Origin: a virus
DNA length: 64,000 bases
Virus record (IMG/VR): IMGVR_UViG_3300021959_007301
Span: 1 to 64,000 of that record
Strand: one strand, 5' to 3'
Part shown: positions 1 to 64,000 of the stretch, one piece after another
How the letters are laid out: every line of letters starts with the position of its first letter
Numbering within the stretch: the first letter of the stretch is position 1
The notes under the pieces: generated by a model
What the model saw: the letters and a program-made list of their open reading frames with translations, nothing else
Database searches by the model: none
Told to the model about the DNA's origin: nothing
Made by a program: the position numbers and the translations under genes

Positions 1-474
1 ATCATCGCAAACTACCTTAACCACATTTCTATCTTCTATTTTAAAGTAATCAGTAATACGTACATACGCATTCCCTACGCAAGTATTCGGTGACTCTGCA
101 AAAGTACGTACCAAAGTGTCAATAGTGTAAGGGTCGATGACAGGTTCGTCACCTTGAATGTTTACGAAGTAATCCCCATCAAGTATCTCAATTGCTTTTG
201 CACATCGGTCTGTTCCAGTGTGACATGGTTCGTCCACCACAACACATGGTATTTCATTTGATGCACAGTACTGATTGATTCGTTCATCGTCTGTAAGAAC
301 AACAACTCTATCTAAGGACTCTGCTTGGATGCATTGATTATAAACCCTATGAATCATAGGGATACCATTTATAAGTTCGAGGGGTTTACCTTCGAATCGA
401 GTTGACTTCCAACGTGCAGGAATTAATCCAATAACTTGATTAAGTCCGACAGTCGGTTTAGAGAGTGTTCGCAT
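1..474 (-). CDS. kdsB: 3-deoxy-manno-octulosonate cytidylyltransferase (CMP-KDO synthetase) family; runs off the window start
   Basis: Not in the ORF track; translated by hand from ATG at 474: MRTLSKPTVGLNQVIGLIPARWKSTRFEGKPLELINGIPMIHRV...HTGTDRC...VNIQGDEP. The IPAR..STR..GKPL, GTDR and NxQGDEP motifs are characteristic of KdsB. Confidence 0.88.
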   Translation of the reverse strand, partial: MRTLSKPTVGLNQVIGLIPARWKSTRFEGKPLELINGIPMIHRVYNQCIQAESLDRVVVLTDDERINQYCASNEIPCVVVDEPCHTGTDRCAKAIEILDGDYFVNIQGDEPVIDPYTIDTLVRTFAESPNTCVGNAYVRITDYFKIEDRNVVKVVCDD

Positions 475-1019
475 TGTACTTCACCGTATCCATAGTTTGC
501 ATGTATAAATTTTACACCAGCACGGTCTGCACATTCTTTATCAGATTGCATATCACCGACATAGACTGCATCTGCAGGGTCTACCTTTAAGTGTGCAAGT
601 GTATATAGTAGTTGGTCAGGTGCTGGTTTACCTCTACTGGAATTACGAGGACAACTGACCCAATCAAAACGTGGGAGTTTCAATAGTATTTGATGAGTCC
701 TATCTTCAGACTTCGATGTAACTATAGCAATCTTGTATGTCTTTTTTAACTCCACTAGTGTATCAAATACACCATCATAAAACTCAACTTTGTTTAGTGT
801 CTCTTTAGAGTAATGGTCGTAGATGCTTTTGATGAGAGTGTGCGAATGATTGATACCTATGGTGTCTAGTATATCCTCAAAGGGTTTACCAATCTCTGCA
901 AAGTATTTCTCAAAGGGAACTTTGATGTTACACTGCAACATTACCATACCCCATGCAGTTCGCATGTTTTCTTTGGAATCTATGAGGACTCCATCTAAGT
1001 CAAAGATTACTGCTTTCAT
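423..1019 (-). CDS. HAD-superfamily phosphatase (phosphoglycolate phosphatase-like)
   Basis: Motif I FDLDGVLIDS, motif II VTSK, KPAP, and VYVGDMQSD. Confidence 0.88.
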   Translation of the reverse strand: MKAVIFDLDGVLIDSKENMRTAWGMVMLQCNIKVPFEKYFAEIGKPFEDILDTIGINHSHTLIKSIYDHYSKETLNKVEFYDGVFDTLVELKKTYKIAIVTSKSEDRTHQILLKLPRFDWVSCPRNSSRGKPAPDQLLYTLAHLKVDPADAVYVGDMQSDKECADRAGVKFIHANYGYGEVQCEHSLNRLSDLIKLLD

Positions 1020-1462
1020 TTTTTCTTGTTTGGTAATAAGTGGTCTTCCGTTAATATTCTAAAACTCATTCGTCTGTCTGCACAAAACTCTTCTGCAGCT
1101 TTCCATTTTGCTTGATTCACTGCATAGGTGGCAATCTCGTTGAGAAATTTTTTGGTTTTACGTTTCTGTTCTTTGGGTGGTAGTGTCTGTCTCTTAGGTT
1201 TAACTTCGATAATCTCACGTAACGATTGTCCCCTAGTGTTCACATACTTTATATAGAAGTCAGGAAAGTATCGATGCACCCTTTTATCGATAGGTGAACG
1301 ATACGGTATGATGATTTCTTCACTTCCCCACTCTATGATAGCAGGATTGTTATCACAATAGACCATAAACTTACGTTCCCATAGAGAACGATAAAAGATT
1401 TTAGTAGGGTCTCCTTTGTATTTTTTATAGTTCTTCGGTTTGAACTTACCACTGTATGACAT
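1016..1462 (-). CDS. gp4: T4 gp4-like head completion protein
   Basis: YSGKFKPKNYKKYKGDPT.I.YRSLWE, WGSEE, YFPDF, IEVKP; divergent from gp48/gp53 as in T4-like phages. Confidence 0.9.
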   Translation of the reverse strand: MSYSGKFKPKNYKKYKGDPTKIFYRSLWERKFMVYCDNNPAIIEWGSEEIIIPYRSPIDKRVHRYFPDFYIKYVNTRGQSLREIIEVKPKRQTLPPKEQKRKTKKFLNEIATYAVNQAKWKAAEEFCADRRMSFRILTEDHLLPNKKK

Positions 1463-1493
1463 AAATAACTGTAAACTCTTTAGGATTATTTAT

Positions 1494-2570
1494 ATGTCAT
1501 TCATTGATAAACTTTTAAGTAAAGTAAACAAGGCAAAGTCTGCACTCAATTCAGTCAAAGGTATTGAGAGTAAAATCAAAAGTCTCAACTTCAACTCAGT
1601 TATTGACCAACTGGGAGAACAAGCACGTGAGGCAAGAGAAAGTTTAGAAGAGAGACGTTCAAGTCTTGAGTCTCAAATTAGTTCATCTACTCAAAATAAA
1701 GGATTTGCAAAAGCAAATCCTGCAACATCATTTACAGATTTACAATATCCTTTAGAGGATTTAGATAATTGGATTGTTTTCACCACTCGTCCAAGAAAGA
1801 AACGAGGTGGTGGTAGAAATGCAAACTTACTTTCAGATAATAATCAAGTTGAAATAAAATTGTATGTACCTGATGGTCTATTATCACAAGCAAACGTCAC
1901 CTACAATGCAAAAGGACAGAGTGCTGCCATCCAAGCAATTGCAGATGTTATTGAAGGATTTGGTGAGAATGGTCTGAGTGCAGAATCATTTGAGAATATG
2001 GGTACAGAAGCAATGAGTGCAATTAAATCTGTAGGTAATAAAATGGCAGATTCTATAACAGGAGGATTGACTAATCTTACACAAGGTCGTGCAGTTAATC
2101 CTATGCAAGAACAAATGTTAGATGGTATTGGATTTAGGTCATTTAACTTTACATATGAATTCTATCCTAAATCACAAAAAGAAGCAGAGATGATGAATAA
2201 TATCATTTTCTCATTTAGAACTGCTATGTTGCCTGATACATTTGCACCCCAAGACGGTGGAGACATAGAAAACTTTTTCAACTATCCAAACATATTTGAT
2301 GTAGAATTTGAAGGCCCAATTTCAGAAAAGGTTGATGGTTTCTTACCTATGGTATGTTCAAAATGTGATGTTGACCATACTGGTGGACAAAAGTTCTCAA
2401 CATTCGTAGATGGTCAACCTATTAAAACAACATTAACAATGGAATTCTTAGAGATTAAGATTCTATCTCAAGAGAACTATGTACAAATCAGTCCGTTTGC
2501 AGAACAATTTAGAGGTGAAATTTCAGGTGGTACAAGTGTTCTTGAAGAGTCAACTGGTGGAGGCGGATAA
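1494..2570 (+). CDS. gp48: Baseplate tail-tube cap, gp48-like
   Basis: NP.QEQM..GIGFRSFNFTYEFYPKS..EA, YPNIF, LTMEFLEIKIL; ATG 1494 preferred over the ORF-track start at 1440. Confidence 0.8.
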   Translation: MSFIDKLLSKVNKAKSALNSVKGIESKIKSLNFNSVIDQLGEQAREARESLEERRSSLESQISSSTQNKGFAKANPATSFTDLQYPLEDLDNWIVFTTRPRKKRGGGRNANLLSDNNQVEIKLYVPDGLLSQANVTYNAKGQSAAIQAIADVIEGFGENGLSAESFENMGTEAMSAIKSVGNKMADSITGGLTNLTQGRAVNPMQEQMLDGIGFRSFNFTYEFYPKSQKEAEMMNNIIFSFRTAMLPDTFAPQDGGDIENFFNYPNIFDVEFEGPISEKVDGFLPMVCSKCDVDHTGGQKFSTFVDGQPIKTTLTMEFLEIKILSQENYVQISPFAEQFRGEISGGTSVLEESTGGGG

Positions 2571-3283
2571 TGGCAAACGAACTATTTAAAAATTTTCCTA
2601 AGATAGGATATCGATTAGAGAGTGGTAAGTATGTCACCATCAGAGACTTCTTTAGAAAATCTACTGTTGAACAAAGTTTTATAAATGATATCATAGATTA
2701 TGAGTATTATGAATTGCAAGATGGTGAAAGACCTGATATCGTTGCAACTAAAATCTATGGTAACGGTGACTTACACTGGACATTATTTCTAGTTAACGAA
2801 TTCTTAAACTATAACGACTGGCATAAAGACACTGAAACTTTTGATATATACATGAAAGAAAAATATCCAGGCCATTATCTTACTGTAACAAATGTATCTG
2901 ATTTAATAGACCAAGACAAAAAATTCCTCTTGGGGGAAAAAATATCAACCCCTGTTGGACACGGAAGAGTGTTACAATTACAACCTACATATAAAAGACT
3001 AGGTGTAACTAATAGCACTAAATGGAGAACTGGTGATGTAATCACTGGTGAAGTTAGTGGTAAATCATTTGAAATAGAAAATGTCATTGAGATGAAAGAT
3101 GGCGTGTCTCATTATGTTAATTCAGATGGTTTAAAGAAAAACTATTTTGAAAATGGTTATACCTCCGTTTCATTGATAGAACATGAAATGGAACACAATG
3201 AGGAAAAACGTAAAATCAAAATCATTAGACCTGAACTAATCAATAGAGTGGTAAATGAGTTTGAACGTTTAATGTCTAATTAA
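2570..3283 (+). CDS. gp53: Baseplate wedge subunit gp53-like
   Basis: F..FP.I.Y start, DGERPDIVATKIYG...LHW, NEEKRKIKIIRP. Confidence 0.88.
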   Translation: MANELFKNFPKIGYRLESGKYVTIRDFFRKSTVEQSFINDIIDYEYYELQDGERPDIVATKIYGNGDLHWTLFLVNEFLNYNDWHKDTETFDIYMKEKYPGHYLTVTNVSDLIDQDKKFLLGEKISTPVGHGRVLQLQPTYKRLGVTNSTKWRTGDVITGEVSGKSFEIENVIEMKDGVSHYVNSDGLKKNYFENGYTSVSLIEHEMEHNEEKRKIKIIRPELINRVVNEFERLMSN

Positions 3284-4734
3284 TGGAAAAGAGAAACTTC
3301 AATCCTGGCGAGTTTGTCATTGAAGCAATGACACTAGTTACACCTGAGGGTGATTCAATTGCAATCGAAGGTATTGTTGCAAACTTTCGTCTGTTTGAAA
3401 GTATCTACAATAAGTTTGTATCAGCAGACATTTCTATTATCGATGGTGTCAACCTTTTAAAGAATTATAAAATCACTGGACAAGAACATGTTAGATTATC
3501 ACTGCGTGGGAAAGAGGGAGTTGGGGATACATCTGAAAAGAAATTCTCAATAGATAAAACTCTAAGAGTCTATAAAGTCCTTAACAATATAAGAGTTGAT
3601 GATAAGTCACAAACTTATCAACTTAAATTATGTGAACCGAGATTGTTTTACATCCAAAAACAAAGAATGAGCAGAACATTTAGAGGTTCATACTCATCAA
3701 TGATTTTGAAAACGATGAAAGAATTCGGAAGCATGAAGGATGCAGAAGTAGACTTTTGGGAATCAACACTTCCACAAAATGTACAGTTCATATGTCCCAA
3801 TTGGACAATCAATAAATTTTTAGATTACTGTGTAAACAATGCAGATAGGTCAGTCAATGCAGCTTGGAGAAACGGATACTTTTTATTTCAGACATTAAAT
3901 GGTGGATTTAGATTCATGTCAGTTGATGAGATGTTTGAAAGAGAATTTCCAGTTGCATTTAATTACTACCCTAAATCTGCAAGTGTCGATTCACTTGATA
4001 TACCTATCAATGCACCAGGCGGTTTAAACTCTACTGTCCTAAGATACGAGAAACCACAATTGTTTGATACACTACGTGGTCAAATTGCAGGTGCTTATGC
4101 ATCTTCAACTAGAGTGTACAATCCTCTGAAAAAAATTGAAGAAGAACATCATTATGACCTTGCAAAAACTATGAAACGAGGTACACACCTTTCAGGATTT
4201 CCAATAATTAGATTAGATGATGAAGAGGTGATACTAGAACCTGAAAACCAAATAGACCCATTTGTAAGTCCACCCTCAGTTCCTAAAGATGCTGATTTTG
4301 CACCTAATAAGGCATTCAATAGTGTAGTTATTGAAGACTTTAACATGATGCATAACTATGGTGAAGCAGATGATATTACCTTACCTGAAATTTTTGAAGG
4401 TAATAAAGTTGTAGATTCTGCAAGACTAGAGAGACGTGCATTGTTAGAGATACTTCAACAACATGTTATGAAACTTGACATTCCTTTTAGAACAGATATC
4501 AGTTGTGGTTCAATTATTACACTAGATATACCTGAACCTGAAGTTAAAAAACCTGATAATAAAATTAAAAACGAATTAAATGACAATAGATATCTTATAA
4601 CAGATTTATGTTTTGAGGGTTATCCGTTTAAGAAGAGTGGTGTAATACATGTAGAATGTGTTAAAGAAAGTTTTGCAAAAGATATTGCATCTTATAAACC
4701 ACTTGAGAATGTTGCTGGTGGAGAAGTTATATAA
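3283..4734 (+). CDS. Probable baseplate hub protein
   Basis: Lies between gp53 and gp5; ESIYN.FVSA.I.I.DG.NL N-terminus and YLITDL C-terminus resemble phage hub proteins. Confidence 0.6.
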   Translation: MEKRNFNPGEFVIEAMTLVTPEGDSIAIEGIVANFRLFESIYNKFVSADISIIDGVNLLKNYKITGQEHVRLSLRGKEGVGDTSEKKFSIDKTLRVYKVLNNIRVDDKSQTYQLKLCEPRLFYIQKQRMSRTFRGSYSSMILKTMKEFGSMKDAEVDFWESTLPQNVQFICPNWTINKFLDYCVNNADRSVNAAWRNGYFLFQTLNGGFRFMSVDEMFEREFPVAFNYYPKSASVDSLDIPINAPGGLNSTVLRYEKPQLFDTLRGQIAGAYASSTRVYNPLKKIEEEHHYDLAKTMKRGTHLSGFPIIRLDDEEVILEPENQIDPFVSPPSVPKDADFAPNKAFNSVVIEDFNMMHNYGEADDITLPEIFEGNKVVDSARLERRALLEILQQHVMKLDIPFRTDISCGSIITLDIPEPEVKKPDNKIKNELNDNRYLITDLCFEGYPFKKSGVIHVECVKESFAKDIASYKPLENVAGGEVI

Positions 4735-5789
4735 TGGAAACTTTTTTTGGAGTAGTAGAAGACAGACATGACCCTCTCAAAGTAGGTAGGGTTCGTGTAC
4801 GTATTCACGGTATTCATACAGACAACAAATCAGAGATTGCAACACCTGACCTTCCATGGGCTCATGTAATTCTTCCAACTACTGCAGGTGGTTTATCAGG
4901 TATCGGATTTAACTCACACGGTCTCGTAGAAGGTGCAACCGTATTCGGTTTCTTTAGAGATGCGACCAAACAAGACCCTGTAGTGTTAGGAGTGTCAACA
5001 GGTATCACTACAGATGGATACAAACAAACAGTTGATGGTACTATCCTATCTCGTAAAGTAGACAAAGGATTCAATGACCCACGTAGATTAAAAGAAGAAG
5101 ATTATAAGGACACAGAAGATGGTGTATCACCAACCTCTGCACCAAACAGGTCATGGGGTTTGACATATGCATTGGACACTGCACCCAAACAACCATCAAT
5201 TGAAGGAAGAGATATCAAGTACGATGGAAGTGGTTCGTCAGTTGACCATGCAGAAATTAAAGAGGATGAACTTCCATACTACCCACTGAACTTTGAAGAA
5301 TCAGACATATCAAAGTTTGCCCGTGGTGAAGGTGACTATAGTGTCAGAAAGATTAACTCCATAAAAGGTATGGAACACTATCCAAACTCACCTGCAAATC
5401 CAGTGTATCCATACAACAAAGTTTTACATACAGAGTCAGGACACTTAATAGAAATAGATGACACATTCGAAGCAGAAAGACTTGCAATCGAACATAGGTC
5501 AGGAACCTTTACAGAGATACACCCTGATGGTTCTGAAGTCCACCATGTAGTGAATGACCACTACCATGTTACATGTAAAAACCAAGAAGTCTATGTTGGT
5601 GGTAATGTTAATGTACGTATTTTAGGAAATGCCAAAATCCACGCAAATGGTAATGCAGATGTGACAGCATACGGAGACGGTAAGTTTGACGTATCAGGAA
5701 AAATGGATATCAGGTCAGGTAAAGACATGAATCTCACTTCTGCTCGTAATATCGTATTGAGTGCAGTGGAAGTGAAGATGAATTCATGA
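4734..5789 (+). CDS. gp5: Baseplate central spike gp5-like (OB fold plus beta-helix; no lysozyme domain evident)
   Basis: FFGVVEDRHDPLKVGRVRVRIHG, LPWA, YPYNKV..TESGH..EIDDT...ER...HRSGT. Confidence 0.9.
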   Translation: METFFGVVEDRHDPLKVGRVRVRIHGIHTDNKSEIATPDLPWAHVILPTTAGGLSGIGFNSHGLVEGATVFGFFRDATKQDPVVLGVSTGITTDGYKQTVDGTILSRKVDKGFNDPRRLKEEDYKDTEDGVSPTSAPNRSWGLTYALDTAPKQPSIEGRDIKYDGSGSSVDHAEIKEDELPYYPLNFEESDISKFARGEGDYSVRKINSIKGMEHYPNSPANPVYPYNKVLHTESGHLIEIDDTFEAERLAIEHRSGTFTEIHPDGSEVHHVVNDHYHVTCKNQEVYVGGNVNVRILGNAKIHANGNADVTAYGDGKFDVSGKMDIRSGKDMNLTSARNIVLSAVEVKMNS

Positions 5790-8374
5790 CAGTAGAACCT
5801 GCAAAAATAGAAATCCCTACAATAATTCCTTGTCCTGAAGGGGATCTCTTCAATCTACCCACAAAGGCAGACCTTATCAATGCATTCAATCAGATAGGTC
5901 AAATCCCAAGTAAACTTGAAGCAAAACTTTTAGAGTTTAGAACAACCAGTGAAAGAGAGATTGGTGAACTTTATCAACAACTCAAAACTGGTGAAGGATT
6001 AACCGATGAACAACGTCAAGGTATCTTAAGCACCATTGCAACTCTAGAATCACTTACTGAAGGTTATAATACTGTAAGAACTGGTGGACAACCTAAAACT
6101 GTCGGTGGATGGAATCCTCATGTGTATGCAGGGGCTACAGTAGTTATGGATGAACTTCTTTATAGAAGTAGAGGTAGAATAACATCGTCACTTCGTAATG
6201 GTGATGTTATATCATTTGCACATTATTTGGGAAATGTTCCTGAAGATGATGTGGGATTAACAGGACGATATGATATTTGGAATAACATGCCAGGCATTCC
6301 ACAGGGCCCACAATCTTTTAGAATTTGGGTTTCGGTAGAGCCAGGTGGCCCACCTATTGAACGTGCAGGATACAAATATGAGGGGTTTTCAAAACAACCC
6401 AACCCTGCAACTTGGACGTGGTCACAAAGTAGAAATAACTTAGGAAGAGCTGGTGTATGGCATTTAGGTTTCTTTGAAAGAATCGTGTATGTAAACTTTG
6501 AAATATTTGGTGGTTGGTGGGACACTAACTTCTATAGACTTCCTGATGCATATGCTGGAGGTAGAGAAATACCTGAAGGTCAAGATGGTATTCCGTATGA
6601 TTACTATGTATTTTGGTTTAGGTCATATTGGGTCGATAATATAGAATATGATGAGAACGGTGTTGGATACAGGGTTGCACCCAATGTTCCAACATTACCT
6701 GATGAATGGATGAAAGTGATAGAAGAAGGTGCAGAGAGAAGAGAGGCAGGTGGAGGTGTCATTACTGCTGCAAATCAAACACCCCCTGATCCAGGCGAAG
6801 AAGCAATAAAAAATGAAACTGCAGATAAAGTTGCATCCATCTTAACTACTATTTTATTAATAGATGAAACTATTAAGACTATCAGGGAGTTAATGGAAAC
6901 TATCGAAGATGCATTAGAACCTTGGTGGAATAAAGACCAAAATCGTAACTGGCAAAAAGAATGTAACGATGCAATCACTAAAATGATGGCAGAGTTTCAT
7001 TTGTATATCCCTATTAAAATTGCAGAATTTGTTAAGAAGTTTTTTAGTATAAACTTCACAATTACAGTTTTTACCATCTCCATTGATATGCTTGAACTTG
7101 TTACATCACCTGATTATAAGAAATATCTCAAAGACCAAATTGCAGGTTCAGAGATAGTAAAACAGATTATAAGTGTTAAAGAAGATATTGAAAAGTTAGA
7201 TGAAGAACTCAACAAACTAAAAGAAGACCCACAATCACTAAGTGCTGAAGCAGAAGCAAAACTCTTAGAAGAAAAGGAGAATTTAGAAAAGACACTTGGT
7301 GAGCTCACACTTTCAAGACTAGAGTTTGTTGATAAAATTTATCAGTTATTACCTGACCACTGTAAAGCATTTGATGGTGAGTTAGGATTAGAAGACGTTG
7401 ATGCAAAAGTTGAACAAGCATTTCAATGTATCGAATTAGAAATAAAAGACTGGATGTTGAATTGGCATATAAAAGCATTTAAAGCACTTATAGATTTGTT
7501 TGACGAGATATGGGACTTATTGGGTTTACCTGACTTACCATTCAGTGAAATTATGGATGTATTAAACTTAGATATAAATGAACTCATTGATAAAGCAGTA
7601 CAGTATATCAAAGATGAATTTGATAAAACAAAACTAGGTATTCAGAAAAAAATAAATGAAATCGATAAACTAATTGAAGATAATCCTGATATGGATATCG
7701 CTGCAAAAGAAGAGTTATTGTTGGAGAGAAAAAAACTTGAAGATGAACTCTTCAAAGAGATGAATGAATTTAGACAAAGGATTAGGGATGCAATACTAGA
7801 ACTTTCAATTTTTGGAATGTCAGTAAGAGATATTATTGGTGATGAAATTGAGACAACAGTGAAGTCAATTGAACAAGAAATTGCAGAGTTTAAACTTGCA
7901 TTGCAAGACTTTAAAGTTAATTGGGCATCTAAACTGTTTTGGGCATGGGTCAAACTTATTAAAAAGTTCTTAGATAAAATAGGATTAGGTATAATATTCG
8001 AGTTCCTTAATTTAACATTCTGTGATTTCCTAAAAATGGTTGGACTACCTCTCGGTATTAGTTTAAATCTTCCTGATTTTGGTGAGATTGATGGTAATCC
8101 GATTGCAGATGTTGTTAGTACAAAACCAAAAGTAACTGTAAGGGGTACAAGTATTGATGAATCACTAGACGAAACGTCTTTCGAAGCAGACGGTTCTCGT
8201 GTTGATTTCCCAACAGATGGTTCAGGTAGTAATACATATGTCTTCATAGATGGGGTACGTCAGAAACCTAATACATACACTGATAATGAAGATGGGACTA
8301 TAACATTCAATTCTGCACCCATAAATGGAATTGTTTCTGTATTCCTCTCTAACAAATCATTACCTGTGTTATAA
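5786..8374 (+). CDS. Large hypothetical virion/baseplate-associated protein (helical, with an aromatic-rich insert and a C-terminal beta domain)
   Basis: 862 aa ORF coupled to gp5; long charged heptad stretches; C-terminal VFIDGVRQ..ITFNSAP module. Confidence 0.6.
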   Translation: MTVEPAKIEIPTIIPCPEGDLFNLPTKADLINAFNQIGQIPSKLEAKLLEFRTTSEREIGELYQQLKTGEGLTDEQRQGILSTIATLESLTEGYNTVRTGGQPKTVGGWNPHVYAGATVVMDELLYRSRGRITSSLRNGDVISFAHYLGNVPEDDVGLTGRYDIWNNMPGIPQGPQSFRIWVSVEPGGPPIERAGYKYEGFSKQPNPATWTWSQSRNNLGRAGVWHLGFFERIVYVNFEIFGGWWDTNFYRLPDAYAGGREIPEGQDGIPYDYYVFWFRSYWVDNIEYDENGVGYRVAPNVPTLPDEWMKVIEEGAERREAGGGVITAANQTPPDPGEEAIKNETADKVASILTTILLIDETIKTIRELMETIEDALEPWWNKDQNRNWQKECNDAITKMMAEFHLYIPIKIAEFVKKFFSINFTITVFTISIDMLELVTSPDYKKYLKDQIAGSEIVKQIISVKEDIEKLDEELNKLKEDPQSLSAEAEAKLLEEKENLEKTLGELTLSRLEFVDKIYQLLPDHCKAFDGELGLEDVDAKVEQAFQCIELEIKDWMLNWHIKAFKALIDLFDEIWDLLGLPDLPFSEIMDVLNLDINELIDKAVQYIKDEFDKTKLGIQKKINEIDKLIEDNPDMDIAAKEELLLERKKLEDELFKEMNEFRQRIRDAILELSIFGMSVRDIIGDEIETTVKSIEQEIAEFKLALQDFKVNWASKLFWAWVKLIKKFLDKIGLGIIFEFLNLTFCDFLKMVGLPLGISLNLPDFGEIDGNPIADVVSTKPKVTVRGTSIDESLDETSFEADGSRVDFPTDGSGSNTYVFIDGVRQKPNTYTDNEDGTITFNSAPINGIVSVFLSNKSLPVL

Positions 8375-8377
8375 ATA
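8370..8377 (+). promoter_or_regulatory. T4 late promoter TATAAATA upstream of gp25
   Basis: Exact consensus immediately before the ATG. Other exact copies at 15642, 27244, 28717, 46389, 48972, 51636, 58695 and 59280; gp55 is in the window. Confidence 0.8.
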
Positions 8378-8382
8378 GTTAC

Positions 8383-8805
8383 ATGGTAGATTACGTAAAG
8401 TCAGAAGGCAAGACAATTGCCACCAAAGCTGCATATGCAGACTTGGATTTATCCTTTAAACCTCATCCGATTACAGGTGATATTACACTTCGTAAAGACA
8501 CGGATGCAGTTAGACGTGCTGTTAGGAACATTATACAAACGAATAAATATGAAAGACCCTTTAAACCTAACTTCGGTGCATCAGTAAGAGATAATCTATT
8601 TGAACTAGACACCACTAGTAAGGTTAAAAGACTTAAGAATAAAATCAAAGAACAAATCGAAAGATTTGAACCTCGTGCAAGAGACGTAGATGTTTCTTTT
8701 AATACATTGGGTGATAATAATAAATTAGACGTAACAGTTTTCTACAGTATAGTTAATGGACTAAGGGGTCAACAGATAAACTTCACAATTACTAGGGTTC
8801 GATAA
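8383..8805 (+). CDS. gp25: Baseplate wedge subunit gp25
   Basis: DLDLSF..HP.TGD, AVRRAVRNII.T..YERPF.P.FG, FEPR. Confidence 0.92.
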   Translation: MVDYVKSEGKTIATKAAYADLDLSFKPHPITGDITLRKDTDAVRRAVRNIIQTNKYERPFKPNFGASVRDNLFELDTTSKVKRLKNKIKEQIERFEPRARDVDVSFNTLGDNNKLDVTVFYSIVNGLRGQQINFTITRVR

Positions 8806-10676
8806 TGGCAATAGACAGTTCAAAAATTAATGTATCCGATTTAGACTTCGATGAGATTGCACTTAATCTCAAGTCTTATCTAAAAGGTCAAGAGAAATTC
8901 AAAGACTATGACTTCGAAGGGTCAACAATGTCTATGCTTATTGACTTACTTGCATACTCATCACATATCAGTGCAGTAAACACAAACATTGCAGCTTCAG
9001 AGTTATTCTTAGACTCTGCACAAATTAGAAAGAATGTAGTGTCACGTGCAAAGGACTTAGGGTTTACACCTGCATCAGAAAAATGTTCTTCTGCAATTGT
9101 AGATATTAATCTAAGAAATGTAAGAAATCCTGATGGGTCATTACCATCAACTACAAATATGATTCTTCAAAGGGGTGCTATCTTTAGTACTTCATATGAC
9201 GGTACAACTTATGAGTTTGTTGTACCTAGTTCAGTAAGACCTCAACAAAACAAAACAAATTATTTTTATTCTGATGTAAACTTAGTACAAGGTCAGTATG
9301 TAACCGACAAGTACATACATGATAATCAAATACAAAATCCAAAGTATGTGTTATCAAATAGTAGAGTTGACAAGTCACACATCACAGTTACTGTAGATTC
9401 AAATGGTGATATAGAAACCTACACTTTGTCTACAGATATCTCAAACATCAACACTGAATCAAGAGTGTATTATGCTCAAGAGAATGATGAACAGTTTACA
9501 GAGATTTATTTTGGTGACGGTGTATTAGGTAAGAGATTAAAAGACGGTGACCTCATCACTGTAACTTATATTGTGGTAGATGAAGAACATGCTGATGGTG
9601 CAAACATCTTCAACATGCAGAGTGGTATCAACGGTTTCTTTGATGCAGTTATTACAACTAAACAGAGTTCAACAGGTGGTGCAGAGAAAGAATCAATTGA
9701 GTCTATCAAGTTTAAAGCAAACAAATTCTACACTTCACAAAACAGACTGGTAACATTGAATGACTACAAAGCAAAGGTCAGTGAGTATTATCCGAATGCA
9801 GATGCAGTTGCAGTGTGGGGTGGTGAAGACAATGACCCACCTGAGTATGGTAAAGTGTTCCTTGCAATCAAACCAAACAATGCAGACTATCTATCAGACA
9901 CAGAAAAGAAAACAGTAGTAGACAAATTAAAGGCACTAAACATTTTAACAGTAAGACCTATTATTGTCGAACCTGAAATCACTAAGATTCTTTTATCAAC
10001 TACTTTCAAATATAATGCAAAGAATACTGACCTATCGGTAGGTGAATTGGAAAACATAGTGACCAATGCAATCAATGAATTTGATGCAACTAATCTAAAC
10101 AATTTTGATTCAGTGTTTAGACATTCAAAACTATTACAATCAATCGATGCATCAAATACTGCAATCCTTTCTAACACAACTAATGTTAGATTGAAAAAGA
10201 ATTTGACTGCAAGTATTAACGCAGAAAAGGGATACACTGTAAACTTTGGTAATGCATTGTATAACCCTCATGACAATCACAATAAAGCAGGTGGTGGTGT
10301 TGTATCATCCACAGGTTTTAAGATACAAGGTGATTCTGTAAATACACAATACTTTGACGAAGATGGTGCTGGTAATCTAAGAAGATACTACCTATCAGGT
10401 TCAACAAGAATTTATCAAGACAGTGCTGCTGGTACTATTGAGTATTCCAGTGGAAAAATTACAATCAATGCCATCACATTCACCTCAACGGTTAATGTTG
10501 ATAGTACGATTGACTTCACTATTATTCCTGACGGTAACGATGTCGTTGCAACAAGGGGTAGTTTGATTGACATATCAGTTGATGATGTGAAAGTCAAAGG
10601 TGAAGTAGACACCATCGCAAGTGGTGAAAGTAGTGCTGGTGTTGGATATCGTTCAACATCTAGTACAAATTATTAA
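8805..10676 (+). CDS. gp6: Baseplate wedge subunit gp6
   Basis: LDFDEI..NLK.YLK.Q..FKDYDFEGS, FLDSAQ.R..VVS.AK.LG, FGDGVLG, QNRLVT..DY, WGGEDN.PP.YGKV. Confidence 0.95.
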   Translation: MAIDSSKINVSDLDFDEIALNLKSYLKGQEKFKDYDFEGSTMSMLIDLLAYSSHISAVNTNIAASELFLDSAQIRKNVVSRAKDLGFTPASEKCSSAIVDINLRNVRNPDGSLPSTTNMILQRGAIFSTSYDGTTYEFVVPSSVRPQQNKTNYFYSDVNLVQGQYVTDKYIHDNQIQNPKYVLSNSRVDKSHITVTVDSNGDIETYTLSTDISNINTESRVYYAQENDEQFTEIYFGDGVLGKRLKDGDLITVTYIVVDEEHADGANIFNMQSGINGFFDAVITTKQSSTGGAEKESIESIKFKANKFYTSQNRLVTLNDYKAKVSEYYPNADAVAVWGGEDNDPPEYGKVFLAIKPNNADYLSDTEKKTVVDKLKALNILTVRPIIVEPEITKILLSTTFKYNAKNTDLSVGELENIVTNAINEFDATNLNNFDSVFRHSKLLQSIDASNTAILSNTTNVRLKKNLTASINAEKGYTVNFGNALYNPHDNHNKAGGGVVSSTGFKIQGDSVNTQYFDEDGAGNLRRYYLSGSTRIYQDSAAGTIEYSSGKITINAITFTSTVNVDSTIDFTIIPDGNDVVATRGSLIDISVDDVKVKGEVDTIASGESSAGVGYRSTSSTNY

Positions 10677-10746
10677 CTTATGAAACACGTGGTCAGGAGT
10701 CCCCTGAGTAGTTTCCCATTCAATTGGATTTTAGGAGGAAAATAGA

Positions 10747-11223
10747 ATGGCAGATAAAAAAATTAGTGCGTTATCATCAGTCGCAGATTCAGATATTGGA
10801 TCAGATGATTTGTTGCATATCGTAGATAACCCTGGCGGTACACCAGTAAACAAGAAGATGACTATTGGTCAACTTTTTGAAAACGTACCAACTCACCTTG
10901 CAATCAATGACATCGTAACTGAATCATCAGCTGCGACAGACTTGGCTGCATCATCAACAACTATTGTAGATGGTTCATCATTCACTGCAGACGTTGCTTT
11001 CACATTAGATGACGGTACAGATACAGGTCAGATTAAGTTCTTATCTTGTTCAGGAATGGCATCATCATTTGCAGCTAACATCACTGTTTCATCATGGCAT
11101 GATTCAAGTGTTTCTGCACCACAAATAGTGTTGAATGCACAGGGTGAAGGTTGTATCTTAGTTTGGAATGGTTCCGTATGGTTACCAGTTGCAAACTCAG
11201 GTGCTACAATCAACAATTCTTAA
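10747..11223 (+). CDS. Small virion/fibre-type protein (KKISAL N-terminus)
   Basis: Strong RBS AGGAGG; MADKKISALSS..DDLL.IVD start and LVWNGSVW end resemble phage fibre modules. Confidence 0.6.
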   Translation: MADKKISALSSVADSDIGSDDLLHIVDNPGGTPVNKKMTIGQLFENVPTHLAINDIVTESSAATDLAASSTTIVDGSSFTADVAFTLDDGTDTGQIKFLSCSGMASSFAANITVSSWHDSSVSAPQIVLNAQGEGCILVWNGSVWLPVANSGATINNS

Positions 11224-11243
11224 TAATAAGGTATAGTTTCTAG

Positions 11244-14200
11244 ATGTCTCACGAAAAGTTAATTGTCGACAAACTGTCACACAGATTACCCTCTCTCTTA
11301 CCTGAATTTGTAAGGGAGGAGTCACCTGCACTTGAACAGTTTCTGAAGGCATACTTTGAGTTTCTAGAAGCAGAAATACTAGTCCTCGAATCTCCTGAGG
11401 AGATTGGGGATATTGTCTTAGAAGACGGGCAGGGTTCCATTCTTTTGGAACCCTATACCGTTGCACCATCTCCTGATGCTTACACTTCTAAGATTGTACA
11501 GGAGAAAACCAAACAATTTAATGGCGATAGTGTTCAAGTAACTCCTTTCCAAATCGGAGAGTATGTTTATGGTTCCGTTAGTGGTTCCGTTGCAGAAATT
11601 AGAGTTGTAAATGGTCAGACACTATACCTAAAAACAATTTCAGGTAATGGTTTCTCAAAAGGAGAAACGGTTACTGGTAGAGATGGTAACTTTACTGCAA
11701 AGGTTAAATCATTTAAAGAAAATACTATCCTTGCAAACAATCGTCTCTTAGATTATTCAGATATTGACCATACTACAGAATCTTTCTTAGAGTACTTCCA
11801 AAAAGATTTTGTGCCGTCTTTGAACATTAACAATGTTCAGAATAAAAGACTTGCAATTAAGAACATTAGTACCCTATACAAGAAGAAGGGTACAGAGGAA
11901 TCATTAAAGTTCCTTATGCGTATTCTCTACGGAGAAGATGCAGAAATTAGATACCCCTTTGACCAAACTATTCAAATATCAGAATCAAACCATAGTCAGA
12001 AAAGACGTATGGTTGTTAGAATGGATAATGAAAATCTTATCCCTTCTGCAACAGATAAAATTGTACAATACACACAAGGTTCTGATTTTATTGAAGCAGA
12101 GTCGATTGTAGAAAACGTCTACAACTTAGAAACAGACAAGGGTATCTACTCAATAGAAATCACAGACAATCATATTGGCACATTCACTGAAGGTTCAATT
12201 GTAAACCTAGTAGATAGAGATGGTGTTACCAATGTTACTGCACGTGTCTTAGGTGTTATCAATGATGTGAACTTTGATAAGTCATCAATATACTTCGTTA
12301 CAGATGAAGGTGATAACATTGTAATAGAGACAGTAGTACAATCAGTGACTGCAGGTGCTGTAATTGCAGACAAACAAAAAGTAGGAATCAACACTCTATC
12401 AGCAAATTACATTGGAACTTTTGATAGAGGTGACATTGTTCAGTTCGATAATCACAGTACACAATATCGTATTATTGAGATTATAGAATCTGCAACACTT
12501 GTATTAGAAAGACTTAGTTCACCACATGGAACTGGATTAGAAACAGATGTGCCTGATGGTACAATAATAAGAAAGGCGAGTGAAGGTTTAATTTCAGAGA
12601 ACAGCGATAGAGGTTCTCTGTATGAAATTAATAACAGATTAGATTTCGTTGGTGGTAATAGAGATAAAGATGCTGTAACAGCAAGAACAATTGTTGATGC
12701 AGTAAATTCTGGCGGTGTAGAAAAAATCTATATCGAAGATGGTGGTAATGGTTATTATAACACATATTCTGCTGTAACAGAAGGTACAGTAGACCAAATG
12801 ATAACTGAAGATGGTTTTGAAATACAATACGAAGACAATTCATATTGTGTAACAGAATACTCAGAATCATCAACACACTTAATGTTCTCTACTGAACTGG
12901 ACAGTTCAATCAGAGTTGGACAAGAAGTATTTGGTACAAACATTCAAAGAGTGAGGGTAGTGTCTATCGCAGAAGATAGACTATCGATGATTGTAAGTAA
13001 ACCACTTGCACTTACTGATAACTCTATTCTTCAAATTGGTTTACCACAGTTAGTTGTATTTGACAACAGGGAAACTGGCGGTAGTAATGCACATGCTGTT
13101 ATCGGTTCAGTTGGTGATGAAATCATCTTAGAGAACAAAGATGTGTATGGACAATTTGAATTCACTGCAACTGCAGGACAAACACTATTCAATGGTAGAG
13201 ACAATTACGGTAACAGACTAATCTTTAATGACCAAAAAGTTAGAGTATTTGTTGATGGTATCGAATACCAAGAAGCAGATGTCACTTATGGATATGCAAA
13301 GAAAAACGATAGAATTACATTCAACAGTGGGTTGAGTGTAGGACAACAAGTAGACATCTATCAAGAGTTTAACAATCTAGTATACGAAGATGGTACACGT
13401 GCAAACTTAGAAACAACAAACTCTGCAATCAGAACAATCAATATAATCGATGAAGGTGTCGGTTATAGAAAGATACCAAAAGTGTATCCAGGCGGATACG
13501 TTTATGTAGAAAATGCTACAGGGTATCAAATCGGTGAACAGGTAAATCAATCAGAATCAGGTGTAACTACTGCAACAGGTCTTCTTATTAGAATAGAAAA
13601 GAAAGAAGGTCGTTTAGTTATTGCAAGAAGGTCAACTGATACAGGTACATTCCTTGCTGGTAAACAAATTGTTGGTGGAACATCTGAAACTACACAAACT
13701 ATGGAACAGGTCAATGTTTCTAGTGGTACAGGTGCAAAACTATTTGCATGGTCAAGTACTATTGGTGGTGTAGGTTCAGTTAACGTAGAAGAACAGGGTT
13801 ATAACTTTAGTGAAGACGGTCTTATTGCACCATCCTCACAACACCCAATGTTAATCAAAACACCGACAACAAATTTAACAACAGGTATAGAATTAACAGG
13901 TGCAGTATCAGGCACAACTGCAACCGTTGTATCTTATGATGCAGACAGACATATCCTTATATACACTGATTTAAATGGTGACTTCTTAGACGAAGAAACT
14001 GTTAACTTCAATCTTACAGATTCATTCGTTGTATTAAGAAATAACAGATTTGATGGTAGAGGTAACTTTGGTGGTGAAGGTCTTATTGAAGAACAACTCT
14101 TAGGAGATAAGAGTACACTTGATGCATCAGCATCAAACATCCACGATGGTTTATTCTATCAGACACACTCATATGTTGTCAAGATTGGTGAGTCAATTAA

Positions 14201-15638
14201 CAAGTGGAGAAGTGCTGTTAAGGATTTACTCCACCCTGCAGGTCACATATTCTTTGGTGAGGTTGCAATTAAAAACGTTGTGGTTTCAGATGAAACTGCA
14301 GGTATCATTTCTGCAGACGATTCATTGCAGAACGTTAACATTGAAACAAGAGACGATGTAGATAACTCATTAAACGTTGAAGTTATATTCCGTCCTACTA
14401 TCATTATTCACGGTGATACAGGTGAGGGACAACTGCTTTATGAGGATGGAAGTAGAATCCTCATCAATGATACAGACCACATCGAAGACATCCCTGATAC
14501 AAGAAATGATTATCTATTATTAGATAGAGACACAACAAATATCCCTGATGCATTCTACAATTCATCAAGAGAAATTGAGTTACACGACTTCTTCCCACAT
14601 GGAGATATCGTATTTGAAGATGGTGGCAAACCATTATTAGAAGAACAAACAACAGGTTGGAGATTAGGTGATACCAATTACTTCCGTATGGAAGATACTT
14701 CACCTGACCCACTGGTTGTATTGTTAGATGCAGGACTCGAAGATAACATACCTACAGTAGATAACAGTGGAGTGTTAATTGCATCAACAGTAACAAACCC
14801 AGCTGGTATTGACTTTGGTGCAAGGTCAGAGTACTACGACACTTCTCATAAGAACAGACACTTTAATGTTAATGTTATAAACTCATTTGCACATACACCT
14901 ATACAGTATTCACCAAGACTTGACGATGCAATGACAGTCTTGAACTTATGTCGTGCAGATGATAATGATGAATACTTAACACCTATCAACTCTTTTGCTT
15001 CAGTTCCTGAAAGAAGACCTTCAGACCAAGGTAAAATTTTCTCAGTCTTTACACAAGAAGATGAGGTACTAGTCTTAGAGGATGGTAGTAGAATCGAGAT
15101 GGAAGAACATGTTCATCATTTAAGATTTGAACCAAACGAACATGCTATAGTTAAAGATTGTAACGGTGACAGAATGTTACTGGAAGATGGTGACATTGCA
15201 ACACTAGAATCTGCAACAGAACCAGTAGAGTTTGAGTACTTCGTTTCAGAAAGGTCAATTGACTTATTTGATAATGAAATATATACAGAAGATTATCATA
15301 GAATGATTATGGAAGACGGCAGTGTACTTGTACACGAACAGTCTTCAGAGAATAATATCAGTACGTTTGTTCCACTGGGACACACATTCCGTACACTAAA
15401 TACTATTCAAGGTCAGAGGACATATAACATCGCTTATTACTTAAAAGATGAGACTGACTCTGATGATTTTATACTAGAAGATGGAACAGGTGCATTCCTA
15501 AAAGAAGAATCCAAATCAGAAGGTATCCGAATATCAGACTTTAGTTATTACTATCCTGATACTGTAATACCTGATTACCCTCTTCATGAAAGAAAAAGAA
15601 CAAATATTGCATTTAGTACTTATGTAAAGTCTGCATAA
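11244..15638 (+). CDS. gp7: Baseplate wedge initiator gp7-like, greatly extended
   Basis: LPEFVREE...FLKAYFEFLE, LYKKKGTEES.KFL.RILYG, YQ.HSYV.K, LLHPAG..FGE; lies between gp6 and gp8. Confidence 0.8.
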   Translation: MSHEKLIVDKLSHRLPSLLPEFVREESPALEQFLKAYFEFLEAEILVLESPEEIGDIVLEDGQGSILLEPYTVAPSPDAYTSKIVQEKTKQFNGDSVQVTPFQIGEYVYGSVSGSVAEIRVVNGQTLYLKTISGNGFSKGETVTGRDGNFTAKVKSFKENTILANNRLLDYSDIDHTTESFLEYFQKDFVPSLNINNVQNKRLAIKNISTLYKKKGTEESLKFLMRILYGEDAEIRYPFDQTIQISESNHSQKRRMVVRMDNENLIPSATDKIVQYTQGSDFIEAESIVENVYNLETDKGIYSIEITDNHIGTFTEGSIVNLVDRDGVTNVTARVLGVINDVNFDKSSIYFVTDEGDNIVIETVVQSVTAGAVIADKQKVGINTLSANYIGTFDRGDIVQFDNHSTQYRIIEIIESATLVLERLSSPHGTGLETDVPDGTIIRKASEGLISENSDRGSLYEINNRLDFVGGNRDKDAVTARTIVDAVNSGGVEKIYIEDGGNGYYNTYSAVTEGTVDQMITEDGFEIQYEDNSYCVTEYSESSTHLMFSTELDSSIRVGQEVFGTNIQRVRVVSIAEDRLSMIVSKPLALTDNSILQIGLPQLVVFDNRETGGSNAHAVIGSVGDEIILENKDVYGQFEFTATAGQTLFNGRDNYGNRLIFNDQKVRVFVDGIEYQEADVTYGYAKKNDRITFNSGLSVGQQVDIYQEFNNLVYEDGTRANLETTNSAIRTINIIDEGVGYRKIPKVYPGGYVYVENATGYQIGEQVNQSESGVTTATGLLIRIEKKEGRLVIARRSTDTGTFLAGKQIVGGTSETTQTMEQVNVSSGTGAKLFAWSSTIGGVGSVNVEEQGYNFSEDGLIAPSSQHPMLIKTPTTNLTTGIELTGAVSGTTATVVSYDADRHILIYTDLNGDFLDEETVNFNLTDSFVVLRNNRFDGRGNFGGEGLIEEQLLGDKSTLDASASNIHDGLFYQTHSYVVKIGESINKWRSAVKDLLHPAGHIFFGEVAIKNVVVSDETAGIISADDSLQNVNIETRDDVDNSLNVEVIFRPTIIIHGDTGEGQLLYEDGSRILINDTDHIEDIPDTRNDYLLLDRDTTNIPDAFYNSSREIELHDFFPHGDIVFEDGGKPLLEEQTTGWRLGDTNYFRMEDTSPDPLVVLLDAGLEDNIPTVDNSGVLIASTVTNPAGIDFGARSEYYDTSHKNRHFNVNVINSFAHTPIQYSPRLDDAMTVLNLCRADDNDEYLTPINSFASVPERRPSDQGKIFSVFTQEDEVLVLEDGSRIEMEEHVHHLRFEPNEHAIVKDCNGDRMLLEDGDIATLESATEPVEFEYFVSERSIDLFDNEIYTEDYHRMIMEDGSVLVHEQSSENNISTFVPLGHTFRTLNTIQGQRTYNIAYYLKDETDSDDFILEDGTGAFLKEESKSEGIRISDFSYYYPDTVIPDYPLHERKRTNIAFSTYVKSA

Positions 15639-15676
15639 GTATATAAATAGTTAGATAAATATCTTAGGAGATAGAA

Positions 15677-17146
15677 ATGGCAGCAATTATAACCGAAAAG
15701 TTTCGTACTCATAATGCGAGACAATTCAAAGAAGACTTTGATGAATCAGCTTCATCAACGTATATTTTTATAGGACGTTCATTCGATTGGACTGATGAAA
15801 ATTCACCCCCTTCACCTGCTAATGCAGTTGGTGAAGAGATAGATGCATTTGCAGACATGATTGCACTTAAGAAGGTTGCACCTTCTGACGTGACACATGG
15901 TTTGGTAAGAAGAAACTATGATTCAACAGGTGCAACATCATATGATGAGTATCAACATGACATCTCAACTTCAAATACTGCAGTAGCATCAGGTGCAACT
16001 AACTTATATGACTCAAGATTTTATGTAATTACTGATGAGTATCACGTCTACAAGTGTATTAGAACTGGTAGAGATTCAAGTGGTGCTGTAATTGCATCAA
16101 CAGTCAAACCAACAGGTACAAGTCCTACTGCATTAGTTGAAACATCTGATACAAATGCAGCTGGTGGTAGAGGTTACCTATGGAAGTATATGTACACAAT
16201 CGGTGCATCCGATACAATCAAATTCGTAACAAACGATTTTATTCCAGTTAAGACATTAGGTGCTCAAACTGAAGTAGATGGTGAAACAGGAATCGGTACT
16301 GCTGCCACCGATGACGGTTCATCTCTATGGGATGTTGAGAACCAAGCAGTTGATGGTGCTGTCCATCACATTGAAGTAACAAACGGTGGGTCAGGTTATA
16401 ACGATAACGACTACACTGGTGTTGCAATCCTAGGAGACGGTCAAAACGGTGAATGTACAGTTCACGTTTCAGGTAATGTTGTAACTCATATCACTGTAAC
16501 AACTGCAGGTTCAGGTTACAAACGTGCATCAATTGATATCAATGGAATCACAGGTATTGGTTCAGGTGCAAACGCAACTGCAAAAGTAATTATTTCACCC
16601 ATATATGGACATGGTGCTAATCCAGTTGAAGAACTTGGTGGTAACTATATTATCGTTAACTCAAGACTTGAGTTCAACGAAGGTTCAGGTGACTTCCCAA
16701 CAGATAACGATTTTAGACGAATTGGTTTAATTCAAGACCCATTTGCTAAAGGTACAACAACTGTATCAACAAGTGATTCACTTACTGCATACAACGAAAT
16801 CACTGTATCGTCAGTGGGTAACATTAGTGTTGATGATATAATCATGAATGCAAACTCAAACGGTTCAAGTGCTGCAGTATCAAGAGTAGTATCAGTTGAT
16901 GCATCAACTAACGTTGTATCACACATTCCAGTTGCAAACTCAGGCGGTCAATATGTTGACTTCGCAAATAGTGACACTATCTATGTTGACGGTGTACAGG
17001 TTGCAACAACTGGTGGAAGTGCCGTGAGTACAACTCACCCTGAAGTAGAAAGATTTACAGGGAAGATTATGTACATTGAAAACAGAGGTGCAGTAACACG
17101 TGCCGCTGATCAGATTGAAGATATCAAACTGATTGTTGAAATGTAA
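15677..17146 (+). CDS. gp8: Baseplate wedge subunit gp8
   Basis: MAAIIT.KFR..NA, YIFIGR...W, FYVITDEY.VYKC, GYLWKYMY, IENR..V.RA.DQ.EDIKLI. Confidence 0.92.
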   Translation: MAAIITEKFRTHNARQFKEDFDESASSTYIFIGRSFDWTDENSPPSPANAVGEEIDAFADMIALKKVAPSDVTHGLVRRNYDSTGATSYDEYQHDISTSNTAVASGATNLYDSRFYVITDEYHVYKCIRTGRDSSGAVIASTVKPTGTSPTALVETSDTNAAGGRGYLWKYMYTIGASDTIKFVTNDFIPVKTLGAQTEVDGETGIGTAATDDGSSLWDVENQAVDGAVHHIEVTNGGSGYNDNDYTGVAILGDGQNGECTVHVSGNVVTHITVTTAGSGYKRASIDINGITGIGSGANATAKVIISPIYGHGANPVEELGGNYIIVNSRLEFNEGSGDFPTDNDFRRIGLIQDPFAKGTTTVSTSDSLTAYNEITVSSVGNISVDDIIMNANSNGSSAAVSRVVSVDASTNVVSHIPVANSGGQYVDFANSDTIYVDGVQVATTGGSAVSTTHPEVERFTGKIMYIENRGAVTRAADQIEDIKLIVEM

Positions 17147-17149
17147 TCA

Positions 17150-17172
17150 TTCGTCCTCTTTATGGGGACGAA
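17150..17172 (+). terminator. Stem-loop after gp8 (possible terminator or processing site)
   Basis: ttcgtcctc-tttat-ggggacgaa inverted repeat with one G-U pair; no U-tract. Confidence 0.4.
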
Positions 17173-17195
17173 TAAATATAATAAAGAGATAGGAC

Positions 17196-20100
17196 ATGCC
17201 AGAAAAAACTGATTTAAATATATCACCATACTACGATGACTACTCTGAAGATAAAAACTTTCATAAGGTTCTCTTCAGAGCAGGAAGACCTCTACAAGCA
17301 AGAGAGTTAACTCAGTCACAATCAATTCTTCAGAACCAAGTTGAAAGACTTGGTGGACATTTCTTTAAAGAAGGTTCTATTGTTGCAGGTGTTCAGTCAG
17401 GTATTGACTTAGAACTTTACTATGCAAAAGTAGATACTGAGAATCCAAATACTAATGGTGATGACGTTGTCGAAACATATAGAGAATCATTCCATGGTAA
17501 ACTAATTCGTGGTAAAACTTCAGGTGTTGTTGCAAAGGTTATAGATTCTTCTGCAAAAACATCCGATGACGAATTAACTATCTTCTTTAAGTATCTAACT
17601 TCAGGTACAAACAACGAATACACATTCACTGCAGGTGAGGAACTACAGGAAGTAACTGTAGATTCAGGTGGTGCATACTCTGCTGTATCTGCAAACAACA
17701 ACGAATTTAAAGTCCTTCCATCAACAAACAACTCAATCGGAGTTGGTTCAAGAGCAGAGATTGATGAAGGTGTTATCTTTACAAGAGGTTTCTTTGTAAA
17801 GGTTCCAAAACAACATTTACTATTAGAAAAGTATAGTTCAAGACCATCATATAGAATTGGTCTAAAAATAGAAGAGAAACTCATTTCTAATTCAGAAGAC
17901 TCATCATTACAAGATAATGCACAAGGGTCTTCAAACGAGAACGCTGCAGGTGCAGATAGATTCCAAGTTAATCTAACACTTGCAAAGTTCACTATTGACA
18001 CTCAAACTGATGCAAACTTTATTGAATTGATTAGAGTTAATCAAGGTATCATTGAGTTACAGATTTCCAATCCTATCTACAACACCATTGAAAAGACACT
18101 TGCACGTAGAACATACGATGCAAATGGTGACTTTGTAGTTAGACAATTTACACAATCATTAAGAGAACACTTAGACGACACAACCAACAGAGGTTTCTAT
18201 CCTGTAGGTTCAGGTGGTAAAGAAGATAAGTTTGTAATGCAAGTATCGCCTGGTAAGGCATATGTTAGAGGTTTTGAAATTGACAAAACTGGTACTACAA
18301 CAATTCCTTTCTCAAAGGCACGTTCAACTAAGTCGTTATCAAATGCAAAATCACCTATTCGTTTAGGTAATAAATTAAGAGTTTCAAATGCACACGGATT
18401 ACCTGAAGTAATTCAAGGTGTTAACAGTACAGGTATCACTCCTTACAAATTCTGTAAGTTATGGCCTAGTGTTGTTGCAGTAGACGGAACAGAAAACTCT
18501 GAAGATTTTATCGGTTATGCAAGAGTACGAGATATTGAATTGCATGACGGTTCAGACACAAGTGGTGTCTATGCAAGTAATTCAGAATATGATTTGTCAA
18601 TGTTTGACATTAAGATGTTCTCCAAATTACCGTATACATCTCATACAGGTACTGCACAAGCAGGTGATAAGATAACAGGTAGTGCAACAGGTGCTACTGG
18701 TATTGTTGCGTATGATAATAATTCAGATGCACTTTATGTTCATGATGTAGTAGGAAACTTCTCATCAAATGACTCACTTTCTTCTGAGGGTGCAGGTAAC
18801 TTTGCATGTAGTATTGATGGTACACCAAGAAACTATAACATTGACCGTACAAGGTCTATTACACAGGCACCAACAAATGGTTCAAGGGAAACCTTTACTG
18901 CAGATATCAATACAGATGCAGTTAAAATTCTAACAGGTACACTAGTATTCACTGCATCAAGCACTGCAGTTAGTGGTGTAGGTACTTTATTTGCATCAGA
19001 ACTTAAAGAGGGTGACATTATTGTTAACCCACTTGGTGGCCAAGAACTTATTGTTGCATCAATTACAAACGATATCAGTTTAACACTTACAAGTCCTTCA
19101 ACTAATGCATATCAAGGTAATGTTGAAAGAAGACGTGTAAAACTTATTGACCAAGACCAAACAGTAAACATCTTCTCATGGCCTAGAGACTGGGTTAAAG
19201 ACCACACTGCAGATTTAGTAAAAGTTAAAAGACAAACAGTACAAACCATTGGTGCATCAGGTAATATTACTATTGCACAAACAGAGGGTACATTTGAAGA
19301 CCAAAACACTGATAACTTCTCAATTGCAGTTATCGATGTCAGTTCTGCAGCTTCTCCAACATTCTCTGCAGGTGATACACTAAACATAGAAGATTATGAA
19401 GACACTTCACCTACACAAAATGGTGATGGTCAGAGTATTACACTTACAGGTTTTGGTGCTGCAAACGAAGATGTCGTTTTAAGAGTTACATACTCAGTAT
19501 TAATTGCAGACCCAAATCCAAGAACAAAAGATTTAAACAAAGGACGTGCATTACGAGTCTCAGGTGATAGAAACGGTTCATACACAGGAGTGTATGGTTC
19601 ATCATTTAGAGATAAAGAGATTTCTCTTGGTATTGCAGACGTATTTAAAATTAGAGGAATCTATGAAGGTGTTGGAGGAACTCCAGTTACACCTAATGCA
19701 TCACTTTCAAGTGAAGTAGGTACATTCCAACTTCATGAAGTCCTTGTTGGACAAACATCAAATGCACGTGCTGTATTGATTGACTATAACTCAGGTGGAA
19801 CATCGTACTGGTATATGATATCAGGTAGATTCCAAGAGAATGAGTTTGTTGTTGGTCAAGATTCACTTGCACAAGCAACACTTACAGACGTATCACAAGG
19901 TTCACCAAATATCACATCAAGATATTTCTTTGATGATGGTCAGAGAGATGGTTACTATGATATATGTAAATTAGTCAGAAAACCAGCAGAACCTGCACCT
20001 AATAATCAGATTCTTATTGTTTTTGACCAATTCTCACATGGTGATGGTGACTTCTTTGATGTCACATCATATAGTGTACCATATAAAGACATTCCTGTCT

Positions 20101-23100
20101 ACTCTGCAAACAAAGTAGACTTGGGTGGTTTAGAACCTGACGGTACTTATGAATTATCAGATGCCTTAGACTTCAGACCAGTTGTTGGTCAGTTGTATGA
20201 TATAGATTTATCTGCAAACCCTGATTTATCTTCAGTATCTGATATCAGTACTGCAATTGAATATGCACCATTCTCATATGAGAAAGGTAGAAGTTATAAA
20301 TCTTCAAGAGACAAAGAGACAACTAACACAGGTTATAACTATGATACTAATCCTAGTTTGCCTGGCACTCCTGTAACAGGTTCAAGTGTCCAAGGTGACA
20401 TTGAATTCTATGTTGGAAGAGTTGATAAACTCTTCCTACACAAGTCAGGTAAGTTCCAAGTCTCTTCAGGTGAACCTGCATTATCTCCAACCAAACCAAA
20501 GAGTGTTGATGGTGCTATCGAATTGTTTGAATTAACAATTCCTCCGTTTACCAAAAACTTAAAGAACATTAGAGTTAGGTCACAAGACCATAGAAGATTT
20601 ACCATGAAAGATATTGGTAAAATCAATCAGAGAGTGACTAACTTAGAAAGAGTAACATCTCTTTCATTACTTGAGAAAGACACTCAAACAAAACAAATTT
20701 TAGATGGAGATGGATTTGATAGATTCAAATCAGGTTTCCTAGTAGACAACTTTAGAGGTCACAGAGTCGGTGATGTAAACCATCCTGATTACAAGAACTC
20801 CGTTGATTCACAACTTGGTGTATTAAGACCACAATCATATTCACAATTCTTTGATATTGGATTTAAGAGTGCAACATCTCAGAACTATAAGAAGACTGGT
20901 GACTTATTGACACTTCCTTATTCTGAGGTTACATTTGTAAATCAAGACAAGGCATCACGTGCAATCAATGTTAACCCATATCACGTCTTTGCATTTATTG
21001 GTGATGTTAAACTCACACCTGAAACAGACGTGTGGAACGATTCAGAAAGATTACCTGAAGTTAGAGTAAACAGAGAAGGTAATTTCGATGCAGTTCTTGC
21101 TGAGAATACAAACTCATTAGGTACAGTTTGGAATGCATGGCAGACCACATGGGTTGGTCAACCTCAAACTATTTCAACAGAAGTTACTGCATCATCTAAC
21201 GGTTCATGGAGTGGAGACCCAACTCAAGGTGGAGAATGGGTTCCAGGCTTACAAGTATCAAGAGAGATTACAGAAACACCTGAGATTCAAACAAGAACAG
21301 GTGTTACTACATCAGTTGTTGAAGACTTTGTAGAATCAAGAAACGACAGACTCGTATCAGTTTCAATCATACCTTTCATTCGTGCAAAGACTATTGAGAT
21401 TGATGCAACAAATTTAAAACCTGACACATGGCATTACGTCTATTTTGATGACGTACCAGTGGGGTCATATGTAAGACCATTCAGTAGTGCATATGCACAA
21501 GATGGTTCTTCTACAACACTTGGAAAAGGTGTTAAGACAGATGGTAACGGTAGACTTCGTGCATACTTTGAATTACCTAATTCAAATACACAAAGATTCC
21601 CTACAGGTCAGAGAGAATTAAAACTTACCTCATCTAAGTATAATGAGAGAAGTCCTTCATCTGCAGGAACAGGTATCTATCAAGCACAAGGTTTATTACA
21701 ATCCAACCAAACTGAGATTGTATCTACTAGAAATGGTAGAGTGGTAACAGAAAGACTTTCAGGAGAAAGAAACTTCTCAACTAGAGGTGAGGTTGTCAAT
21801 GCAACAAATATTGACACTACTGCACCTGCAATACCACAACCACCTAGTGAACCTAATGAACCACCTGAACCGCCTATTATTATTGACCCACCTGTGTTAC
21901 CACCTGAACCACCTGTGGTACCACCAGTCATTATATCAGACCCACCACCTCCACCGCCACCTGGCCCGCCGTTTGAGTTTGACTTTGATTTCCCAATCTT
22001 TGATATTGGTAATGATTTATTTTTTGAATGGTCAGACCCACTTGCACAATCATTCTTGGTTGATGCAAAAGGTGGAGTAATGTTATCATCCATAGACTTG
22101 TTCTTTAAGACAAGAGATGCAAACTTACCAGTGTCAGTACAAGTAAGAACAATGGTGAATGGTTATCCAGGCCCTAACGTGGTTCCATTCTCAACAGTAA
22201 CTAAGAATCCAAGTGAAATTAACCTTTCACAAGATGGTTCAACTGCAACCACTTTTACTTTCGAATCACCAGTATTTTTAGAGACAAACCAAGAGTATGT
22301 GTTTGTGGTATATTCAAACTCTAACGAATACGAAGTGTTCCATTCAAGAATGGGTGAAACAGACCTTGCAACTGGACAAACAATTTCAGGACAACCTTAT
22401 GCAGGTTCATTATTCATGTCACAGAACAACTCGACTTGGACTGCTGCACAAGAAGATGACCTCAAGTTCCACTTGAGAGCATGTAAGTTTGACACTTCAG
22501 TGTCAGGATATCTTGAATTTGAAAACTTAGATTTACCGAATGCAAAACTGCAGAACAACCCAATAGAAACTGTTTCAGGTCAGACATATGTTAAAGTATA
22601 TAACTATACTCACGGTATGTACAATACATCATCAAATGTAACCATTTCAGGTGTGACTGGTGATAGAACTGGTTCAGTATTAGAGGTACAAAATGCAGTA
22701 GATAGTGGTACACTACCTTCAGATGGAACCTATGACATTGTTCATGGTGGAACCGTTGGTTCAGATGCAGTAACGATTACAACTAATGGTAGTGGTGATG
22801 TAACTGAAAACGGTATTGCATTTGAAATTAAAGTGGAAACACTTTCAGGAACTGCAGACATTACAAGAACAAGAATACTACAAGCAGGTAGTGGACATGT
22901 TGCAGGTGATATTATCACTTGTACTATTGGTTCAACCTTTAGTTTTACCGTAACTATCGATACAGTTGGTGATTCACTTGGTGGTATTCCAATTGATGCA
23001 ATCAATCAAACATTCACTTCGATTGGTTCAACATTTACAATGGATACATTTAGAGTAACTCCTGATATCTCAGGATATGACTTTGTGTCAGATTACTCTG

Positions 23101-23894
23101 CAAGTGATTCGACAGTTGGTGGTGGTGATGAGGTATACTCAACACGTAACTATTACTACGATACACTGCATACTGTTATTCCAAATGTAACACCTGAAGA
23201 TTGTTTCATTAGTGTACATAAAGTTGGTACTCCTATGAATTCACCTGAAGGTTATATCAACGGTACAGTATATAATAGAAGAACTGCTGGAGAGATTATC
23301 GCATTGAACGATAACGTGTTCTTCTCATATCCAAGTGTCGTTGCATCAAGAATCAATGAACAGAATGAGATGTCTTCGAACAGGTCATTTAGATGTGCTT
23401 TACAATTAGTGTCAGGTAATTCAAACCTTTCACCAGTTGTAGACTTAAGTTCATTGGGTGCAATTGCAATTGCAAACAGATTAAACGGATTAAATTCAAG
23501 TGATGCAGAAACCATTTCAATCTCAACCGATTCAGAAGGTGAAGATAATGCAATGTGTTACATCACTAAGAAAGTTAACTTGAAAGCACCTGCATCAGGA
23601 TTAAGGGTGACTGCAGATATCTTTAGACCTGCAACGACAGACGTTAAGGTCATGTATAAGATTATCAAAAACGATGAAGAATCTGCAATCGATGATATCG
23701 GTTTTGAATTCTTCAACAGTGATGGTTCACCTGATACAGTAATTGATGCAGATGCAAGAAACTTTAAAGAGTATGAATTCAGTGTAGATGACCTACCTGA
23801 ATTTAGTGGGTTCATCATTAAGATTGTAGGAAGAGGATACAATACATCAACAGTACCATTGGTATCTGCATTGAGATGTATTGCAGTTGCATAA
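17196..23894 (+). CDS. VrlC-like (DUF4815-type) large virion structural protein
   Basis: LN.SPYYDDY...KNF..VLFR.GRP.QARELTQ.QSILQNQ, RFKSGFLVDNF, DPLAQSF; proline-rich linker at about 21830-21990. Confidence 0.85.
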   Translation: MPEKTDLNISPYYDDYSEDKNFHKVLFRAGRPLQARELTQSQSILQNQVERLGGHFFKEGSIVAGVQSGIDLELYYAKVDTENPNTNGDDVVETYRESFHGKLIRGKTSGVVAKVIDSSAKTSDDELTIFFKYLTSGTNNEYTFTAGEELQEVTVDSGGAYSAVSANNNEFKVLPSTNNSIGVGSRAEIDEGVIFTRGFFVKVPKQHLLLEKYSSRPSYRIGLKIEEKLISNSEDSSLQDNAQGSSNENAAGADRFQVNLTLAKFTIDTQTDANFIELIRVNQGIIELQISNPIYNTIEKTLARRTYDANGDFVVRQFTQSLREHLDDTTNRGFYPVGSGGKEDKFVMQVSPGKAYVRGFEIDKTGTTTIPFSKARSTKSLSNAKSPIRLGNKLRVSNAHGLPEVIQGVNSTGITPYKFCKLWPSVVAVDGTENSEDFIGYARVRDIELHDGSDTSGVYASNSEYDLSMFDIKMFSKLPYTSHTGTAQAGDKITGSATGATGIVAYDNNSDALYVHDVVGNFSSNDSLSSEGAGNFACSIDGTPRNYNIDRTRSITQAPTNGSRETFTADINTDAVKILTGTLVFTASSTAVSGVGTLFASELKEGDIIVNPLGGQELIVASITNDISLTLTSPSTNAYQGNVERRRVKLIDQDQTVNIFSWPRDWVKDHTADLVKVKRQTVQTIGASGNITIAQTEGTFEDQNTDNFSIAVIDVSSAASPTFSAGDTLNIEDYEDTSPTQNGDGQSITLTGFGAANEDVVLRVTYSVLIADPNPRTKDLNKGRALRVSGDRNGSYTGVYGSSFRDKEISLGIADVFKIRGIYEGVGGTPVTPNASLSSEVGTFQLHEVLVGQTSNARAVLIDYNSGGTSYWYMISGRFQENEFVVGQDSLAQATLTDVSQGSPNITSRYFFDDGQRDGYYDICKLVRKPAEPAPNNQILIVFDQFSHGDGDFFDVTSYSVPYKDIPVYSANKVDLGGLEPDGTYELSDALDFRPVVGQLYDIDLSANPDLSSVSDISTAIEYAPFSYEKGRSYKSSRDKETTNTGYNYDTNPSLPGTPVTGSSVQGDIEFYVGRVDKLFLHKSGKFQVSSGEPALSPTKPKSVDGAIELFELTIPPFTKNLKNIRVRSQDHRRFTMKDIGKINQRVTNLERVTSLSLLEKDTQTKQILDGDGFDRFKSGFLVDNFRGHRVGDVNHPDYKNSVDSQLGVLRPQSYSQFFDIGFKSATSQNYKKTGDLLTLPYSEVTFVNQDKASRAINVNPYHVFAFIGDVKLTPETDVWNDSERLPEVRVNREGNFDAVLAENTNSLGTVWNAWQTTWVGQPQTISTEVTASSNGSWSGDPTQGGEWVPGLQVSREITETPEIQTRTGVTTSVVEDFVESRNDRLVSVSIIPFIRAKTIEIDATNLKPDTWHYVYFDDVPVGSYVRPFSSAYAQDGSSTTLGKGVKTDGNGRLRAYFELPNSNTQRFPTGQRELKLTSSKYNERSPSSAGTGIYQAQGLLQSNQTEIVSTRNGRVVTERLSGERNFSTRGEVVNATNIDTTAPAIPQPPSEPNEPPEPPIIIDPPVLPPEPPVVPPVIISDPPPPPPPGPPFEFDFDFPIFDIGNDLFFEWSDPLAQSFLVDAKGGVMLSSIDLFFKTRDANLPVSVQVRTMVNGYPGPNVVPFSTVTKNPSEINLSQDGSTATTFTFESPVFLETNQEYVFVVYSNSNEYEVFHSRMGETDLATGQTISGQPYAGSLFMSQNNSTWTAAQEDDLKFHLRACKFDTSVSGYLEFENLDLPNAKLQNNPIETVSGQTYVKVYNYTHGMYNTSSNVTISGVTGDRTGSVLEVQNAVDSGTLPSDGTYDIVHGGTVGSDAVTITTNGSGDVTENGIAFEIKVETLSGTADITRTRILQAGSGHVAGDIITCTIGSTFSFTVTIDTVGDSLGGIPIDAINQTFTSIGSTFTMDTFRVTPDISGYDFVSDYSASDSTVGGGDEVYSTRNYYYDTLHTVIPNVTPEDCFISVHKVGTPMNSPEGYINGTVYNRRTAGEIIALNDNVFFSYPSVVASRINEQNEMSSNRSFRCALQLVSGNSNLSPVVDLSSLGAIAIANRLNGLNSSDAETISISTDSEGEDNAMCYITKKVNLKAPASGLRVTADIFRPATTDVKVMYKIIKNDEESAIDDIGFEFFNSDGSPDTVIDADARNFKEYEFSVDDLPEFSGFIIKIVGRGYNTSTVPLVSALRCIAVA

Positions 23895-24106
23895 TGTCTG
23901 ATTATATTAAAGTAGAAGGTGCAACACATTTATATAGAGACGATAGTTCTCAAGCAATCGTGTCTACTGATATTGAACAGTGGAGACTTGCAAAGAAAAG
24001 AAAAGAGATTTTTAGGAATCAGGTAAACGAGATAAATACATTAAAAGAAGAGATGGGTGAAATTAAGTCTCTCTTAACTGAACTCATGGGGAAATTAAGT
24101 GGCTAG
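23894..24106 (+). CDS. Small coiled-coil hypothetical protein
   Basis: ATG overlaps the upstream stop; YIKVEG...LYRD..S.AIV followed by a heptad pattern. Confidence 0.7.
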   Translation: MSDYIKVEGATHLYRDDSSQAIVSTDIEQWRLAKKRKEIFRNQVNEINTLKEEMGEIKSLLTELMGKLSG

Positions 24107-25214
24107 AACAGTAGACAATCACAGTACATTAGAAGATTTTAGACGTAATTATAATGACCTCGCTAATGACGTTGGTGACAGGTCAGGTCTTAGAACTGAA
24201 AAACAAAGTACTATCGTAGATGCAATTAATAGTATCGAAGATAAGTCGTTCTTCTTTCAGGAGTTTATCTATACTGCTGGAACACATGGTTCTACACTTT
24301 CAAGATACGAAGGTGTTGATGCATTCAGCAATACATTATCTTTTAAACCTAACAGAATTCAAGTCTTTAAAAACACTCAACACTTAATTGAAGGTGATGA
24401 TTATTCTATTGGGCCTGTGTCAGATGGTCTTGCAGATAGAATTGATTTAGTTGTTGCTGCAACTAATGGTGATAAGATTACTGTTTATGCATTCACTGGT
24501 TCATACTTAGGTGTTGTCGGTGATGGTGCAACCTCAACATACTTTACAGAAACTGCATTAAACACTATTTACAATAATAATGATAACGGTATTATTTTAA
24601 ATGGTGATGGTGCTGATAAAACCGTTGCACTAGAGACAGGATATACAATTCAATTTGCAGGAAGAGTGTATGGTGAAGATGACCTTACACTTGCAAGTGG
24701 AACAACATTCACTTTTGACACTGCAACAAACGGAACACTTACTTTAGATGGTGGTGCTATTACAGGTGCAACCTCTATTACATCAACTGCATTTGTTGGT
24801 GATGTCACTGGTCAAGTATCAGACATTACTAATCATAGTGTAAATAGTCTTTCAGACATTAACACCACTGGTGCAACAAACGGTCAGTTATTAATTTATA
24901 ATGTTTCAACAGGTGATTGGGAAGCAGGTGATGCACCTGCAAACTACACAGATGAACAAGCACAAGATGCAGCTGCATCTATGATTACAAGTGCAACTCA
25001 CAGTAACATAACTGTTACTTATGATGATAATGCAGGAACATTATCATTTTCTGCTGCTGCTCAATATGGTGACTCTGATGTAGATGCACACTTAAGTGGT
25101 AGTAACGGTGTTAGTTACAGTTCAGGTAGTATTAGTTTAGATTATGAGACCACATCTACTGCACCTTCAGGTGTAGGTAGTACTGCAACTGGTCATTTAT
25201 GGTTTGTGATATGA
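24099..25214 (+). CDS. Fibre-like structural protein with C-terminal PSG..GHLW motif
   Basis: TLEDFR..YN N-terminus, LSDI......GQLL.Y....W, EQAQDAAA, ends APSGVGSTATGHLWFVI. Confidence 0.7.
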   Translation: MARTVDNHSTLEDFRRNYNDLANDVGDRSGLRTEKQSTIVDAINSIEDKSFFFQEFIYTAGTHGSTLSRYEGVDAFSNTLSFKPNRIQVFKNTQHLIEGDDYSIGPVSDGLADRIDLVVAATNGDKITVYAFTGSYLGVVGDGATSTYFTETALNTIYNNNDNGIILNGDGADKTVALETGYTIQFAGRVYGEDDLTLASGTTFTFDTATNGTLTLDGGAITGATSITSTAFVGDVTGQVSDITNHSVNSLSDINTTGATNGQLLIYNVSTGDWEAGDAPANYTDEQAQDAAASMITSATHSNITVTYDDNAGTLSFSAAAQYGDSDVDAHLSGSNGVSYSSGSISLDYETTSTAPSGVGSTATGHLWFVI

Positions 25215-25215
25215 T

Positions 25216-26430
25216 ATGGCTGATGAAATCTATATAAACACAGGGTCGAGTTTTCAACAACCGTACCAAGGTCAATCTGTAAGAAATGCTCAATCGCTAG
25301 AAGTCAGACAGACTCCTGCACAGACTCCTGCAAACGCAAGACAACCTAGTACGTATCAAAACAGACAACCGTTTACCTACAGAAGTCCTGTAAATGCACA
25401 GACACCATTTATAAGAAACGCTCAGCAACCCTTTACATACCAAAACCAAGGTAGAACACCTTTTACCTATAACTATCGTTCTCCGTTCACGTATGCACGT
25501 CAGGGACAGACTCCTTTCACGTATGCAAGACAGGGTAGAACACCATATGTTGCAAATGCACAACAACCGTATCCTTATATCGCAAATAGTCAGACTCCAT
25601 ACATTGCTAATGCTCAACAACCCTATCCGTACATAGCAAACAAACAGAGTCCATACATTGCAAATGGTCAGAGTCCATACATTGCAAATGCTCAGTCACC
25701 TTATATTGCAAACGCTCAACAACCGTATCCGTACATTGCATCGTATCAAAGTCCGTTTACCTATAATCATAGACAACCGTTTACCTATGCAAGACAGGGT
25801 AGGTCACCATTTACGTATAGTAATCAACAACCTTACCCATATATTGCACAGACACCTTATACGTTTAATGCAACTGGAACACAAAGCATCAGTCCTCTAG
25901 ACCAATCTTGGGGCCCATCAGGTGCAAGTCCATGGGTTCCTCGTCAAAGTGTTAACTCTTCAGGATTCCCTGAAGCATTCGCAACAATGGGGTTTAGTTT
26001 AGACACTACAAATAACCAAGTCGATGTTAGCTGGAAAGCTGGTACTTCAGCACAAATGGCAACAGTGTATACCGACTCAATTAATTATCAGTCTCCAGTA
26101 ACAGATTCTTCAACATTTGAATGTAAATATACAGTATCTCAGCAATCGTGTTCAGGTAATTGTATGAGTGGTGCATTTGGGCCCACACCAGTTACCGATG
26201 GGTATAATTCAGGAACATATTATTCACTCACAACATTTGGTTGGATGGCAAAGGTTAATCCAAACTATGGTTCGTCCTTTTCAAGGGTTGAAACTGGTAT
26301 TGGTGGCACATATGGTGTAACATTTACAGTCCGTGCAACTCCTTCAGGAAGTAGTGACAGTTATATTACAACTTATACTTCAGGTGGAATAGAACTGATT
26401 GCATCTACAGGACAGTTTAACGAGAACTAA
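25216..26430 (+). CDS. Pro/Tyr/Gln/Arg repeat protein, pair 1 chain C, with non-repetitive C-terminal domain
   Basis: 6/8/10 aa units such as QQPYPYIANS and RSPFTYARQG at about 25321-25848, then about 190 aa of beta-rich sequence. Confidence 0.85.
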   Translation: MADEIYINTGSSFQQPYQGQSVRNAQSLEVRQTPAQTPANARQPSTYQNRQPFTYRSPVNAQTPFIRNAQQPFTYQNQGRTPFTYNYRSPFTYARQGQTPFTYARQGRTPYVANAQQPYPYIANSQTPYIANAQQPYPYIANKQSPYIANGQSPYIANAQSPYIANAQQPYPYIASYQSPFTYNHRQPFTYARQGRSPFTYSNQQPYPYIAQTPYTFNATGTQSISPLDQSWGPSGASPWVPRQSVNSSGFPEAFATMGFSLDTTNNQVDVSWKAGTSAQMATVYTDSINYQSPVTDSSTFECKYTVSQQSCSGNCMSGAFGPTPVTDGYNSGTYYSLTTFGWMAKVNPNYGSSFSRVETGIGGTYGVTFTVRATPSGSSDSYITTYTSGGIELIASTGQFNEN

Positions 26431-26432
26431 AA

Positions 26433-27248
26433 ATGGCAGAGTTGCAAACCACACAACAACCGTATCCTTATATTGCACAAGGTCAAACACCTTATGCATT
26501 GCAGGGTAGAACGCCTTATATTGCTAATGCACAGCAACCGTATCCTTATATTGCGAATGCACAAAGTCCATATATTGCTAATGCAAGACAACCTGTAACC
26601 TATGCAAGACAGGGTCAAACACCGTTTACGTATCAGAGTAGACAACCATTTACTTATCAGAACAGACAACCGTTTACATATCAAAATAGACAACCTGTTA
26701 CCTATGCACGTCAAGGTCAAACACCATTTACCTATAGTAACAGACAACCTGCAACGTATGCTAGACAAGGTAGAACACCTTTCACGTATAACAATCAACA
26801 ACCTTATCCGTACATTGCAAATGCTCAACAACCCTATCCGTACATTGCAAATGCACAGGAACCAAATATTAGGTCTGCACAACAGGCATATCCTTACATT
26901 GCAAATGCAAGGAATCCGTTTACCTATCAACATAGGTCACCTTCTACATATAGAAACCCTGTAAATGCACAGAGTCCGTATATTGCAAATAGTCAAACAC
27001 CATTTACCTATCAAGTTGCATATCAGATTCCTTATACTATAAGGTCACCATTTACCTATCAAGTATCCTACCCAACTACAAGAACCGTTGGGCCAGTTGC
27101 AAAGGTTAAAGGTGTTTTTGTGAATGATAGTGGAACACTTAGAAAACTTGATGAAGTATATGTAAACGATGGTGGAACATTAGAAAAAATTCACCAGTCC
27201 GTTCCTACTGCAAGATTCTCTAAGAATCCAAGTAACACGAGTGTATAA
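26433..27248 (+). CDS. Pro/Tyr/Gln/Arg repeat protein, pair 1 chain D
   Basis: Same unit vocabulary at about 26454-27011; C-terminal VFVNDSG/VYVNDGG hairpin-type repeat. Confidence 0.85.
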   Translation: MAELQTTQQPYPYIAQGQTPYALQGRTPYIANAQQPYPYIANAQSPYIANARQPVTYARQGQTPFTYQSRQPFTYQNRQPFTYQNRQPVTYARQGQTPFTYSNRQPATYARQGRTPFTYNNQQPYPYIANAQQPYPYIANAQEPNIRSAQQAYPYIANARNPFTYQHRSPSTYRNPVNAQSPYIANSQTPFTYQVAYQIPYTIRSPFTYQVSYPTTRTVGPVAKVKGVFVNDSGTLRKLDEVYVNDGGTLEKIHQSVPTARFSKNPSNTSV

Positions 27249-27256
27249 ATAGTATT

Positions 27257-27589
27257 ATGGCGATAATTGCAAACATATACATAGACCAAGGTACTGATTT
27301 TTCCATTACTGTAGACGTTACAGATTCTGCAGGGGAAGTTTTAGAATTAAGTGGTTACACTGCAACTGCACAAGTGAGAAGAACTTATACCTCATCTACA
27401 GTTGCTGCAACCTTTGATACGTCTATTGCAGAATTAGCAGGACAGGTGACTATCTCGTTAACCGATACTGTAACTGCAGGACTGGAAGGTGGAAGATACG
27501 TGTATGACCTAAATATTGAAAGCAGTGCTGGTCAGAAAACTCGTGTTATAGAAGGACAAGCAATTGTCACACCAGGCGTAACGAGGTAA
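27257..27589 (+). CDS. Conserved small virion structural protein
   Basis: NIYIDQGTDFS, L.GYT..AQVR, GRYVYD, RVIEG...VTPGVT; late promoter at 27244. Confidence 0.75.
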   Translation: MAIIANIYIDQGTDFSITVDVTDSAGEVLELSGYTATAQVRRTYTSSTVAATFDTSIAELAGQVTISLTDTVTAGLEGGRYVYDLNIESSAGQKTRVIEGQAIVTPGVTR

Positions 27590-27593
27590 TAAA

Positions 27594-27812
27594 ATGGCAG
27601 GAAATATTAAAGCAAGAGTATTAACAAACAATACAATTCGTGCAAAACAGGTTGCAGTTGGTAACTCATCAACTAATGTAAACTTGTCTGCAAAATCTAT
27701 TAACGAACTTGCAGATGTTAACGTAATTGAAACAGATGAAGGTGTATTGAAGTATAACGCTACTACAGACAAGTGGGAAACCTCTAATGTTTTAGATGGT
27801 GGAACTTTTTAG
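27594..27812 (+). CDS. Small fibre connector protein ending LDGGTF
   Basis: INELADV......GVL.YN....KW and a terminal DGGTF. Confidence 0.65.
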   Translation: MAGNIKARVLTNNTIRAKQVAVGNSSTNVNLSAKSINELADVNVIETDEGVLKYNATTDKWETSNVLDGGTF

Positions 27813-27828
27813 ATAATTTAAAAAATTT

Positions 27829-28710
27829 ATGTTATGTTCACGTGACGAGTGGTCTCCACTACGTGAGATTGTTGTAGGGACACTCAAAGGATTTCAAAAA
27901 CAAGACAATTATTCAGAGTATCATACTACTGAATTCATATACGATATATTTGTTGAGGCAGAAGAAGGACTTAACAAATTTGTTAATATTCTAGAATCCA
28001 ATAATGTAAAGGTTTACAGACCTAATGGAATGTGTTATAATGTTAGGGATTGTGCTGTCGTCATAGATGATGTTATAGTTGAAGGGTCTATGCGATATGA
28101 AAAAGAGTACGGAAATCTATCTACACTTAAAAAAATATTTTTTGAAAAATGGTCTGAAGGATACACATGGATATCAGGCCCCAAACCTTCTTGGAATTCA
28201 GAATTTGATATTATTTTTGATGGTGCAAATATCTGTAGACTGGGAGATAATCTACTCATTGCAACAAACGAAACTGCAAATCGATATGGAAGATTGTGGT
28301 TAGAAAAACAATTTCCTAATAAAAATATTGATTACATTTCTCTAAGAGATAACATATCACACATAGACACAACTATTGTTCCCATATCAGAGGGTACAGT
28401 TATGATTAATGCTAACAGAGTCAACAAAGACAATGTACCAGTATTTTTTAAAGATTGGGACATTATTTGGATACATGATGAGGATATCGTAGAGGAGAGA
28501 CCTGTCATTAAAGACGAGATAGCAGGAAAAATGATTGGTATGAATACTCTTTCTCTTAATCATAATACACTGTTTGTGAATGAAAGTCAAGTAAAATTAA
28601 TGGATAAATTGGGTAAGAAAGGATTTAATTGTATACCTGTACCTCTAAGATACACACGTGAGTTATCAGGTGGACTACATTGTTGCACTTTAGACCTCGT
28701 TAGAGGTTAA
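27829..28710 (+). CDS. Amidinotransferase family enzyme (glycine / inosamine-phosphate amidinotransferase-like)
   Basis: EWSPLREIVVG, RD, FDGAN..RLG, HIDTT, terminal GGLHCCTLDL.R with catalytic Cys. Confidence 0.85.
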   Translation: MLCSRDEWSPLREIVVGTLKGFQKQDNYSEYHTTEFIYDIFVEAEEGLNKFVNILESNNVKVYRPNGMCYNVRDCAVVIDDVIVEGSMRYEKEYGNLSTLKKIFFEKWSEGYTWISGPKPSWNSEFDIIFDGANICRLGDNLLIATNETANRYGRLWLEKQFPNKNIDYISLRDNISHIDTTIVPISEGTVMINANRVNKDNVPVFFKDWDIIWIHDEDIVEERPVIKDEIAGKMIGMNTLSLNHNTLFVNESQVKLMDKLGKKGFNCIPVPLRYTRELSGGLHCCTLDLVRG

Positions 28711-28855
28711 AGATGTTATAAATACTAGTACAAATCAAGGTGTCATTCAGTGAGACACGACCCACATGGTGAGTGGACAGGTATATAATGGTCTTCTAGG
28801 GATATGTGAACTAGAATAAGCTTATTTAAATTAAACACATTTTAGGAGAAATAAA

Positions 28856-30271
28856 ATGGCAACAGTAATTCAAATTAAAAGAAGTACTGGGGTTTCTGCA
28901 CCTACTACGTCAGACCTTTCAGAAGGAGAATTGGCGTATATTCAGGACAGAAGTAACAGTGGTGCTGGTGCAAAACTTTTCATAGAATCAGTTGACTCCG
29001 ACAATAGTACTCCATTAATCCATGCGATTGGTGGTAAGTTCTATACCGATATTATTGATGGTTCATCTGCTACACCAGCAGATTTCAAAGTCGGTAACGG
29101 TTCAACATCAGGTGGTTCTGTAAAGTTTTACGAAGATTCGGACAATGGTGTTCACTTCGTTGCACTTAAGTCGCCAGACTCAGTCGCTTCAGACTTAACT
29201 TTTGTACTTCCAGCATCAGATGGTAGTGCAAACCAAGTATTAGGAACAGACGGTTCAGGTAACCTATCTTTCCTTTCAACAACATCAACACTTGCAGGTG
29301 CATCTGACTCAGATATCTCTACTCCATCATCAGGACAAATCCTTGTTCATGACGGTTCAGATTCATTTGACAACGTAACACTAAGTGGAGACGTGACACT
29401 TGCATCTAATGGTGCAGTCACAATCGCTTCTAACGCAGTTGAAGTCGGTATGATTGACTTCTTAGTTGACGAAGATGACATGAACTCTGATTCAGATGTC
29501 AAAGTCCCTTCACAACAATCTGTTAAAGCATACGTTGATTCACAAGTAACTGCTCAAGATTTAGACGTTGCTGGTGATTCAGGAACAGGTGCAATTGATT
29601 TAGATTCACAATCATTAACGATTGCTGGTACATCTAATGAGATTGAAACATCTGCTTCAGGACAAACAATAACAATCGGTTTACCTAATGACGTAACAGT
29701 AGGAAATGACCTAACAGTTACAGGAAACTTAACAGTTTCAGGAACAACCACAACTGTAGACTCAACAACAGTATCAATTGCAGACCCTGTATTTGAAATT
29801 GGTGACGATTCTGCAGACGACAACCTCGATAGAGGTATTAAATTCAAATATAACGATGGATCTGCTAAAGTAGGTTTCTTCGGTATGGACGAATCTAATG
29901 AGAAGTTCGTAGCATTACATGATGCAACAGACAGTTCTTCAGTATTCACAGGTACAGCAATGGATGCAGTATTTGGTGGATTAGAAGCAACAGGTCTTGC
30001 ATTATCAGGTTCAATTACTTCAGTCGATGGTGCAGCTCCAACTGCAGGTCAATTATTAATTGGTAACGGTTCTAACGGAGACATGGAACTTGCAGCTCTA
30101 ACTGCAGGCTCTAACGGTGTAACAATCACCAACGCAGACGGTTCTATAACTATTGAAAATGCGATTGCTTCTACATCACAAGTTGGTGTGGCATCATTTG
30201 CTTCTTCAGAGTTCTCAGTAACTGGTGCTGGTGAAGTTTCTATCTCCAACATAGACGGTGGTTCATTCTAA
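28856..30271 (+). CDS. Tail fibre-like protein
   Basis: N-terminal IQIKRS....P....L.EGELA, GNLTVSGTTTTVDS, DRGI.F; ends IDGGSF. Confidence 0.78.
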   Translation: MATVIQIKRSTGVSAPTTSDLSEGELAYIQDRSNSGAGAKLFIESVDSDNSTPLIHAIGGKFYTDIIDGSSATPADFKVGNGSTSGGSVKFYEDSDNGVHFVALKSPDSVASDLTFVLPASDGSANQVLGTDGSGNLSFLSTTSTLAGASDSDISTPSSGQILVHDGSDSFDNVTLSGDVTLASNGAVTIASNAVEVGMIDFLVDEDDMNSDSDVKVPSQQSVKAYVDSQVTAQDLDVAGDSGTGAIDLDSQSLTIAGTSNEIETSASGQTITIGLPNDVTVGNDLTVTGNLTVSGTTTTVDSTTVSIADPVFEIGDDSADDNLDRGIKFKYNDGSAKVGFFGMDESNEKFVALHDATDSSSVFTGTAMDAVFGGLEATGLALSGSITSVDGAAPTAGQLLIGNGSNGDMELAALTAGSNGVTITNADGSITIENAIASTSQVGVASFASSEFSVTGAGEVSISNIDGGSF

Positions 30272-30300
30272 CAATAATTAATCGTTTATAGGAGTAGCAA

Positions 30301-31125
30301 ATGGCAACAGTAATTCAATTTAAGAGAAGTTCGACTCAAGGTTCTTCGCCGACCACTGGTGATTTATCACTCGGTGAATTAGCGATTAATACATATCATG
30401 GTAGGGTCTATACTGAGGCAGATAATGGAACAGCTTCTATTGTAGAAGTTGGTTCAAATCCTGCAACTCTTACTGTTAACGATGCGTACTCTTTTCCAAC
30501 AAGTGATGGTAACTCTAACGAAGCATTAACAACTGATGGTTCAGGACAGTTAAGTTTCACTGCACTTCCTTCATCAGGAATTGAAACTTTCACCTATTCA
30601 ATCACATCTACTGGTACAGGTATCAGTGGTGCAGATGATAATTCAAACACACTTCAGTACCAAGTAGGTTCTGAACAAGTTTTTATTAATGGTGTTAAGT
30701 TAATAAGTGGTTCAGACTATACTGCAACTTCATCAACCGTAATAACCCTTGCAGAAAATGCTGTAAATGGTGATACAGTTGAAGTCGTTGCAATAACCGA
30801 CACACAAAATCTTGTGCAAGGTTATTATACGGCTAACACTTTCAGTGCAACAACTGCTGACCAAGTTTTATCATCCAATGGAGTCGCAAACAAAGCGATT
30901 AAGTATGTTATAAATGCAACTCACGCCTCTGCAGGAACACATGCTGCAGAAGTATTGTTGATTAACGATGGTACGAATGCATATTTCATCCAATACGGTG
31001 ACGTGTATTCATCATCATCATTGTTCTCACTTAGTTCAGATGTGAATTCAGGTAACATGAGACTTCTCATTACACCTGCAAACACTGACACTACAGTTGA
31101 TACTTTCCAAATTAGGCATTCATAG
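30301..31125 (+). CDS. Tail fibre-like protein
   Basis: N-terminus paralogous to 28856 (IQFKRS...L.LGELA); PTSDG....LTTDGSG.LSF; C-terminal domain shared with 31139 and 31629. Confidence 0.75.
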   Translation: MATVIQFKRSSTQGSSPTTGDLSLGELAINTYHGRVYTEADNGTASIVEVGSNPATLTVNDAYSFPTSDGNSNEALTTDGSGQLSFTALPSSGIETFTYSITSTGTGISGADDNSNTLQYQVGSEQVFINGVKLISGSDYTATSSTVITLAENAVNGDTVEVVAITDTQNLVQGYYTANTFSATTADQVLSSNGVANKAIKYVINATHASAGTHAAEVLLINDGTNAYFIQYGDVYSSSSLFSLSSDVNSGNMRLLITPANTDTTVDTFQIRHS

Positions 31126-31138
31126 GAGGAGATGAATA

Positions 31139-31549
31139 ATGGCAAAGACAAAAGCATTTGAAATTGCAGAATTGATTAGACACCTTCGATATGATGCTGA
31201 TACAGACGAGATTGTAACTGATAAGGTAACTCAAGACAAAAACAAAAAGAGGGGTAATGCAACAAAAACCTCTACTGACGAATTTGCTCTTGATACTTTT
31301 GCAAAATCAGATTACAGAGCTGGACGATATATCGTTGCAATGTCTGAAGGATCAAAGTATCACTCAACTGAAATCGTGTTAGTTCACGATGGAAGTAGTG
31401 TAACAATGACACAATATGGCACACTTAAATCACACTCGTTAGCAACCTTTGATGCAGACATTTCAGGATCAGACGTAAGACTGCTCGTGACACCTGCATC
31501 CACAAGTTCTACAGTGATTAAATTCGATAGAACAGTAGTCGAAGCATAA
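31139..31549 (+). CDS. Fibre-associated structural protein
   Basis: Shared domain Y.V......HSTEI..VHDG......YG......F.ADISG.DVRL..TPA. Confidence 0.7.
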   Translation: MAKTKAFEIAELIRHLRYDADTDEIVTDKVTQDKNKKRGNATKTSTDEFALDTFAKSDYRAGRYIVAMSEGSKYHSTEIVLVHDGSSVTMTQYGTLKSHSLATFDADISGSDVRLLVTPASTSSTVIKFDRTVVEA

Positions 31550-31571
31550 AATCAAAAAATGCAATCTAGAT

Positions 31572-31597
31572 GGGGGACTTTATGTCCCCCTTCTTTT
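31572..31597 (+). terminator. Rho-independent terminator
   Basis: gggggac-tttat-gtccccc followed by ttctttt. Confidence 0.7.
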
Positions 31598-31628
31598 ATA
31601 TGCACGGTAAAAATGACTAAATAGTATA

Positions 31629-32462
31629 ATGGCAACGAAACATAAACTTATTGCAGACTTGGGACTTGCAACTAACGGTGACTTGAGTGTTGATGGAAAC
31701 GCAACAATTACAGGAAACTTAACGGTTAATGGTACGACAATTACCATTAACTCTACTACCACATCAGTTGAAGACAGTTTATTAGAACTTGCAAATCAGA
31801 ACACTTCTAGTGACACTATAGATATTGGTTTCTATGGTAACTATGATGATGGTTTATCAGATGATGCAAGTGAGTATACAGGTCTATTCAGAGATGCATC
31901 AGATTCCACATGGAAACTCTTTGATGGTCTAGAAGTCGAGCCAGGAACAACGGTAGACACTACAGGTTCAGGATATGCAAAGGCAGCACTAGAAGTTGGT
32001 GATTTAACTGCAACGACACTCAATGTATCAAACAGTATCACTGGTGCAAGTATATCATACCCAACATCAGACGGAACAAGCGGACAGGTTCTTACAACCA
32101 ATGGCAGTGGAACATTAACATTTCAAGATGCAGGAAGTGGACTTAGTGAAGGTAGTGTAACAACTACATCAACTTCTGAAACAAATTTAGATACATGGTC
32201 TTCTTCAACGTATCGATCCGTTAAATATACTATATCAATTTCAGATAGTACTGCAGGTGATTACGAAATGACTGAGATACATGTACTACACGATGGTACA
32301 AATGCATATTTCTCTCAATTCGGTACTGTACTTGCAGGAACCACGAGTGAATTAGTATCTTTTGGTGTTGATATCAGTGGTGGGGATGTGAGATTAAGAA
32401 TTACACCTGCTTCTACAAACTCTACTGCAATAAAGTTTAAAAAAATTGAAATTGGGGTGTAG
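31629..32462 (+). CDS. Tail fibre-like protein
   Basis: GNLTVNGTTITINS, DIGFYG, GLFRDASD, plus the shared C-terminal HDGT..DISGG.VRL.ITPA domain. Confidence 0.75.
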   Translation: MATKHKLIADLGLATNGDLSVDGNATITGNLTVNGTTITINSTTTSVEDSLLELANQNTSSDTIDIGFYGNYDDGLSDDASEYTGLFRDASDSTWKLFDGLEVEPGTTVDTTGSGYAKAALEVGDLTATTLNVSNSITGASISYPTSDGTSGQVLTTNGSGTLTFQDAGSGLSEGSVTTTSTSETNLDTWSSSTYRSVKYTISISDSTAGDYEMTEIHVLHDGTNAYFSQFGTVLAGTTSELVSFGVDISGGDVRLRITPASTNSTAIKFKKIEIGV

Positions 32463-32531
32463 TTTAAACATCACAAACTCATAAATACAAGTGTTAAACC
32501 ACACTTTTAAGTTTTATAGGACACACAAAAC

Positions 32532-32792
32532 ATGGCAACACAGAATACATTTGTTATAGAGTACGGATTGACAGTGGGTTCTACAGAGGTTATCAATAGT
32601 TCAGGTAAACTACAGGCAACTGCATTATCAGAATTAGACACAGATAGTCTTTCAGAAGGTTCCACGAATCAATACTTTTCAAACACAAGAGCAAGAGGTT
32701 CTATATCACTTGCTACTGGAGAATCAAATTTAAGTTATAATTCATCTACTGGTGAACTTTCATTACCAACAGTTGATGGGGGTAGTATCTAA
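32532..32792 (+). CDS. Small fibre connector protein
   Basis: GLTVG..EVI.SSG N-terminus shared with 32792; TD.LSEGSTN.Y..RAR; ends VDGGSI. Confidence 0.7.
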   Translation: MATQNTFVIEYGLTVGSTEVINSSGKLQATALSELDTDSLSEGSTNQYFSNTRARGSISLATGESNLSYNSSTGELSLPTVDGGSI

Positions 32793-34309
32793 TGGCAGGG
32801 GAAAAGAATTTTATAATCAAGAATGGTCTGACCGTTGGTAACGTAGAGGTTATCGATAGTTCAGGTAACATCACTGCAAGTGGTGTTGGTGCTGCCGTTC
32901 AAGAAGCAATCGCAGACAAAATCGGTGGTATTATTCAGGGTTCAGGTTCAACCACAGTAACCTATGATGATACAAACGATACTATCACGATTTCATCAAC
33001 TGGTAAGACAGAAGAAGAGATTCAAGATATAGTTGGTGGTCAATTAGTAACCAACGGTTCACATACAAACATTACTGCATCTTACGATGATGCAGGAGAC
33101 GGTGCAGTTGACCTTGTAATTTCAGATGCAACAATTCAATCTAAAATTACTGCTGGAACTGGTGTTTCAGTTTCAAGTGGTGAAGTTAGTATCGGTCAGG
33201 CAGTAGGAACTTCAGATTCACCTTCATTTGCAGGTATGACACTTACAGGTGCATCAACAGTTTCAGGACATATTCTTCCAAGTGCAGATGTTACCTACGA
33301 CTTAGGTTCAGCATCGTATCAATGGAGAGACGTATATGTCGGGTCAGGGTCACTTTATGTTAACGGACAAAAAGTATTAGAAGATAGTTCAGGAACAATC
33401 GTTGTTTCTGCTGACAGTGACCAAAACCTTCAAATGAAAACTGCTGGTAGTGGTGACATTGAGTTCAACCCATCAGGTACAGGTATCATTCAAGCAAAAG
33501 GTACACTTCAAATGTTGGATGGTGAAACAATCACCAACAGTGCAGGTAACGATGTAGAGTTTGGAAACAATATCAGTGTAAACCAAATTGCATCAAGAAG
33601 TGCAGATACTAACTTAGTATTAAGTGGTAATGGAACAGGTAATGTTACACTTAACGATACAGTTGTAATTACTGGAGACCTTACAGTTTCAGGTACAACA
33701 ACTACTGTTAACTCAGAAACAATCAACCTTGCAGATAACATTCTAAATTTAAACTCTGATTTCACATCAGGTTCACCTACTCAAGATGCTGGTTTAAGTA
33801 TCTCAAGAGGTGGTTCAGCTGCAAAAACATTCTTATGGGATGAGACCAACGATAGATGGACAGTCGGTTCAGAGTCTATGGTTGCAGCAACATTTATTGG
33901 TAACTTAACTGGAGATGTAACTGGAACAGTTTCAGATATTTCAAACCATGATACAGACGATGTTTCTGAAGGCTCAACCAATTTATATCATACTACTGCA
34001 AGAGCAAGAGGTTCAATCTCTGCTGGTGGTGATTTATCATACAACAGTTCAACTGGTGTAGTATCATTTACTGAAAGAACAGATTCAGAAGTACAAGGAT
34101 TAATCACTGCAGGAACTGGTGTTTCAGTTTCTTCAGGTCAGGTAAGTATCGGACAGGCAGTTTCAACATCATCAAACGTAGAGTTTACACAAATTAGTAC
34201 AAACTATGCCAACAATAGTGGTGCTGTTGCAAGGAATATACATCAATCAACTTCTACACCTTCATCAGGTGATGGTGCAGTTGGTGACTTGTGGATTTAC
34301 TACGCATAA
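32792..34309 (+). CDS. Tail fibre-like protein with C-terminal PSSG..GDLW motif
   Basis: EEIQDIVG, ILP.ADVTYDLGS...WRD.Y, GDLTVSGTTTTVNS, WDET.DRW; ends STPSSGDGAVGDLWIYYA. Confidence 0.78.
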   Translation: MAGEKNFIIKNGLTVGNVEVIDSSGNITASGVGAAVQEAIADKIGGIIQGSGSTTVTYDDTNDTITISSTGKTEEEIQDIVGGQLVTNGSHTNITASYDDAGDGAVDLVISDATIQSKITAGTGVSVSSGEVSIGQAVGTSDSPSFAGMTLTGASTVSGHILPSADVTYDLGSASYQWRDVYVGSGSLYVNGQKVLEDSSGTIVVSADSDQNLQMKTAGSGDIEFNPSGTGIIQAKGTLQMLDGETITNSAGNDVEFGNNISVNQIASRSADTNLVLSGNGTGNVTLNDTVVITGDLTVSGTTTTVNSETINLADNILNLNSDFTSGSPTQDAGLSISRGGSAAKTFLWDETNDRWTVGSESMVAATFIGNLTGDVTGTVSDISNHDTDDVSEGSTNLYHTTARARGSISAGGDLSYNSSTGVVSFTERTDSEVQGLITAGTGVSVSSGQVSIGQAVSTSSNVEFTQISTNYANNSGAVARNIHQSTSTPSSGDGAVGDLWIYYA

Positions 34310-34343
34310 ATAATTGCGTAGATTAGTGAGGATAAAAACATAA

Positions 34344-35315
34344 ATGGCGTCAGGTAATCAAAGCGTAAAAACACCTACAGGGTGGAGTGCTACAAGAGGT
34401 GCATGGGTAAAAACTGCACAAGGTACTTGGAGTGCTGTAAAACAAATTTACATCAAAACTCCTACTGGTTGGAATGACGCTTCAGGTCAAGAGTTAACTC
34501 AACAACCTTATCCGTACATTGCAAATGGTCAGTATCCATATATTGCTAATGCACAACAACCTTATCCGTACATTGCAAATGGACAAACACCATATATTGC
34601 AGATGCACAACAACCTTATCCTTATATAGCAAATGCACAATCACCATATATTGCTGATGCACAACAACCTTATCCTTACATTGCAAATGCACAGTCACCT
34701 TATATTGCAAATGGTCAGACACCATTTACGTATCAACATAGACAACCATTTACATATGCTAGACAAGGTCAGACACCATTTACGTATCAACATAGACAAC
34801 CTGTAACATATGCTAGACAAGGACAAACTCCTTTCACATATCAAAACAGACAACCGTTTACCTATCAACATAGGTCACCGTTTACCTATCAACATAGGTC
34901 ACCGTTTACATACAACCATAGGTCTCCATTTACATACAGAAACCCTGTGTCTGCACAAGAACCTAATATTAGAAATGGTCAAACACCGTTCACTTATAGT
35001 GCAAGGTATCCTGCAAATGCTCGATATCCAGCAAACGGTCAAACACCGTTCACTTATAGTGCAAGGTATCCTGCAAATGCAAGACAACCAGTAGCATTTA
35101 GGTCACCGTTTACATATCGTGTACCTTATATTGCTAATGCAAGACAACCAAACAGTGCAAGGAACCCATTTACCTATCGTGTGCCTTATATTGCAAACGC
35201 AAGACAACCAAGTACAGCACAACAACCGTATACGTATAACTTCAGACAGAATGTTGTATACTTCTACGGTGGTGGTGGCGGCGGTGGCGGTTTCTTCCCA
35301 CAACAATTGAAATAA
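34344..35315 (+). CDS. Pro/Tyr/Gln/Arg repeat protein, pair 2 chain A
   Basis: N-terminal VKTPTGW repeats; 30+ units starting at 34500; C-terminal YFY-G8-FF. Confidence 0.85.
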   Translation: MASGNQSVKTPTGWSATRGAWVKTAQGTWSAVKQIYIKTPTGWNDASGQELTQQPYPYIANGQYPYIANAQQPYPYIANGQTPYIADAQQPYPYIANAQSPYIADAQQPYPYIANAQSPYIANGQTPFTYQHRQPFTYARQGQTPFTYQHRQPVTYARQGQTPFTYQNRQPFTYQHRSPFTYQHRSPFTYNHRSPFTYRNPVSAQEPNIRNGQTPFTYSARYPANARYPANGQTPFTYSARYPANARQPVAFRSPFTYRVPYIANARQPNSARNPFTYRVPYIANARQPSTAQQPYTYNFRQNVVYFYGGGGGGGGFFPQQLK

Positions 35316-35333
35316 TGAGGATTATAAAGTAAA

Positions 35334-36161
35334 ATGGCAACAGGTTTTTATAGGACGATAACAACAGGAAATGCGAGAAGCACGATAAACGTGCAGACTC
35401 CGTTTACCTATAATGCTAGGTATCCTGCATCAGCACAACAACCGTTTACGTTCCAAAACCCATTTACGTATTCCAATAGATATCCTGCATCAGCACAACA
35501 ACCTGTAACTTATCGGTCACCGTTTACATATCGTGTGCCTTATATTGCTAATGCAAGACAACCGTTTACCTATAGAGTACCATTTACATATAGGGTTCCT
35601 TATATTGCTAATGCAAGACAACCGTTTACATACAACTATAGGTCACCATTTACCTATAGAAACCCTGTGTCTGCACAAGAACCAAATATAAGGTCTGCAC
35701 AAGAACCAAATATAAGGTCAGCACAAGAACCTAACATTAGAAATGCACAAAGTCCATATATTGCATCAGCACAACAACCGTACCCATATATTGCAAATGC
35801 ACAATCGCCTTATATTGCTAATGCACAACAACCGTATCCTTACATTGCAAATGGACAATACCCATATATTGCTAGTGCAAGACAACCGTTTACATATCAA
35901 CATAGACAACCAGTGACATATGCAAGACAGGGTCAAACACCTTTCACCTATCAGCATAGACAACCAGTGACATATGCAAGACAGGGTCAAACACCTTTCA
36001 CCTATCAAAATAGACAACCATTTACTTATGCACGTCAAGGTCAAACACCATTTACCTATCAACATAGACAACCGTTTACCTATGCAAGACAGGGTAGAAC
36101 TCCAGTTGCAAGATGGGATGGTGAATTATCACAACAGTGGCCTGCAACACCTATTTCCTAG
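35334..36161 (+). CDS. Pro/Tyr/Gln/Arg repeat protein, pair 2 chain B
   Basis: Own RBS (GAGGA); 30 units at 35394-36095. Confidence 0.85.
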   Translation: MATGFYRTITTGNARSTINVQTPFTYNARYPASAQQPFTFQNPFTYSNRYPASAQQPVTYRSPFTYRVPYIANARQPFTYRVPFTYRVPYIANARQPFTYNYRSPFTYRNPVSAQEPNIRSAQEPNIRSAQEPNIRNAQSPYIASAQQPYPYIANAQSPYIANAQQPYPYIANGQYPYIASARQPFTYQHRQPVTYARQGQTPFTYQHRQPVTYARQGQTPFTYQNRQPFTYARQGQTPFTYQHRQPFTYARQGRTPVARWDGELSQQWPATPIS

Positions 36162-36200
36162 TGACTAAATACTAGTAAGTTTAACAATTCGGTTTATATT

Positions 36201-37754
36201 ATGTTTATTGATTTAAAGGAATACGATATTGCAAAAGAAATCCTCTCAAAGGTTGAGGATTTCAGTGGTAAGTATTATCATCTAGGACAAATTGACATAG
36301 ACAGAGATTACTCTGAAAAAGAATCGTATAAGATTCTGAAGTATGTCATGGAAGAAATCATTCCACCAATTAAGATTTTTAAATGGGGTGATTTTGAAAA
36401 GGAACGCAAATCATCTAAGTGGTCACTGTTCAACGGTCTCAAAAATGAAGCACCATGTTATCATAAATTCCTACCTTTAGGATACACCACCAAACCAAGA
36501 AATGAAGAGAAAGGTGTCGCAGGTATGGACACCATTACACTTGATGGTGAGTACATAGATATTGAAAACGAAGTCACATGGAATGATGGATACACTCCTA
36601 CAGAAAGTGATGCAGAGTCATTACATTCAATGTATTACCATGCTGCAAAAGCACACTGGTTAACTCAAAGTATTCAAAAAGAAGGTCTTTGGGCACCAAT
36701 TCAAGGTAAAGTGGTAGAACTTGTTAAAGATAGCAGATATCAATTAAGAATACATCCAGGCTCTGTTAGGTCAGGAGTATTTGAAGAAATGGGTGACCCT
36801 GATATGGAGTTATGTATCATAGATAAGTATGATGCAATCGATTCCCCTGCTGTTACTGTAGATGAACTTATAGAGTATTGGAAAACCAAACTTGATGCAA
36901 GACCTGAATTAAATAAAGACAATGGACACTATAATGTTTCCTTTACACTTATTGAAGGTGCATTAGAGTATAATACAAACTTAATGAACGTAGGTATGTT
37001 TCGTCCAGTTGTATATGAATTCAATAAAAAGGTTACAGAACTTGCAAAAGGTAAACCATTCAATATCTATATTGGATACGACAGTAGACACAGAGACCTG
37101 CCTGAGATTGCAAAAAAATCTATATTAGACACCATCGAAAAGGACACTGGTAATGGTCACTGTATTGAACAGGTAAAATTTAAACCTGAAGTTAAGTTCT
37201 TAGATGTTTCAAAGATACCTGAATACACTAGAGAGTATGCAAATCAATCAACTGAGTTTACTTACAGTAGATTTTTAATTCCATACTTAGAGAACTATGA
37301 AGGATTCAGTATGTTCATTGATGATGACTTCATCTTTCAAAAAAGTTTATTACCTATGTTCTATTATTTAAATCCTGATGATGCTGTTGCATGTATTCAG
37401 TATCCACAATACAAACATGATGGCACTAAGTTTAAAGGTGAGGTAAATATCGATTACCCCAAAAAACTGTGGTCAAGTCTAATGATATTTAACAATGGAC
37501 ATGAAGATTGTAAAAAATTAACACCTGAAGTGGTTAACACTTGGACAGGAAAACAACTCCATCAATTTGAATGGACGGACAAAATCAGTAAGATTCCTGA
37601 ACGATATATATTTACAGAAGGGTATGATGACCCTGAAACTAAATGGGATTTCAACGGTATTCATTACACAAGGGGTGGGCCTTGGGTAGAAAGTATGGAT
37701 TATTCCCACATAAATAATTTAGATATTTACAAAAGATGGGAAATTTTAGTTTGA
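36201..37754 (+). CDS. Two-domain protein: unknown N-terminal domain plus GT-A glycosyltransferase domain
   Basis: C-terminal half IYIGYDSR, STEFTYSRFLIPYL, FIDDDF (DxD), YP.K.WSSLM.FN, HYT.GGPW. Confidence 0.78.
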   Translation: MFIDLKEYDIAKEILSKVEDFSGKYYHLGQIDIDRDYSEKESYKILKYVMEEIIPPIKIFKWGDFEKERKSSKWSLFNGLKNEAPCYHKFLPLGYTTKPRNEEKGVAGMDTITLDGEYIDIENEVTWNDGYTPTESDAESLHSMYYHAAKAHWLTQSIQKEGLWAPIQGKVVELVKDSRYQLRIHPGSVRSGVFEEMGDPDMELCIIDKYDAIDSPAVTVDELIEYWKTKLDARPELNKDNGHYNVSFTLIEGALEYNTNLMNVGMFRPVVYEFNKKVTELAKGKPFNIYIGYDSRHRDLPEIAKKSILDTIEKDTGNGHCIEQVKFKPEVKFLDVSKIPEYTREYANQSTEFTYSRFLIPYLENYEGFSMFIDDDFIFQKSLLPMFYYLNPDDAVACIQYPQYKHDGTKFKGEVNIDYPKKLWSSLMIFNNGHEDCKKLTPEVVNTWTGKQLHQFEWTDKISKIPERYIFTEGYDDPETKWDFNGIHYTRGGPWVESMDYSHINNLDIYKRWEILV

Positions 37755-37779
37755 CAAATCCCACATTATAGTTTATAAT
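37751..37779 (+). promoter_or_regulatory. Consensus sigma70-type (early) promoter
   Basis: TTGACA (37751-37756), 17 nt spacer, TATAAT (37774-37779), then RBS GAGG and ATG 37796. Confidence 0.8.
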
Positions 37780-37795
37780 ATGAAAGAGGTAACTT

Positions 37796-38362
37796 ATGAA
37801 AAGTGAATTAATATATACAGAAAATGGTGAATTGAGAATCACCAAACCTAATGGTCTCTCATACAGTTTTGAAAATGTAGATGCACCTGAGTTAGGTTTT
37901 GAATATGACATGCTGGTGTATTCAGACATCGAAGTCAAGGTTCTTAAATGGGACGATAGTTTAGGGTTTGATAGTCAAGACCACATAAAACTTAATGACG
38001 AAGAGAAAGATGCTATTGAGTTATACATAGAAAACTCTGAACCTCCTATAGGTTATTCTTTAAACAACCAATTCCTAAAACGTCTTAATGACATGTGTCA
38101 TGAAAATGTTAATAATCAATGTAATGCATATGGTTTTGATAATGAAGTTGAAGTTCTTATTGCAGGTAGAGAGGGTTCAGCACATCCTGCAAGGTCACCT
38201 GCAAGACGTGTTTTAGAGTACATAGATGCCCTTTGGTGTTGTTATCAACAAGTAGAAGAAGAGATTTTAAATACTAGAGAAGACTTCTTAAAAGACTTCG
38301 AAGAGTATCTTAGTGTAATTCCACAACCTTTACAGGCACCTGATAGTCAAGCCAGGACTTAG
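37796..38362 (+). CDS. Hypothetical protein, possibly tail-fibre assembly/chaperone-like
   Basis: C-terminal helical pattern (YGFD...A..V..YIDALW......EE......FEEYL..IP) recalls fibre-assembly proteins; not confirmed. Confidence 0.5.
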   Translation: MKSELIYTENGELRITKPNGLSYSFENVDAPELGFEYDMLVYSDIEVKVLKWDDSLGFDSQDHIKLNDEEKDAIELYIENSEPPIGYSLNNQFLKRLNDMCHENVNNQCNAYGFDNEVEVLIAGREGSAHPARSPARRVLEYIDALWCCYQQVEEEILNTREDFLKDFEEYLSVIPQPLQAPDSQART

Positions 38363-38363
38363 T

Positions 38364-39086
38364 ATGTCTGATTTTGATATTGTGTACTTGGATGAACCAT
38401 TCAAGGTCACAGAACTACCACTTAAAAAAATCTATGTAATTGATGACTATCTATGTACAGAATTACATCATCATATAGATAAAATTTTAACCAATAGTTC
38501 TATATGGTCTAAGACCAATCAAGTAAGCAGTAGAAATCCCACAGGATTACCACATCATAGTTTTTGGGGTGCAAGTTTTCTTAGAGAGGATGAAAGATTA
38601 GAACAAGGTCAAGATGAATATCACTCCTATATACCTTTATGGTTTAACCGAAGAATCCAAACTGACTTTCAATTTAAGTGGATTAGATTTCAATACATGG
38701 GATTGAATAGTCAGACACAAGGATTACATGGAACCACTCACTCTGATTGTGCTGACCATGATGAATGGAATCTATCTTTTTTATATTACTATAATAGATT
38801 TTGGAACAAGGAGTGGGGTGGAAATTTAAGATTTTATGATGAACCACAGTTTGGACTTCAAGGTAGAGACGAACACATTAAAAACCATCAGATAGGTGAA
38901 GTTGAATTCAAACCTAATAGGTTATTAATGTTTGATGGTAGAATACCACATGGTGCAGATGCACCAACACCTAAAGCAAAATATGTAGACAGAAGGTCAA
39001 TTGTTCTTAGAGGTGACGAGGTTCAATTAATAGATAGTGAGGAAATGTTTAGTGCCAACGATAGAGTTCACAACATACGATACTGA
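38364..39086 (+). CDS. 2OG-Fe(II) oxygenase (prolyl-hydroxylase-like)
   Basis: HSD (HxD), W..EWGG.L.FY, FKPNRL.MFDG.IPH, distal R.S. Confidence 0.82.
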   Translation: MSDFDIVYLDEPFKVTELPLKKIYVIDDYLCTELHHHIDKILTNSSIWSKTNQVSSRNPTGLPHHSFWGASFLREDERLEQGQDEYHSYIPLWFNRRIQTDFQFKWIRFQYMGLNSQTQGLHGTTHSDCADHDEWNLSFLYYYNRFWNKEWGGNLRFYDEPQFGLQGRDEHIKNHQIGEVEFKPNRLLMFDGRIPHGADAPTPKAKYVDRRSIVLRGDEVQLIDSEEMFSANDRVHNIRY

Positions 39087-39954
39087 AACAACAAAAAACT
39101 TTAGACCTGTTTTAGCAAGAAAATACCAACCACATTGGTGGAAACGTGCTAAAGTTGGAATGGACGTTAGAAATAAGAAGACGACTACTATTCGTGCATG
39201 TCCTGCTATGGATGATTGGTTAAAGAGTGGGTGGTATTTAATTGCAAATAGAGATTTGCATGTTAAGTTTGGAAGAACTCCTGAAACTAATGATGACCAT
39301 TCTAGAGGTCATGTTGTAGATAATGGTGATTATGCATCACCTTCGCACCCCTCAGAACAAATGGCAGGTGCATTTCAATACTTAGATAATGAAGGCCCGA
39401 TTAAAGATGCCTTTAAAATGAGAAATCCATGGAACGTAGTTACACCTCCAGGCTATTCTTGTTTTTACTTAGACCCCTTTCTTTTTCAAAATAGATACTT
39501 TGCAACTTGGCAAGGAATTATAGATACCGATAAATTCAATAAGAATATGGACAATGCACAGATAATCTTTTATCCAAAGGTGAATCATTCATTTACTATA
39601 AAAGAAGGAACTCCTTTGTGTCAAGTGATTCCATATAAAAGAGAAGAGTGGAATGCAAGTTATATTCAATACGACCACAAATCATTCACAGAAAATAGGT
39701 CATCCGTTACATCACATCATTCACAAGAAGATGGAACAGGTGCAACAATGGATGAGTGGGTTAGAAAACCAGGCCTATCTGAATCAGATAGAGCAGAAAA
39801 TTTAACTAGTGGTGGATATAGAAAAGGTGAATATTGGACACCTAAAGGCAAGTTTTATAAAGAAGAATCTCCACCACCTGAGTGTCCATTTCATGTAAGC
39901 GAAAACGATGATAGTGGAGAACATCAACTGGAGTTAGATTTAGATGGCAGTTAG
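39037..39954 (+). CDS. Conserved phage protein often clustered with 2OG oxygenases (DUF6065-like; start may be GTG 39052)
   Basis: CPAM.D, FKM.NPW...TPPGYS, G.IDTD, I.EGTPL.Q.IP.KR. Confidence 0.6.
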   Translation: MRKCLVPTIEFTTYDTETTKNFRPVLARKYQPHWWKRAKVGMDVRNKKTTTIRACPAMDDWLKSGWYLIANRDLHVKFGRTPETNDDHSRGHVVDNGDYASPSHPSEQMAGAFQYLDNEGPIKDAFKMRNPWNVVTPPGYSCFYLDPFLFQNRYFATWQGIIDTDKFNKNMDNAQIIFYPKVNHSFTIKEGTPLCQVIPYKREEWNASYIQYDHKSFTENRSSVTSHHSQEDGTGATMDEWVRKPGLSESDRAENLTSGGYRKGEYWTPKGKFYKEESPPPECPFHVSENDDSGEHQLELDLDGS

Positions 39955-40648
39955 ATTACTATTTCCTAATTTTGTATTTGAAAGAAACTTATTAGACCCA
40001 AACTTGGATAAAAGAAGAGGAATAACTAATGAGTATCTTCAACAGTGTGTAGATGCAATAGATGGTATGAGAAGAAAAGACCCTGAAGGTAGAAGAGTAT
40101 CTAATGCATATACTGGTTGGCAATCAAACGATGGGTGTGAATCAAATCCAATTTTACAACAGTTAATGAGAAAAATAGAACAACTTTTTAAAGATGAAGT
40201 ATTTCCTTTTCATGGATTAGACCAAACAAAAACATCGATACATATTGGTAACTCTTGGGCTAACGTAAACGATTTCTCTGCATGGAATAAACCACATATG
40301 CATAATGGATGTTGGTATAGTGGTGTGTTTTATATAAAGGGAGACGGTGATGAAGGTTGCATAGATATGGTCGATAAAGATGTTAAGGTTGTGTCTGATT
40401 TTCCACATTCACCTCGGGCGCCAGGTTCTATGAGTTATGCACCCACATCAGGTATGTTAATTTTATTTCCTAGTGGATTGATGCATATGGTAGAACCCAA
40501 CATGACAGATAAAGACCGATACAGCATTTCATTCAATATGGTAGTTAAATACCATGGTGATGGAGGTCAATTTGGTGAACCACAAAACTACCATCCTGAT
40601 GAATTTCTTTTTGAAATAGACGAAAACGGTGACCCTATAATGGGTTGA
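39944..40648 (+). CDS. Putative 2OG-Fe(II) oxygenase (TIGR02466-like)
   Basis: SWANVN....N.PH.H, SGVFY, G.LILFPS.L.H.V.PN, RYSISFN. Confidence 0.82.
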   Translation: MAVRLLFPNFVFERNLLDPNLDKRRGITNEYLQQCVDAIDGMRRKDPEGRRVSNAYTGWQSNDGCESNPILQQLMRKIEQLFKDEVFPFHGLDQTKTSIHIGNSWANVNDFSAWNKPHMHNGCWYSGVFYIKGDGDEGCIDMVDKDVKVVSDFPHSPRAPGSMSYAPTSGMLILFPSGLMHMVEPNMTDKDRYSISFNMVVKYHGDGGQFGEPQNYHPDEFLFEIDENGDPIMG

Positions 40649-40665
40649 TTTTCATAAATACTCGT

Positions 40666-40926
40666 ATGGAAATCACAGTAGACCCAACCTTTCTTTGGAA
40701 CTTCTTTATAACAGTGGTGTTAGTGCCATTGGGATTCTTAGTACGTTCAGTTTTATCTGAACAAAAAAGAATTGATATTCTTCTCAATAAAACACGTGAA
40801 GAGATAGCAAAAGATTATGTTACAAGAGAACAAATCGAAGCAGATTTCCAACGTTTAATGAATACAATTGAACGTATCGATGAAAAGATAGACAGATTAC
40901 AGTCTAGAACTTACTTCCAAGATTAA
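40666..40926 (+). CDS. Single-TM plus coiled-coil small membrane protein (holin-like candidate)
   Basis: FLWNFFITVVLVPLGFLV followed by YVTRE...IERIDEKIDRL; late-promoter-like CATAAATA upstream. Confidence 0.6.
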   Translation: MEITVDPTFLWNFFITVVLVPLGFLVRSVLSEQKRIDILLNKTREEIAKDYVTREQIEADFQRLMNTIERIDEKIDRLQSRTYFQD

Positions 40927-40971
40927 AATTCACATAAATAGTAGTAGAACATTTATTAATGGAACACTACT

Positions 40972-41787
40972 ATGGCAGAACCAAATTCAAAAGCATCATT
41001 AAAAGAGTATATCAAACGTAAGTTAGGGGCGCCTGTTCTCGAAATTAACGTGGATGATGACCAATTTGATGACAGAATCGATGAAGCACTTCAGTACTTC
41101 AGAGAGTATCACTATGATGGTTCAATCAAAACATATCTAAAACACAGAATAACTGATGCTAAAAAGACTGCAATGAAAACAAATGAGTCTTTTACAGAGA
41201 GTGCAGCTGGTACACATGCATATGACGATGAGGTTGTATATCAACAACAGAATTACATCGTGTTACCTGAACATGTCCTTGCAGTTATAAACATATTCCC
41301 ATTTAATGATAAACATAACATGAATATGTTTGACCTTAGATATCAATTAAGATTGAATGATTTATGGGATTTAACATCAACAAACATCTTATACTACGAA
41401 CAAGTACAACAACACATCAACTTACTAGACAACATTTTAGTGGGTAGAACTCCTATCAGATACAACACACACATGAATAGATTGTATCTAGATATGGATG
41501 TGGATTCAATCTATGACAATGAGTATATTCTCATTGAGTGTTATAGAAAATTAGACCCAACAGATTTCACAGATATTTACAACGACATGTGGTTGAAAAA
41601 GTATGCAACCTCATTAGTGAAGTATCAATGGGGAGAAAACTTATCTAAGTTCTCAGGTATTCAATTGCCAGGCGGTGTAACACTTGATGGTTCTGCAATG
41701 AAACAAGAAGCACAGGAAGAGATACGTAGATTAGAAGAAGAGTCTCGATTGAACTTTGAAATGCCTGTGATGGATATGATAGGTTAA
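40972..41787 (+). CDS. gp13: Neck protein gp13
   Basis: LKEYI.RKLGAPVLEINVDDDQ..DRIDEALQYF.EYH.DG, QWG.NLSKF.G.QLPGGVTLDG. Confidence 0.93.
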   Translation: MAEPNSKASLKEYIKRKLGAPVLEINVDDDQFDDRIDEALQYFREYHYDGSIKTYLKHRITDAKKTAMKTNESFTESAAGTHAYDDEVVYQQQNYIVLPEHVLAVINIFPFNDKHNMNMFDLRYQLRLNDLWDLTSTNILYYEQVQQHINLLDNILVGRTPIRYNTHMNRLYLDMDVDSIYDNEYILIECYRKLDPTDFTDIYNDMWLKKYATSLVKYQWGENLSKFSGIQLPGGVTLDGSAMKQEAQEEIRRLEEESRLNFEMPVMDMIG

Positions 41788-41789
41788 TT

Positions 41790-42644
41790 ATGCCAACAAA
41801 TGTATATTTCAATCATGCAGTATCGACTGAACAACATCTATACGAAGATTTAGTTGTTGAGTCTTTACGATTCTATGGGCATGAATGTTTCTATTTACCT
41901 AGAGAGATAGTCGAAGAAGACAGTATCTTAGGTGAAGACATTCAGTCTACATTTGGTGATGCATACAGTGTTGAAATGTACATTGAAAACACAGAAGGTT
42001 TTGAAGGAGAGGGAGACCTCTTCAGTAAGTTTGGTGTTCAAGTAAGAGACCAAGCAACATTTGTTTTATCACTGAGAAGTTGGGAAAGATTTATTTCGTT
42101 AGACAGCAACCTTGCAACAAGTCTAAGACCAAATGAGGGTGATCTCATATATTTCCCACTTTCAGGTTCTTTATTTGAAATCAAATTTGTTGAACACGAA
42201 AACCCATTCTATCAAGTTGGTAAACTCTTTGTATTCAAGATGCAGTGTGAACTGTTTGAATACAGTGGTGAAGACTTTGATACAGATATCACTAACATTG
42301 ACTTGGTTGAAGACCAACAAGCATATACTATTGAATTAACAATGGCAGATGGTGGAAGTGGTCAATACTATGTTAATGAAAATGTGTCATTAAACGAAAC
42401 CGTAGTTGGTGAAGTGGTTTCATGGGATGGTGGTGCAAATAGAAAACTTACCATTAAAGATAACACTACTACACTTCAAGTCGGTGATACACTGGTTGGT
42501 GCAAACGGTGCCTCTTATGACATTGCATCAATCACAGATATACTTACATTTGCAAACGATGGTAATGCACAGAACAAAGAGTTTGAAGATTCTGAAACAT
42601 CATACCTAGACTTCAGTGAAACTAATCCATTTGGAGAACCCTAA
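41790..42644 (+). CDS. gp14: Neck protein gp14
   Basis: EQ.LYEDLVVES...YG...YLPR, FSKFG, RPNEGDLIYFP, PFYQ.G, DFSE.NPFG. Confidence 0.93.
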   Translation: MPTNVYFNHAVSTEQHLYEDLVVESLRFYGHECFYLPREIVEEDSILGEDIQSTFGDAYSVEMYIENTEGFEGEGDLFSKFGVQVRDQATFVLSLRSWERFISLDSNLATSLRPNEGDLIYFPLSGSLFEIKFVEHENPFYQVGKLFVFKMQCELFEYSGEDFDTDITNIDLVEDQQAYTIELTMADGGSGQYYVNENVSLNETVVGEVVSWDGGANRKLTIKDNTTTLQVGDTLVGANGASYDIASITDILTFANDGNAQNKEFEDSETSYLDFSETNPFGEP

Positions 42645-43690
42645 TGTTTGGTACATATTTTTATAATGAGACAATCAAAAGGTCAATATCAATCTTTGGT
42701 ACACTCTTCAATAATCTGACTGTAAAGAAGACTAAGTCAGACGGTACAGTATTGTCATCACAAAAGGTTCCGATTTCATATGGCCCAAAACAAAAGTTTC
42801 TACAGAGACTTGCAGAAGAACCTAATCTAACAGATGGAAACAGAACTGCAATCTCTCTACCACGTATGACATTCCAGTTAAGTGGTTTTGAATACGATGC
42901 AACAAGACAACAGAATAAAATTATTCGTCATTCTAAGACAGTATTAGAAGACGGTAATCTAACAAGAGGTTATCAGTATCAACCTGCACCTTACAATCTA
43001 AACTTTACATTGAGTGTTCTTGCAAAGAACGCTGCTGATGGTTTACAGATTGTAGAACAGATAATACCATATTTCCAACCTGAATACACAGTCACAATGA
43101 AGATGATTGATGATATGTCAGATGTAAGAGATGTTCCTATTACACTTACTAGTGTCACAATGGATGACCAGTTTGAAGGAACATTCGAAGAACGTAGAGT
43201 GCTCGAATATACACTAGAGTTTTCTATGAAGATATACTTCTTCGGGCCTGTGTCTACTGGAAATGTTATCAAGAATGTTATTGAAAGAGACTATATCAGT
43301 GACAGTACAGGACAGTTTACCTCAACACAAATCGATGGTGCAGGTCTTATCAAAGAAGTTAAACACTATGAACCTGCATTCGGTGAGACTGCAAACGCAG
43401 TATCTAACTCAACATCAGTGACATTTGCCACTGCAATAAATAGTAAGATAAGTGTGGGAGATGAAGTATTTGGAACAAATTTATCAACAAATCCAACTAT
43501 CTCATCTATTGCATCAGATAGATTAGCAATCGTATTAAGTAATGCAATTACTATCGATGCAAACACTACACTCAAGTTTGTTGGTTCAGTAGACCCATCA
43601 GATTCATTTGTAATTGCAGAGACAGTTACATTCTATGATGACGGCACTACATCAACATTTGAAGAAGATAAAACAAGTGATGCAAGTTAA
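42644..43690 (+). CDS. gp15: Tail sheath stabilizer / terminator gp15
   Basis: YFYNETI......FGTLFN, VP.SYGPKQKFL, LPRM.F, QI.EQI.PYFQP. Confidence 0.93.
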   Translation: MFGTYFYNETIKRSISIFGTLFNNLTVKKTKSDGTVLSSQKVPISYGPKQKFLQRLAEEPNLTDGNRTAISLPRMTFQLSGFEYDATRQQNKIIRHSKTVLEDGNLTRGYQYQPAPYNLNFTLSVLAKNAADGLQIVEQIIPYFQPEYTVTMKMIDDMSDVRDVPITLTSVTMDDQFEGTFEERRVLEYTLEFSMKIYFFGPVSTGNVIKNVIERDYISDSTGQFTSTQIDGAGLIKEVKHYEPAFGETANAVSNSTSVTFATAINSKISVGDEVFGTNLSTNPTISSIASDRLAIVLSNAITIDANTTLKFVGSVDPSDSFVIAETVTFYDDGTTSTFEEDKTSDAS

Positions 43691-43692
43691 TT

Positions 43693-44085
43693 ATGACAGA
43701 CAAAGTAGACCAACAGTTAAATGACCTGTTAGATATTAGTACAGATATAAAGAAGGAGACTGATATAGTAAAACTTCCTTCTCGTTCTGATAATATCGAA
43801 ACAGATTACAAATATGCCCGTGAGAACCTCTACAACCTCGTAGAACGAGGACAAGATGCAATCGATGGTATCCTTGAACTTTCCAAAGAAACCGAACACC
43901 CACGTGCCTACGAAGTCGCAGGACAGTTAATTAAAACTGTGGGGGAGACTGCAGAAAAACTAATTGACTTACAAAACAAACTTAAAAAATTAGAAGGTGA
44001 AGATGCACCTAAGACTCAACACAATCATTTATATGTGGGGTCAACTTCGGAATTACAGAAGTTTTTGAAAAAAAATAAAGACTAA
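43693..44085 (+). CDS. gp16: Terminase small subunit gp16
   Basis: DY.YAR.NLY.L.E.G, HPRAYEVAGQLIK, VGST.ELQK. Confidence 0.92.
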   Translation: MTDKVDQQLNDLLDISTDIKKETDIVKLPSRSDNIETDYKYARENLYNLVERGQDAIDGILELSKETEHPRAYEVAGQLIKTVGETAEKLIDLQNKLKKLEGEDAPKTQHNHLYVGSTSELQKFLKKNKD

Positions 44086-44088
44086 ATT

Positions 44089-44796
44089 ATGGACAAATTT
44101 GGTTACACACACTTAATGTGTGCATATGACTATTATAGGACTAATGCATATGAGAGTTGGATTCGTGACAATGTGAAAGATAAAGTCGTCTGTGACTTAG
44201 GTGCAGGGACTGGAATCTTAATGTGGCTTGCATACATAAATGGTGCAAAAAAGGTCATTGGTATAGAAAGAGAAGTGGAGACTTTGAAACTACTACATTA
44301 TCGTTTCGATAACATACCTGAGATGGAGATTATTGAAGGAGACATCCATGAGATGGATTATCCTGAGAGTGACATCTACCTACAGGAAAATATAGGAGCA
44401 CAGTTTATACAAGAGCGTGTTGATTTGCTCTTTGAAAACTGCAGAAGACAAGGTATTATAGATAAAGTATACCCAAACAGGTATAAAATTTTAGAGGGTA
44501 TATGCGAAGAAGAAACCTTTATTCGAATAGAATCTGATAAAAATTTTATGGAAGGGGGTAAAGATTTTTTTAGAAAGCACAATTTAACACCAAAACAGAC
44601 ATTGGTAGACAGTAAGACTAAAGTGTTAAATACTAAACATGAAGGACACATATCAGAATTTAAGGTGGAGATGTTAAAAGGAGATGCTAATCATATGTTA
44701 TGGGAAATGAGTTTTGATGGTGATTTTGTAATATCTAACTATCTAACTCCATCTCATTGGAAAGCAAGTTGGGGGTTTTTAGATGGTACAACCTAA
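44089..44796 (+). CDS. Class I SAM-dependent methyltransferase with PRMT-like N-terminal core
   Basis: M..D..RT.AY...I..NVKDKVV.DLGAGTGIL...A...GAKKV.GIE. Confidence 0.75.
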   Translation: MDKFGYTHLMCAYDYYRTNAYESWIRDNVKDKVVCDLGAGTGILMWLAYINGAKKVIGIEREVETLKLLHYRFDNIPEMEIIEGDIHEMDYPESDIYLQENIGAQFIQERVDLLFENCRRQGIIDKVYPNRYKILEGICEEETFIRIESDKNFMEGGKDFFRKHNLTPKQTLVDSKTKVLNTKHEGHISEFKVEMLKGDANHMLWEMSFDGDFVISNYLTPSHWKASWGFLDGTT

Positions 44797-46363
44797 AAAC
44801 GAAGGTTACTTAGGTAACACACTCATTAAACGTGCTGGTATAGACCACCAGTACGATGAAAAAGAGTTAAAAGAATACATAAAGTGTTCCAAAGACCCCT
44901 GTTACTTTATCGAATCTTACACTCAAATTATCTCACTTGACGAAGGCTTAGTTCCATTTAAACTACGTGGTTATCAGTCAGGACTAATAGAACACTACAA
45001 TGCAAATAGATTTAATGTAGTACTTGCATCACGTCAGAGTGGTAAGTCCATCACATCCTGTGCATATTTACTGTGGTTTTTACTCTTTCATCCTGAAGTA
45101 AACGTTGCTATCCTTGCAAACAAAGGTGCAATTGCAAGAGAGATGATTGCACGTCTCGTAACTATGTTAGAGTCTGTACCATTCTTTTTACAGCCTGGAG
45201 TTAAGATTCTTAACAAAGGTTCAATTGAATTTGCAAACGATTCTAAAGTCGTTGCAGCTGCAACATCTTCATCATCCATTCGTGGTATGTCAATCAACCT
45301 ACTATACCTCGATGAGTTTGCATTCGTTGAAGGTGCAGAAGAGTTCTACACATCAACATATCCTGTGGTAACCTCAGGTAAAGATTCTAAGGTTATTATT
45401 ACCTCAACTGCAAACGGTGTGGGTAATATGTTTCATAAGATATACGAAAGTGCAGTACATAGTCAATCAGAGTACAAACACTTCACTATTAACTGGTATG
45501 ATGTCCCTGATAGAGATGAAGAATGGAAGAAAATGACCATTGCAAACACCTCAGAGGCACAGTTTGAACAGGAATATGGTAATAGTTTCTTAGGTACTGG
45601 TTCTACACTTATCAACTCAGATACCCTACTAGGAATGCGTGCTGTGGACTGTGAGTGGGGTCGTGACGGTGTTTCTGTCTATGAACTACCCCAACCTGAC
45701 CACAACTATGTATGCACCGTAGACGTGTCCTCAGGACGTGGATTAGACTATTCATCGTTCACTGTTATAGACGTATCAGTCAAACCATTTAGACAAGTGC
45801 TATGTTATAGGGACAATATGATATCAAGTATGTTGTTACCTGACATAATTAATAAATACGTTAGACCTTACAACGAAGCATTAGTTATTATTGAAAATAA
45901 TGCAGAAGGTTCCATGGTTGCAACACAATTACACTATGATATAGAGTATCCAAATGTGTTTGCACAAGGGTTACAAAAGGCGTCTGATATAGGTGTAACT
46001 ATGAACAGACGTATTAAAAGAGTTGGTTGTTCTACTCTCAAAGAATTATTAGAAGAGAATAGACTATCAATAGTTGACCGTGCAACTATAACTGAATTGA
46101 TGACGTTTGTTATCAAAGGAAACAGTTATGAAGCAGACCGTGGATATAATGATGACACTGTTATGAATCTAGTGTTGTTTAGTTGGTTTGTGACAACAGA
46201 ACAGTTCACATACCTTACAGACCGTGCAGTAAAGGATTTATTGTATGCAGAACAACAAAAAATGATTGAAGACGACCTTTTACCTCCAGGCTTCTTCCAC
46301 CAAGAAGAAGAAAGTACAAGTTTTGTAGACCCTAATGGAGATAGATGGTTCATTGAACAATAA
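44783..46363 (+). CDS. gp17: Terminase large subunit gp17
   Basis: Walker A SRQSGKS, Walker B LYLDEFAF, ITSTANG, VDVS.G.G.DYS, DD.VM. Confidence 0.96.
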   Translation: MVQPKNEGYLGNTLIKRAGIDHQYDEKELKEYIKCSKDPCYFIESYTQIISLDEGLVPFKLRGYQSGLIEHYNANRFNVVLASRQSGKSITSCAYLLWFLLFHPEVNVAILANKGAIAREMIARLVTMLESVPFFLQPGVKILNKGSIEFANDSKVVAAATSSSSIRGMSINLLYLDEFAFVEGAEEFYTSTYPVVTSGKDSKVIITSTANGVGNMFHKIYESAVHSQSEYKHFTINWYDVPDRDEEWKKMTIANTSEAQFEQEYGNSFLGTGSTLINSDTLLGMRAVDCEWGRDGVSVYELPQPDHNYVCTVDVSSGRGLDYSSFTVIDVSVKPFRQVLCYRDNMISSMLLPDIINKYVRPYNEALVIIENNAEGSMVATQLHYDIEYPNVFAQGLQKASDIGVTMNRRIKRVGCSTLKELLEENRLSIVDRATITELMTFVIKGNSYEADRGYNDDTVMNLVLFSWFVTTEQFTYLTDRAVKDLLYAEQQKMIEDDLLPPGFFHQEEESTSFVDPNGDRWFIEQ

Positions 46364-46436
46364 ATAACGATGTTAAAAGTATTAAACTTATAAATAAAAC
46401 TGTAAGAAAACTTTTTACATTAACAGGAGAAAAAGT

Positions 46437-48434
46437 ATGGCATTTCAAGTATCACCAGGCGTACAGGTCTCAGAGATAGACCTTACAAATGTTGTGCCAG
46501 CAGTTTCATCTACTACAGGTGCATTCGCTGGTTCATTTCAATGGGGCCCTGTTGATGAAGTAGTAACAGTTTCAGATGCGAAAAGTTTAGTCGATACATT
46601 CTACGAACCTGAAAATAGTGACGCTGGAGCTGAAGACTTTTATTCAGCAGAGTCGTTCCTAAGATATGGTTCGTCACTTCGAGTAGTGAGAGTAAACAAA
46701 TCAGGTTTACTAAACGCTAACCAAAGTGGTGGGACTCAACTAATCAAAAATGAATCTAATTACCAAGATATTGCAAGAGATGGTTCTCTAAACGGTACAA
46801 TCGGTAAATGGGCAGCAAGATATGCTGGTGCTTTAGGTAATTCACTTAAAGTTTCAGTATGTGCTAGTTCAGACGCTTACTTTAATGATAGCGAGACAAC
46901 TGTTTCCTCAGAAGAGGTTTCAGGTCAAACTACAATTTCAATGACTTCATCCGATGGGTTTGCAGTCAGAGATATCATTAAGTTCGCAAACCATAGTACT
47001 AGTTATAGAGTAACTTCAGTTGATACAGATGCAGACACAGTTGTTGTCGAAGCATTAAATCAACCTGCAGGAACAGGTCTAACAGAGACAGTACCTGCAT
47101 TAACATCTGTTGACAGATATTGGGAGTTCTACAGATTATTCAACAAAGCTCCAGGCAAATCTGCATCTGCCCTCGCAGCAGGTGGTTCAGATGACGAGAT
47201 TCATGTAGTCGTAGTTGACGAAGACGGAAGTATTTCAGGAACTGCAAACACAGTCTTAGAAACATTTGGTTTCGTATCACTCGCATCGGATTCAAAAGAT
47301 TCAAACGGTAACTCAAATTACTATAGAGATGTAATCGAAAGATTGTCTCAATGGGTATGGTGGTCAGGTCATTCAACTGCAATGGTCACAACCGCTAACG
47401 AACATAGAACACACTTAGTTTCAGCAACAACTGCATTCTTAAGACCTTCAACACCTGAAAACTCATCATTGAGTGCTGGTTCAGATGGTAGTGCAATGAC
47501 TGCTGGAGAAAAATATGGTGCATGGCAAGACCACTTTGAGGATGCAGAGTCAGTAGACATCTCATTCTTGATTATGGGTTCAGTTGCAGGTGACACACTT
47601 GCAGATTGGACATCAATTGTCAACCAAGGTATCTTAGTATGTGAAAACAGAAAAGATTGTATGTTAGTTGCATCACCTTTAAGAAAGGACTGCATCGGAA
47701 CTGCAAATGGTGAAACTAATCACTTTGCACCAACTTCAGAGTCTAATAGAAATACTAACGTTGTAGAAACAGTAAATACTGCAAGTTCATCATCTTATGT
47801 TGTGTTTGACTCAACATGGGTGTATCAGTACGATAGATTCAACGATAGATACGTATGGATTCCTGCAAACCCCCATACTGCAGGTATTATGTCAAGATCA
47901 GACCTTCTTAGAGACCCATGGTTCTCACCTGCAGGTTTCTCAAGAGGACAGTATCTAGGAATTACAAAACTTGCTCACAATCCAAAACAAGCATCAAGAG
48001 ATGACCTATACCGTGCAAGGGTTAACCCTGTGGTTACATTCCCTGGCCAAGGTACAGTGTTATTTGGTGACAAAACTGGATTAACAACAACAAGTGCATT
48101 TGACAGAATTAACGTCAGAAGATTATTCATTGTACTTGAGAAAGCAATTGCAACTGCTGCTAAAGCACAACTCTTTGAATTCAACGATGCATTCACAAGA
48201 GCACAATTTAGAAGTGCAGTAGAACCTTTCTTAAGAGACGTGAAGAATAGAAGAGGACTAGTAGATTACTCAGTAGTTTGTGACGAAACAAACAACACTG
48301 ATTCAGTGATTGATAGAAACGAATTTGTTTGTTCAATCTTTGTGAAACCTGCTAAGTCTATTAACTTTGTAACTTTAAACTTTGTTGCCACAAGAAGTGG
48401 TGTACAGTTTGAAGAAGTATACAGTGCAGTTTAA
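46437..48434 (+). CDS. gp18: Tail sheath protein gp18
   Basis: FQVSPGV...EIDLT, F.WGP, PWFSPAG..RG, FDRINVRRLF. Confidence 0.96.
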   Translation: MAFQVSPGVQVSEIDLTNVVPAVSSTTGAFAGSFQWGPVDEVVTVSDAKSLVDTFYEPENSDAGAEDFYSAESFLRYGSSLRVVRVNKSGLLNANQSGGTQLIKNESNYQDIARDGSLNGTIGKWAARYAGALGNSLKVSVCASSDAYFNDSETTVSSEEVSGQTTISMTSSDGFAVRDIIKFANHSTSYRVTSVDTDADTVVVEALNQPAGTGLTETVPALTSVDRYWEFYRLFNKAPGKSASALAAGGSDDEIHVVVVDEDGSISGTANTVLETFGFVSLASDSKDSNGNSNYYRDVIERLSQWVWWSGHSTAMVTTANEHRTHLVSATTAFLRPSTPENSSLSAGSDGSAMTAGEKYGAWQDHFEDAESVDISFLIMGSVAGDTLADWTSIVNQGILVCENRKDCMLVASPLRKDCIGTANGETNHFAPTSESNRNTNVVETVNTASSSSYVVFDSTWVYQYDRFNDRYVWIPANPHTAGIMSRSDLLRDPWFSPAGFSRGQYLGITKLAHNPKQASRDDLYRARVNPVVTFPGQGTVLFGDKTGLTTTSAFDRINVRRLFIVLEKAIATAAKAQLFEFNDAFTRAQFRSAVEPFLRDVKNRRGLVDYSVVCDETNNTDSVIDRNEFVCSIFVKPAKSINFVTLNFVATRSGVQFEEVYSAV

Positions 48435-48445
48435 GGGAGAAATAA

Positions 48446-48943
48446 ATGGCAACTATAGACCAATTTAAAGCACAATTAATCGGAGGTGGCCCACGTGCTA
48501 ACCGATTTAGAGTGTTCTTACCTCGTGCAGGTAATAAGATAGAATTCCTGTGTAAAGCTGCACAAATACCACCTGCAACAATCGGAGTAGTACCTGTAAA
48601 CTTTAGAGGTCACATTCTGAAACTTGCTGGAGATAGAACCTTCGAACCATGGAGTGTTACTATCATCAATGACGTTGAGTTCTCTGCAAGAACTGCTCTT
48701 GAAGCATGGCAAACAGAAATTCAAGCATTAGATAGTGGTGAAGGTGCAACAGACACTGATTACTTATTATCACGTGCATACGTAGAACAATTAAACAAAG
48801 ACGATTCAGTCCTAGCGAGATATGAGTTCTTCAACATGTTCCCAACTTCAATTGGTGCAATCGAACTTTCTTACGAGACAGTAGATGCATTAGAAGAGTT
48901 TACAGTTGATTTTGAATTCTCTCACTGGGAAAGAGTAGTCTAA
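48446..48943 (+). CDS. gp19: Tail tube protein gp19
   Basis: GG.R.NRF.V, FLCKAAQ.P, FRG..LK.AGDRTF.PW..TI.ND. Confidence 0.95.
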   Translation: MATIDQFKAQLIGGGPRANRFRVFLPRAGNKIEFLCKAAQIPPATIGVVPVNFRGHILKLAGDRTFEPWSVTIINDVEFSARTALEAWQTEIQALDSGEGATDTDYLLSRAYVEQLNKDDSVLARYEFFNMFPTSIGAIELSYETVDALEEFTVDFEFSHWERVV

Positions 48944-48984
48944 AAAGTGAATAACATCTCTTTTGGGGTGTTATAAATATCAGT

Positions 48985-50514
48985 ATGGAATTATTTGGGT
49001 TTGAAATATCTCGTAAGAAAGACGAGTTAAGAACAACGGAGGTCAAAGGGCCTTCGTTTGTTCCACCTGTAGACGATGACGGAACACCTGTCATACAGAC
49101 ACAACCAGGCGGTTTTATCACTGGTGGTGCCTATGGGTCTTTTGTAGATTTTGATGGCAACATTAGGAATGAGGCAGAACTCATTCGTAGGTACAGAGAA
49201 GTCTCATTAGTACCTGAGTGTGACTCTGCCATCGAAGACATTATTAATGAGTGTATCACATCTGATTCAGCCGATAGGATTGTTTCACTCGATCTCAGAG
49301 ATGTTAAACTCTCTGATGGTATCAAGAGAAAGATACAAGACGAGTTTGCTTACATCCTATCCTTAATGAAGTTCAATCAGAACTCTCATGAAATTTTCAG
49401 AAAGTGGTACGTTGACGGAAGAATCTATCTGCATAAGGTAGTGAATTCGTCACGTGAGAAAGCTGGTATTGTAGATTTACGAATCATTGACCCTTTAAAA
49501 ATTAAAAAGGTTCGTAACGTAGAGAAAGAAAAAGACAAAAAGGGTATAGAAAAGATTACGAAGATTGAAGAGTACTTCATCTTCAACGACAAAGGTTTTG
49601 ACAAAACAGGGAGTGCAGGTGAAGGTGCAACCCTGAAAATTGCACCTGAGGCAGTAACATATACGACTTCAGGTCTGTTAGATTACACTAAGAATGTTGT
49701 AATCGGATACCTTCACAAAGCATTGAAGACTGCAAACCAGTTATCAATGATGGAAGATGCACTTGTTATCTATAGGATTTCAAGGGCACCTGAAAGAAGA
49801 ATTTTCTACATTGATGTAGGTAACCTTCCAAAGGCAAAGGCAGAACAATATCTTGCTGATGTTATGAACAAGTACAGAAACAAACTTGTTTATAATGCAC
49901 AAACAGGTGAGATAAAAGATGACCGTAAACATATGTCTATGATGGAAGACTTTTGGTTACCACGTAGAGAAGGTGGAAGAGGTACAGAAATTAGTACACT
50001 TCCAGGCGGACAGAATCTTTCAGAGATTGAAGATATAGAATACTTCAAGAAGAAACTATATCAGTCTCTGAATGTTCCTAGAAGTCGAATGGAGGCAGAC
50101 AATGGTTTTAACATGGGTCGTGCTTCTGAGATATCTAGGGACGAATTGAAGTTTAATAAGTTTACGAATAGACTTCAAAAGAAATTTGCAAGAGTGTTTA
50201 TTGATGTATTAAAAACACAACTTGTACTTAAAGAGATAGTCTCTGCAGAAGAATTTGATACAATCAAAGACTTCATGCAGTTTGATTATGCAACTGACAA
50301 CCACTTTACAGAGTTGAAAGATGCAGAAATCATGAGAGAAAGACTAGATACTTTAAGTCAAGCACAAGAATACATTGGTAAATACTTTAGTCATGAGTAT
50401 GTACGTAAATACATACTTAGACAAACAGAAGATGAAATGATCGTCCTCAATAAACAGATTGAAACTGAAAAAGAGGAAGGTGGTGATGACGAAGATGACT
50501 TCGGAGGATTTTAA
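48985..50514 (+). CDS. gp20: Portal vertex protein gp20
   Basis: WYVDGR, YRISRAPERRIFYIDVGNLPK.KAEQYL, EDFWLPRREGGRGTEI.TLPGG. Confidence 0.97.
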   Translation: MELFGFEISRKKDELRTTEVKGPSFVPPVDDDGTPVIQTQPGGFITGGAYGSFVDFDGNIRNEAELIRRYREVSLVPECDSAIEDIINECITSDSADRIVSLDLRDVKLSDGIKRKIQDEFAYILSLMKFNQNSHEIFRKWYVDGRIYLHKVVNSSREKAGIVDLRIIDPLKIKKVRNVEKEKDKKGIEKITKIEEYFIFNDKGFDKTGSAGEGATLKIAPEAVTYTTSGLLDYTKNVVIGYLHKALKTANQLSMMEDALVIYRISRAPERRIFYIDVGNLPKAKAEQYLADVMNKYRNKLVYNAQTGEIKDDRKHMSMMEDFWLPRREGGRGTEISTLPGGQNLSEIEDIEYFKKKLYQSLNVPRSRMEADNGFNMGRASEISRDELKFNKFTNRLQKKFARVFIDVLKTQLVLKEIVSAEEFDTIKDFMQFDYATDNHFTELKDAEIMRERLDTLSQAQEYIGKYFSHEYVRKYILRQTEDEMIVLNKQIETEKEEGGDDEDDFGGF

Positions 50515-50517
50515 TAA

Positions 50518-50697
50518 ATGAACGATGTAAGTAGAAAAGTTGTAGACCAAATCGAACAAGGTCAATGGAACGATGCAAAGGAAACTGCTTTTGATGGTAT
50601 CAAACAGAAAGCTGCAGAAGTTGTTGACATGAAAAGAGTTGAAATGCAACTAGATTGGATAAACAATCCAACACAAATAGGTGACGATTCCGAATGA
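50518..50697 (+). CDS. Small prohead core protein (gp67 position)
   Basis: 59 aa ORF translated by hand (MNDVSRKVVDQIEQGQWNDAKETAFDGIKQKAAEVVDMKRVEM...), lying between gp20 and gp21. Confidence 0.6.
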   Translation: MNDVSRKVVDQIEQGQWNDAKETAFDGIKQKAAEVVDMKRVEMQLDWINNPTQIGDDSE

Positions 50698-51002
50698 AAA
50701 CGTTTGCATCAATGTCAAAAGAGTTGAACGAATCAAAGTTCAAAGCACCTCGTGACCAAAAAGAGGTTAAGAGAGACATTGAGAAAGTCGGTGGAAAGAA
50801 GATTGAAATAGTCTTCACACAAGACAAGAAAGGGAAGATTCATGTCTACCTAAACGGTGATGATTTCACTGGAGGTAACCCTTATAAAGACATGAAACAG
50901 GCAGAAAAAGAAACAAAGGACATGAAGAAAATTATGTTACAAATGTCCTATGATGGAATCAATACTGGAGATATATTAGATGAAATTAATATCAGAATTT
51001 AA
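50694..51002 (+). CDS. Hypothetical prohead-associated protein (gp68 position)
   Basis: Position between gp20 and gp21; MKTF..M..ELNE N-terminus resembles a capsid-targeting/gp21 cleavage sequence. Confidence 0.5.
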   Translation: MKTFASMSKELNESKFKAPRDQKEVKRDIEKVGGKKIEIVFTQDKKGKIHVYLNGDDFTGGNPYKDMKQAEKETKDMKKIMLQMSYDGINTGDILDEINIRI

Positions 51003-51633
51003 CGATTACGCTGTATCACCTATTATCGTTGAAGAAAACGAAGATGGTAAAAAGGATTACTTCATCGAAGGTATCTTCATGCAGTCTGAAATAAAGAACA
51101 GAAATGGACGTGTTTACCCTAAAGATGTAATGGAAAAAGAGGTAAAACGTTACGTAAAAGAATTCGTTGAGAAAGGTAGAGCATTTGGTGAGTTGGGACA
51201 TCCTGACGGGCCAACTATCAATCTTGACAAAGTGTCACACTTAATTACCAAGTTAGAAGCTGACGGTAATAATTATGTGGGGCGTGCAAAAATTTTAAGT
51301 ACACCAAACGGTCAAATCGTAAGAAATTTAATCGATGATGGTGCAAAATTGGGTGTTTCTTCTAGAGGTCTAGGTTCACTAGAACAAAAGGGTGGCGCTC
51401 AATACGTGAAAAGTGACTTCCAACTTGCAACTGCAGGTGATATTGTTGCTGACCCATCCGCTCCTGAGGCATTTGTCGAAGGTATTATGGAAGGTGTTGA
51501 ATGGATATATGAAAATGGTATCCTGAAAGCACGTGAAGTAGAAGAGATGAGAGAAACAATTAAGTCTGCAAAACTCAATAAATTGCAGGAAGTTAAATTA
51601 AATGCATGGAAAAGGTTTGTTGAAAACCTTTAA
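50980..51633 (+). CDS. gp21: Prohead protease gp21
   Basis: IEGIFMQ....NRNGRVYP, GELGHP, GVSSRGLGS, D.VADPSAP.AFV. Confidence 0.96.
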   Translation: MKLISEFNDYAVSPIIVEENEDGKKDYFIEGIFMQSEIKNRNGRVYPKDVMEKEVKRYVKEFVEKGRAFGELGHPDGPTINLDKVSHLITKLEADGNNYVGRAKILSTPNGQIVRNLIDDGAKLGVSSRGLGSLEQKGGAQYVKSDFQLATAGDIVADPSAPEAFVEGIMEGVEWIYENGILKAREVEEMRETIKSAKLNKLQEVKLNAWKRFVENL

Positions 51634-51673
51634 CATATAAATAAATAATATAAAACTCAAACAGGAGAAAAGA

Positions 51674-53038
51674 ATGGCAGAGTTAGATAAAAACCTAGAA
51701 ACAGTTGAAGAAACTGTGGAGGCTATTGAGGAAGGTCAACAACCTGATTCAAAAGCAGAAAAGGGTGACAAAGCGCCTGTAAAACAAGGTTCATCTGATG
51801 CCGCTAAAATAGAAAGTGGTAAAGGTGAAGTCGTCAAACCTGAAGAAAATCCTGTTGACAAAGCAGTTGCATCCGTCAAGTCTGCTGAGAAAGGTACTAA
51901 AGAAGTTAGTAATGATTCTCAACAGAAAGGTGAGGGTAAACCTGATGCACAACCTAAATTGAAAAAAGTTTCAGAGGGCGAAGATTCTGAAAAGGATTCA
52001 CCATCTAAGATGGAAACAATTAAGGCAATGGTCAACGCAATGAAGGGTATGGATAAAGAAAAACTTCAGGCAATGTTCTCTAAAGTCAAGGATGACGAAG
52101 AGGAAGTTGACGAATCCTTAACAAAGGCAGAAATCGCTCGAAACATCGTTGAACTTATGAAAAAGAAAGAAGACGATGATGTTAAAAAAGTTATGTCTGA
52201 AATGGAAGATGAAGACGAAGTCGAAGACGAAGATGATGAGGAAGAAAAAGTAGATGAGCAATTGTCTGCTGACCTCGAATCAGAGTTAGTAGAGATGGAA
52301 ATAGATGACGACCTATCTGCAATCTCAGAAGCTCTTGACTTATCAGAAGAAAACACTGAAAAAGCAAGAACTATCTTTAAAGCTGCAGTGTCTTCTAAAG
52401 TCTCAGAAATCAAGACAGAACTTGAAGAACAATACAACGAACAACTAAAAACCTCGACAGAAGAAGTCAAGAACGACCTTGCAGAAGCAGTGGACAAGTA
52501 CATGACTTATTGTGCAGAAGAGTGGACGAAAGAAAACGAACTTGCAATCGAAAGAGGTTTGAGGTCAGAAATGACAGAAAACTTTATTGAAGGTCTAAAA
52601 ACATTATTCGTAGAACACTACGTTGATGTTCCTGAAGACAAGTACGATGTCATTGACGAACTCGCAAATCGTCTCGATGAGATGGAAGCAAAACTTGACA
52701 GTGAAGTCCAAAAAAATATGGAAATAGCTGAAGAGAATGATTCACTCAAGAGAAGTAACGTGATCAGAGAAGCCTGCAAAGACTTAACTGAATCACAAAA
52801 AGAGAAGATGGTTTCATTATCAAATGGTGTAGACTTCACAGATATCGAAGACTTTAGTGATAAAGTTAACGAACTCAAAGAAGCATACTTTCCAGTTGAA
52901 GGTGAAACAATTGCAGAAGAAACAAGGGTAGAGGAAGGAACAGGAACTTTAGAAGAAGAAGCATCTTCAGATAAAGTCACTAACCCAACAATGTCTAAGT
53001 ATGCTACTGCAATATCTAAATTAAAACCATTAGGTTAA
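51674..53038 (+). CDS. gp22: Prohead scaffold gp22
   Basis: Acidic; IF.AAV, VDKY..Y..EEW..EN.LA.E.G, F.EHY.DVP; precedes gp23. Confidence 0.9.
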   Translation: MAELDKNLETVEETVEAIEEGQQPDSKAEKGDKAPVKQGSSDAAKIESGKGEVVKPEENPVDKAVASVKSAEKGTKEVSNDSQQKGEGKPDAQPKLKKVSEGEDSEKDSPSKMETIKAMVNAMKGMDKEKLQAMFSKVKDDEEEVDESLTKAEIARNIVELMKKKEDDDVKKVMSEMEDEDEVEDEDDEEEKVDEQLSADLESELVEMEIDDDLSAISEALDLSEENTEKARTIFKAAVSSKVSEIKTELEEQYNEQLKTSTEEVKNDLAEAVDKYMTYCAEEWTKENELAIERGLRSEMTENFIEGLKTLFVEHYVDVPEDKYDVIDELANRLDEMEAKLDSEVQKNMEIAEENDSLKRSNVIREACKDLTESQKEKMVSLSNGVDFTDIEDFSDKVNELKEAYFPVEGETIAEETRVEEGTGTLEEEASSDKVTNPTMSKYATAISKLKPLG

Positions 53039-53059
53039 TTTAAAGGGGAAACTTAAAAA

Positions 53060-54364
53060 ATGTTTTTATCAGAAAACTTACAAGAAAAGTGGCAGCCGAT
53101 TCTAGAACACTCTGATCTTCCTGAGATCAAAGACAACTACAAGAAAGCAGTCACAGCAGTAATCCTTGAAAACCAAGAGAAAGCTCTAAACGAAGATAGA
53201 GCATCTCTTCAAGAAGCTGCACCTTTAAATGCTACTGGTAGTTCTGCAATTTCTAACTGGGATCCAATCTTGATCTCATTAGTACGTAGAGCTATGCCAA
53301 ATCTCGTTGCTTACGACATTTGTGGTGTTCAACCAATGACAGGCCCAACAGGTCTTATCTTTGCCATGAAGGCAAGATATAATGACTATCCTTCTGCTGG
53401 AAGAGAAAGTCAATCTGAAGCTATGGGTATCAACGAAGTTAGAACTGGGAACTCCGCTACAAACGGCCCAAATAGTTCAGCTGGTGTTGATGCTGATCCA
53501 TCAAACGACCCATTCGCAGGTGGATATGATACAGATACAGTCGGTGGTATGAGTACTGCAACTGCAGAAGCATTAGGTGATTCATCATCTAACGCATTCA
53601 ACGAGATGTCATTCACAATTGAAAAAGCAACTGTGACTGCCAAATCCAGAGCATTAAAAGCAGAGTACACACTCGAACTTGCACAAGACCTTAAAGCAAT
53701 CCACGGTCTAGATGCAGAATCAGAACTTGCAAACATTCTTTCATCAGAAATCCTTGCAGAAATCAACAGAGAAGTTGTTAGAGAAGTAAACCTTCAAGCT
53801 AAAACAGGTGCCTCAGGTACTGCTTCAGCTGGTACTTTCAACTTAGACGTTGATGCAAACGGTAGATGGTCAGTAGAGAAGTTTAAAGGATTGTTATTCC
53901 AAATCGAAAGAGAATCAAACGTAATCGCTAAAGAATCAAGAAGAGGTAAAGGTAACTTTATCCTTTGTTCTTCAGACGTAGCGTCTGCTCTTTCAATGGC
54001 TGGTGTATTAGATTACGCACCTGCATTATCAACTAACTTAAACGTTGACGACACAGGCAATACTTTTGCTGGTGTATTAAACGGTAGAGTTAAAGTATAC
54101 ATCGACCCATATGCTGGTGTTGATTACTTAACAGTTGGTTACAGAGGGTCTAACCCTTATGATGCTGGTATGTTCTATTGCCCATACGTTCCATTACAAA
54201 TGGTACGTGCCGTTGGTGAGAATACATTCCAACCAAAAATTGGTTTCAAAACAAGATACGGTATGGTGTCTAATCCATTCGTGGGTTCAACTCCAACAAG
54301 CGGTCTTGCTACCAATGGGACAAACTTCTACTACAGAAAGATGGCAGTGTCCAACATTCTGTAA
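53060..54364 (+). CDS. gp23: Major capsid protein gp23
   Basis: KW.PIL, LVRRAMPNL.AYD.CGVQPM.GPTGLIFAM, SRALKAEYT.ELAQDLKA.HGLDAE, FQPKIGFKTRYG. Confidence 0.98.
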   Translation: MFLSENLQEKWQPILEHSDLPEIKDNYKKAVTAVILENQEKALNEDRASLQEAAPLNATGSSAISNWDPILISLVRRAMPNLVAYDICGVQPMTGPTGLIFAMKARYNDYPSAGRESQSEAMGINEVRTGNSATNGPNSSAGVDADPSNDPFAGGYDTDTVGGMSTATAEALGDSSSNAFNEMSFTIEKATVTAKSRALKAEYTLELAQDLKAIHGLDAESELANILSSEILAEINREVVREVNLQAKTGASGTASAGTFNLDVDANGRWSVEKFKGLLFQIERESNVIAKESRRGKGNFILCSSDVASALSMAGVLDYAPALSTNLNVDDTGNTFAGVLNGRVKVYIDPYAGVDYLTVGYRGSNPYDAGMFYCPYVPLQMVRAVGENTFQPKIGFKTRYGMVSNPFVGSTPTSGLATNGTNFYYRKMAVSNIL

Positions 54365-54395
54365 GACGAAAGTCTCGTTCCTTAATCGGAACACT

Positions 54396-54424
54396 AAAAA
54401 GGTCTCTCACGAGACCTTTTTTTT
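54396..54424 (+). terminator. Rho-independent terminator after gp23
   Basis: aaaaa-ggtctc-tcac-gagacc-tttttttt. Confidence 0.85.
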
Positions 54425-54484
54425 GACCTAAATAAAAGTGTATCCAAGTGGATACAATTACACATACACACACAGGAGAAAAAT

Positions 54485-54700
54485 ATGAGTAATACTAAAT
54501 CAGGGTACGAAATCCGTGCCGACCTATTATCTCTCGCAGAGGGAATCATCATCAACAACATCGAAAATGAAAGACAGACCATTCATTCGTGGAATGATAA
54601 TCATGCTGAATCTAAAAAGGAATTGCCTTTAAGGACTTATTCAGTGCAAGATGTTATTGACAATGCAAAACAATTAAACGATTTTGTAAACGAGAAATAA
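54485..54700 (+). CDS. Hypothetical protein
   Basis: RBS AGGAG; SGYEIR.DLL..A ... VI..AKQLN.FV pattern. Confidence 0.7.
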   Translation: MSNTKSGYEIRADLLSLAEGIIINNIENERQTIHSWNDNHAESKKELPLRTYSVQDVIDNAKQLNDFVNEK

Positions 54701-54752
54701 CATAAATAGTATTATGGGGTAGATTTACTACCCCATTTTCAGAGGAATAATT

Positions 54753-54977
54753 ATGTCAGAATATGCAAAAAATGTGAAAGTGTTAGAAGGCCCATGGGAG
54801 AGAGAAGCATTCCCTGATGGTGTCGAAACAACCAATGTATTGAGTAGAACTATTACTACAACATACATTCAAGATGGGTATCTTTGTGAAAAGATTGTTA
54901 CTAGAGAATATCGTGGTGACGACTATCAAGATACAACATCGACAAAAAGGATTATAAAACTTGGCAACAATCAATAA
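54753..54977 (+). CDS. Hypothetical protein
   Basis: RBS GAGG; preceded by the hairpin atggggtag-attta-ctaccccat. Confidence 0.6.
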   Translation: MSEYAKNVKVLEGPWEREAFPDGVETTNVLSRTITTTYIQDGYLCEKIVTREYRGDDYQDTTSTKRIIKLGNNQ

Positions 54978-55497
54978 GTCTATACTCAACAAGAACAATT
55001 TTAGATTGTTAGTAGACAAAGTACCCACAGTGGAGTACTATGTAAAGTCTGTTAACATTCCAGGCATGTCATTCTCAGAAACTACATCTGCTGCAGGTGT
55101 GGGTTTGGATGCATATTTTCCTGGCGACAAAGTGTCATTCGATACACTTGATGTCACGTTCTTGGTAGACGAAGACTTAGAAAACTTTAAAGAAATCTAC
55201 GATTGGATGGATGCAATTGTTCCTATTGCAAATCCTGAAGCATACTCTGCATACGTAGATTCCATCAAAACTGGTTCAGGTACTTACAGTTCAGTAGAAA
55301 ATGACCTAAACCAATACAGTGACATTACACTAGTAATGAACACTAACAAAAACGTTCCCAATAGATTCTTCAGATTCCATGACTGTTTCCCTATCTCATT
55401 AGGTGCATTAGAATTGGAATCAGGTGCAGAAGCAGAAGCAGTATCGACCACAGTGTCATTCAGATTCACATATTACGAGATAGAATCCACTTCCTAA
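54961..55497 (+). CDS. gp3: Tail completion protein gp3-like
   Basis: F.L.....P.VEY....VNIPG, PGDK..F..L.VTFLVDE.L.N..EI..W, F.F.D.FP.SL. Confidence 0.88.
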   Translation: MATINKSILNKNNFRLLVDKVPTVEYYVKSVNIPGMSFSETTSAAGVGLDAYFPGDKVSFDTLDVTFLVDEDLENFKEIYDWMDAIVPIANPEAYSAYVDSIKTGSGTYSSVENDLNQYSDITLVMNTNKNVPNRFFRFHDCFPISLGALELESGAEAEAVSTTVSFRFTYYEIESTS

Positions 55498-55551
55498 AAC
55501 ACCATAAATATGGTATAATAGTAGAAAATACTACTATTGGATTTTTATATT

Positions 55552-55995
55552 ATGAATTTAGATGAAATTAAAGAGATGTGGAAAGTCGATTGTGAAATCG
55601 ATGATATTGAATTAGATAAGTCCTCACTAGAAGTCCCAAGACTTCATGCAAAATACTCAGACTTACTATCCAGTAAGCTCATACTCTTAAAACAATATCA
55701 GATGAAATACGATACACTACTTAAAGATAAGTGGTTATGGTATAACGGAAAGATGGATGAGAATCGTATCAAAGAACTGGGATGGAATCCTGACCCATTT
55801 GATGGACTCAAAGTCATGAAGAATGACATGAACATTTTTTACAATTCTGATGAAGATTTACAAAAACTAAACGTCAAACTTGAATACCTTAAAATTACCA
55901 TTGAGTTTCTAAAAGAGTGTATGCAAAACATCACATGGAGACATCAAACTATTAAGAATACAATTGATTGGCGTAAATTTATGAGTGGTGCATAA
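55552..55995 (+). CDS. uvsY: Recombination mediator UvsY
   Basis: W..DC.ID..ELD..SL.VP.LH.KY, Y.GK, R...IKN.IDWRKF..G; ATG 55552 preferred. Confidence 0.9.
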   Translation: MNLDEIKEMWKVDCEIDDIELDKSSLEVPRLHAKYSDLLSSKLILLKQYQMKYDTLLKDKWLWYNGKMDENRIKELGWNPDPFDGLKVMKNDMNIFYNSDEDLQKLNVKLEYLKITIEFLKECMQNITWRHQTIKNTIDWRKFMSGA

Positions 55996-56675
55996 TGATA
56001 TTAAATAACTACTGTACATTTATAACAGAATTCTTCACAGATGAAGAAGTTGCTCTAATTCACAAATCTGCAGATAAGATACCTGTAGATTACGGTAGAG
56101 TTGGTTTTGCAGAAAGTGACCCTGATGGTCTTGAAGAAGATTTCAATGTTAAAAATGAAATACGTCAATCTGAAATCAAATGGTTTGGTAAAAATGGACA
56201 TGAAATGCCTGAATCTATAGTAAACAAAATTCATGAAGGTGTTGGAGTGATGGTACAAGATGCAGGGTGGAGTAATTGGGAATATGATTACTTAGAACCC
56301 CTTCAATACACAATCTATAAACACAGACCTGATGCACCTACAGGAGACTTTTACACATGGCACACAGATGCAGGGCCTGAAGTGTATAGAGAAGGTGGAA
56401 TGAGAAAGTTGAGTTTTAGTATTCAGTTATCTCATCCTGATGATTATGAGGGTGGTCATTTTGAATATATTGATTCAAAACGTGCTTTTGATACATTGAA
56501 ATTAAATCAACAAACAATTGATGTTGATAACATCATTCAACCTTTGCCATTCTCTGCAAAGGAAAAGGGTAGCATGATTGTATTCCCCTCATTCGTACAT
56601 CACCAAGTCAAACCTGTTACAAGTGGTACACGAATCTCATTAGTAGGATGGTTAGTAGGTAAACCATACGTTTAA
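55995..56675 (+). CDS. 2OG-Fe(II) oxygenase (PKHD/prolyl 4-hydroxylase-like)
   Basis: LQYT.Y, Y.WHTD, RKLS.SIQLS...DYEGG, G..IVFPSF..HQV.PVT.G.R.SLV.W. Confidence 0.88.
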   Translation: MILNNYCTFITEFFTDEEVALIHKSADKIPVDYGRVGFAESDPDGLEEDFNVKNEIRQSEIKWFGKNGHEMPESIVNKIHEGVGVMVQDAGWSNWEYDYLEPLQYTIYKHRPDAPTGDFYTWHTDAGPEVYREGGMRKLSFSIQLSHPDDYEGGHFEYIDSKRAFDTLKLNQQTIDVDNIIQPLPFSAKEKGSMIVFPSFVHHQVKPVTSGTRISLVGWLVGKPYV

Positions 56676-56676
56676 T

Positions 56677-58137
56677 ATGGAAAGAGTAACGGTTCGTAAA
56701 GTCGATGATGTCTTTATGCAAGTTAATTGTGATGACTCTCTTGCACGTGACCTTTACGACTTCTTTTCTTTTACAGTGCCAGGCGCAAAGTTTATGCCGT
56801 CCTATAAAAATAAATTTTGGGATGGTAAGGTACGACTCTTCTCTCTAAAAACTAAAAAGATTTATATCGGACTACTACCATACGTTGATGAGTTCTGCAG
56901 AGAACGTGGATTTGAGTTTGGTGGTATTGAAGATGTCATAGGTGAAAAGACACTCCTTACAGATGAGGATGTTGATTTCTTTATTAACGGTGATGACCTA
57001 ATTCCAGGCTTGGGTCTTCCATTTGAACCACGTGATTATCAAATAGATGCATTTAAAACTGCAGTGCAATATGGTAGACAACTTCTACTATCACCAACTG
57101 CAAGTGGTAAATCACTTATTATATACATGTTGTGTAGGTGGTTTGAGGGAGAAATGTCTTTACCTAACTGTAAGACCGTTATAATCGTTCCTACGACATC
57201 TCTAGTGGAACAGATGAGTAAAGACTTTGAGGAGTATGGATACAAAGAAAAAATTTGTAAGATATACCATGGACAAGAAGTGTTTGATGCACCTATTACC
57301 ATTACCACATGGCAGAGTTTCGCTAAAGCACCTAAAGAAACATTACAGTCATTCGATGTAGTCATCGGAGACGAAGCACACTTATTCAAAGCACAAACAC
57401 TTAAGAGTATACTAGAGAAGATGTCTTCCACTGGTTTCCGTATAGGTACTACAGGTACACTTGATGGAACTGAAGTTCATAGACTACAACTTGAAGGATT
57501 ATTTGGGCCTGTCAAAAAAGTTATATCAACTGCAAAACTAATTGAAGACGGAACGATTGCAAATCTTTCTATCGATTGTGTCATACTTCGTCATACTAAA
57601 CAGAAAAAAATGTCGTATCAAGATGAGATGGATTACTTAGTATCTCATGAAAAACGTAATGAATTCATCTGTAATCTAGTGTACAGTTTAAAAGGCAATA
57701 CACTTGTACTTTTTCAATATGTCGAAAAACATGGAGTTCTTCTACACGATAAAATGTCATGTCGATTGGGTGAACAATTACACTATGTCTATGGTGGAAC
57801 CGATACCAAGGATAGGGAGAACGTAAGGGAAATCGTTGAGAAAGCAAATGACAACGTCATACTGGCGTCATACGGTACCTTTTCAACTGGTGTTAACATT
57901 AAGAAGATTGATAATGTAGTCTTTGCATCTCCTTCCAAATCACGAATAAGAAACCTACAGTCTATTGGTAGGGGTTTACGTAAGACTGAAGGGAAGGATA
58001 AAATGAGATTATTTGATATTGCCGATGATCTACAATGTGAGAACTTTACGTTGAGTCACCTCAAAGAAAGAATAAATATATACAATGAGGAACAATTTCC
58101 ATATGAGATTCAACAGTTCGAACTGAAAGATGACTAG
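56677..58137 (+). CDS. uvsW: DNA helicase UvsW
   Basis: PRDYQ, SPTASGKS, DEAH, GTTGTL, QSIGRGLR. Confidence 0.95.
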   Translation: MERVTVRKVDDVFMQVNCDDSLARDLYDFFSFTVPGAKFMPSYKNKFWDGKVRLFSLKTKKIYIGLLPYVDEFCRERGFEFGGIEDVIGEKTLLTDEDVDFFINGDDLIPGLGLPFEPRDYQIDAFKTAVQYGRQLLLSPTASGKSLIIYMLCRWFEGEMSLPNCKTVIIVPTTSLVEQMSKDFEEYGYKEKICKIYHGQEVFDAPITITTWQSFAKAPKETLQSFDVVIGDEAHLFKAQTLKSILEKMSSTGFRIGTTGTLDGTEVHRLQLEGLFGPVKKVISTAKLIEDGTIANLSIDCVILRHTKQKKMSYQDEMDYLVSHEKRNEFICNLVYSLKGNTLVLFQYVEKHGVLLHDKMSCRLGEQLHYVYGGTDTKDRENVREIVEKANDNVILASYGTFSTGVNIKKIDNVVFASPSKSRIRNLQSIGRGLRKTEGKDKMRLFDIADDLQCENFTLSHLKERINIYNEEQFPYEIQQFELKDD

Positions 58138-58669
58138 CCCAAGAGATTTAAGTCTAATCCCAACAAAGTATGAAATACTTCGTCTTGATACAGGTCAAGA
58201 AGTGATAGGTATGACTCGACAAAATGGTAACATTGTTGAAGTAACTCTACCTATGATTTGTCATTTATCAGTAACAATGAGAGGTAAAACTCTTGCAACA
58301 TTCTATCCATACTCACCTCTAACCTCAGATACAGTTGTAAAAATTCCTGAAGAAATGATTCTTCATAGAAACAAAGTTAATCCTCAAGTTGTGCCGTTGT
58401 ATGACAATGCATCCACCAGTTGGTTAACTATGTTAGAAAACAAAAGTATACCACTTGCAAATAAGTTATCAAAAGATGATAACGTAGATGTACGAAACAA
58501 TGTAGACGAACTTTTAAGACAACTCTATGAAGATAAACATATGGCAACAGAAGAGGAGTTTTTAGAAATGATGGAACAGGAATTTCTCAATAGTGAAAAA
58601 GACTCTGAAGACCCATATAAGAAATTTAAAAGATTGACTCCACCAAAAGACAAGAAAAAAATTCACTAA
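58130..58669 (+). CDS. Conserved T4-like hypothetical protein downstream of UvsW
   Basis: ILRL.TGQEVIG N-terminus and KK.IH C-terminus; position. Confidence 0.6.
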   Translation: MTSPRDLSLIPTKYEILRLDTGQEVIGMTRQNGNIVEVTLPMICHLSVTMRGKTLATFYPYSPLTSDTVVKIPEEMILHRNKVNPQVVPLYDNASTSWLTMLENKSIPLANKLSKDDNVDVRNNVDELLRQLYEDKHMATEEEFLEMMEQEFLNSEKDSEDPYKKFKRLTPPKDKKKIH

Positions 58670-58757
58670 ACTATTTTGTTAGAACTGAAAGTTTTATAAA
58701 TATCCACGTGTATAACTTGGTGTTATACCATATTATTAATGGAGTTTATAAAAGAAA

Positions 58758-58880
58758 GTGACCGAGTTAGTCAAAAAATTAAAAAAAGTAGATGGTCAAA
58801 CAATTGTGGAGGGAATGGAAATAGGTATTCTCGTATCTGTATTTTTTATCTGTACAATGGCAATTGCACCTATCGTATAA
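58758..58880 (+). CDS. Small membrane peptide (40 aa)
   Basis: Hand translation from GTG after GGAG: MTELVKKLKKVDGQTIVEGMEIGILVSVFFICTMAIAPIV. Confidence 0.5.
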   Translation: MTELVKKLKKVDGQTIVEGMEIGILVSVFFICTMAIAPIV

Positions 58881-58881
58881 C

Positions 58882-59037
58882 ATGGAAGAAATAGCAATAT
58901 CAGTTTTATCGATAATCGTTAGTTATTTTTATTTGAAGTATGCGCCTATGAATGATATCAGAGGTGCAATTTATTATGCAGAACACATTGCAAATCAGAA
59001 ACACAAAAATGAATCAGTTGGAAATACCACTAAATAA
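58882..59037 (+). CDS. Small membrane peptide (51 aa)
   Basis: Hand translation MEEIAISVLSIIVSYFYLKYAPMNDIRGAIYYAEH...; starts 1 nt after the previous stop. Confidence 0.5.
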   Translation: MEEIAISVLSIIVSYFYLKYAPMNDIRGAIYYAEHIANQKHKNESVGNTTK

Positions 59038-59206
59038 ACCAAAGGATGCAACTCCTGAAGAGGTTGTAGAATGGAGGGAAACGGATTTCTTTTCAAAAGG
59101 TGATTTCGATGTCATGAAACTGTTTGTCGTCATTCCTGCTGTTGTTCAGGTTGTCATGTTTAGTTTCATGTTAGGTGTATTTTATATAAACAATCTCTTT
59201 ATATAA
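59009..59206 (+). CDS. Small membrane protein
   Basis: MNQLEIPLNKPKDATPEEVVEWRETDFF followed by a hydrophobic C-terminus; start uncertain (58952 in the ORF track). Confidence 0.55.
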   Translation: MNQLEIPLNKPKDATPEEVVEWRETDFFSKGDFDVMKLFVVIPAVVQVVMFSFMLGVFYINNLFI

Positions 59207-59294
59207 TATATTCCCTGTGGGACATAATCATTTTATCATAGATTTCTGAAAACACAAGGGGTTTTTTAAAAAAACTTCATATAAATACTAGATA

Positions 59295-59618
59295 ATGGTA
59301 GAACTCAGCAACGAAGCAATTACTCAAATTTTGTCGTTACAAGAAAAGGATGCATTTAATTACATCAGAGTTGGTGTTACTGGTGGTGGTTGTGCTGGTT
59401 TTGAATACATCTTTGATAGCAGTTTAGATGCTAACTTAGATGATACAGTAATTGATTATGGAAAATTCTCTATCCTAATTGATAATCATAGTGTACAATA
59501 TATAGAAGGGATGACACTAGATTATGTCAAAGAAGGACTGAACTCTTTCTTCAAATTCATAAACCCTAAAGAGGCAGCATCATGTGGATGTGGGGTTTCA
59601 GTAAACTTTAATATTTGA
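59295..59618 (+). CDS. iscA: Iron-sulfur cluster assembly accessory protein (IscA/HesB family)
   Basis: RVGV.GGGCAGF.Y, G..LDY, F.NP.....CGCG.S. Confidence 0.9.
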   Translation: MVELSNEAITQILSLQEKDAFNYIRVGVTGGGCAGFEYIFDSSLDANLDDTVIDYGKFSILIDNHSVQYIEGMTLDYVKEGLNSFFKFINPKEAASCGCGVSVNFNI

Positions 59619-59627
59619 AAAAACCCC

Positions 59628-59656
59628 TTGTAGAATGGGGGGTTATGGTGTATAGT
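59628..59656 (+). promoter_or_regulatory. Sigma70-like promoter for gp55
   Basis: TTGTAG, 17 nt, TATAGT with TG extension, just upstream of ATG 59663. Confidence 0.5.
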
Positions 59657-59662
59657 ATACGT

Positions 59663-60220
59663 ATGACTACGAAAAAACAATCTGAACACTACGTTAATAA
59701 CAAAGAGTTCACACAAGCAGTCTCCGATTATAACGAATCCGTTAGACTCGCAGAATCAAAGGGGAAAACCCCACCAAAGATGACAGAGTACATAGGGGAG
59801 TGCATTTATAAGATTGCTACTCGTTTATCTACACGTCCAAACTTTATCAACTATACGTACAGAGACGAAATGATTTGTGATGCAATCGAAAATTGCATTC
59901 AGTATATTCGTAATTTCAATGCAGAAAAATCTAACAATGCATTCGCATATATCACACAGATTTGTTACTATGCATTCCTAAGGCGTATTCAAAAGGAAAA
60001 GAAACAAGTTTTCATCAAACAACAAGCTATCGATGCAACAAACATTACTATGGATGCATACGATACAATTGATGGTGTTCACAACCCTGAATTCACTAAT
60101 ACAAACATTGAGTGGATGCAAGAGAACATGAACAGGGTTGCATACGAACCAAGAAAATCAAAGAGAACGAAAACAACAACTACAACCAAAAAATCATCAT
60201 TAGATAAATTTACTGAATGA
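59663..60220 (+). CDS. gp55: Late transcription sigma factor gp55
   Basis: HYVNNKEF, YIGEC..KIA..LS.RPNF.NYTYRDEMI.D.IENC, NAFAY.TQI.YYAFLRRI.KEK. Confidence 0.96.
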   Translation: MTTKKQSEHYVNNKEFTQAVSDYNESVRLAESKGKTPPKMTEYIGECIYKIATRLSTRPNFINYTYRDEMICDAIENCIQYIRNFNAEKSNNAFAYITQICYYAFLRRIQKEKKQVFIKQQAIDATNITMDAYDTIDGVHNPEFTNTNIEWMQENMNRVAYEPRKSKRTKTTTTTKKSSLDKFTE

Positions 60221-61284
60221 AAATAGCACTATTGAACGATACCCACTGTGGTGTTCGTGGTGACATGATTGAAATGTCCAAATACCAAGGACGCTTCTAT
60301 AACGAAGTGTTCTTTCCATACTTAGATAAACATGATATTAAACACATCATCCATCTAGGGGATTACTTTGACCGAAGAAAGTACATCAACTTTGCTTCGA
60401 TGAAAGCAAACATCAAACATTTTATTGAACCTATGAATGAACGTGGTATCACCATGGACTTAATCATTGGTAATCACGACACTTATTATAAGAACACTAA
60501 CGAAGTAAATGCACCTGAGTTATTACTCTACAATCAACCTAATGTCAATGTGATTTCCGAATGTGAAGTCAAAGAGTACGATGGGTTCAACATTGCATTG
60601 GTTCCTTGGATTAACTCTGAGAACTATGCTGATTCAGTAGAGTTTTTACAATCTGCAAATGCAAGTTGGTGTATGGGTCACTTTGAATTTGAAGGTGCAT
60701 TGATGATGCCAGGCATGACATGTCAACACGGACTTGACCATTCATACGTCAAACGATTTGACAAAGTATTGAGTGGACACTTCCATCAGAAGTCAGAGTT
60801 TGCAAACATCAGATACCTTGGTTCACAAATGCAGTTCACATGGTCAGATTATGGTGATGGAAAACACTTCCACATCTTTGATACTGAGAAGGTTGAATTA
60901 CTTCCAGTACATAATCCAATCACCATGTTTGAGAAAGCATTCTATGATGATACTAAAGAAACCTTTGAGACAATTAGTAATGCTGATTATAGTAAGTATG
61001 ATGGAAAGTTCACAAAGATTGTAGTAGTTAATAAAGAAAATCCATATTGGTTTGATACCTTCTTAGATAAGATTCATGGAGTCAATCCATTACATGTATC
61101 AGTAGTCGATGACAACAAGCACATGGACTTTATGGATGACGAAGATATGGGGGATGTTGAAGATACTTTAACAATCCTAACAAACTATATCGAAGGTCTT
61201 GACATTCAAGGGAAGAAAAAACCCCTTACAGAATTGATGACCTCATTATATAATGAAGCACTTGACCAACATAACTATCTATGA
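60217..61284 (+). CDS. gp47: Recombination endonuclease subunit gp47 (Mre11-like)
   Basis: DTH.G, HLGD.FD.RK, GNHD, GHFE, SGHFH. Confidence 0.95.
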   Translation: MKIALLNDTHCGVRGDMIEMSKYQGRFYNEVFFPYLDKHDIKHIIHLGDYFDRRKYINFASMKANIKHFIEPMNERGITMDLIIGNHDTYYKNTNEVNAPELLLYNQPNVNVISECEVKEYDGFNIALVPWINSENYADSVEFLQSANASWCMGHFEFEGALMMPGMTCQHGLDHSYVKRFDKVLSGHFHQKSEFANIRYLGSQMQFTWSDYGDGKHFHIFDTEKVELLPVHNPITMFEKAFYDDTKETFETISNADYSKYDGKFTKIVVVNKENPYWFDTFLDKIHGVNPLHVSVVDDNKHMDFMDDEDMGDVEDTLTILTNYIEGLDIQGKKKPLTELMTSLYNEALDQHNYL

Positions 61285-62996
61285 TTATATTTAAGAAAGT
61301 AAGATATAAAAATTTATTATCATCAGGTAACAAGTTTACCGAAATTCAATTAGATTCCCACCAAACAACTTTGATTTTGGGAGAGAATGGTGCAGGTAAG
61401 TCTACCTTATTAGATGCACTGTGCTTTGGACTCTATGGTAAAGGGTTCAGAAATCTTAAGAAAGACCTTCTTATAAACTCTATCAATGGACGTGACCTTA
61501 TAGTTGAGGTTGAGTTTGATATTGGTAGGAAATCATATAAAGTAATTCGTGGTGCAAAACCAAATAAGTTTGAGTTGTACGTCAATGACACACTCATTAA
61601 TCAAGATGCAACCATGAAGGACTATCAAGAACACTTAGAGAAGAACGTACTCAAAATGAGTTACCGTTCCTTTACTCAAGTTGCAATTTTAGGTTCTGCA
61701 AACTTTACACCTTTTATGCAGTTAAAGGCAGTAGAAAGACGTAAACTCGTAGAAGACCTATTGGATATCTCTATCTTTACAACTATGTCTGACATATTAA
61801 AGACGAAGATTTCCGAACATAAGATTGACGTGAATGAAAATAATCATGAAATTGAAATACTAGAAGAACGTATCAACGGATTGAATGGACAACTTAATGC
61901 ACTTCGTGAAAATCGTGAAAAGAAAATAAAACAATATGAATCCACCGTTGATGAAACTCAAACAAACATCGACAAACTTTTAGGAGAGGTGGATGAAAAG
62001 ACGGAAAATGTGGTGGAGAAAAAATCCACCATCAAGGATAAAGACCCTCAGGGCGATAGACTCAAAAAAGCAACAGAACTGGAGAGACAGTTGCAAGATG
62101 CTAGAAGGAAAGCAATTAAGGATGTCGAATTCTATGAGGAAAATGATGACTGTCCAACATGTAAACAGGGATTAGATGATGAACATAAAAAGAAACACAT
62201 TGCAGAAAGACAAGCTAAAGCAGATGAAATCAGGACTGCTTTGGTTGAAATTGAGAAGACAATCAACGAGTCCAATGGAAGACTTGAAGAAATCTCCAAG
62301 GTACAATCCGAAATCGATGATATTCAGAGAGGAATTGGTCTTCTTCAAGCAGAAGTGGTTTCAAATCAAAAATTCATTAAAAAGATTCAGGGAGAGATTA
62401 CTAAGTTAGAACAGGAACAGACTAGTAATAATAATGTTCAAGAACTCATTGACAGTGAAGAGGATACATTAGACATTCTCCATACAAAAAAAGGAACACT
62501 TGTTGAACAGAAACATTATCATGACATTGCTGTGACACTACTACGAGACCAAGGTGTCAGACAAAAGATTATCAAACAGTATGTTCCAGTCATGAATAAA
62601 TTAATCAACAAGTATCTTGCACAACTTGAATTCTATGTTGGGTTTGAACTTAACGAATCTTTTGAAGAAACAATCAAGTCACGATTCAGAGACGTATTCA
62701 AATACGATAACTTCTCACAAGGTGAAAAGATGAGAATCGATTTATCATTATTATTTACTTGGAGAAGTGTAGCACGTATGAAGAACTCAGTGAATACCAA
62801 TCTACTCATACTAGACGAAGTGTTTGACAGTTCATTAGACACTAATGGTACAGATGACTTCCTAAAATTATTAAATACCTTGACAGAAAAGACAAATGCA
62901 TTTATCATATCTCATAAAGGAGACGTGCTTTACGACAAGTTTGAAAATGTTATTCGATTTGAGAAACATAAAAACTTCAGTCGCATTGCAGAATAG
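61281..62996 (+). CDS. gp46: Recombination ATPase gp46 (Rad50-like)
   Basis: GENGAGKST, CPTC zinc hook, FSQGEK, LDEVFDSSLD, ISH. Confidence 0.96.
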   Translation: MIIFKKVRYKNLLSSGNKFTEIQLDSHQTTLILGENGAGKSTLLDALCFGLYGKGFRNLKKDLLINSINGRDLIVEVEFDIGRKSYKVIRGAKPNKFELYVNDTLINQDATMKDYQEHLEKNVLKMSYRSFTQVAILGSANFTPFMQLKAVERRKLVEDLLDISIFTTMSDILKTKISEHKIDVNENNHEIEILEERINGLNGQLNALRENREKKIKQYESTVDETQTNIDKLLGEVDEKTENVVEKKSTIKDKDPQGDRLKKATELERQLQDARRKAIKDVEFYEENDDCPTCKQGLDDEHKKKHIAERQAKADEIRTALVEIEKTINESNGRLEEISKVQSEIDDIQRGIGLLQAEVVSNQKFIKKIQGEITKLEQEQTSNNNVQELIDSEEDTLDILHTKKGTLVEQKHYHDIAVTLLRDQGVRQKIIKQYVPVMNKLINKYLAQLEFYVGFELNESFEETIKSRFRDVFKYDNFSQGEKMRIDLSLLFTWRSVARMKNSVNTNLLILDEVFDSSLDTNGTDDFLKLLNTLTEKTNAFIISHKGDVLYDKFENVIRFEKHKNFSRIAE

Positions 62997-63008
62997 ATAA
63001 ATAGTATT

Positions 63009-64000
63009 ATGAAAAGTTTTTCAGAGTTCACAGGATTAGACACTACAACGAACACTAAGAGAGTTATCTCTGAGTTAACTGTGAGTCCTGATTATCAACG
63101 AAAGGGTGTATTTAATCCCTATTATGTTTTAGATACTAAGATGGAACCCATCACTAATATAGTAGGTGATGGTGAAATCAAATTCAAGTGTACCAACACC
63201 CCAGCAGGAGAAGAGTTACTTACATTAGGTAATGGTAAATTCTTTTTCCAAATCGAGAAGGATGGGGTAGACCAACCCTATTATATAAGAACAACTAAGT
63301 CTGCAGTTAAAGACCACCTCGGTGGGGGTACACGTAAAAACTCTACCGCTTCATCTAACGTAAATGAATTCTTATCTCTTTACTTTGTTGCACATCCTGA
63401 AGAAGGAAACATGGACAGTGTAGACTGGGAGAAAGAGGTTGGTGGACGTACAGGTAAGACTGGAGTTTTTGATGGTGAAGGAAATGCAGTTACATACGAA
63501 GACCTAGTTGCATTATTAGATGCAGACGAAACTGCACAACGTGATATCAAGATTGGTATGGCAAACGGAGTTGCAGTAAGGAATGACCTCAAAGGCAGAA
63601 AGATTAAAAAACTCTACTGGACACCAAGAGGTAAACCTGCAGGAATCAGTGGTAGGAATCCATCAGACGTGATAGTAGAACTAGACGATGGTTTTATAGG
63701 ATACTCTAATAAAATTTCTTCAGGTAAAGATGCAACGCCAAAGATGAATTCATCTATTACTGCACAATATAAAAAACTTGGAGACTCAAAACAACTTAAA
63801 ACAGTAATGGGATTTATTGATAAATCTTTAAAACATGCATTTGATTCTATCAACAATTCTGAACTCAAAAAGACAATTACACCACTATTAAAAAAAGTTG
63901 CAAAGGACGATTACACAGAAGGTGGTTCGAAATCTTCTTTCCCTAAAATTGCAAGAGAGTTTAACAAACATGCACTGAATTTTTATCAAGATGGGTTTTA
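63009..64000 (+). CDS. Hypothetical protein with capsid-targeting-like N-terminus and possible PD-(D/E)xK motif; runs off the window end
   Basis: Not in the ORF track; hand translation MKSFSEFTGL...NPSDVIVELDDGFIGYSNK..., open to the window end. Confidence 0.65.
   Translation, partial: MKSFSEFTGLDTTTNTKRVISELTVSPDYQRKGVFNPYYVLDTKMEPITNIVGDGEIKFKCTNTPAGEELLTLGNGKFFFQIEKDGVDQPYYIRTTKSAVKDHLGGGTRKNSTASSNVNEFLSLYFVAHPEEGNMDSVDWEKEVGGRTGKTGVFDGEGNAVTYEDLVALLDADETAQRDIKIGMANGVAVRNDLKGRKIKKLYWTPRGKPAGISGRNPSDVIVELDDGFIGYSNKISSGKDATPKMNSSITAQYKKLGDSKQLKTVMGFIDKSLKHAFDSINNSELKKTITPLLKKVAKDDYTEGGSKSSFPKIAREFNKHALNFYQDGF

What the first reader, a model, noticed from the sequence alone, without database searches (positions are those of the whole stretch)
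25216..27248. A second, independent mirror-complement pair using the same alphabet in a different order
Seen in sequence: chain C units (25321-25848) have lengths 6,8,6,6,8,10,8,10,10,8,10,8,10,8,8,8,10,8,10,8,8. Chain D units (26484-27011) give the same list reversed: 21/21 units, 176 aa each. Twenty pairs follow the same class rule as pair 2, for example QTPANA/QTPFTY, RSPVNA/RSPSTY, RTPFTYNY/QEPNIRSA, QQPYPYIANK/RQPVTYARQG, and three QSPYIAN(A/G) facing three PFTYQ(N/S) units. Only the pair at the C-terminal end of C is degenerate. The order differs from pair 2, so this is an independent instance of the rule and not a copy of it. Inference: C:D and A:B are orthogonal pairs that avoid full-length cross-pairing in the same infected cell.
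Basis: partly seen in the sequence, partly recalled or inferred. Interest (0 to 1): 0.9.

Follow-up and report, generated by a model that had tools for sequence, protein, structure and literature searches.

The report
Mirror-coded two-protein phage fibre pair
Two neighbouring genes of an uncultured marine T4-like phage encode repeat proteins that match unit for unit when one is read backwards, which points to a two-chain antiparallel tail-fibre shaft of a design I could not find described.

Summary
C (25216-26430) and D (26433-27248) carry arrays of 6/8/10-residue Q/R-x-P units. Read in opposite directions, 22 of 22 units have equal length and 21 of 22 are of opposite class. No unit-order shuffle came close (0 of 10,000, best 13).

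The rule holds across the family. In 41 distinct neighbouring pairs from related viral contigs, 544 of 639 facing units are canonical opposite-class pairs and only 1 is A:A. Facing residues covary so that size is compensated. One orthologue lost 12 residues in both arrays. Relatives carry C and D fused in one chain whose two arms obey the same rule.

Best reading: a fold-back fibre shaft split into two chains, with a variable beta-sandwich tip on C.

The orthogonality claim is only partly supported. Cross pairs with A and B score at chance (7-9 units, runs of 5), with no sign of selection against cross-pairing. Binding was not measured and no usable structure model was obtained.

The scan has reported this kind of pair before, on this genome and on other genomes. 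My paper searches found no description of it.

The parts
24099..25214 (+). Upstream fibre-like gene (371 aa). Its stop codon lies 1 nt before the start of C. It may form the proximal segment of the same fibre.
   Evidence: ORF; junction read. No Pfam family. Homologues occur in 57 of 80 related loci, and in 35 loci they lie upstream of the D-type ORF.
25216..25320 (+). C N-terminus (residues 1-35): a conserved short strand motif followed by degenerate units.
   Evidence: 100% identical in L001-L003. Invariant columns in the alignment of fused forms. AF2 puts a strand at residues 3-9 of the fused relative, at pLDDT about 50.
25321..25878 (+). C repeat array: 22 units, 186 aa (residues 36-221).
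   Evidence: unit lengths 6,8,6,6,8,10,8,10,10,8,10,8,10,8,8,8,10,8,10,8,8,10.
25879..26430 (+). C C-terminal domain (residues 222-404): an all-beta domain and the variable distal tip. Ends with the stop codon.
   Evidence: AF2 with 11 sequences: pLDDT 76, pTM 0.74, 13 strands. Only 73.6% (L001) and 60.1% (L003) identical, while both protein ends are 99-100% identical. No convincing fold match.
26433..26453 (+). D N-terminus (7 residues). The start codon lies 2 nt after the stop of C.
26454..27011 (+). D repeat array: 22 units, 186 aa (residues 8-193). It is the reversed, class-swapped image of the C array.
   Evidence: 22 of 22 lengths and 21 of 22 classes; shuffles 0 of 10,000.
27012..27248 (+). 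D C-terminal tail (residues 194-271): degenerate units, then a conserved double beta motif. Ends with the stop codon.
   Evidence: PHROG 13729 match at residues 223-256. 98.7% identical in L001-L003 and conserved in 91 database sequences. Strands at pLDDT 50-66 in the fused relative.
27257..27589 (+). LtfC-like / tail-fibre-assembly-like gene (110 aa), a conserved companion of the pair.
   Evidence: PHROG 1084 (E 2e-27) and PHROG 3304 'L-shaped tail fiber protein assembly' (E 5e-23). Pfam PF23926 scores 19.9 bits, below its cut-off of 27. A homologue starts 0-400 nt after the D-type ORF in 52 of 52 loci.
34344..35315 (+). Chain A of the other pair, used for comparison.
35334..36161 (+). Chain B of the other pair, used for comparison.
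   Evidence: A:B is 30 of 30 complementary.

Best explanation
C and D are the two halves of one fibre shaft. Their arrays lie side by side in opposite directions and in register. Each unit of C sits against a unit of D that has the same length and the opposite class: T (P-F-T-Y type) against A (P-Y-I-A-N, P-Y-P-Y-I-A-N, P-x-N-A or P-N-I-R type).

The three-residue heads (Q/R-x-P) face heads, and the 3, 5 or 7-residue bodies face bodies, so a large residue in one chain meets a small one in the other.

This places the N-terminus of C and the C-terminal beta motif of D at one end, presumably the end that docks to the virion or to the upstream fibre protein. The variable beta-sandwich domain of C sits at the other end, presumably the host-binding tip.

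The topology is that of a fold-back fibre whose hairpin has been cut at the tip into two genes.

Shown: the mirror complementarity, its conservation and covariation, the fused forms, and the gene context. Inferred: physical binding, beta-type conformation, position on the virion and receptor binding. Open: stoichiometry. Three C plus three D, by analogy with the T4 gp37 needle, is a guess (about 0.3).
For: (1) 22 of 22 lengths and 21 of 22 classes match in reverse order. No shuffle reaches this: 0 of 10,000 and 0 of 5,000.

(2) Family-wide rule with different unit orders and lengths.
- 243 relatives in viral contigs, of which 80 loci were kept.
- Coinciding unit boundaries are more numerous antiparallel than parallel in 50 of 53 neighbouring pairs, with 3 ties.
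- In 41 distinct pairs, 544 of 639 facing units are canonical T:A or T:N pairs, 26 are T:T and 1 is A:A.
- Pairs with about 70 units each keep 62-63 complementary units on one diagonal.
- Array spans of the two partners correlate (r 0.89, 50 distinct pairs).

(3) Concerted change. Orthologue L004 is 12 residues shorter than the window in both arrays. Arm lengths between anchors are 218/211, 206/199, 190/179 and 257/249 (slope 1.01; units shown).

(4) Residue covariation across the two chains.
- The best anti-diagonal is i+j = L+4 for L = 6, 8 and 10.
- When T position 8 is N, A or S, A position 4 is Y in 119 of 120 distinct pairs. When T position 8 is Y, A position 4 is N in 10 of 10.
- T position 4 against the last A position: F with A or G, Y mostly with G, and G with S in 7 of 7 and 8 of 8.

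(5) Fused forms. 22 proteins carry the C N-terminus and the D C-terminus in one chain. Their two arms obey the rule in 95 of 121 facing units (77 of 82 in the nine proteins with at least 6 facing units), around a central stretch of about 130 aa.

(6) 93% of inter-proline spacings are even (3,709 against 275). This fits a two-residue (beta) period.

(7) Context.
- The genes are tightly packed, with 1-nt and 2-nt spacers, among fibre genes of a T4-like myophage (portal, sheath, gp23).
- A conserved fibre-assembly-like gene lies downstream.
- The tip domain diverges far faster than the two protein ends.
Against: - No structure and no binding data exist.
- The T/A classes were defined after looking at the data. 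The length mirror does not depend on them.
- Loci share ancestry and units arise by duplication, so the counts are not independent events.
- 6 of 37 distinct pairs (L054, L059, L070, L072, L075, L080: divergent C:D orthologues with 12-18-residue units) score no better than non-cognates under my matrix. Their arm lengths still match (257/249).
- 13 of the 22 fused proteins show few facing units on one diagonal (18 of 39 complementary).
- 26 T:T pairs exist.
- There is no evidence that the proteins are in virions.
- The three nearest cultured phages lack them (with the positive control), so no experimental system is at hand.
Confidence: 0.8

Rival explanations
1. Relic of a split gene. An ancestral single-chain fold-back fibre was cut into two genes, and the mirror pattern is inherited. 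Today C and D no longer pair in trans; each works alone or only one of them is functional.
For: Fused forms exist, so a fission or fusion event did happen. No binding data exist.
Against: Split pairs keep changing in concert. L004 and the window differ by 12 residues in both arrays. Split pairs with very different orders and lengths all keep the rule. Both ORFs are intact and tightly coupled.
Confidence: 0.05
2. The chains do pair, but the product is not a virion receptor-binding fibre. It could be an assembly scaffold or length ruler, or a secreted or cell-surface adhesive filament made during infection.
For: No virion proteomics exist. The same genome is reported by another reader to carry curli-type secretion genes (e1-6114927, not checked by me). 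The paper PMC7029224 (passages read) reports such genes in pelagimyophages. Array lengths vary widely.
Against: The pair lies inside the structural and host-recognition region, between fibre genes. It has a fast-evolving terminal domain typical of receptor-binding tips. A fibre-assembly-like companion gene is conserved.
Confidence: 0.1
3. Chance or a by-product of tandem-repeat dynamics, with no structural meaning.
For: Arrays built from few unit types can give partial matches. Cross pairs and shuffles reach 7-13 units.
Against: 0 of 15,000 shuffles reach the observed value. No DNA-level operation reverses a protein order, and the DNA shows no matching inverted repeats. The rule recurs in dozens of pairs with residue-level covariation.
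Confidence: 0.01

Closest known systems
Needle domain of the T4 long-tail-fibre tip protein gp37 (six-stranded antiparallel beta needle with a distal head domain; Bartual et al. 2010, as summarised in PMC9659904, passage read)
   Same: The chain runs out to a distal receptor-binding head and back, so outgoing and returning segments lie antiparallel. It is a tail-fibre gene of a T4-like phage. The fused relatives of C-D have exactly this out-and-back layout.
   Different: No sequence similarity to any solved chain. No H-x-H motifs (0 in C and D). Here the two arms are separate polypeptides, built of modular units of three lengths and two classes in free order, and arm length ranges from about 130 to 530 residues. 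Trimer state is unknown.
Stalk of streptococcal antigen I/II adhesins (A-region helix wound with the P-region polyproline helix, V domain at the tip).
   Same: Two different repeat arrays flanking a tip domain fold back on each other to make a long stalk. One of the arrays is punctuated by proline.
   Different: That stalk is a single chain with an alpha helix against a polyproline-II helix and much longer repeats. Here both arrays are proline-punctuated 6/8/10-residue units with an even period that suggests beta structure. No sequence match to solved structures.
Heterospecific coiled coils and collagen heterotrimers (pairing specified by repeat-position residues). Recalled.
   Same: Partner choice and register are set by a periodic residue code. 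Orthogonal pairs can coexist in one cell.
   Different: No heptad and no Gly-X-Y period. Units of 8 and 10 residues are not multiples of 3 or 7. The chains are antiparallel, and the code works at the level of whole units of variable length.

Membership tests
Mirror-complementary two-gene fibre family of marine T4-like phages (unnamed; defined by this scan) | Two neighbouring same-strand genes, each with an array of Q/R-x-P units of 6, 8 or 10 residues | tested here: met
   Only four such ORFs occur in the 87,242-base contig.
Mirror-complementary two-gene fibre family of marine T4-like phages (unnamed; defined by this scan) | Unit lengths of one array equal those of the other read backwards | tested here: met
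   22 of 22.
Mirror-complementary two-gene fibre family of marine T4-like phages (unnamed; defined by this scan) | Facing units are of opposite class (T against A or N) | tested here: met
   21 of 22 in C:D; 544 of 639 across the family.
C:D-type module within that family | Conserved C N-terminal motif, conserved D C-terminal double beta motif, and an LtfC-like gene directly downstream | tested here: met
   The LtfC-like gene is present downstream in 52 of 52 loci.
T4 gp37 needle-type fibre tip | Sequence similarity to gp37 or another solved fibre | tested here: not met
   phmmer against all PDB chains: D gave 0 hits at E <= 1; C gave 4 unrelated hits at E 0.1-0.9, all outside the array. No Pfam family.
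T4 gp37 needle-type fibre tip | H-x-H iron-binding motifs along the needle (feature recalled) | tested here: not met
   0 H-x-H motifs; 1 His in C and 2 in D.
T4 gp37 needle-type fibre tip | Chain runs to a distal head domain and back (fold-back topology) | tested here: inconclusive
   The sequence pattern of the fused relatives fits it. No structure was obtained.
T4 gp37 needle-type fibre tip | Homotrimer giving six strands | not testable with these tools
   No usable model was obtained.
Collagen-like triple helix | Gly at every third residue | tested here: not met
   Units of 8 and 10 residues. Gly is absent from most units.
LtfC-like / tail fibre assembly protein (gene 27257-27589) | Match to the family profile above threshold | tested here: inconclusive
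   Pfam PF23926 scores 19.9 bits, below its cut-off of 27. PHROG 3304 E 5e-23 and PHROG 1084 E 2e-27.

The most novel reading that the evidence does not exclude
Phages have evolved a protein 'duplex'. Two polypeptides zip antiparallel over hundreds of residues. Register and partner choice are written in a modular code: unit length 6, 8 or 10, two complementary classes, and large-against-small residues. Several mutually non-pairing duplexes can therefore be built in one cell, and shaft length can be changed by matched insertions in both genes. This would be a new structural principle for fibres and a natural template for programmable protein assemblies.
Probability: 0.6. Interest if true: 0.9.

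Novelty: categorically new. Interest (0 to 1): 0.8.

Why it matters
If the two chains pair as the sequences imply, this is a natural protein-protein recognition system that works like base pairing at the level of short modules. That would explain three things:
- how these phages make fibre shafts of very different lengths (about 130 to 530 residues per arm) without losing register;
- how one genome can hold two such fibres that do not mix;
- how a hypervariable tip can be exchanged on a conserved shaft.

It offers a testable, designable code for long antiparallel hetero-assemblies. It also gives a function to a large set of 'hypothetical proteins' in the host-recognition region of abundant marine myophages.

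For this finding in particular, C:D adds an independent second instance in the same genome. Through its fused relatives, it also gives direct gene-fusion evidence that the two arrays belong together.

Tried and rejected
Structure and complex prediction
- Complex prediction: three copies of C 70-177 plus three copies of D 52-159, ESMFold2 without alignments, ipSAE 0.00 in both runs, controls not run. The verdict was 'no answer', so it is no evidence either way.
- AF2 of a fused relative (L053 ORF, 19-sequence alignment A1): mean pLDDT 32, arrays unstructured. Not usable.
- Fold search of the C tip model: Foldseek best E 0.02 (CfaE). VIA-align wide best Z 5.1 (CfaE/CFA-I pilin, rmsd 4.3 over 127 residues). 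This is below the tool's stated background of Z 7-8, so no fold is assigned beyond 'beta sandwich'.

Searches for relatives
- The 'phages' collection gave no match for 24000-28000 (blastn), D (tblastn) or the C tip (tblastn). The low-complexity filter may hide the arrays.
- D is absent from the HTVC008M, Melnitz and Mosig records. The same search finds it in two viral-contig records.
- The search for related loci with the fused protein P0004 found no relative.

Scoring
- My unit-level local alignment and residue matrix miss divergent pairs. 6 of 37 score at or below the non-cognate median.
- The cognate partner ranks first in only 12 of 37 and within the top three in 26 of 37. The better-ranked ones are mostly orthologous partners.
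- The antiparallel-against-parallel contrast under the A:B-trained matrix is biased by construction, so I do not use it.

Reads
- Read laying: bins 25854-26438 (the C tip) have little or no cover in the four runs laid. I draw no conclusion from that.

Explanations rejected
- Antisense or palindromic DNA origin.
- Collagen-like or coiled-coil periodicity.

Papers
- Searches found no description of such pairs.
- I read passages only of PMC7029224 and PMC9659904.
The gene tables of PMC7029224 might list these genes.
Full report
WHAT IS THERE

The window is the structural region of a T4-like marine myophage. Pfam finds the T4-type terminase, tail sheath, portal, scaffold and gp23. The gp23 homologue is 67.5% identical to Methylophilales phage Melnitz and 65.2% to Pelagibacter phage HTVC008M. 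All genes lie on the + strand and G+C is about 37%.

The finding covers two ORFs: C (25216-26430, 404 aa) and D (26433-27248, 271 aa). They are packed tightly. The upstream fibre-like gene stops 1 nt before the start of C, and D starts 2 nt after the stop of C. A second pair, A (34344-35315) and B (35334-36161), lies 7 kb downstream. The 87,242-base contig holds no further array proteins.

THE OBSERVATION

Both proteins consist largely of units that begin Q/R-x-P and are 6, 8 or 10 residues long. I use two classes. Class T has T at position 5 and Y or F at position 6 (the P-F-T-Y type). Class A is everything else, comprising the P-Y-I-A-N, P-Y-P-Y-I-A-N, P-x-N-A and P-N-I-R types.

The pattern runs one unit further, giving 22 of 22 lengths and 21 of 22 classes over 186 residues in each chain. 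On the other flank, the printed units suggest by eye that degenerate units of 6, 6, 6 and 4 residues in C face units of 4, 6, 6 and 6 in D. I did not test this.

Shuffling the unit order of D never approached the observed value. In 10,000 shuffles the mean was 7.3, the sd 1.1 and the maximum 13. A further 5,000 shuffles also gave none. Natural non-cognate arrays score far lower: mean 9.5 and 95th percentile 16 over 1,332 combinations, against 40 for C:D. The high outliers are orthologues.

A residue-level pair matrix trained only on A:B gives C:D a score of 349, against 179 +/- 21 (maximum 257) for 300 unit-order shuffles. The DNA has no corresponding inverted repeat, so the mirror exists only at the protein level.

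IS IT A RULE?

A scan of viral contigs with D found 243 relatives, of which the best 80 loci were kept.

- Boundaries. In 53 neighbouring same-strand array gene pairs (51 from the loci, 2 from the window), unit boundaries coincide more often antiparallel than parallel in 50 pairs and tie in 3.
- Facing units. 41 of these pairs are distinct, and together they give 639 facing units on the best diagonal:

| facing classes | count |
|---|---|
| A8:T8 | 193 |
| A6:T6 | 147 |
| A10:T10 | 134 |
| N8:T8 | 70 |
| T with an unclassified unit | 52 |
| T:T | 26 |
| A:other or other:other | 16 |
| A:A | 1 |

- Long arrays. Pairs with 68-71 units per chain keep 62-63 complementary units on a single diagonal. 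A 39/37-unit pair keeps 35.
- Lengths. Array spans of the two partners correlate over 50 distinct pairs (Pearson r 0.89; spans 62-520 and 129-532 residues).

Exceptions told in full:
- Six of 37 pairs with distinct unit strings (L054, L059, L070, L072, L075, L080) score no better than non-cognates under my matrix. They are divergent C:D orthologues with many 12-18-residue units. Their arm lengths still match, 257 against 249.
- The cognate partner ranks first in 12 of 37 and within the top three in 26 of 37. The competitors are mostly orthologous partners.

CONCERTED EVOLUTION IN THE C:D LINEAGE

I measured the arm lengths between sequence anchors that do not depend on my unit parsing. The values are 218/211 (window, L001, L003), 206/199 (L004), 190/179 (L005) and 257/249 (seven loci). 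The slope is 1.01 and r is 0.999, but there are only four length classes. L004, 72% identical in D, has therefore lost 12 residues in both arrays. The unit lists show one unit fewer and two 10-to-8 changes in mirrored places (by eye).

RESIDUE-LEVEL REGISTER

I computed mutual information between positions of facing T and A units, using distinct unit pairs only and 200 shuffles per cell. It peaks on the anti-diagonal i+j = L+4 for all three lengths, with mean z of 4.8, 12.9 and 3.7. Bodies (position 4 to the end) therefore face bodies, and the Q/R-x-P heads face heads.

The contingency tables show size compensation:
- In 8-residue units, when T position 8 is N, A or S, A position 4 is Y in 119 of 120 pairs.
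- When T position 8 is Y, A position 4 is N in 10 of 10 pairs.
- When T position 8 is H, either residue occurs.
- T position 4 = F goes with A or G at the last A position. T position 4 = Y goes mostly with G. T position 4 = G goes with S in 7 of 7 (L = 8) and 8 of 8 (L = 10) pairs.

The covarying positions are even in both chains. Across 108 distinct array proteins, 3,709 of 3,984 inter-proline spacings are even. Both facts fit an extended two-residue (beta-like) period, with the aromatic and small residues of both chains on one face. That structural reading is an inference. The counts are also not phylogenetically independent.

FUSED FORMS

The homologue search returned 312 proteins, none with an informative name. 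Among these and the loci, 22 proteins carry the C-type N-terminus and the D-type C-terminus in one chain of about 445-545 residues. Their N-terminal and C-terminal arms are mirror-complementary around a central stretch of about 130 residues.

| protein | complementary / facing units |
|---|---|
| L037 | 13 / 13 |
| L053 | 13 / 13 |
| L035 | 12 / 13 |
| L031 | 9 / 10 |
| P0004 | 7 / 7 |
| P0003 | 7 / 8 |
| L051 | 6 / 6 |
| L036 | 5 / 6 |
| P0050 | 5 / 6 |

Over all 22 proteins the total is 95 of 121. The other 13 proteins give only 18 of 39 on one diagonal.

The viral record that holds the fused L053 form also holds a split second pair. A single chain whose two arms obey the same rule can only satisfy it by folding back on itself. 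This gives the antiparallel arrangement independent support, and it shows that C and D are the two arms of one unit.

ENDS AND COMPANIONS

In the antiparallel arrangement, the N-terminus of C and the C-terminal double beta motif of D lie at the same end. Both are highly conserved: 100% and 98.7% identical in L001-L003, with invariant columns.

The other end carries residues 222-404 of C. In the same loci these are only 73.6% and 60.1% identical. They fold as an all-beta domain (pLDDT 76, pTM 0.74) with no convincing structural relative.

A homologue of the 110-residue gene 27257-27589 starts within 400 nt after the D-type ORF in 52 of 52 loci. That gene matches PHROG 3304, 'L-shaped tail fiber protein assembly' (E 5e-23), and Pfam LtfC-like below its threshold.

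The region matches the 'host recognition cluster' described for pelagimyophages in PMC7029224. I read passages only, and they do not mention such repeats.

Contigs from three metatranscriptome libraries (three studies, 90-99% alike) cover parts of these genes. In run X15 one contig bridges the junction between the upstream gene and C (24099-25438), and another bridges the D/LtfC-like junction (26639-27589). The tool warns that DNA may be present in such libraries, so this is only a weak hint of expression.

ORTHOGONALITY

The four cross combinations reach 7-9 complementary units with longest runs of 5. This is inside the shuffle distributions (means 7.1-7.4; 12-71% of shuffles reach the match count and 5-8% reach the run length). 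Full-length cross-pairing by the rule is therefore impossible, but the cross pairs are no less complementary than random orders.

A:A and B:B have 10-unit antiparallel self-complementary runs, reached by 0 of 5,000 shuffles. C:C and D:D do not.

In four other contigs that carry both members of two pairs, the second-type pair is far more complementary than any cross pair. Longest runs are 21-24 for the cognate pair against at most 8 for cross pairs. In three of these contigs the divergent C:D-type pair itself is poorly resolved by my unit parse (runs of 4-7).

COMPARISON WITH WHAT IS KNOWN

The nearest analogue is the gp37 needle of T4: a six-stranded antiparallel needle with a distal head (PMC9659904, passage read). 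It shares the topology and the setting. There is no sequence relation and no H-x-H motif, and gp37 is a single chain.

The antigen I/II stalk and heterospecific coiled coils are looser analogies, and I cite them from recall.

Searches of the paper library found no description. The terms were: pelagimyophage with tail fiber; gp37 needle terms; cyanophage, fibre and proline repeat terms; and four motif strings. Supplementary files could not be opened.

The scan itself has reported this kind of pair before: on this genome (e1-6114920) and on other genomes (e1-5784398, e1-5879396 and others).

VERDICT

- 'Independent instance' is supported.
- 'Orthogonal by design' is not shown.
- The most likely reading (0.8) is a split fold-back fibre shaft, held in register by a unit and residue code, with a variable tip on C.
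- Stoichiometry, conformation and virion location remain open.

Noticed in passing
relatives of window 34344-35315 (proteins P0009, P0013, P0022 and others): Many A-type orthologues continue after the C-terminal glycine run into a Hint/intein-like domain. The precomputed Pfam hits are PF14890, PF14623, PF01079 and PF05203. 32 of 120 listed homologues have the A-type N-terminus plus a G-G-C junction. The window's A stops shortly after its run of eight glycines and has no such domain. This suggests autocatalytic cleavage or ligation at the fibre end in relatives.
   Followed up: partly
window 38364-39086 and 39944-40648: Two 2OG-Fe(II) oxygenase genes lie just downstream of pair A:B: PF13640 (E 4e-9) and PF13759 (E 2e-19). 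They could modify the proline- and asparagine-rich fibre proteins. This was not tested.
   Followed up: partly
window 27257-27812: The LtfC-like gene and the small ORF 27594-27812 are conserved companions of the C:D-type module. They start within 400 nt after the D-type ORF in 52 and 44 of 52 loci respectively.
   Followed up: partly
window 27829-28710: A 293-aa ORF in the fibre cluster has a sub-threshold match to the arginine deiminase family (PF02274, E 0.007, 15.9 bits against a cut-off of 22.8) and matches PHROG 25854 of unknown function. Homologues occur in only 9 of 80 related loci.
   Followed up: no
window 17196-23894: A 2,232-aa structural protein has a long proline-rich linker near residue 1,500. 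By position it may be the VrlC-like gene that bounds the host-recognition cluster described in PMC7029224. Not tested.
   Followed up: no
window 26427-26933 (- strand) and 25297-25620 (- strand): Long open frames run opposite the arrays (168 and 107 aa). They are most likely a by-product of the repetitive codon usage and not genes.
   Followed up: no
window 24099-27589: Near-identical DNA is held by runs labelled marine, estuary and even soil metagenomes. Several of these may be the source sample. Six metatranscriptome runs hold 24-35% of the sampled words.
   Followed up: partly

What the first reader, a model, noticed from the sequence alone, without database searches (positions are those of the whole stretch)
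34344..36161. Two adjacent repeat proteins are exact unit-by-unit mirror complements: a base-pairing-like code at the protein level
Seen in sequence: cutting both proteins before each [Q/R]-x-P gives units of 6, 8 or 10 aa. Chain A (34500-35201) has lengths 10,8,10,8,10,8,10,8,8,10,8,10,8,8,8,8,6,6,8,8,6,6,8,6,6,6,8,6,6,8. Chain B (35394-36095) has exactly this list reversed: 30/30 units, 234 aa each. In every antiparallel pair one unit is of the FTY/VTY/FTF class and the other of the ANA-like class. The partners are consistent: QQPYPYIANA with RQP(F/V)TYARQG, QSPYIANA with QTPFTYQH, QEPNIRSA with RSPFTYQH, RNPVSA with RSPFTY, RYPANA with RxPFTY, and RVPYIANA with QTPFTYSA. Each class occurs on both chains, like bases on two DNA strands. 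Inference: A and B zip into a long antiparallel beta-ribbon or fibre. The even unit lengths would keep strand register and the prolines would mark joints. Sequence order would then encode partner specificity and length. I know of no described phage fibre with such a programmable heterodimer code, but I could not search.
Basis: partly seen in the sequence, partly recalled or inferred. Interest (0 to 1): 0.96.

Follow-up and report, generated by a model that had tools for sequence, protein, structure and literature searches.

The report
Mirror-coded two-protein phage fibre duplex
Two neighbouring genes of an uncultured marine T4-like phage encode repeat proteins that match unit by unit and residue by residue when one is read backwards; dozens of relatives of very different length keep this rule, which points to a long two-chain antiparallel protein "duplex" of a kind I could not find described.

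Summary
Cut before [Q/R]-x-P, chain A (array 34500-35201) and chain B (35394-36095) give 30 units each, and A's length list equals B's reversed, 30 of 30. In each antiparallel pair one unit is x-T-Y/F type and the other is not.

It is not a DNA palindrome: A's array against the reverse complement of B's is 21% identical.

Relatives keep the rule. In 55 of 64 complete gene pairs from viral contigs (arrays 178-544 aa, 53 distinct A architectures) the arrays align boundary to boundary with no internal indel. Array lengths correlate at r = 0.993, and the cognate B is the best partner for 55 of 64 A chains.

Covariation and a side-chain volume test both pick one antiparallel register, offset by 3 residues. 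In it aromatic residues face small ones.

The window holds a second, orthogonal pair at 25216-27248.

Best reading: a two-chain antiparallel beta duplex forming a tail-fibre shaft, conserved at the virion end and variable at the tip. Binding and structure are not shown. No family or paper matched. This scan had noted the same design on other DNA.

The parts
34344..35315 (+). Gene A2 (323 aa), the outward chain: N-terminal anchor, 30-31-unit array, poly-Gly tail
   Evidence: ORF. GAGGA at 34328-34332. Synonymous differences exceed nonsynonymous. 295 relatives in viral contigs.
34344..34499 (+). Conserved N-terminal 52 aa of A (two TPTGW-type motifs), putative virion-proximal anchor
   Evidence: About 25 invariant columns fall within residues 1-49 in a 24-sequence alignment. 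The N-termini of the 64 pairs are nearly identical.
34500..35201 (+). Array of chain A: 30 units of 10, 8 or 6 aa (234 aa); class order N8 T9 N2 T N2 T N2 T N2 T N
   Evidence: All 35 Pro-Pro spacings are even, and all 44 aromatics lie on the parity opposite to Pro.
35202..35312 (+). Distal end of A: one extra unit, then ...VVYFY-GGGGGGGG-FFPQQLK. There is no Hint domain here, unlike in at least 14 of 64 relatives.
35334..36161 (+). Gene B2 (275 aa), the returning chain: short variable N-terminus, mirror array, conserved C-terminus
   Evidence: ORF. GAGGA at 35317-35321, 18 nt after A's stop codon. 279 relatives.
35394..36095 (+). Array of chain B: 30 units (234 aa), the exact reverse of A in unit length and the complement in class
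   Evidence: At register +3, of 117 even-position pairs 88 have one aromatic, 0 have two and 29 have none. All 66 Pro-containing pairs place Pro opposite Q or R.
36096..36158 (+). Conserved C-terminus of B (RTPVARWDGELSQQWPATPIS), putative proximal partner of A's N-terminal anchor
   Evidence: Invariant columns G254 T256 P257 R260 W261 D262 G263 Q267 W269 P270 P273. The C-termini of the 64 pairs are listed.
34978..35091 (+). Recent 60-nt tandem duplication in A (units 20-22 and 23-25)
   Evidence: TRF: period 60, 1.9 copies, 92% matches. The units are listed.
35498..35624 (+). Matching 60-nt tandem duplication in B (units 6-8 and 9-11), which are exactly the partners of A units 25-20
   Evidence: TRF: period 60, 2.1 copies, 83% matches. 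The units are listed.
25216..26430 (+). A1 (404 aa): outward chain of a second, orthogonal mirror pair, with a C-terminal domain of about 200 aa
26433..27248 (+). B1 (271 aa): returning chain of the second pair, with a C-terminal anchor-like repeat
   Evidence: A1 against reversed B1 scores 38 of 46; non-cognate combinations score 13 or less in the reversed orientation.
32792..34309 (+). Fibre-like structural gene (505 aa), always immediately upstream of the pair
   Evidence: Matches phrog_697 'structural protein' at 7.8e-11. Found upstream in 64 of 64 loci.
36201..37754 (+). 517-aa gene whose C-terminal half resembles a nucleotide-sugar transferase, always downstream of the pair
   Evidence: phrog_28018 at 2.5e-41; Pfam GT8 at only 0.0077, below its cut-off. 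tblastn hits are annotated as glycosyltransferase. Found downstream in 63 of 64 loci.

Best explanation
A2 and B2 are the two chains of one long antiparallel protein duplex. It most likely forms the shaft of a distal tail fibre of a T4-like marine myophage.

Chain A runs outward from a conserved N-terminal anchor. Chain B runs back and ends in a conserved C-terminal segment next to that anchor. The variable ends (A's C-terminus and B's N-terminus) meet at the tip.

Both arrays are extended beta strands with a strict two-residue period. All prolines lie on one parity. They would then sit in the non-hydrogen-bonded pairs of a two-stranded ribbon, each opposite the Q or R that heads a partner unit.

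On the other parity every cross-strand pair combines one bulky residue with one small one: F or Y from an x-T-Y unit against A or G from an A-N-A-type unit. This resembles purine-pyrimidine pairing. A bulky unit on either chain therefore demands a small unit of the same length opposite it.

The order of 6-, 8- and 10-residue units then fixes the register, the partner and the length: 234 residues, about 75-80 nm if fully extended.

Shown: the mirror, its conservation through compensated unit gains and losses, residue-level covariation in one register, and the orthogonality of two pairs in one genome.

Inferred: physical pairing, beta conformation, fibre role, polarity relative to the virion, and oligomeric state.
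For: Window pair:
- Mirror 30 of 30, complement score 60 of 60.

Comparative evidence:
- 74 unique pairs gave 2676 matched units, 72 mismatches and 97 gaps when B is reversed. B forward gave 1923 matches and shuffled B 1920.
- 55 of 64 complete pairs have no internal indel; they share 2535 unit boundaries.
- Array lengths correlate at r = 0.993 over 178-544 aa.
- The cognate B is top-ranked for 55 of 64 A chains. Mean cognate score is 0.774, non-cognate 0.24, un-reversed 0.109.
- Matched 60-nt duplications lie in partner units of the window's two genes.

Register:
- The antidiagonal i+j = L+4 carries the most covariation in all three unit-length classes (0.29, 0.28, 0.15). The parallel diagonals reach 0.06 at most.
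- The SD of summed side-chain volumes is lowest at that same shift: 39.6, against 45.9-58.6 at the 18 other shifts.
- At that shift 2 of 8473 even-position pairs are aromatic-aromatic. Other odd shifts give 290-1393.

Compensatory substitutions inside single protein pairs:
- T-unit position 4 against the last residue of the N-unit: F with A/G 1719 of 1764, G with S/N 139 of 139, L with Q 35 of 37.
- Mutual information is 0.62, against 0.141 +/- 0.009 (maximum 0.167) in 300 shuffles within protein and length class.

Beta periodicity: Pro spacings 6185 even and 120 odd; aromatics 6995 against 194 on the parity opposite to Pro.

Fibre context:
- The window is T4-like, with sheath, portal and major capsid genes.
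- The pair sits between a fibre-like gene (upstream in 64 of 64 loci) and a transferase-like gene (downstream in 63 of 64).
- The A N-terminus and B C-terminus are conserved, while the other two ends vary and carry extra domains in relatives.
- The stop of A and the start of B overlap or lie within 3 nt in 13 of 64 pairs.

Single-chain relatives: two proteins of the second pair's family (P0126, P0145) have one unique fold-back register. It holds 34 and 35 Pro-Q/R pairs, against scan medians of 12 and 8 with SDs of 4.1 and 4.4.
Against: - No experiment or confident model shows that A binds B, or that either protein is in the virion.
- 9 of 64 pairs have small internal mismatches or unmatched ends. 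L008's B has 6 more units than its A, and L014, L075 and L159 also differ. These may be real bulges, evolutionary intermediates or repeat misassemblies.
- 29 of 117 even-position pairs in the window have no aromatic residue, so the steric rule is not universal.
- The Pro-opposite-Q/R rule follows in part from the unit motif plus the mirror, so it is not independent evidence.
- Unit types are linked alleles and the sequences are related, so the mutual-information values are inflated. Only the within-protein shuffle controls for this.
- No short-read contig spans either array, so the array order rests on the original assemblies. However, three IMG/VR contigs from different samples share the window's architecture.
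- A two-stranded ribbon about 77 nm long would be very thin, so a higher-order assembly is likely and is unknown.
Confidence: 0.75

Rival explanations
1. Same antiparallel A:B pairing, but the functional unit is a bundle of duplexes. The likeliest form is three A and three B chains in a six-stranded needle, like the out-and-back needle of the T4 gp37 tip, with the aromatic faces packed inward. This refines the best explanation rather than contradicting it.
For: At register +3 one face of the duplex carries nearly all the aromatic residues: 88 of 117 even-position pairs have one. A solvent-exposed aromatic stripe about 77 nm long is unlikely. Phage fibres are usually trimers (general knowledge, recalled). 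[quoted passage not shown]
Against: Nothing here bears on stoichiometry. Prolines every 6-10 residues on one edge would weaken a closed six-stranded sheet. There is no sequence relation to gp37.
Confidence: 0.35
2. The mirror is a nucleic-acid feature. Gene B would be an inverted copy of gene A, or the two mRNAs would pair, and the protein-level pattern would be a by-product.
For: A mirror-plus-complement rule is what an inverted DNA repeat would suggest at first sight.
Against: A's array against the reverse complement of B's is 20.9% identical ungapped, and 34.6% at the best of 121 offsets. That is no higher than the direct A-B comparison, 36.5%. Only 3 short inverted repeats of 13-22 nt lie in 34344-36161. 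Without DNA complementarity, neither gene conversion nor hairpins could keep the arrays mirrored through indels.
Confidence: 0.01
3. A and B do not touch each other. Each forms its own fibre or lines up along a third, symmetric scaffold, and the mirror reflects that shared template.
For: Direct contact is not demonstrated. Several other fibre-like proteins are encoded nearby.
Against: Residue-level compensatory substitutions between specific positions of partner units (F with A/G, G with S/N, L with Q) and constant summed side-chain volume in one register are the signature of direct contact. Single-chain relatives fold back on themselves in the same code. No candidate template with matching variable length is known.
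Confidence: 0.05
4. The Q/N/Y/P-rich arrays are disordered or amyloid-like adhesive sequences, or stacked beta-solenoid rungs. The order of units would then have no pairing role.
For: The composition is low in complexity. AlphaFold2 gives no confident structure for B2 (pLDDT 31).
Against: Disorder or solenoid stacking gives no reason for unit order in one gene to be the exact reverse complement of the other in 55 of 64 pairs. Nor does it explain cognate-specific matching. The strict two-residue register over up to 544 residues argues for one continuous extended strand.
Confidence: 0.04

Closest known systems
Needle domain of the T4 long-tail-fibre tip, gp37 (PMC7291167, one passage read; other details recalled)
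   Same: An elongated antiparallel beta needle at the distal end of a myophage fibre, in which strands run out to the receptor-binding tip and back. It sits at the end of a tail-fibre gene cluster.
   Different: gp37 is one polypeptide that returns on itself in a homotrimer; here the outward and returning strands are two genes. There is no sequence similarity (no Pfam, PHROG or PDB hit). No unit-length or bulky/small code, and no compensated array-length variation, is known for gp37. The arrays here are several times longer.
Antiparallel two-chain or fold-back rods built from repeats: spectrin alpha/beta heterodimer, SMC/Rad50 coiled-coil arms, streptococcal antigen I/II stalk
   Same: Two long repetitive segments lie antiparallel and in register, so the lengths of the two segments must match.
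   Different: Those rods are alpha-helical or helix/PPII assemblies with fixed repeat numbers. Here there is a two-residue beta period, Pro-punctuated 6/8/10-aa units of two complementary classes on both chains, and rapid compensated evolution of unit number (25-74 units).
Designed orthogonal heterodimer codes (coiled-coil sets, DNA-like protein pairing) and nucleic-acid base pairing (recalled)
   Same: Partner choice, register and length are written in the linear order of a few complementary unit types. Two orthogonal pairs coexist in one genome.
   Different: This is a natural protein system. Complementarity appears to be steric (aromatic against small) within a beta ribbon, not hydrogen-bond or charge patterned. 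It is unproven experimentally.
Hint / Hedgehog-type / bacterial intein-like autoprocessing domains (Pfam PF14890, PF01079, PF14623)
   Same: At least 14 of 64 relatives of chain A end in such a domain directly after poly-Gly (…GGGG-CF…VLVHN). L004 scores 45.1 bits against PF14890, whose cut-off is 35.8. Many database homologues carry it too.
   Different: The window's A2 has no Hint domain. The residue after HN is not C, S or T in those relatives, so splicing is unlikely. Its role at the fibre tip is unknown.

Membership tests
T4 gp37-type long tail fibre tip (needle) | Detectable sequence or profile similarity to gp37 or its Pfam families | tested here: not met
   No Pfam family for A or B at E <= 0.1. 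No PDB chain at E <= 1 for A; one irrelevant hit at 0.37 for B. The Atlas gave only a sub-threshold lead: a cluster in which 83% of members carry gp37_trimer, at score 0.78.
T4 gp37-type long tail fibre tip (needle) | A single chain that runs out and back, forming an antiparallel needle | tested here: not met
   The outward and returning arrays are separate ORFs with their own start sites. None of 28 longer homologues is an A2-B2 fusion. Two single-chain fold-back forms exist only in the second pair's family.
T4 gp37-type long tail fibre tip (needle) | Homotrimer with metal-binding His-x-His repeats (recalled feature) | not testable with these tools
   Oligomeric state is unknown. No H-x-H motif is visible in the arrays printed, but I recalled the feature and did not look it up.
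Collagen-like / polyproline triple helix | Three-residue period (Gly-X-Y) | tested here: not met
   The period is two residues: Pro spacings are even 6185 times and odd 120 times. Units are 6, 8 or 10 aa.
Any curated phage or general protein family (Pfam-A, PHROGs) | Profile match above threshold | tested here: not met
   A: 0 Pfam and 0 PHROG families. B: 0 Pfam, and one weak PHROG of unknown function (phrog_33328, E = 0.0023).
Hint / intein-like autoprocessing domain | C-terminal Hint fold with an N-terminal Cys and a C-terminal His-Asn | tested here: not met
   The window's A2 ends GGGGGGGGFFPQQLK with no such domain. The feature is met in relatives such as L004, L064 and L079.
Two-stranded antiparallel beta ribbon (structural class, not a family) | Two-residue periodicity, same-parity cross-strand covariation on an antidiagonal, prolines confined to one parity | tested here: met
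   This evidence is sequence-based only; no structure was obtained.
T4-like myophage tail-fibre module | Location among late structural and fibre genes, with a conserved proximal end and a variable distal end | tested here: met
   Sheath, portal and capsid genes lie in the window. Fibre-like neighbours and conserved synteny. Conservation pattern of the chain ends. Presence in the virion was not tested.

The most novel reading that the evidence does not exclude
A natural, evolvable protein "duplex code". Two polypeptides would recognise each other along hundreds of residues through a small alphabet of complementary units: bulky x-T-Y units against small A-N-A-type units, in 6-, 8- and 10-residue lengths, in an antiparallel beta ribbon. 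Sequence order alone would then set partner identity, register and fibre length.

This would let one virion carry orthogonal fibres. It would also let fibre length evolve by paired duplications in two genes.

In relatives, a Hint domain placed exactly after the poly-Gly end of chain A might additionally process, or covalently lock, the distal end of the duplex.
Probability: 0.55. Interest if true: 0.95.

Novelty: categorically new. Interest (0 to 1): 0.9.

Why it matters
If the pairing is real, this is a protein-protein recognition principle that works like nucleic-acid complementarity. It would be linear, modular, antiparallel and length-programmable, and it already comes in orthogonal natural variants.

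That would give structural biology a new fibre architecture. It would give protein design a ready-made set of beta-strand heterodimer codes with hundreds of natural test cases.

For phage biology it would explain how an abundant group of uncultured marine myophages, relatives of pelagiphage HTVC008M and OM43 phage Melnitz, varies the length and tips of its fibres.

It is also a rare case where inter-protein contacts can be read from repeat-architecture covariation alone.

Tried and rejected
**Complex and structure prediction**
- Complex prediction of A2 + B2 (24-row alignments A1 and A2) returned 'no answer': ipSAE 0.00 in both runs, and the controls were not run. It counts neither for nor against binding.
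- AlphaFold2 of B2 with alignment A2 gave mean pLDDT 31.3 and no structure.
- AlphaFold2 of the single-chain relative P0145 without an alignment gave mean pLDDT 29.9. Neither model was usable, so no fold search was made.
- The protein Atlas gave feature hits of 0.82 or below, all under its 0.9 level. Its structure hits were to extended or repetitive models (extensin-like, pentapeptide). These are leads only.

**DNA palindrome idea**: rejected.

**Cultured phages**
- megablast of 32000-38500 found no match.
- tblastn of A2 and of A1 found no match.
- tblastn of B2 hit 4 Pseudomonas phage records (39.7-39.8% identity, E = 5e-5 to 2e-4). The annotated protein there is an unrelated SAASNTG repeat protein, so this is a low-complexity artefact.
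- BLAST's low-complexity filter was on, so array-only relatives could be missed.

**Fused A2-B2 forms**: none among the 28 longer homologues.

**Loci with only one repeat ORF** (12 listed): most lie at contig ends. In L144 and L148 the upstream ORF is the small gene that sits between A and B in other loci, so A lies beyond the contig end.

**Sequencing runs**
- 17 of 24 listed runs hold at least half of the sampled words.
- I laid 4 of the 24. The DNA runs X3 and X6 carry contigs identical to the window across the A-B junction (35093-35549 and 35125-35468).
- Contigs of relatives occur in two metatranscriptomic libraries, but this does not show transcription.
- No contig spans an array, and parts without cover mean nothing.

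**Literature**: searches on pelagimyophage tail fibres, antiparallel heterodimer fibres, mirror or complementary repeat proteins, Hint plus tail fiber, and four array motifs found nothing describing this. I saw search listings only, except one passage of PMC7291167. Supplementary files were not consulted.
Full report
**1. What is there**

The stretch holds two same-strand genes, A2 (34344..35315, 323 aa) and B2 (35334..36161, 275 aa). They are 18 nt apart, and each has a GAGGA motif upstream. A's first 30 unit lengths equal B's first 30 reversed, 234 aa each.

I coded units by length and class. Class T has x-T-[YF] after the Pro; class N is everything else. On that coding, A against reversed B reaches the maximum complement score of 60 of 60. 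Un-reversed it scores 18, and A against itself reversed scores 20. Shuffling B's unit order matched 19.5 of 30 lengths on average and never more than 23 in 200 shuffles.

Against relatives, codons with only synonymous changes outnumber nonsynonymous ones: 31 vs 22 and 40 vs 11 against L001, 98 vs 79 and 82 vs 61 against L003. These are protein-coding genes under purifying selection.

**2. Not a nucleic-acid palindrome**

A mirror-plus-complement rule invites the idea that gene B is an inverted copy of gene A. It is not. A's array against the reverse complement of B's is 20.9% identical ungapped, and 34.6% at the best of 121 offsets. The direct A-B comparison is higher, at 36.5%. Only three inverted repeats of 13-22 nt exist in the region.

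**3. Context**

The window is part of an 87-kb viral record with T4-like sheath, portal and major capsid genes. The capsid protein is 67.5% identical to that of OM43 phage Melnitz and 65.2% to pelagiphage HTVC008M.

No record in the phage collection searched encodes a recognisable A2 or A1. The only B2 hit is a low-complexity artefact. Neither protein matches a Pfam family, and PHROGs give only one weak family of unknown function for B. There is no meaningful match to any PDB chain.

The protein collection holds 405 homologues at E <= 1e-5. All come from metagenomes, and none has a name other than 'hypothetical protein'.

**4. The comparative test**

Two scans of IMG/VR found 295 and 279 relatives, and I kept 160 loci. 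Of these, 147 carry two adjacent [QR]xP-rich ORFs. With the window, that gives 74 unique pairs.
- Aligning A's unit lengths to reversed B gave 2676 matches, 72 mismatches and 97 gaps. Forward B gave 1923 matches and shuffled B 1920.
- Many of the mismatches are parse failures where a Pro is substituted.
- A boundary-based residue alignment of the 64 complete pairs shows 55 with no internal indel, 2535 shared boundaries and 114 boundaries present in one chain only.
- Arrays range from 178 to 544 aa, and A and B lengths correlate at r = 0.993.
- There are 53 distinct A architectures. The cognate B is the best complement for 55 of 64 A chains (mean cognate score 0.774, non-cognate 0.24, un-reversed 0.109, same class instead of complementary class -0.021).

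Unit gains and losses are therefore compensated in the partner gene.

The window itself shows such an event. A 60-nt tandem duplication in A (34978-35091, units 20-25) lies opposite a 60-nt duplication in B (35498-35624, units 6-11), and those units are exactly its partners.

Exceptions exist. L008's B has 6 more units than its A, and L014, L075 and L159 also differ. They may be bulged intermediates or repeat misassemblies.

**5. Residue-level register**

I oriented unit pairs as (N unit, T unit) and computed mutual information for all position pairs, flanks included, after subtracting a shuffled-partner baseline and applying an APC correction.
- The antidiagonal i+j = L+4 is the strongest in all three length classes (0.29, 0.28, 0.15).
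- The next strongest are L+6 or L+2, which are same-face neighbours.
- No parallel diagonal exceeds 0.06.

An independent steric test gave the same register. Over 73 perfectly mirrored segments (16,946 residue pairs), the SD of the summed side-chain volumes of opposed residues is 39.6 at shift +3. At the other 18 shifts it is 45.9-58.6.

At shift +3, 5461 of 8473 even-position pairs hold exactly one aromatic residue and only 2 hold two. The other odd shifts give 290-1393 aromatic-aromatic pairs. In addition, 4764 of 4858 prolines face Q or R, though this follows partly from the unit motif plus the mirror.

In the window pair at this register:
- Of 117 even-position pairs, 88 have one aromatic, 0 have two and 29 have none. 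A-Y occurs 25 times, A-F 20 and R-Y 10.
- On the other parity, all 66 Pro-containing pairs are Pro with Q or R. The rest include N-T (18), S-T (9) and I-Q (9).

**6. Compensatory substitutions**

Within single protein pairs, position 4 of the T unit and the last residue of the N unit co-vary:
- F with A/G, 1719 of 1764
- G with S/N, 139 of 139
- A with S/N, 36 of 37
- L with Q, 35 of 37

Mutual information is 0.62. In 300 shuffles of partners within the same protein pair and length class it is 0.141 +/- 0.009, with a maximum of 0.167.

In 8-mers, N-unit position 4 co-varies with T-unit position 8: Y with N/A 589 of 644, and N with H/Y 453 of 466. These two positions also lie on i+j = L+4. This is the protein analogue of base-pair covariation, and it is hard to explain without direct contact.

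**7. Why beta**

Pro-Pro spacings inside the arrays are even 6185 times and odd 120 times. Aromatic residues lie on the parity opposite to Pro 6995 times and on the same parity 194 times. The window's two chains give 35/0 and 32/1 for the spacings, and 44/0 and 44/2 for the aromatics.

A two-residue period kept over up to 544 residues is what an uninterrupted extended strand would give. With an odd register offset (+3), the prolines of both chains fall in the same class of cross-strand pair. In a two-stranded antiparallel ribbon this would be the non-hydrogen-bonded class, with the imino groups on the outer edges. This last step is inference from general beta-sheet geometry.

At about 0.33 nm per residue, 234 residues give roughly 75-80 nm, and the family spans roughly 60-180 nm. 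This too is inference.

**8. Polarity and ends**

A's first 52 residues and B's last ~20 are nearly invariant across relatives. A's C-terminus and B's N-terminus vary.

In relatives, A's C-terminus after a poly-Gly run takes one of three forms:
- short, as in the window;
- a Hint/intein-like domain (…GGGG-CF…VLVHN) in at least 14 of 64. Thirteen were found by motif and L004 by Pfam (PF14890, 45.1 bits against a cut-off of 35.8). L063 has a variant ending. The residue after HN is never C, S or T;
- a beta-rich domain, with an extra 86-100-aa ORF between A and B, in 16 of 64.

This pattern of a conserved proximal end and a variable distal end (sometimes with a possible chaperone gene) is the usual layout of phage fibres. 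That comparison is general knowledge, recalled.

Other context points:
- The pair always sits between a fibre-like gene (upstream in 64 of 64 loci) and a transferase-like gene (downstream in 63 of 64).
- Stop-start overlap or a spacing of 3 nt or less in 13 of 64 pairs fits equimolar synthesis.
- Gene order is B then A in 6 of 64 pairs.

**9. A second, orthogonal pair, and single-chain forms**

The window holds another pair, A1 (25216..26430) and B1 (26433..27248). Twenty consecutive units mirror each other. A1 against reversed B1 scores 38 of 46, whereas A1/B2 and A2/B1 score 13 reversed and 16 un-reversed. On Pro-to-Q/R opposition, the cognate pairs reach 69 and 55, and the non-cognate combinations 33-36.

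Relatives of this second family also show the mirror, for example L184 and L189 at 20 of 20.

Among 28 longer homologues none is an A2-B2 fusion. Two proteins, P0126 (610 aa) and P0145 (636 aa), combine an A1-type N-terminus with a B1-type C-terminal anchor. Each has one outstanding fold-back register, with 34 and 35 Pro-Q/R pairs against scan medians of 12 and 8 (SD 4.1 and 4.4), and only 2 and 1 aromatic-aromatic pairs. The same code thus also appears within one chain, as a hairpin would require.

**10. What failed or is missing**

Complex and structure predictions gave nothing usable (see Tried and rejected). Independent metagenomes carry identical sequence across the A-B junction, and related contigs occur in metatranscriptomic libraries.

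**11. Comparison and novelty**

The closest functional analogue is the out-and-back antiparallel needle of the T4 gp37 fibre tip (PMC7291167, passage). That is one chain in a homotrimer with no detectable sequence relation to these proteins.

Spectrin alpha/beta, SMC arms and the antigen I/II stalk (all recalled) share the idea of two register-matched antiparallel segments, but they are helical.

Six literature searches found no description of mirror-complementary repeat protein pairs or of these motifs.

Earlier notes of this scan report the same design in other genomes and reach similar readings. I re-derived the mirror and its conservation independently. As far as those notes show, the following are additions here:
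- the palindrome rejection;
- the +3 register from two independent tests;
- the within-protein compensatory substitutions;
- the partner-identification test;
- the single-chain fold-back relatives;
- the Hint-after-poly-Gly tip.

**12. Verdict**

The antiparallel pairing interpretation is strongly supported by covariation but unproven physically. The oligomeric state and presence in the virion are unknown. I rate it categorically new and of high interest.

Noticed in passing
window 25216-27248: A second mirror-complementary gene pair. A1 is 404 aa with a C-terminal domain of about 200 aa and no family match. B1 is 271 aa with a C-terminal KVKGVFVN…-type repeat. Twenty consecutive units mirror each other, and the pair is orthogonal to the pair under study.
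   Followed up: partly
relatives: L004:4001-5302, L064:4001-5296, L079:4001-5605 and at least 11 more: Chain A of at least 14 of 64 relatives ends in a Hint/intein-like domain directly after poly-Gly (GGGG-CF…VLVHN, with a residue after HN that is not C, S or T). This looks like a Hedgehog/BIL-type self-cleavage site at the presumed fibre tip. The window's A2 has only the poly-Gly and a 7-residue tail.
   Followed up: partly
relatives: e.g. L023:5429-5747, L070:6158-6443, L150:3667-4000: In 16 of 64 pairs an 86-100-aa ORF sits between A and B. In the examples I looked at, A there carries a beta-rich, non-Hint C-terminal domain. The ORF may be a fibre-tip chaperone.
   Followed up: no
proteins P0126 (610 aa) and P0145 (636 aa): Natural single-chain proteins with an A1-type N-terminus and a B1-type C-terminal anchor. 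Their two halves are complementary in one unique fold-back register.
   Followed up: partly
window 36201-37754: A 517-aa gene whose C-terminal half resembles nucleotide-diphospho-sugar transferases. It lies next to the pair in 63 of 64 loci. Whether it modifies the fibre (for example the conserved Thr or Asn of the units) is unknown.
   Followed up: partly
L008 vs L007; L014 vs L013; L075; L159: Apparently uncompensated array differences. L007 and L008 have identical A chains but B chains of 372 and 416 aa. These could be natural intermediates with bulges, or repeat misassemblies.
   Followed up: no
window 28856-34309: A run of five consecutive same-strand genes. Four give fibre-like or structural PHROG matches (phrog_697, phrog_15769, and N-terminal matches to long-tail-fibre subunits); the 136-aa gene at 31139-31549 was not scanned. 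The run precedes the pair, and its genes lie upstream of the pair in 29-64 of the 64 related loci. This suggests a multi-part fibre with the duplex as its last segment.
   Followed up: partly
window 34500-35201 and relatives: Unit lengths form super-repeats of 18 aa (10+8) near the conserved end and 20 aa (8+6+6) near the variable end in most relatives. I did not examine whether these match the twist period of a beta ribbon.
   Followed up: no
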